Shown piece by piece: positions 1 to 22,383 of a DNA stretch of 22,383 nt. The position numbers were made by a program, and so were the translations under genes. Source of the DNA: a virus (Duplodnaviria; Heunggongvirae; Uroviricota; Caudoviricetes). The notes below the pieces were generated by a model. The model had not been told where the DNA came from. It saw nothing but the letters and a program-made list of their open reading frames with translations, and ran no database searches. The DNA is taken from the IMG/VR virus record IMGVR_UViG_2602041568_000007; one strand, given 5' to 3'. The first letter of the stretch is position 1, and every line of letters starts with the position of its first letter.

Positions 1-482
1 TTCGTAATGACCTGGCGGATGCCTTACCGGAAAGTGCAGCCCGTAAGGCACTGAGATTACCGAAGCCTGTTGTGCCGTCTGTCACCCGGGAAAGTGACCT
101 TGTGCCTTCGGTTCCTGCCACCAGCATCATCCAGGATAAGGCGAAAAAGGTGCTGGCGCTGAAAGTGGATCCGGAGTCGCCGGAGTCTTTTATGTTACGC
201 CCAAAACGTCGCCGCTGGGTTAATGAAAAGTACACGCGCTGGGTTAAGACACAGCCGTGTGCATGTTGTGGAAAGCCCGCTGATGATCCCCACCACCTGA
301 TAGGCCACGGTCAGGGGGGAATGGGTACAAAAGCGCATGACCTCTTTGTGTTGCCTTTGTGCAGAAAGCATCACGACGAGCTGCATGCGGATACCGTGGC
401 ATTTGAAGAGAAGTATGGCTCCCAGTTGGAGCTGATATTTCGTTTTATCGATCGTGCGCTGGCAATAGGCGTACTGGCGTAA
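1..482 (+). CDS. DUF968-like prophage protein, C-terminal part (5' end lies outside window)
   Basis: The reading frame is open from the window edge to the stop at 482, so the listed start at 72 is not the real start. Cys/His-rich C-terminus (CACCG...HHLIGHG...PLCRKHHDELH) resembles HNH-like DUF968 proteins found upstream of Q in lambdoid prophages. Family call is from memory. Confidence 0.55.
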   Translation, partial: RNDLADALPESAARKALRLPKPVVPSVTRESDLVPSVPATSIIQDKAKKVLALKVDPESPESFMLRPKRRRWVNEKYTRWVKTQPCACCGKPADDPHHLIGHGQGGMGTKAHDLFVLPLCRKHHDELHADTVAFEEKYGSQLELIFRFIDRALAIGVLA

Positions 483-495
483 GTGGAGAACGAGC

Positions 496-1248
496 ATGAA
501 CCTTGAAGCCTTACCAAAATATTACTCCCCAAAATCTCCCAAATTGAGCGATGAGGCACCGGCGACAGGCTCGAGTGGTTTAACGATTACGGATGTGATG
601 GCTGCGCAGGGGATGGTGCAGTCGAAAGCACCGCTTGGGTTTGCCTTATTTCTGGCAAAAGTTGGTGTTCAGGATCCTCAGTTTGCGATTGAAGGTCTGC
701 TCAATTACGCGATGGCACTGGATAACCCGACATTGAACAAATTGAGTGAAGAAACCCGGTTACAGATCATCCCTTACCTTGTGAATTTTGCCTTTGCTGA
801 TTATTCCAGGTCTGCTGCAAGTAAGGCTCGCTGTGAGCATTGTGCTGGTACTGGATTTCATAATGTATTGCGCGAAGTGGTGAAACACTCCAGAAGCGGG
901 GAATCTGTTATCAAGGAAGAGTGGGTGAAGGAACTATGTCAGCATTGTCATGGTAAGGGAGAGGTCAGCACAGCGTGTAGAGGGTGTAAGGGGAAAGGTA
1001 TTGTACTGGATGAAAAAAGAACCCGGCTTCATGGTGCGCCTGTTTATAAGGTTTGTGGGCGTTGCAATGGAAACCGGTTTAGCCGTTTACCAACCACACT
1101 GGCGCGGCATCATGTCCAGAAGCTGGTACCGGATCTGACGGATTATCAGTGGTACAAAGGATATGCAGATGTCATTGATAAACTGGTTACAAAGTGCTGG
1201 CAGGAAGAAGCATATGCAGAGACACAATTGAGAAAAGTGACAAGATAA
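496..1248 (+). CDS. Late-gene antitermination protein Q (long, Qin-prophage-like)
   Basis: 250 aa; position immediately upstream of a promoter/terminator pair and the lysis cassette; four CxxCxGxG-type Cys repeats (CEHCAGTG, CQHCHGKG, CRGCKGKG, CGRCNGNR). Pattern recalled as typical of the long Q-like antiterminators of E. coli lambdoid prophages. Confidence 0.7.
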   Translation: MNLEALPKYYSPKSPKLSDEAPATGSSGLTITDVMAAQGMVQSKAPLGFALFLAKVGVQDPQFAIEGLLNYAMALDNPTLNKLSEETRLQIIPYLVNFAFADYSRSAASKARCEHCAGTGFHNVLREVVKHSRSGESVIKEEWVKELCQHCHGKGEVSTACRGCKGKGIVLDEKRTRLHGAPVYKVCGRCNGNRFSRLPTTLARHHVQKLVPDLTDYQWYKGYADVIDKLVTKCWQEEAYAETQLRKVTR

Positions 1249-1279
1249 ATGATTTTCGCCGAAGATGGCGACATGATGC

Positions 1280-1308
1280 TTGCATTTTTCAAAAAATATG
1301 GATAAGAT
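1280..1308 (+). promoter_or_regulatory. Candidate Q-dependent late promoter (PR'-like)
   Basis: TTGCAT, 17-nt A/T-rich spacer, TAAGAT read directly from the sequence about 30 nt downstream of the Q stop; followed about 50 nt later by an intrinsic terminator, mirroring the lambda PR'-qut-tR' arrangement. Not experimentally supported. Confidence 0.25.
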
Positions 1309-1354
1309 TTTCCCAACGATGGGCTTTGTATGTCTACCGTTGATAAGATTTAAG

Positions 1355-1379
1355 AACCCGCCACTGAGCGGGTTTTTTG
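1355..1379 (+). terminator. Rho-independent terminator (tR'-like)
   Basis: GC stem ACCCGC / GCGGGT with a 6-nt loop, followed by TTTTTT. Confidence 0.55.
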
Positions 1380-1476
1380 TACCTGTAAACTTGGTGCAGT
1401 ACAGTAAACACGCTGGTGGTCGTGAATACTGACTTTTTATCTTGCTGGATTTTTAGACAAGAGTTATTGGTATGTC

Positions 1477-1704
1477 ATGTTAACCAGAAGGGAAAAAGAC
1501 ATGCTAAAACAGCAAGATATGACAGAAACCGCCGCCGCAGTCCTTCATTTCTTACCTGCTGACAAGTGGGTAACGCCACGCATGATGACGAGAACTACCG
1601 GAGTAAGCGAAGCCCGGTGCCAGTTAATACTGACTCAGTTAGTTCTGGCGGGTCTGGCGAAGGATAACGGCGGGTACGGGAATAAATTCAGACGCTGCCA
1701 GTAA
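1477..1704 (+). CDS. Small FaeA/PapI-like winged-helix protein (putative regulator)
   Basis: 75-aa ORF; segment VLHFL...VTPRMMTRTTGVSEARCQLILTQLVLAGLAKDNGGYGNKF resembles the PapI/FaeA pattern (xLEFL...T.EIA...V....AR.YL..L...G.......RG..Y.F). Start may instead be the internal Met about 8 codons downstream. Assignment is from recalled sequence pattern only. Confidence 0.4.
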   Translation: MLTRREKDMLKQQDMTETAAAVLHFLPADKWVTPRMMTRTTGVSEARCQLILTQLVLAGLAKDNGGYGNKFRRCQ

Positions 1705-1854
1705 TGGCGGTTTCCTGCTGTGAAAATGGGCGGCTGGTGGGTGTTGGTAGCACCTGCCAGCCATTCGCTCATGCTTACTGGTCACAAGCGAACCACGGCC
1801 CACTGCTTTAGCGCAAAAGCAGAGTGAGCCTACCAGAGTTACGCTTACTGATCC

Positions 1855-2907
1855 ATGAAAAATACTGTAAAAATAAACAGTGTTGATTTAATCAACGCTG
1901 ATTGCCTGCATTTTATTCAGTCCCTGCCTGATGATTCCATTGACCTGATTGTTACCGATCCGCCTTACTTCAAGGTGAAACCTAACGGTTGGGACAATCA
2001 GTGGAAAGGGGACGAAGATTACCTTAAGTGGCTGGACCACTGTCTGGCCCAGTTCTGGCGGGTGTTGAAACCTGCCGGAAGCCTTTACCTGTTCTGTGGG
2101 CATCGCCTGGCATCTGATATTGAGATCATGATGCGTGAACGTTTCAACGTGCTTAACCATATCATCTGGGCGAAGCCGTCCGGACGTTGGAATGGGTGTA
2201 ATAAAGAAAGTCTGCGCGCATATTTTCCTGCCACAGAGCGCGTTCTGTTTGCTGAACATTACCAGGGGCCATATCGCGGCAAAAGTGACGGCTATGCGGC
2301 AAAAGAAAGGGAACTCAAACAGCACATAATGGCACCGCTGATATCGTATTTCAGGGATGCTCGTGCCGAACTGGGTATAACGGCAAAACAAATTGCCGAA
2401 GCCACAGGTAAGAAAAATATGGTTTCCCACTGGTTTGGTGCCAGTCAGTGGCAGTTGCCGAATGAGGCTGACTATCGGAAGTTACAGGCACTGTTTTCCC
2501 GTATAGCGGCAGAGAAGTTTCAGGAACAACAACTGGAACAACCACACCACCAGCTGGTGGCATCTTATGATTCACTGAATCGCAAATATTCTGAATTGCT
2601 GGATGAGTTTAAATCTCTCCGGCGCTATTTCTCCGTATCAGTCTCCGTGCCTTATACCGATGTCTGGACGCATAAGCCCGTTCAGTTCTACCCGGGTAAA
2701 CATCCGTGCGAGAAACCGACGGATATGCTCCGGCAAATAATCAATGCCAGTAGTCGACCTGGTGATCTGGTTGCTGATTTCTTTATGGGATCCGGTTCCA
2801 CAATAAAAGCAGCAATGGCGCTGGGGCGTCGGGCGTTAGGTGTTGAACTTGAGTCAGAGCGGTTTAATCAGACGGTGAAAGAGGTAAGTGAACTGGTGGG
2901 GAAATAA
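1855..2907 (+). CDS. DNA amino-methyltransferase (N6-adenine or N4-cytosine), phage-encoded orphan MTase
   Basis: Catalytic DPPY motif (LIVTDPPYF) near the N-terminus and AdoMet-binding FxGxG motif (DFFMGSGST) near the C-terminus. This motif order (IV before I) is taken here to indicate a beta-class enzyme. No adjacent restriction endonuclease gene. Confidence 0.8.
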   Translation: MKNTVKINSVDLINADCLHFIQSLPDDSIDLIVTDPPYFKVKPNGWDNQWKGDEDYLKWLDHCLAQFWRVLKPAGSLYLFCGHRLASDIEIMMRERFNVLNHIIWAKPSGRWNGCNKESLRAYFPATERVLFAEHYQGPYRGKSDGYAAKERELKQHIMAPLISYFRDARAELGITAKQIAEATGKKNMVSHWFGASQWQLPNEADYRKLQALFSRIAAEKFQEQQLEQPHHQLVASYDSLNRKYSELLDEFKSLRRYFSVSVSVPYTDVWTHKPVQFYPGKHPCEKPTDMLRQIINASSRPGDLVADFFMGSGSTIKAAMALGRRALGVELESERFNQTVKEVSELVGK

Positions 2908-2914
2908 TTCTGGT

Positions 2915-2938
2915 GGCCACGTTGCGTGGCCTTTTTAT
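2915..2938 (+). terminator. Rho-independent terminator after the methyltransferase gene
   Basis: Inverted repeat GGCCACG ttg CGTGGCC followed by TTTTTA, just after the stop at 2907. Confidence 0.5.
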
Positions 2939-2983
2939 TTCCAACACAGCACCCGCAAATATCGCGAGGTGAGAGATGACGAA

Positions 2984-3319
2984 ATGCCTCATAACCCAAA
3001 TACCTGGCCGGACTGGCTGGAGTTGTTTCAGAGCTGGTGGCGTGGAGACACACCGCTGGGTGCAGTGATTATGTCGATCGTTATGGCTGGTTTGCGCATC
3101 GCCTATTTTGGCGGTGGTGGTGGCTGGAAACGAAAAACGCTCGAGATTTTGCTCTGTGGCGCTCTGACGCTGACCTTTGCATCCGCTCTTGAATATGTCG
3201 GATGGCCTAAATCGCTTTCTGTTGCCATTGGTGGTGGCGTGGGGCTGATCGGTGTCGATGCTATTCGTGGGGCTGCAATGCGAGTAATCGGTAACAAATT
3301 TGGTAGCTCGAAGGAGTAA
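2984..3319 (+). CDS. Holin, class I (lambda S-like, three predicted TM segments)
   Basis: Start chosen at the internal Met (MPHNPNTW...) preceded by GAGGTGAG; the listed ORF start at 2888 overlaps the MTase and its terminator. Three hydrophobic segments and a basic C-terminus (RVIGNKFGSSKE), resembling lambda S; directly upstream of the endolysin. Confidence 0.7.
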   Translation: MPHNPNTWPDWLELFQSWWRGDTPLGAVIMSIVMAGLRIAYFGGGGGWKRKTLEILLCGALTLTFASALEYVGWPKSLSVAIGGGVGLIGVDAIRGAAMRVIGNKFGSSKE

Positions 3320-3322
3320 TTT

Positions 3323-3799
3323 ATGCAGGCACTAAATTCCCAGCGTAAAGCTTTCCTGGATATGGTGGCATGGTCAGAAGGAACGGATAACGGGCGACAA
3401 CCGACACGTAACCACGGTTATGATGTTATTGTTGGTGGCGAACTGTTCACTGATTACTCCGATCACCCTCGCAAACTTGTCACGCTAAACCCAAAACTCA
3501 AATCAACAGCCGCCGGACGTTACCAGCTTCTTTCCCGTTGGTGGGATGCCTATCGTAAGCAGCTTGGCCTGAAAGACTTCTCTCCGAAAAGCCAGGACGC
3601 TGTGGCATTGCAGCAGATTAAGGAGCGTGGCGCTTTACCGATGATTGATCGCGGTGATATCCGTCAGGCTATCGATCGTTGCAGCAATATCTGGGCGTCG
3701 TTACCTGGTGCAGGTTATGGTCAGTATGAACATAAAATCAGTGATCTGATTTCCCGGTTTAAAGAGGCTGGTGGGGTGGTAAATGAAGTTGAGCTATAA
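3323..3799 (+). CDS. R: Endolysin, lambda R-type lytic transglycosylase
   Basis: 158 aa; near-identical over most of its length to the lambda R sequence as I recall it (QRKAFLDM.AWSEGTDNGRQ.TRNHGYDVIVGGELFTDYSDHPRKLVTLNPKLKST.AGRYQLLSRWWDAYRKQLGLKDFSPKSQDAVALQQIKERGALPMIDRGDIRQAIDRCSNIWASLPGAGYGQ), including the catalytic Glu in WSEGTD. Confidence 0.9.
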   Translation: MQALNSQRKAFLDMVAWSEGTDNGRQPTRNHGYDVIVGGELFTDYSDHPRKLVTLNPKLKSTAAGRYQLLSRWWDAYRKQLGLKDFSPKSQDAVALQQIKERGALPMIDRGDIRQAIDRCSNIWASLPGAGYGQYEHKISDLISRFKEAGGVVNEVEL

Positions 3800-4175
3800 G
3801 CTGGTTATCGCTGCATTCTTCTTTACTGTCATCGGTTCTTTCATCTGGTCTGCCAACCACTACTACAGCAAATATCAGCACGAAAAGAAACGTGCTGATG
3901 AGGCTGTACAAAATGCCAAATCGGCAACTGTCATTACCAATAACGTCCTGCAATCACTGCAAATCGTCAATACAGTTCTGGAGGCTAACCAGCATGCAAA
4001 ACAGCAGATCACACTGGAGTCACAGAGAACCCAGGAAGATATCAAAGTGGCTGTTGCGGATGATGATTGTGCTTCACGTCCTGTGCCTGCTGCCGCTGCT
4101 GACCGGTTGCGGAAGTACGCGAACAGTTTACGTACCGATTCCGGCGGTACCGTTGCCAGCAAGCCTGACTACTGA
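3783..4175 (+). CDS. i-spanin (Rz-like inner-membrane spanin)
   Basis: 130 aa; N-terminal TM helix (LVIAAFFFTVIGSFIW) and a Q/E/K-rich predicted coiled-coil region; start overlaps the end of the endolysin gene with a GGTGGGGTGG RBS; position in lysis cassette. Confidence 0.65.
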   Translation: MKLSYKLVIAAFFFTVIGSFIWSANHYYSKYQHEKKRADEAVQNAKSATVITNNVLQSLQIVNTVLEANQHAKQQITLESQRTQEDIKVAVADDDCASRPVPAAAADRLRKYANSLRTDSGGTVASKPDY

Positions 4176-4332
4176 AACTCCCCAGCCAGTCATTCCCGAG
4201 CCGCTGACCTATGGGGCCAGTCTGGATCTGAATGTGAGCCTGCTTTCGGCGTTGGGACAATGCAATATTGACAAAGCGGGGATTCGAAGTATCGAGATGC
4301 GCCGTAACGCTTTGCTGGCAGTAGGCAAATAG
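4060..4332 (+). CDS. o-spanin (Rz1-like outer-membrane lipoprotein), overlapped +1 frame
   Basis: Not listed as its own ORF; lies inside listed ORF 3892..4332. Begins MMIVLHVLCLLPLLTGCGS with lipobox L-T-G-C, then a Pro-rich mature region (VYVPIPAVPLPASLTTETPQPVIPEP). Starts inside Rz and ends 157 nt past the Rz stop. Confidence 0.6.
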   Translation: MMIVLHVLCLLPLLTGCGSTRTVYVPIPAVPLPASLTTETPQPVIPEPLTYGASLDLNVSLLSALGQCNIDKAGIRSIEMRRNALLAVGK

Positions 4333-4358
4333 TCCGGACAAAGAACAGGAATATATTT

Positions 4359-4709
4359 ATGCCCCCTCGAACTCCAAAAGCCTGCCGCGTTCGCGGCTGC
4401 CGTAATACCACGACAGACCCGTCAGGCTACTGCGAAAGCCACAAAAGCGAAGGCTGGAAGCAATACAAGTCAGGACAATCCCGTCATCAGCGCGGTTATG
4501 GTTCTAAGTGGGATGTTATCCGTGTGCGTGTGCTGCAACGTGACAAAGGCCTGTGTCAGTTATGTCTGCGTGCCGGTGTGGCGCGTGAAGCGAAAACCGT
4601 TGACCACATCATCCCTAAAGCACATGGCGGCACTGATGTCGACAGTAATCTGCAGAGTCTGTGCTGGCCGTGTCATAAGGCGAAGACGGCCCGTGAACGG
4701 CTTAAGTGA
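4359..4709 (+). CDS. HNH endonuclease (terminase-associated, HK97 gp74-like role)
   Basis: 116 aa; CxxC...HxxxH...N...CxxCH arrangement (CQLCL...VDHIIPKAHGGTDVDSNLQSLCWPCH); immediately upstream of terminase small subunit. Confidence 0.85.
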   Translation: MPPRTPKACRVRGCRNTTTDPSGYCESHKSEGWKQYKSGQSRHQRGYGSKWDVIRVRVLQRDKGLCQLCLRAGVAREAKTVDHIIPKAHGGTDVDSNLQSLCWPCHKAKTARERLK

Positions 4710-4724
4710 TAATAACTCTCAACT

Positions 4725-4795
4725 GTCTGAGGGGAGGGGCGGGTCAAATCCCTGCATCCTGACGTCTTCCGGACTGCCCGCCCCATCGTTTTTTT
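4725..4795 (+). other. GC-rich inverted repeat plus T-run between HNH and TerS; candidate cos-site region and/or terminator
   Basis: GGGGCGGG ... CCCGCCCC separated by about 35 nt and followed by TTTTTTT. In HK97-like phages cos lies between the HNH gene and the small terminase gene. Confidence 0.3.
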
Positions 4796-4834
4796 ATACC
4801 CGCGAAAAATGAAATTTAACCAGGAGTGCCGCAT

Positions 4835-5329
4835 ATGGCTGGAACGGCGGGGCGTTCCGGGCGTCGCCCCAAGCCAACGGCGCGCAAGGCGCTGGCCGGA
4901 AACCCCGGCAAGCGAGCCCTGAATAAAGATGAACCTGTTTTTACGCCCATCAAAGGTGTTGAGCCACCGGAGTGGTTCGCTGAAGAAGATCTCCCTCTCG
5001 CCACGATCATGTGGCAACTGACAACTAAAGAACTCTGCGGTCAGGGCCTGCTGTGCGTGACTGACCTCGCGGTGCTTGAGCGGTGGTGCGTGGCCTACGA
5101 GTTCTGGCGACGTGCCGTGAAAAATATTGCCAGACAGGGCAACACCATCACCGGTGCAATGGGCGGTATGGTCAAAAATCCGGAGCTGACCGCCAAAAAA
5201 GAACAGGAGTCCGAGATGAGCAGCACGGGGGCAATGCTCGGACTCGACCCCAGCAGCCGCCAGCGTCTGATTGGCCTGGCGGGGCAGAAGAAAGCCACTA
5301 ACCCGTTTCTGAAAATCATCGAATCATGA
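4835..5329 (+). CDS. Terminase small subunit (P27 family)
   Basis: Start at ATG ([14 protein letters not shown]...) with AGGAG 8 nt upstream; this N-terminal motif is typical of P27-family TerS; stop overlaps TerL start (ATGA). Confidence 0.8.
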
Positions 5330-7059
5330 GCCGGAAATCTTACCCCAACGTAAATGCTGCCAATCAGTATGCCCGTGATGTCGTGCGCGGAAAGATTGTG
5401 GCCTGCCAGTTTGTGATTCAGGCCTGCCAGCGCCATCTTGATGACCTGATGGCGGAAAAAAGTAAGTCGTTTCGTTACCGCTTCGACAAGGACCTGGCTG
5501 AACGGGCCGCGAAATTTATTCAGCTGTTGCCGCACACCAAGGGTGAGTGGGCATTCAAACGGATGCCCATCACGCTGGAGCCGTGGCAGCTATTTGTGAT
5601 CTGCTGTGCGTTTGGCTGGGTCAATAAAGGCACCCGGTTGCGCCGCTTCCGGGAGGTGTATACCGAAATCCCCCGTAAGAACGGCAAATCAGCAATCTCT
5701 GCCGGTGTTGCCCTGTATTGTTTTGCCTGTGATAACGAGTTTGGCGCGGAAGTGTATTCCGGTGCCACGACAGAGAAACAGGCGTGGGAAGTCTTTCGCC
5801 CGGCGCGACTGATGTGTAAACGCACACCCATGCTGACGGAAGCGTTCGGGATTGAGGTTAACGCTTCAAACATGAACCGTCCGGAGGATGGCGCGCGGTT
5901 TGAACCGCTGATCGGTAACCCCGGTGATGGTTCATCACCCCACTGTGCGGTGGTGGATGAATATCACGAGCACGCCACCGATGCGCTTTACACCACGATG
6001 CTTACCGGGATGGGGGCGCGACGTCAGCCACTGATGTGGGCCATCACCACCGCCGGGTACAACATTGAGGGGCCGTGCTACGACAAGCGGCGGGAAGTCA
6101 TCGAGATGCTCAACGGCTCGGTGCCTAACGATGAACTGTTCGGGATCATCTATACCGTTGACGAAGGTGACGACTGGACCGACCCGCAGGTGCTGGAAAA
6201 AGCCAATCCAAATATTGGCGTGTCGGTTTATCGCGAATTTTTGTTAAGTCAGCAGCAGCGTGCGAAAAATAACGCCCGCCTGGCAAACGTCTTTAAAACA
6301 AAACACCTCAATATCTGGGTGTCGGCGCGTTCGGCTTATTTCAATCTGGTGAGCTGGCAGAGCTGCGAGGATAAATCACTGACCCTTGAGCAGTTCGAGG
6401 GGCAACCGTGCATTCTGGCCTTTGACCTGGCGCGTAAGCTGGATATGAACAGCATGGCGCGACTTTATACCCGCGAGATTGACGGTAAAACGCATTACTA
6501 CAGTGTGGCCCCGCGCTTCTGGGTACCGTATGACACGGTGTACAGCGTCGAGAAAAATGAAGATCGCCGGACAGCCGAACGCTTTCAGAAATGGGTGGAA
6601 ATGGGCGTCCTGATCGTTACCGATGGTGCAGAGGTGGATTATCGCTACATCCTCGAAGAGGCCAAAGCGGCGAACAAAATCAGCCCGGTCAGTGAGTCAC
6701 CCATCGACCCTTTCGGGGCGACCGGGCTGTCACATGACCTTGCTGATGAAGACCTGAATCCCGTTACTATCGTCCAGAACTTCGCCAATATGTCCGACCC
6801 GATGAAAGAGCTGGAAGCAGCGATTGAATCGGGGCGCTTTCATCATGACGGCAATCCCATCATGACCTGGTGTATCGGCAATGTGGTCGGCAAAAACATG
6901 CCTGGTAACGATGATTTAGTGAAGCCCGTCAAGGAGCAGGCGGAAAACAAAATCGATGGTGCGGTTGCACTGATTATGACGATCGGTCGGGCAATGCTCA
7001 AAGAACCTGACGATTTCCTCTCATCTCTTGATCCGGACGATGATCTCTTAATTCTATGA
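5326..7059 (+). CDS. Terminase large subunit
   Basis: 577 aa; Walker A-like segment ([10 protein letters not shown]) and acidic Walker B-like segment ([10 protein letters not shown]); placed between TerS and portal. Confidence 0.9.
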
Positions 7060-7217
7060 AATCACTAATTGCTGATGTTATCGGGCTGGCTGGTTTTGGC
7101 CTGCTTACGTGCGGGGTTTACCTGCAGTTTGGTATGGCTCCGGCTCTGATTTTGTCCGGTGCTTTACTGCTGGTGGGCGCACTGGCTATGGCCAGAAGGG
7201 GGACGCGTGCTGCTTGA
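7056..7217 (+). CDS. Small hydrophobic protein (53 aa, two predicted TM segments), hypothetical
   Basis: Hand-translated: [56 protein letters not shown] overlaps the TerL stop (ATGA); the stop overlaps the likely portal start. Below the size cutoff of the ORF track. Confidence 0.3.
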
Positions 7218-8433
7218 TGCTCTGTTCAGAAGTAAATCACTGGAGAATCCTTCCACCCCGATAACCGGTGATGCCGTTGATACTGATGGGCTGTTCCGGG
7301 CAGACGTTTATGTCAGTCCTGAGACTGCGATGAAACTGGCTGCGGTGTATTCCTGTATCTATGTCCTGTCTTCCAGCCTTGCCCAGATGCCGTTGCATGT
7401 TATGCGCAGGCACAAGGGGAAGGTTGAACCCGCACGCGATCATCCGGCGTTTTATCTGGTTCATGATGAGCCCAATACCTGGCAAACCAGCTACAAATGG
7501 CGCGAACTGAAGCAACGTCACATCCTTGGCTGGGGGAATGGGTATACCTGGGTGAAACGTAATCGTCGCGGTGAAGTCATATCCCTGGATTGCTGTATGC
7601 CGTGGGAAACGACGCTGATGAATACTGGTGGCCGATATACCTACGGTTTGTACAACGAATATGGGGCGTTTGCGATCAGTCCGGACGATATGATCCACAT
7701 CCGTGCGCTGGGTAATAATCAGAAGATGGGGCTGAGTCCGATTATGCAACATGCCGAAACAATAGGCATGGGGATGAGCGGTCAGAAGTACACAGAAAGC
7801 TTCTTCAGCGGTAATGCCCGTCCGGCGGGGATAGTATCCGTTAAAAGCGGACTCAATAAGGAAAGCTGGGGCTGGCTTAAAGATCAGTGGCAGAAGGCAT
7901 CGCAGGCGTTACGCCGCCAGGAAAACAAAACCATGCTGCTGCCAGCCGATCTGGATTACAAGGCACTGACTGTGTCGCCAGTTGACGCTCAGATCATTGA
8001 CATGATGAAGCTGAACCGTTCAATGATCGCCGGTATTTTCAATATTCCTGCGCACATGATTAATGACCTCGAAAAAGCCACCTTCTCCAATATTTCTGCG
8101 CAGGCGATTCAGTTTGTCCGCTACACGATGATGCCGTGGGTGACGAACTGGGAGCAGGAGCTTAACCGTCGCTTGTTTACCCGCGCTGAGTTAGCCGCCG
8201 GGTATTACGTCAGGTTCAATCTGACGGGGCTTTTACGCGGAACTCCGCAGGAGCGCGCGCAATTCTATCACTTCGCTATTACCGATGGATGGATGAGCCG
8301 TAATGAGGCCCGCGCATTCGAGGATATGAATCCGGTTGAAGGGCTGGATGAGATGCTGGTAAGCGTGAATGCTGCTAACCCGGCAGGAGATTTTAAGCCC
8401 CCAAAAAATGATGAGGGAAAAACCAATGAATGA
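7207..8433 (+). CDS. Portal protein (HK97 family)
   Basis: Listed ORF 7159..8433; preferred start is GTG at 7207 (VLLDALFRS...) with AAGGGGGA RBS; about 408 aa; position between terminase and prohead protease. Confidence 0.85.
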   Translation: MLLDALFRSKSLENPSTPITGDAVDTDGLFRADVYVSPETAMKLAAVYSCIYVLSSSLAQMPLHVMRRHKGKVEPARDHPAFYLVHDEPNTWQTSYKWRELKQRHILGWGNGYTWVKRNRRGEVISLDCCMPWETTLMNTGGRYTYGLYNEYGAFAISPDDMIHIRALGNNQKMGLSPIMQHAETIGMGMSGQKYTESFFSGNARPAGIVSVKSGLNKESWGWLKDQWQKASQALRRQENKTMLLPADLDYKALTVSPVDAQIIDMMKLNRSMIAGIFNIPAHMINDLEKATFSNISAQAIQFVRYTMMPWVTNWEQELNRRLFTRAELAAGYYVRFNLTGLLRGTPQERAQFYHFAITDGWMSRNEARAFEDMNPVEGLDEMLVSVNAANPAGDFKPPKNDEGKTNE

Positions 8434-17858: not shown

Positions 17859-18934
17859 ACGACAATGTCACGCTACGGGTAAATGGCCGGGAGTGGAATG
17901 GCTGGACATCGGTGCGCATCGGTGCCGGTATTGAACGGCTGGCGCGGGATTTCAGTGTGGAGATCACCCGCCAGTGGCCGGGAGATGAGGGTATTACCAC
18001 GCTTCAGCCGCGCATTAAAAACGGTTCAAAAGTGGAGGTGCTGATTGGTGATGAGCTGGTGATCACCGGCTGGGTGGAGGCGACGCCCGTTCGTTACGAT
18101 GCCCGTTCGGTCAGCACCGGTATTGCCGGACGCAGTCTGACCGCTGACCTGATTGACTGTGCAGCCGAACCTACACAGTTTAACGGACGATCGCTGGTAC
18201 AGATTGCGCAGGCGCTTGCTGCGCCTTTCGGCATTGAGGTGGTGAACAACGGTGCGCCGTCGGGTGTTATTCCTGACGTCCAGCCTGATCACGGCGAAAC
18301 GGTGATTGAGGTGATCAACAAAATACTCGGTCAGCAGCAGGCACTGGCTTACGACGACCCGCACGGCAGGCTGGTGATTAGCGGTATTAGCTCAACGCGG
18401 GCACATACTGCGCTGGTACTCGGGGAAAACATCCTTTCCTGCGATACGGAGAAGAGTATCCGGGAGCGGTTTTCTGTTTACCAGGTGGCGGGGCAGCGTG
18501 CCGGAAACGACGATGATTTCGGTGAGGCCACCACCACCGCGCTGCGGGCCCGCACAGAGGACGCATTTATTGCCCGTTACCGTCCGATGTATATCAGGCA
18601 GACAGGGCAGGCCACGGGGGCAGGCTGTATTGCGCGTGCTGACTTTGAAGCCCGACAACGGGCGGCGCGGACGGATGAAACCACCTATGTGGTGCAGGGC
18701 TGGCGACAGGGTAACGGTACGCTGTGGCAGCCCAACCAGCGGGTGATTGTCTTCGATCCGGTCTGTGGTTTCGACAATACCGAACTGCTTGTCTCGGAAG
18801 TCACGTTTACTCAGGACCAGAACGGCACCCTGACGGAAATCCGTGTCGGCCCACCTGATGCTTATCTGCCTGAACCCGAAGCCCCCGGCGCGCGGAAAAA
18901 GAAAAAAGCCAGAGTACAGGAGGACCCGTTCTGA
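17855..18934 (+). CDS. Baseplate hub / tail protein (Mu gpP-like)
   Basis: 359 aa; ATGA coupling to gpN; gene order matches Mu N-P-V-gp46-J. Confidence 0.75.
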   Translation: MNDNVTLRVNGREWNGWTSVRIGAGIERLARDFSVEITRQWPGDEGITTLQPRIKNGSKVEVLIGDELVITGWVEATPVRYDARSVSTGIAGRSLTADLIDCAAEPTQFNGRSLVQIAQALAAPFGIEVVNNGAPSGVIPDVQPDHGETVIEVINKILGQQQALAYDDPHGRLVISGISSTRAHTALVLGENILSCDTEKSIRERFSVYQVAGQRAGNDDDFGEATTTALRARTEDAFIARYRPMYIRQTGQATGAGCIARADFEARQRAARTDETTYVVQGWRQGNGTLWQPNQRVIVFDPVCGFDNTELLVSEVTFTQDQNGTLTEIRVGPPDAYLPEPEAPGARKKKKARVQEDPF

Positions 18935-19482
18935 TGAGGACGATTGAAGCCATGCAGCGACAACTCCTCGGCCTGATTGGGCGGGCAGTGGTGAAAAGCA
19001 TCAGTGCCGCCACGAAATGTCAGACCGTGGATGTGTCCCTGATTGCCGGTGAACCCAAAGCCGGGGTTGAACATCTTGAACCCTACGGTTTTACCGCAAG
19101 GGCAAACAGCGGTGCGGAAGCGGTGGTGTTGTTTCCGGATGGCGACCGTTCTCATGCGGTGGTTGTTACGGTGTCGGACCGGCGCTACCGCCTGAAAGGG
19201 CTGCAGACGGGTGAGGTGGCTGTCTATGACGATCAGGGGCAGTCCGTGACGCTGACCCGGGAGGGGATCGTGGTGGACGGTGCTGGTAAAACGATCACGT
19301 TTCGCAATTCACCTAAAGCACGTTTTGAAATGGACCTGGAAGTGACAGGACAGGTGAAAGACCTGTGCGACTCCGGCGGCACCACCATGTCAGCGATGCG
19401 GCTTGCCTATAACGGGCATCGTCACAGAGAGAACGGTCAGGGCAGTAACACCGACAAACCTGATAAAGCGATGGAGGCATGA
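18934..19482 (+). CDS. Baseplate assembly protein V (spike, Mu gp45-like)
   Basis: 182 aa; gene order; size consistent with gpV-type spike proteins. Confidence 0.7.
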   Translation: MRTIEAMQRQLLGLIGRAVVKSISAATKCQTVDVSLIAGEPKAGVEHLEPYGFTARANSGAEAVVLFPDGDRSHAVVVTVSDRRYRLKGLQTGEVAVYDDQGQSVTLTREGIVVDGAGKTITFRNSPKARFEMDLEVTGQVKDLCDSGGTTMSAMRLAYNGHRHRENGQGSNTDKPDKAMEA

Positions 19483-19907
19483 TGGAACTGTGGCTGACGG
19501 TGAACGGTAAACGCACCTGCGCCAGCGCACCGCTGGATCCGCTGACCCGCGCCGTGGTGATTTCCCTGTTTACCTGGCGGCGGGCGGAGCCTGATGACAA
19601 TGCCGACGTCCCGATGGGATGGTGGGGGGATACCTGGCCTGCGGTACAGAATGACCGTTACGGCTCCCGACTGTGGCTGCTTCAGCGCAGCAAACTGACC
19701 AATCAGCTGGTGCAGACGGTAAGGGGGTATATCCGCGAATGCCTGCAATGGATGATTGATGACGGCGTGGTGTCCCGTATTGATCTGGATATCCGCCGCA
19801 CCGGGATTAATGAACTGGGTAACAGTATCACTCTCTGGCGTCGTGACGGACCGGTAATGATTTCTTTTGATGATCTGTGGAGTGCGATAACGCATGGCGG
19901 ACAGTGA
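19479..19907 (+). CDS. Mu gp46-like baseplate protein
   Basis: 142 aa; ATGA overlap with the V gene; position before the J-like gene. Confidence 0.7.
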   Translation: MMELWLTVNGKRTCASAPLDPLTRAVVISLFTWRRAEPDDNADVPMGWWGDTWPAVQNDRYGSRLWLLQRSKLTNQLVQTVRGYIRECLQWMIDDGVVSRIDLDIRRTGINELGNSITLWRRDGPVMISFDDLWSAITHGGQ

Positions 19908-20952
19908 ATTTCAGCGCCCGACGCTGGCAGAAAATATCAGTATGCTCCGTAACGATTTATTCGCCAGGCTGGACGTCAGCGACACGCTCCGGCGCATGGA
20001 TGAAGACGTGCGGGCAAAGGTGTATGCGGCGGCGCTGCATACGGTTTACGGTTACATCGATTATCTGGCAATGAACATGCTGCCTGACCTGTGCGATGAG
20101 TCCTGGCTGGCGCGACATGCTGCGATGAAACGGTGTCCGCGCAAGGGGGCCACGGCTGCCAGCGGGTATATGCGCTGGGAAGGTGTCAGCGATGGCCTGA
20201 AGGTGACCGCCGGGAGTGTTATTCAGCGCGATGACCTGGTTCAGTACACGGCAACTGCCGATGCAACCAGCTCCGGTGGTGTCCTGCGCGTGCCGATCGC
20301 CTGCTCAAGTGCAGGTGCGGTCGGTAACGCTGACGACGGTACGGCATTAATCCTGGTCACGCCGGTGAATGGTCTGCCGTCTTCCGGTGTGGCTGACACC
20401 CTGACTGGCGGATTTGATACTGAAGAGCTGGAAACGTGGCGCGCCCGCGTCATTGAGCGGTATTACTGGACGCCGCAGGGCGGGGCTGACGGGGACTATG
20501 TCGTCTGGGCTAAAGAAGTGCCCGGCATTACCCGCGCATGGACATACCGTCACTGGATGGGAACGGGAACTGTCGGTGTGATGATTGCCAGCAGTGACCT
20601 GATTAATCCCATTCCGGAAGAATCAACGGAAACGGCAGCAAGACAACATATCGTGCCACTGGCCCCGGTGGCAGGCTCTGATTTGTATGTATTCAGGCCG
20701 GTGGCACATACGGTGGATTTTCATATCCGCGTGACGCCGGACACACCAGAAATACGGGCTGCCATTACCGCAGAGTTGCGTTCATTCCTGCTGCGTGATG
20801 GTTATCCGCAGGGAGAGCTGAAGGTATCGCGTATCAGTGAAGCGATTTCCGGTGCGAACGGGGAATACAGCCATCAGTTGCTTGCTCCGGCGGACAATAT
20901 CTCCATTGCAAAAAATGAACTGGCGGTTCTGGGGACGATTTCATGGACGTGA
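19894..20952 (+). CDS. Baseplate J-like protein (Mu gp47-like)
   Basis: 352 aa; gene order and size typical of baseplate J family. Confidence 0.8.
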
Positions 20953-21527
20953 CAAACGATGATTACATCCGTCTGTTGTCGGCACTGCTGCCGCCCGGTC
21001 CGGCGTGGTCAGCCAGCGATCCGGCGATTGCCGGTGCGGCACCGTCATTAACCCGTGTTCATCAGCGTGCGGATGCCCTGATGCGGGAGCTGGATCCGCG
21101 CACCACCACCGAACTGATAAATCGCTGGGAGCGTCTGTGCGGCCTGCCGGATGAATGTATTCCCGCAGGGACACAGACCCTTCGCCAGCGTCAGCAACGG
21201 CTGGATGCGAAGGTTAACCTGGCGGGTGGCATCAACGAGGATTTTTATCTTGCACAGCTTGCTGCTCTGGGCAGACCAGACGCCACCATCACGCGATACG
21301 ATAAAAGCACTTTCACCTGCTCATCGGCCTGTACTGACGCGGTGAATGCGCCGGAATGGCGGTATTACTGGCAGGTCAACATGCCAGCCGCCGCCAACAC
21401 CACCTGGATGACATGTGGCGATCCCTGTGATTCCGCACTGCGTATCTGGGGTGACACCGTTGTCGAGTGTGTGCTTAACAAACTCTGCCCGTCGCATACC
21501 TACGTAATTTTTAAATATCCGGAGTAA
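20943..21527 (+). CDS. Tail protein, DUF2313 / Mu gp48-like (YmfQ-like)
   Basis: 194 aa; N-terminus ([18 protein letters not shown]) resembles DUF2313 proteins as recalled; directly precedes the tail fiber gene. Confidence 0.75.
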
Positions 21528-21530
21528 TCC

Positions 21531-21824
21531 ATGCATCGTATAGACACGAAAACCGCGCAGAAGGATAAGTTCGGCGCGGGTAAGAACGGTTTTACCCGTG
21601 GTAACCCCCAGACCGGCACGCCTGCCACCGATCTGGATGATGACTACTTTGACATGTTGCAGGAGGAGCTTTGCAGCGTTGTGGAGGCGTCCGGTGCCAG
21701 CCTGGAGAAGGGGCGAAACGACCAGTTGCTTACCGCGCTTCGTGCTCTGCTGTTAAGCCGCAAGAATCCGTTTGGCGATATCAAATCGGATGGCACGGTG
21801 AAAACGGCTCTCGAAAACCTTGGT
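21531..21824 (+). CDS. Tail fiber protein, conserved N-terminal domain (interrupted by assembly gap)
   Basis: 98 aa before the N run ([47 protein letters not shown]...), recalled as the conserved N-terminus of enterobacterial prophage side tail fibers. Confidence 0.7.
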
Positions 21825-21898
21825 NNNNNNNNNNNNNNNNNNNNNNNNNNNNNNNNNNNNNNNNNNNNNNNNNNNNNNNNNNNNNNNNNNNNNNNNNN
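21825..21898. other. Assembly gap (74 N)
   Basis: Run of N characters read directly from the sequence; its length is probably arbitrary, since the flanking tail-fiber segments are in different frames. Confidence 1.
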
Positions 21899-22188
21899 AT
21901 GACGGGCGCGGAGTGGACAGTAGCCGGACGTTGTTGTCGTGGCAAAAAGGCTCTTATCTGGTTCAGGAAGCCAATATATCACCCGACAGCGTGGTGCAGT
22001 TTTCGGTAAACGACATTGGCCTGCTGGGATGGGATAAAACTGAAACCAATTCAGATATTCTCAGAGCGAAAAGTATACCTACAGGACATATCTGGAACCC
22101 CGTTCCAGTGGGAGCCTGGGGGATTCAGTATCTGGGTTATGCAAGGCCACGTAACATTGCATTTAACTACATCGTAAGGGCTGCATGA
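21899..22188 (+). CDS. Tail fiber protein, C-terminal (distal) fragment after gap
   Basis: Open frame from the gap edge to the stop at 22186-22188 (about 95 aa); stop overlaps the start of a tail-fiber-assembly-like gene. Confidence 0.55.
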
Positions 22189-22383
22189 TGAGCAAGAAAA
22201 CCATGACTACAGCGGTGCTGAATGAATCGCGGCTGGCAACAGTTGCAGGAGAGGTTGTTGTCCACAGCTACGATAATAAGACGCGGGAATACCTTTGCAC
22301 GTCAACCGAATATCTGGCTGTGGGCGTTGGCCTTCCTGCACATTCATGCACTGATGCCCCCGGGGAAAGGCGGGCTGGTTATG
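22185..22383 (+). CDS. Tail fiber assembly protein (Tfa/Mu U-like), 3' end outside window
   Basis: Hand-translated MMSKKTMTTAVLNESRLATVAGEVVVHSYDNKTREYLCTSTEYLAVGVGLPAHSCTDAPGE; matches the conserved Tfa N-terminal pattern (Y-D..T.EY.....LP..STD.AP). Runs off the window end, so absent from the ORF track. Confidence 0.7.
   Translation, partial: MMSKKTMTTAVLNESRLATVAGEVVVHSYDNKTREYLCTSTEYLAVGVGLPAHSCTDAPGERRAGY

What the first reader, a model, noticed from the sequence alone, without database searches (positions are those of the whole stretch)
1477..2940. Terminator-flanked cargo island between Q and the holin: FaeA/PapI-like small protein plus orphan DNA amino-methyltransferase
The Q-to-holin interval is a classic lambdoid cargo hotspot. 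Here it holds a 75-aa protein with a PapI/FaeA-like winged-helix signature and a DPPY-motif methyltransferase, bracketed by intrinsic terminators at about 1355-1379 and 2915-2938. PapI/FaeA regulators are known for Dam-methylation-dependent epigenetic switches, so the pairing with a phage-borne adenine MTase could be a small epigenetic module rather than simple anti-restriction. A GATC overlaps the MTase start region (CTGATCCATG), and an 8-bp direct repeat GCTTACTG occurs twice upstream.
Basis: partly seen in the sequence, partly recalled or inferred. Interest (0 to 1): 0.55.

Follow-up and report, generated by a model that had tools for sequence, protein, structure and literature searches.

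The report
Gated promiscuous phage DNA methylase cassette
The two genes between the phage's late-gene switch and its lysis genes are a known "methylate every adenine" anti-restriction enzyme and a small winged-helix protein, and the 150 bases between them form a conserved, apparently undescribed folded RNA that probably keeps this toxic enzyme untranslated until needed.

Summary
Two intrinsic terminators (1352-1380, 2915-2938) bracket a small ORF and a DPPY methyltransferase between Q and the holin.

- **Methyltransferase:** it is 81% identical to M.EcoGII, the characterised non-specific adenine methyltransferase. That enzyme is silent in lysogens and harmful when expressed constitutively. There is no target motif for an epigenetic switch.
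- **Small protein:** it most likely starts at 1501 (67 aa, not 75). It is a confident generic winged helix, but no family member matches the FaeA/PapI profile.
- **Spacer (new result):** the 150-nt spacer (about 1715-1857) is a conserved structured RNA absent from Rfam.
  - It precedes M.EcoGII-type genes in lambdoid, N15-like and VHML-like phages, in 93 distinct sequences.
  - In two Aeromonas/Vibrio phages a small zinc-ribbon ORF lies between it and the methyltransferase; one of these ORFs passes Pfam's Com model.
- Covariation supports two hairpins plus a long-range helix that pairs the bases just upstream of the start codon.
- **Linkage:** the winged-helix gene always accompanies this unit, but only about half of the units carry it.

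Best reading: a late-expressed anti-restriction methylase under mom-like translational control. The winged-helix protein's role is unproven.

The parts
496..1248 (+). Late antiterminator Q (context: defines the late operon in which the cassette sits)
   Evidence: Pfam Antiterm E 2.1e-53; phrog_127 'anti-termination protein Q-like'; 98% identical to SfV Q.
1280..1308 (+). Candidate late promoter pR' (TTGCAT-17 nt-TAAGAT). This is my own reading of the sequence and is tentative.
   Evidence: Read directly from the sequence. It was not called by the consensus scan, so it is an inference only.
1352..1380 (+). First intrinsic terminator (tR'-like) and left edge of the mobile cassette
   Evidence: 10-bp GC-rich stem plus U-run, -21.2 kcal/mol, z -3.7. 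Annotated as a terminator in SfV and Ayreon. Homology to cdtI, PhiR40 and similar phages begins here (query position 107).
1442..1476 (+). Conserved element CTTGCTG-N12-(C)AGAGTTAYMTGTRTG upstream of the winged-helix gene. It may be a weak promoter, operator or 5'UTR element; its function is unknown.
   Evidence: Near-invariant blocks across 27 loci of many genera. It co-occurs with the winged-helix gene: 38 of 44 loci with the gene have it, against 3 of 51 without.
1501..1704 (+). Small winged-helix protein, 67 aa (phrog_331, function unknown).
   Evidence: Conserved MLKQQDMTE N-terminus. RefSeq WP_000917724. AlphaFold2 pLDDT 87.5 with H-b-H-H-wing topology. The RCQLILTQL helix is invariant despite many synonymous codons.
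1715..1857 (+). Conserved structured 5' leader RNA of the methyltransferase, not in Rfam.
- P1 hairpin: 1726-1772.
- P3 hairpin: 1797-1830.
- P4 long-range helix: GGUCA 1780-1784 with UGAUC 1849-1853, and AAGC 1786-1789 with GCUU 1843-1846.
- Possible alternative pairings: UGUGA 1719-1723 with UCACA 1782-1786, and UGGGC 1727-1731 with GCCCA 1798-1802.
   Evidence: The spacer is 142-154 nt in 29 of the 30 intact wH-MTase loci (134 nt in one). No Rfam hit. Covariance models find it upstream of every M.EcoGII-type gene examined.
1855..2907 (+). M.EcoGII-family beta-class N6-adenine DNA methyltransferase, predicted to be non-specific
   Evidence: 81% identity over 349 aa to M.EcoGII (sequence taken from the supplement of PMC11551740). 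Pfam N6_N4_Mtase E 1.6e-42.
2915..2938 (+). Second intrinsic terminator and right edge of the cassette
   Evidence: 7-bp stem with 6 GC pairs plus T-run; z -3.95. Annotated as a terminator in SfV and Ayreon.
2984..3319 (+). Holin, the first lysis gene (context)
   Evidence: Pfam Phage_holin_3_1 E 2.6e-27.

Best explanation
The island is a mobile late-gene anti-restriction cassette, not an epigenetic switch.

**1. The enzyme.** It belongs to the M.EcoGII family and is predicted to methylate adenines regardless of sequence. This would make progeny phage DNA resistant to many restriction systems.

**2. Transcription.** The cassette lies behind the first terminator downstream of Q. It should therefore be transcribed only when Q-modified RNA polymerase reads through, that is, late in lytic growth. 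A second terminator insulates the lysis genes. This step is inferred from the lambdoid paradigm.

**3. Translation.**
- The conserved ~140-nt leader folds into two hairpins (P1, P3).
- A long-range helix (P4) pairs positions -12 to -2 upstream of the AUG.
- The gene has no Shine-Dalgarno sequence at normal spacing.
- The default state is therefore translationally closed. This fits an enzyme whose constitutive expression harms the cell.
- Opening probably needs a trans factor or a refolding event.

**4. The winged-helix protein.**
- It is an accessory part found only with this unit.
- I think it most likely modulates the leader or the methylase. It would be the functional counterpart of Com in the Mu com-mom operon, and of the small zinc-ribbon ORFs (one passing Pfam's Com model) at the equivalent position in two Aeromonas/Vibrio relatives.

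**Status of each step.** Shown here: methylase identity, leader conservation and covariation, and gene linkage. Inferred: Q dependence, translational repression, and any role of the winged-helix protein.

**Step confidences.** Methylase identity about 0.95. Leader as a real structured cis-acting RNA about 0.8. Leader occludes translation initiation about 0.65. Winged-helix protein regulates this unit about 0.4.
For: **Methylase**
- 81% identity and 90% similarity to M.EcoGII over its full length.
- M.EcoGII is non-specific, prophage-borne, unexpressed in the lysogen, and gives slow-growing, unstable clones when constitutive (PMC5778455).
- The region matches in 1934 of 5426 complete E. coli genomes (1112 with at least 80% of it), and in SfV, mEp460, cdtI and Stx2 phages.
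- It sits just before the lysis genes in lambdoid, N15-like, VHML-like and P2-like phages, and before the tRNAs and stx2AB in an Stx2a phage.

**Leader**
- Spacer length is 142-154 nt in 29 of the 30 intact wH-MTase loci (134 nt in one), with 77-79% mean column identity.
- No Rfam or tRNA hit.
- A degenerate motif scan of viral contigs returned 120 loci. Of these, 113 have an M.EcoGII-type gene directly downstream, with the start codon exactly 21 nt after the motif in 108.
- The five exceptions that were put to the covariance model were not recovered, so they look like chance matches.
- On 93 distinct sequences, 83% of cells pair against 26-44% in slid controls. 36 of 43 pairs show compensatory changes. 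The covariation score is 0.297 against at most 0.077.
- The P4 core alone gives 87% paired against at most 43%, and 0.346 against at most 0.114.
- P4 also covaries on a plain MAFFT alignment that was not fitted to the structure.
- Many G-U pairs (for example GU 50 / GC 43) place the structure on the + strand RNA.
- Thermodynamic folding predicts P1 and P4 in the window (pair probabilities 0.84, 0.59, 0.81).

**Com precedent**
- In Aeromonas phiARM81ld and a Vibrio phage the leader precedes a small zinc-ribbon ORF that abuts the methylase. The Aeromonas ORF scores 27.9 bits on Pfam Zn_ribbon_Com against a cutoff of 22.9.
- Com-like genes precede non-specific adenine methylases in Mu-like prophages (PMC3299994).

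**Winged-helix protein**
- Every assessable genome locus with the full-length gene has the leader and methylase downstream: 28 of 33, plus one with the gene cut short by a stop codon.
- In close viral relatives, 78 of 79 have it.
Against: - No experiment here shows repression, activation or RNA binding.
- The leader-plus-methylase unit occurs without any winged-helix gene in roughly a third of leader-bearing phages, sometimes with a nearly identical leader. The protein therefore cannot be an obligatory activator.
- One allelic type of the protein has no net positive charge by my count of its sequence, which is unusual for a nucleic-acid binder.
- In the loci with a zinc-ribbon ORF, the leader lies upstream of that ORF, so the leader is not simply the Com target.
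- P2 is thermodynamically disfavoured (probability 0.03), and the alternative UGGGC:GCCCA pairing is almost invariant. The switching logic is therefore unresolved.
- P4 is predicted with probability above 0.5 in only 54% of sequences.
- Alignments made with the covariance model lean towards the modelled structure.
- Non-specificity of this particular enzyme is inferred from 81% identity, not measured.
Confidence: 0.65

Rival explanations
1. The winged-helix protein is an ordinary DNA-binding transcription factor. It would act on its own promoter or operator (the conserved element at 1442-1476) or on host or phage genes. The leader would work without it.
For: - Closest fold and profile matches are DNA-binding winged-helix regulators: TrmB in 26 of 27 members, MarR_2 in 19, DprA_WH in 18, plus IclR, ArsR and TrmBL2.
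- A conserved upstream DNA element travels with the gene.
- The leader and methylase occur without the protein.
Against: - The gene is never found away from the leader-methylase unit. This is odd for a general regulator.
- No convincing sigma-70 promoter was called on the + strand at 1380-1500.
- The third helix, which is the recognition helix in DNA-binding winged-helix proteins, is unusually hydrophobic (RCQLILTQLVLAGL).
- One allele type is not basic.
Confidence: 0.25
2. The winged-helix protein is a protein partner of the methyltransferase. It could be an inhibitor or antitoxin-like brake, a dimerisation aid, or a targeting factor, rather than a nucleic-acid binder.
For: - Strict one-way linkage to the methylase.
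- The invariant hydrophobic helix 3 could be a protein interface.
- The top Foldseek hits are N-terminal regions of SAM-dependent O-methyltransferases, which serve as dimerisation domains by general knowledge.
- The N-terminal two-thirds can be swapped between alleles (about 50% identity) while helix 3, the wing and the methylase stay the same.
Against: - M.EcoGII is active and non-specific on its own (PMC5778455).
- The Foldseek E-values are weak (3e-3 or worse).
- No complex prediction was possible with these tools.
Confidence: 0.15
3. The conserved 150-bp spacer acts as DNA, for example as an internal promoter (extended -10-like TGTGAAAAT at 1719-1727) or an operator, rather than as folded RNA.
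For: TGnGAAAAT is nearly invariant in enterobacterial copies. Several blocks are invariant, so they cannot be assigned to RNA or DNA by covariation.
Against: - Compensatory changes occur in 36 of 43 pairs.
- Abundant G-U pairs would be A-C mismatches on the other strand.
- The -10-like hexamer is not kept in distant members, for example GAACGU in phiARM81ld.
- M.EcoGII is silent in lysogens (PMC5778455).
Confidence: 0.1
4. One reading: a PapI/FaeA-type regulator plus a site-specific adenine methylase form a Dam-like heritable epigenetic switch acting on GATC or repeat sites in the island.
For: The protein has a winged-helix fold, as PapI does. A GATC abuts the start codon and is conserved in the Enterobacterales lambdoid-type loci aligned here.
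Against: - No FaeA/PapI profile similarity.
- The methylase belongs to the non-specific M.EcoGII family.
- There is a single GATC in the regulatory region and no enrichment.
- The GATC is absent in distant members (PY54, N15, Serratia OS31), where P4 is kept by other sequences.
- The cassette sits in a late lytic operon, where heritable switching has no obvious role.
Confidence: 0.03

Closest known systems
M.EcoGII / M.EcoGI (non-specific beta-class adenine methyltransferases of E. coli O104:H4 prophages; Murray et al. 2018, PMC5778455)
   Same: 81% identical over the full length. Same DPPY...FxGxG motif order. Same prophage setting. The published family explicitly includes many enterobacterial phages.
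   Different: - Activity of this allele is untested.
- The published account that I read does not mention the upstream winged-helix gene, the conserved leader, or the position behind tR'.
Bacteriophage Mu com-mom operon and the Com-plus-non-specific-methylase operons of Mu-like prophages (PMC3299994, PMC6483171)
   Same: - A toxic, broadly acting DNA-modification enzyme expressed late.
- A small ORF immediately upstream in the same transcript.
- An RNA structure that occludes the start region of the enzyme gene.
- In two Aeromonas/Vibrio relatives a small zinc-ribbon ORF occupies the slot upstream of the methylase; the Aeromonas one passes Pfam's Com model.
   Different: - Here the small protein is a winged helix, not a zinc ribbon.
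- The leader is larger (~140 nt, three helices) and unrelated in sequence.
- The leader also occurs with no small ORF at all.
- The enzyme is beta-class, whereas the Mu-like prophage methylases are alpha-class and Mom is not a methylase.
- Activation by the protein is unproven.
PapI / FaeA (Pfam PF04703) co-regulators of Dam/Lrp phase variation
   Same: Small size (about 70 aa) and winged-helix fold.
   Different: - No profile similarity.
- No fimbrial operon, and no paired GATC sites.
- The partner methylase is not Dam-like.
- PapI is not listed among the top structural matches shown.
Lambdoid 'moron' inserts downstream of pR'/tR' (for example stx genes, and the prophage anti-sRNA loci of PMC4104026)
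   Same: Same insertion hotspot. The insert is terminator-bounded and mosaic, and it is shared among unrelated phages. In an Stx2a phage the cassette sits directly upstream of the tRNAs and stx2AB.
   Different: - No autonomous promoter was demonstrated.
- The cargo serves the phage (anti-restriction) rather than the lysogen.
- It carries its own cis-regulatory RNA.

Membership tests
PapI/FaeA family (Pfam PF04703) | Sequence or profile similarity to FaeA/PapI | tested here: not met
   No FaeA hit at E<=1 for the protein or for any of 27 relatives. hhalign of the family profile against the PapI sequence (verified as PDB 2HTJ) gives probability 23%.
PapI/FaeA family (Pfam PF04703) | Winged-helix fold | tested here: met
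PapI/FaeA family (Pfam PF04703) | Regulatory region with two spaced GATC sites, next to a fimbrial operon | tested here: not met
   Only one GATC (1850) lies between 1136 and 1956. The neighbours are Q, a methylase and lysis genes.
M.EcoGII family of non-specific adenine methyltransferases | Beta-class motif order (DPPY, central TRD, C-terminal FxGxG) and close full-length similarity to M.EcoGII | tested here: met
   DPPY at residues 35-38 and FMGSGS at residues 310-315. Pfam N6_N4_Mtase E 1.6e-42. 282 of 349 residues identical to M.EcoGII.
M.EcoGII family of non-specific adenine methyltransferases | Sequence-context-independent m6A formation on DNA (and RNA) | not testable with these tools
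   Inferred from 81% identity. M.EcoGI and M.EcoGII themselves share 333 of 349 residues (PMC5778455).
M.EcoGII family of non-specific adenine methyltransferases | Prophage-borne and silent in the lysogen | tested here: inconclusive
   The prophage late-region location behind a terminator is shown. Silence in the lysogen is only inferred.
Mu com-mom type translational control | Com zinc-ribbon protein (four Cys; Pfam PF10122) encoded upstream | tested here: not met
   The window protein is a winged helix with no zinc-ribbon hit. A Com-like ORF that passes the Pfam cutoff does occur in the homologous cassette of Aeromonas phage phiARM81ld.
Mu com-mom type translational control | Start region of the enzyme gene sequestered in an RNA helix | tested here: met
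   Helix P4 pairs 1843-1853 (AUG at 1855) with 1780-1789. It is 87% paired against at most 43% in slid controls, and 8 of 9 pairs have compensatory changes. Predicted pair probabilities are 0.59 and 0.81 in the window. This is computational evidence only.
Mu com-mom type translational control | The small protein binds the leader RNA and activates translation | not testable with these tools
   No binding or expression assay is available here.
Any described RNA family (Rfam 15) | Match to a curated covariance model | tested here: not met
   No hit at gathering threshold in the window. No hit with E<=10 inside 1705-1854. No tRNA or tmRNA. The conserved strings are not found in the searchable literature.
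Restriction-modification controller (C) protein plus methylase | Xre-type HTH protein upstream of R-M genes, with a cognate endonuclease | tested here: not met
   No HTH_3 hit for the small protein. No endonuclease gene in the cassette. PADLOC gives only the MTase_II model for the methylase and nothing for the small protein.

The most novel reading that the evidence does not exclude
A widespread, undescribed riboregulator gates translation of the promiscuous M.EcoGII-type adenine methylases in temperate phages of Enterobacterales, Vibrionales and Aeromonadales. Different lineages have attached different small protein effectors to it: a winged-helix protein in lambdoid and N15-like phages, and Com-like zinc ribbons in Vibrio and Aeromonas phages. 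The 67-aa winged-helix protein would then be an RNA-binding translational activator, a com-mom circuit reinvented on a different fold.

A bolder variant: the enzyme also methylates RNA, so it may methylate conserved unpaired adenines of its own leader and thereby feed back on its own translation.
Probability: 0.3. Interest if true: 0.75.

Novelty: new variant of a known kind. Interest (0 to 1): 0.55.

Why it matters
- **Enzyme biology.** M.EcoGII is a widely used reagent and a model "ancestral" methyltransferase. The papers I read say only that it is silent in lysogens. They do not say how the phage controls it.
- **Scale.** The region matches in about a third of complete E. coli genomes, and at least 80% of it is present in about a fifth. 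In one Stx2a phage examined it lies immediately upstream of the Shiga toxin genes, presumably on the same late transcript.
- **A testable mechanism.** A conserved leader that closes the ribosome-binding region would explain how phages carry so dangerous an enzyme. It would be a new RNA family for Rfam. It also gives a direct way to ask what opens it: the winged-helix protein, a Com-like protein, RNA processing, or the enzyme's own RNA methylation.
- **Annotation.** The result corrects a tempting misreading of the small protein as PapI-like.

Tried and rejected
- **Sequence search of the small protein against PDB.** Only noise.
- **NCBIfam and PADLOC for the small protein.** Nothing.
- **Rfam and tRNA search of the spacer.** Nothing. 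A weak minus-strand STnc130 match lies over the first terminator.
- **RNAalifold on the plain alignments.**
  - It gave a partial structure on one alignment and a different one on another.
  - I therefore built the structure by hand from the single-sequence fold and from visible compensatory changes, then tested it with controls.
- **A 'decoy' hairpin.** It is not supported: 59% paired, no better than the controls.
- **The distal part of P4.** Positions 1790-1793 with 1838-1842 pair in under half of the sequences, so I dropped them.
- **A hairpin in the conserved element upstream of the small gene.** The pairing register is inconsistent between loci, so it was not pursued.
- **Literature.**
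  - Searches for the SfV orf47/orf48 genes and for the conserved strings found nothing relevant.
  - The prophage anti-sRNAs described in EHEC lie downstream of the cargo genes and are a different element.
Full report
**What is in the window.** The window is the late region of an SfV/HK97-like lambdoid prophage of E. coli. The interval 1249-2983 is 100% identical to several E. coli chromosomes. It is 98-99.7% identical to phages vB_EcoM-720R4, Ayreon, mEp460, cdtI and SfV, and it matches in 1934 of 5426 complete E. coli genomes.

The gene order is as follows:
- a DUF968/HNH protein;
- Q (496-1248);
- a terminator;
- a small ORF;
- a 150-nt spacer;
- a methyltransferase (1855-2907);
- a second terminator;
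- holin (2984-3319), endolysin and spanins;
- an HNH endonuclease and the terminase genes.

**Check of the observation.**
- Both ORFs and both terminators are real. The first hairpin (1352-1377 plus U-run) was missed by the simple scan, but it folds with z = -3.7. The second terminator region has z = -3.95. Both are annotated as terminators in SfV and Ayreon.
- Homology to phages with other Q regions begins at the first terminator and ends just before the holin. The "terminator-flanked island" description is therefore accurate.
- The small gene most likely starts at 1501, giving 67 aa. All relatives start MLKQQDMTE, a GAAGGG Shine-Dalgarno sequence lies 8 nt upstream, and RefSeq annotates that start.
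- The GATC at 1850 and the two GCTTACTG copies exist. GATC is not enriched, and the 8-mer pair is only marginally unusual.

**The methyltransferase.**
- It is a beta-class amino-methyltransferase (Pfam N6_N4_Mtase, E 1.6e-42), with DPPY near the N-terminus and FMGSGS near the C-terminus.
- Using the M.EcoGII sequence printed in the supplement of PMC11551740, BLASTP gives 282 of 349 identities (81%) with no large gaps.
- M.EcoGII methylates adenine in any sequence context, on double- and single-stranded DNA and on RNA. It lies on a prophage, is not expressed in the native lysogen, and gives slow-growing, unstable clones when constitutive. Its authors describe a very large family in E. coli prophages and known enterobacterial phages (PMC5778455).
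- The enzyme here is therefore almost certainly a promiscuous anti-restriction methylase. This removes the basis for a site-specific epigenetic module.

**The small protein.**
- No Pfam model reaches significance for the window protein. Across 27 relatives the recurrent weak hits are TrmB (26), MarR_2 (19) and DprA_WH (18). FaeA never appears.
- PHROGs places it in phrog_331, of unknown function.
- AlphaFold2 on a 27-sequence alignment gives a confident minimal winged helix (pLDDT 87.5).
- A profile comparison with PapI gives probability 23%.
- It is a real protein. The helix-3 motif RCQLILTQL is invariant across many genera while its codons vary freely (five Arg codons, six Leu codons).
- Two allelic N-terminal versions, about 50% identical, are joined to the same helix 3, wing, leader and methylase.

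**Linkage.**
- Searching one genome per species with the small protein found 33 loci in many Enterobacterales genera, among them Mangrovibacter, Plesiomonas, Providencia, Proteus, Kluyvera, Salmonella, Citrobacter, Klebsiella, Buttiauxella and Mixta.
- In 29 of them an M.EcoGII-type gene follows. The other four are partial matches or a contig end. One of the 29 has the small gene cut short by a stop codon.
- The gap between the two genes is 142-154 nt in 29 of the 30 intact wH-MTase loci tabulated, and 134 nt in one.
- The reverse does not hold. Among 95 leader-bearing phage loci:
  - 44 have this protein 3-22 nt upstream of the modelled leader;
  - about ten have a distant homologue further upstream, the N15 gp51 / PY54 ORF59 type (hhalign probability 78%, E 1.7e-5 for N15 gp51; HMM E 3e-4 for the YDC107 copy);
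  - roughly 35-40 have unrelated genes upstream.
- The protein is therefore an accessory of the leader-methylase unit, not the other way round.

**The spacer is a conserved structured RNA.**
- It is more conserved than the small protein (77-79% mean column identity). It has no Rfam or tRNA match.
- From visible compensatory changes I defined three helices.
  - P1 is a long hairpin (1726-1772).
  - P3 is a hairpin (1797-1830).
  - P4 is a long-range helix that encloses P3. It pairs GGUCA 1780-1784 with UGAUC 1849-1853, and AAGC 1786-1789 with GCUU 1843-1846.
- Covariance models built on these find the element directly upstream of every M.EcoGII-type gene I examined. These include Morganella IME1369_02, Serratia OS31, Yersinia PY54, N15, YDC107_1 and Vibrio VHML/MAR.
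- In Aeromonas phiARM81ld and Vibrio Val-yong3 the element lies upstream of a small zinc-ribbon ORF that abuts the methylase. The Aeromonas ORF passes Pfam's Com model.
- A degenerate motif scan of IMG/VR returned 120 loci. In 113 an M.EcoGII-type gene (40-90% identity) follows, with its start exactly 21 nt after the motif in 108. The five exceptions that were put to the model were not recovered, so they appear to be chance hits.
- Covariation on 93 distinct sequences:

| Measure | Structure | Slid controls |
|---|---|---|
| Cells paired, whole structure | 83% | 26-44% |
| Pairs with compensatory change | 36 of 43 | 13-22 |
| Covariation score, whole structure | 0.297 | at most 0.077 |
| Cells paired, P4 core (9 pairs) | 87% | at most 43% |
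| Covariation score, P4 core | 0.346 | at most 0.114 |

- P4 also covaries on the unfitted MAFFT alignment: AU/GC/GU at three consecutive pairs.
- Frequent G-U pairs place the structure on the + strand, that is, in the mRNA.
- Caveats: model-made alignments lean towards the model, the sequences are related, the apical part of P1 and the distal part of P4 are poorly kept, and no energy-independent statistical test such as R-scape was available.

**What the leader probably does.**
- P4 covers positions -12 to -2 relative to the AUG.
- In Serratia OS31 and N15 the equivalent helix reaches the start codon itself. In VHML it abuts the AGGA Shine-Dalgarno sequence.
- The E. coli-type gene has no Shine-Dalgarno sequence at normal spacing.
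- Thermodynamic folding predicts P1, P4 and P3 as the ground state in the window.
- Two further pairings are mutually exclusive with parts of this fold, which hints at a switch, but their support is thin.
  - UGUGA 1719-1723 with UCACA 1782-1786 is 92% paired, with modest covariation and a predicted probability of 0.03.
  - UGGGC 1727-1731 with GCCCA 1798-1802 is 100% pairable but almost invariant, with one compensatory sequence.
In distant phages the GATC is lost while the helix is kept by other bases.

**Model.**
- Transcription of the cassette should depend on Q-mediated read-through of the first terminator. This is inferred from the lambdoid paradigm, and it is consistent with the silence of M.EcoGII in lysogens.
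- Translation is additionally closed by the leader.
- This two-layer control resembles Mu mom, which is late, toxic and requires the small protein Com to open an inhibitory RNA structure.
- Com-like genes are already known upstream of non-specific adenine methylases in Mu-like prophages (PMC3299994).
- I propose that the winged-helix protein is the lambdoid accessory at this control point. That step is inference, at about 0.4 confidence. It is weakened because many phages keep the leader and methylase without the protein.

**Comparison with what is known, and novelty.**
- The enzyme is known.
- The insertion site is the classic cargo hotspot. In an Stx2a phage the cassette sits just upstream of the tRNAs and stx2AB.
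- The following appear undescribed in Rfam and in the literature I could search:
  - the conserved leader RNA and its start-site-occluding helix;
  - its spread across lambdoid, N15-like and VHML-like phages;
  - the dedicated winged-helix gene with its own conserved upstream element.
- Overall this is a new variant of a known kind of control, not a new kind of system.

Noticed in passing
window 1442-1476: A conserved element CTTGCTG-N12-(C)AGAGTTAYMTGTRTG lies 25-60 nt upstream of the winged-helix gene in many genera. It travels with that gene (38 of 44 loci with the gene, against 3 of 51 without). It reads as a poor sigma-70 promoter (TTGCTG-17-TAYMTG) and could be an operator or a 5'UTR signal.
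   Followed up: partly
window 1501-1704; L002 (SfV) 2750-2944; viral loci L037-L116: The 200-nt winged-helix gene is mosaic. Two N-terminal allele types, only about 50% identical, are joined to the same invariant helix 3, wing, leader and methylase (57 against 21 among close viral relatives). This implies recombination inside the gene.
   Followed up: partly
window 1727-1731 and 1798-1802: UGGGC and GCCCA are almost invariant and 100% complementary in 93 leaders. The one sequence that changes one of them (phiARM81ld, GUGGC) also changes the other, and the P1 partner as well. This may be an alternative conformer or a tertiary contact.
   Followed up: partly
L118 (phage N15) 1865-2235: N15 gene 52 is annotated as starting 234 nt downstream of where the methylase homology and the leader's start-codon position place it (2001 against 2235). 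The deposited annotation is probably too short. In N15 the leader follows directly after the annotated late promoter and terminator.
   Followed up: no
L117 (Aeromonas phiARM81ld) 1728-2077; L126 (Vibrio Val-yong3) 1729-1978: In these phages the leader ends at the start codon of a small zinc-ribbon ORF, and that ORF abuts or overlaps the methylase. The Aeromonas ORF passes Pfam's Com model. This suggests two control layers in series.
   Followed up: partly
L036 5149-5287; L006 5001-5069; L019 5339-6376: Decayed copies of the cassette:
- a leader with only a partial winged-helix match and no methylase (L036);
- a winged-helix gene cut by a stop after 22 codons, with the leader and methylase intact (L006);
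- a methylase with an in-frame stop (L019).
   Followed up: no
window 1346-1482, minus strand: Weak Rfam match to the enterobacterial sRNA STnc130 (29.5 bits against a gathering score of 55, E 0.06). It overlaps the first terminator and the spacer before the winged-helix gene. It is probably chance or terminator-driven.
   Followed up: no
window 1855: The methylase start codon has no Shine-Dalgarno sequence within 5-10 nt in the E. coli type (the nearest GAG is 17-19 nt upstream). Proteus, Providencia and PY54 copies have AAAAAGG about 12-14 nt upstream. The first codons are A-rich (AUGAAAAAUACUGUAAAAAUAAAC).
   Followed up: no
window 4359-7059: An HNH endonuclease gene sits immediately upstream of a P27-family small terminase and the large terminase. 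This is the usual HK97-type packaging arrangement and is ordinary.
   Followed up: no
L127 (Stx2a phage WGPS2) 4153-7183: In this Shiga-toxin phage the winged-helix gene, the 150-nt leader and the methylase are followed directly by ileZ-argN-argO and stx2AB. The cassette and the toxin genes therefore presumably share one late transcript.
   Followed up: partly

Follow-up and report, generated by a model that had tools for sequence, protein, structure and literature searches.

The tail fiber locus and its prophage context

The stretch of DNA analyzed in this study (hereafter the window; 22,383 nucleotides) is the complete contig AURV01000020.1 of NCBI assembly GCA_000467205.1 (22383 bp), and an independent copy was identical to it, including the Ns. 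Given that the NCBI record AURV01000020.1 itself has the same Ns, they are part of the deposited scaffold, and the possibility that they were a mask added by tools was rejected. Position 22383 is the true end of the contig. A literature search by accession found no publication on AURV01 or GCA_000467205.

The contig contains the late region of an SfV-like prophage. Genes for a Q antiterminator, a DNA methylase, a holin, an HNH endonuclease and the terminase are followed by HK97-type head genes and then by Mu-type sheath, tube and baseplate genes, including those of baseplate J and Mu gp48/YmfQ. Pfam matches on the contig were found for the Q antiterminator, holin, HNH, Baseplate_J and Mu Gp48. 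Both the synteny of the late region and its identity place the contig with the SfV-like lambdoid prophages, as it is 97.5% identical to SfV over positions 4768–21824. The tape-measure and DNA-circularization proteins have identical NCBI entries labeled Shigella sonnei or E. coli. The start of the contig falls inside a DUF968/HNHc-like gene (window 72–482), whose profile match runs from position 38 of 171. In addition, an N6/N4 DNA methylase gene (window 1855–2907) is located between the Q antiterminator and holin genes.

The features at the fiber end of the window are as follows.

20943–21527, + strand: YmfQ/Mu gp48-like baseplate gene (Pfam Phage_Mu_Gp48, E = 8e-27; YmfQ in relatives), directly 5' of the fiber gene
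21531–21824, + strand: constant N-terminal part of the fiber, exactly 98 codons from the ATG at 21531 (translation MHRID...TALENLG)
21808–21824, + strand: 17 visible of the 26 bp of a pix-type crossover site, CTCTCGAAAACC-TT-GGT, matching the left site of e14
21825–21898, no strand: scaffold gap of 74 N, the sole N run in the window
21899–22188, + strand: distal, receptor-end part of the fiber, in the frame of 21901, with 95 codons and a stop at 22186–22188
22188–22383, + strand: first 65 codons of tfa (tail fiber assembly), cut by the contig end

The distal fiber fragment, whose translation is DGRGVDSS...NYIVRAA, is the only long open frame after the gap, and the contig ends 485 nt after the gap. 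An exact 40-mer from this fragment had no match in the viral, genome or metagenome contig collections. The tfa fragment matched the start of the Tfa of L013, one of the Logan contigs described below, with 100% identity. This Tfa is 205 residues long, is encoded at 17746–18363 of L013 and has Pfam Caudo_TAP at residues 83–204.

The constant part of the fiber was 100% identical to that of locus L001, which is found in a complete E. coli genome, and 96–97% identical to those of 11 other loci. Altogether, 1927 E. coli records matched, and among the matches listed all but six stopped at query position 882, which is window position 21824. Similarly, homology to SfV, SfII, SfIV, SfI and the other best-matching phages listed ended at 21824. 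The preliminary description of this DNA had placed the N run directly after a conserved fiber N-terminus of 98 residues, and this placement was confirmed, as positions 21531–21824 are 98 codons and nearly all of the listed matches end at 21824.

Length of the gap and integrity of the fiber gene

Read literally, the fiber gene is 294 + 74 + 290 = 658 nt long, which is not a multiple of 3, and its distal part is out of the frame that starts at 21531. The frame discontinuity reported in the preliminary description is therefore present in the deposited letters. Relatives that match both sides of the gap, however, restore the frame. These included two complete E. coli genomes, H1 (locus L001; 99.1% identical) and H2 (locus L002; 97.6%), and the two Logan contigs L013 and L015. 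To the left of the gap, L013 and L015 were 99.6% identical to the window over 17 kb, and the identities of L001 and L002 were ~97.6–97.9%. The 485-nt piece to the right of the gap was 99.4–100% identical in L001, L002, L013 and L015, with 2 mismatches in L013 and L015. The distal part of the fiber was 99.3–99.7% identical to those of all four, in which it is in frame with the N-terminus. In place of the 74 N of the window these relatives have 181 nt, as revealed by alignment with L001 and L002 and by BLAST coordinates in L013 and L015.

With 181 nt in the gap, 294 + 181 + 290 = 765 nt form a single open reading frame of 254 amino acid residues. In the relatives, this stretch encodes residues 99–158 of the fiber and covers both the right half-site of the crossover (LGEG) and the Collar domain. 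Pfam Collar (PF07484) was identified at residues 108–155 of the 254-aa homolog of L013 (E = 3.9e-14; 52.8 bits, with a cut-off of 24). Neither of the two visible fiber fragments matched any Pfam family, and the Collar region sits under the Ns. Given that the 181 nt yield an uninterrupted frame, both the frame break and the apparent shortness of the fiber are artifacts of an arbitrary gap size. The fiber that had been called implausibly short would be 254 residues long, and this length is normal in the family: fibers built on this constant part measured 209–262 residues in 28 of the 29 relatives with a left crossover site. Judged from these relatives, the fiber gene here reads as one contiguous 254-aa frame with a constant part of 98 residues, a collar module and a strain-specific tip, and the frame break would have no biological meaning.

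Two other readings of the gap bear on this length. If the 74 N were taken literally, the fiber gene would be a frameshifted or deleted pseudogene. This reading agrees with the two parts being out of frame as written and with the NCBI annotation of the homologous gene in H1 and H2 as incomplete. An N run, however, carries no sequence information, and the gene of H1 is open at 254 residues. Moreover, a deletion of 107 nt that removes the collar is unlikely with both flanks 99.6–100% identical to L001. We regard the literal reading as hardly credible. Alternatively, the gap might hide an insertion sequence or a variable region of a different length. Consistent with this, the identical proteins mentioned above are labeled Shigella sonnei, and IS elements are frequent in Shigella; IS elements are also present in this region of L031, L032 and L035, and the 74 N differ from the expected 181 nt. 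In four relatives, however, both flanks run seamlessly into the 181-nt stretch, with the right flank 99.4–100% identical, and the scaffolder's 74 nt implies a short read-pair span and not an IS of 0.8–1.3 kb. A hidden insert is thus highly improbable.

RefSeq labels the homologous fiber gene of L001/H1 and L002/H2 (8589–9110 in both) as an incomplete pseudogene "missing C-terminus." The same fiber sequence of H1 reads as an open frame of 254 residues, and the label presumably comes from comparison with longer fiber models. Such a label could mislead, as short fibers of this kind may seem broken. For annotation, the fiber gene of the window is not to be labeled as a pseudogene, whether frameshifted or truncated, and the length of the gap is not to be taken from the 74 N.

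Crossover site and invertible segment in the relatives

The constant part of the fiber ends in a crossover site. Its left half-site is CTCTCGAAAACC, the central TT is at positions 21820–21821 and GGT opens the right half, of which the last 9 nt are under the Ns. The N run thus starts 3 nt past the central TT. The 17 visible nucleotides were identical to the left site of the P segment of e14 (L022, K-12) and to the left sites of 28 relatives. In the relatives, the full site is CTCTCGAAAACCTTGGT(C/T)TGGGAGAA, which contains the published inverted repeat of e14, TTGGTTTGGGAGAAGG (PMC12529663). As far as the 17 visible nucleotides extend, an imperfectly dyad-symmetric 26-bp site is found at the junction between the constant and variable parts. 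The preliminary description, which had anticipated a crossover site at this junction, was borne out by the identity of positions 21808–21824 to the left site of e14.

The 29 loci that carry the left site were scanned for the remaining parts of the system. An inverted second site, 1.2–1.95 kb downstream, and an adjoining pin homolog were found in 15 of them. The right site is TTCTCCCAAACCAACGTTTATGAAAA or a near variant and is located directly before the pin homolog. Among the closest relatives, L013 and L002 have the second site, L001 lacks it, and the L015 contig ends before the position of the site. Between the two sites, the relatives contain the expressed fiber end with its tfa, opposed by a second pair consisting of a tfa and a gp53-like fiber end. 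A simulated exchange at the central dinucleotides of L013 resulted in an in-frame gp53-like fiber of 252 residues, with the alternative tfa immediately after it. Among the relatives, both states are found in nature: 10 loci, including L006 and L030, express the collar cassette (with a module at least ~93% identical), whereas L010 and L032 have it in the inverted, silent state. The collar module of L031 is more divergent (76%). Moreover, the gp53-like cassette is joined to the constant part in 3–5 complete E. coli genomes, with other partner cassettes. No flipped twin of the window's own cassette pair was identified among complete E. coli genomes; a flipped junction would read from the constant part into GGTTTGGGAGAAACGATAAAT..., and reads of the inverted state would match CTCTCGAAAACCTTGGTTTGGGAGAAACGAT....

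The pin gene is full length, with Resolvase and HTH_7 domains, in 9 of the 15 loci with a second site. In L002, L008, L013 and L027, which form a dusA-integrated lineage, pin is frameshifted such that its catalytic domain is split from the HTH. The frameshifted genes are at 19290–19860 of L013 and 10897–11470 of L002, in which the catalytic domain (residues ~1–125) is followed by a stop and by the HTH in another frame. In L002, the start codon position of pin has ATA in place of ATG. The pin genes of L029 and L033 are also damaged, by disruption or truncation. When the truncated 142-aa invertase served as a homology query, only cluster representatives of the large Pin/Fin family were found. 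The prophages of the dusA lineage resemble switches that are frozen in one state, unless a Pin from elsewhere acts on them in trans. Two previous results are relevant in this regard: PinE, PinQ and PinR each invert the e14 segment in trans (PMC12529663), and both e14 orientations coexist in clonal K-12 cultures, as found by whole-genome sequencing (PMC4272514). From these two results, switching would still be compatible with a defective pin next to the segment.

Different from the loci with a second site, L001, which is the closest to the window in the fiber itself, lacks the second crossover site and has two tfa genes arranged in tandem and both in one orientation, and what is left of its invertase is a 41-aa C-terminal HTH remnant (11403–11528), annotated as a partial helix-turn-helix protein. 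This arrangement points to a deletion or rearrangement that took the right half of a former invertible segment. The gene slot beyond the invertase also varied. It contains McrA/HNH in e14 (L022) and L006, a DUF4145 protein in the dusA lineage (L002, L008, L013 and L027) and a LEM-3-like GIY-YIG nuclease in L025, L028, L029 and L036, beyond which L025 has the reverse transcriptase of retron Ec67. From its contents, the slot downstream of pin looks like a variable slot for defense genes at the end of the prophage. Finally, L014, which has an identical tape-measure protein, encodes at 16982–18028 a fiber of 348 residues that matches no Pfam family. The junction has a degenerate site (CTCTCGAAAACCTTCAATTGCGAGAA), neither a second site nor an invertase is present, and an acyltransferase gene comes next. 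In L014, the junction was evidently used to acquire a non-invertible fiber end.

In the window itself, which ends 485 nt past the gap, tblastn with PinE found no invertase, and neither a second crossover site nor an alternative fiber cassette was found. On present sequence evidence, the invertase-driven fiber switch that the preliminary description proposed is correct for the family of relatives, in which 15 of the 29 loci have the second inverted site, an inverted alternative fiber end, the second tfa and pin, as in e14-type elements. The fiber gene at 21531 would accordingly be the entry point of an e14-type P-invertible segment, which is observed in the relatives and predicted for this genome. 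The P-invertible segment of e14 is a subject of Plasterk and van de Putte (1985) and Mehta et al. (2004).

Cause of the assembly break and comparison with known systems

Three break points need to be explained: 21824/21825, 21898/21899 and the contig end at 22383. The 181-nt module hidden by the gap occurs in 2282 of 5426 complete E. coli genomes, with up to 7 places per genome and 3 in the closest genome. The collar module is 92–94% identical in the collar fibers of e14, L006, L008 and L010, whose tips are unrelated. Past the module, similarity drops to background (43–65% over the next 60 nt), and the distal tip of the window is likewise unrelated to the tips of other collar-type fibers. Given that the collar module is conserved and the tips downstream of it are not related, the right edge of the gap is a module boundary. 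At its other end, the collar module is bounded by the crossover site, which is the left edge of the gap. The contig ends at tfa nucleotide 196, near nucleotides 187/226 at which many E. coli tfa genes begin to match (80–88% identity). The contig thus appears to end where a tip-specific Tfa N-terminus gives way to the conserved Caudo_TAP part, which is also a mosaic boundary. A unique 485-nt piece flanked by multi-copy modules would account for all three breaks.

The sequence of events may have been as follows. Short reads would have been unable to place the multi-copy modules, which are the 181-nt collar module and the 3' part of tfa. The assembler would have retained the unique 485-nt tip piece, which read pairs joined to the main contig, and placed Ns in between. 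The N run would then be a scaffolding gap of arbitrary length inside an intact fiber gene of a draft assembly, with a true length of ~181 nt. For this genome itself, a second collar module is predicted. A long inverted repeat that flanks the segment was absent from L001, L002 and L013, in which only the crossover sites of ~19–26 nt are inverted, and the collapse of such a repeat as the source of the missing 181 nt was rejected because the sites are of ~19–26 nt only.

Three observations speak against the collapse of repeats. First, collar modules of different prophages are ~92–96% identical and need not collapse in every assembler. Second, the gap estimate of 74 falls 107 nt short of the expected 181. 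Third, the left contig stops at the first base (C vs. T) at which L002-like orientations differ, which fits heterogeneity of inversion as well. Repeat collapse is nevertheless a fairly probable cause of the break.

The third observation leads to the alternative that the segment was present in both orientations in the sequenced culture, inverted by a Pin-type invertase acting in cis or in trans, so that the assembly graph forked at the site and the Ns bridge the fork. The start of the N run, 3 nt past the central TT of the site, agrees with this. Should the site be of the C type found in L001 and L002, the N run would begin exactly at the first orientation-specific base, and the constant part of the window is 100% identical to that of L001, a carrier of this type. 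The Logan contig L017 (SRR33871040), which represents a 99.7% identical prophage, ends at 17284, the last base of the site (...CCTTGGTTTGGGAGAA). Given that this independent short-read assembly stops there too, the junction is a recurrent break point of assemblies, and the end of L017 is compatible with a mixture; a second fiber gene that shares the constant part, however, would give the same pattern. The coexistence of both e14 orientations in clonal K-12 (PMC4272514) and the inversion of the e14 segment in trans by PinE, PinQ and PinR (PMC12529663) also favor a mixed culture. However, inversion is expected to break an assembly only at the two 26-bp sites and so explains the left break only, leaving the missing 181 nt inside the segment and the end of the contig in tfa, at 485 nt, unexplained. 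In addition, pin is frameshifted in the closest full-length relatives (L013, L002, L008 and L027), L001, which is identical in the constant part, has no second site and a pin reduced to the 41-aa remnant, and both the invertase and the second site are absent from the window, which ends 485 nt past the gap. A mixed culture as the origin of the gap is therefore unlikely. The stronger proposition, that this strain has a live e14-type switch with mixed orientations and a Pin supplied in trans by another prophage, despite an adjacent invertase frameshifted as in the closest lineage, such that the break marks heterogeneity, is quite unlikely. If it were true, the switch might, in a Shigella or E. 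coli host, also behave like PinQ/StfE2, for which a block of phage adsorption that is activated by inversion was recently described.

The preliminary description had named heterogeneity from inversion or repeats in the fiber shaft as common causes of a break at this spot. Repeated fiber modules fit all three breaks, and inversion heterogeneity fits the left one only. Overall, we consider it probable that the N run is an arbitrary scaffold gap in an intact 254-aa fiber gene, that this gene is an e14-type entry point and that the assembly broke at multi-copy modules. The finding is a draft-assembly artifact at a known recombination hot spot. It shows no departure from described systems and is not novel. 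Its practical value is for annotation. It also shows that contig breaks in prophage fiber regions coincide with module boundaries, here the crossover site, the far edge of the collar module and the point at which tfa becomes conserved, and such breaks can mark invertible or mosaic fiber cassettes in draft genomes.

Similar to the P segment of e14 (ymfQ – stfE/stfP – tfaE/tfaP – pinE), the window has ymfQ followed by the constant part of the fiber. The constant part is 96% identical to that of e14 and the collar module, as represented by the relatives, is 93% identical. The visible part of the left site is identical to that of e14, and in the relatives of the window so is the right site. In these relatives, the segment is 1.8–1.95 kb long and pin is directly downstream. 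Different from e14, the fiber tip and the Tfa N-terminus are unrelated or only ~78% similar, and the module is part of a complete late region of an SfV-like prophage, whereas e14 is a decayed element. By synteny, the identity of the constant part (96%) and the visible crossover site, the region is assigned to the e14-type P-inversion family.

SfV, SfII, SfIV and SfI share ~97% nucleotide identity with the window over the head, tail and baseplate genes up to 21824, and for the phages of the SfV group this homology ends at the crossover site. The SfV-like gtr loci (L003, L005, L007 and L009) have a fixed gp53-like fiber, a tfa and an inverted tfa remnant, with neither a second site nor an invertase.

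Descriptions of the Pin-driven fiber switch of e14, Mu and P1 date back to the 1980s. In the Gin/G system of Mu and the Cin/C system of P1, the constant 5' part of the fiber gene is outside the segment and the crossover site is at the junction between the constant and variable parts. Two opposed cassettes, each with a fiber end and a chaperone, alternate in the S/U and S'/U' switching of Mu and P1, and a Din-family serine invertase is encoded next to them. Different from Mu and P1, the fibers here are much shorter (209–262 residues), and different from P1, which has 0.6-kb repeats, the flanking repeats in the relatives are the ~26-bp sites only. The architecture found in the relatives of the window follows the same logic as that of the G segment of Mu and the C segment of P1, a likeness of design.
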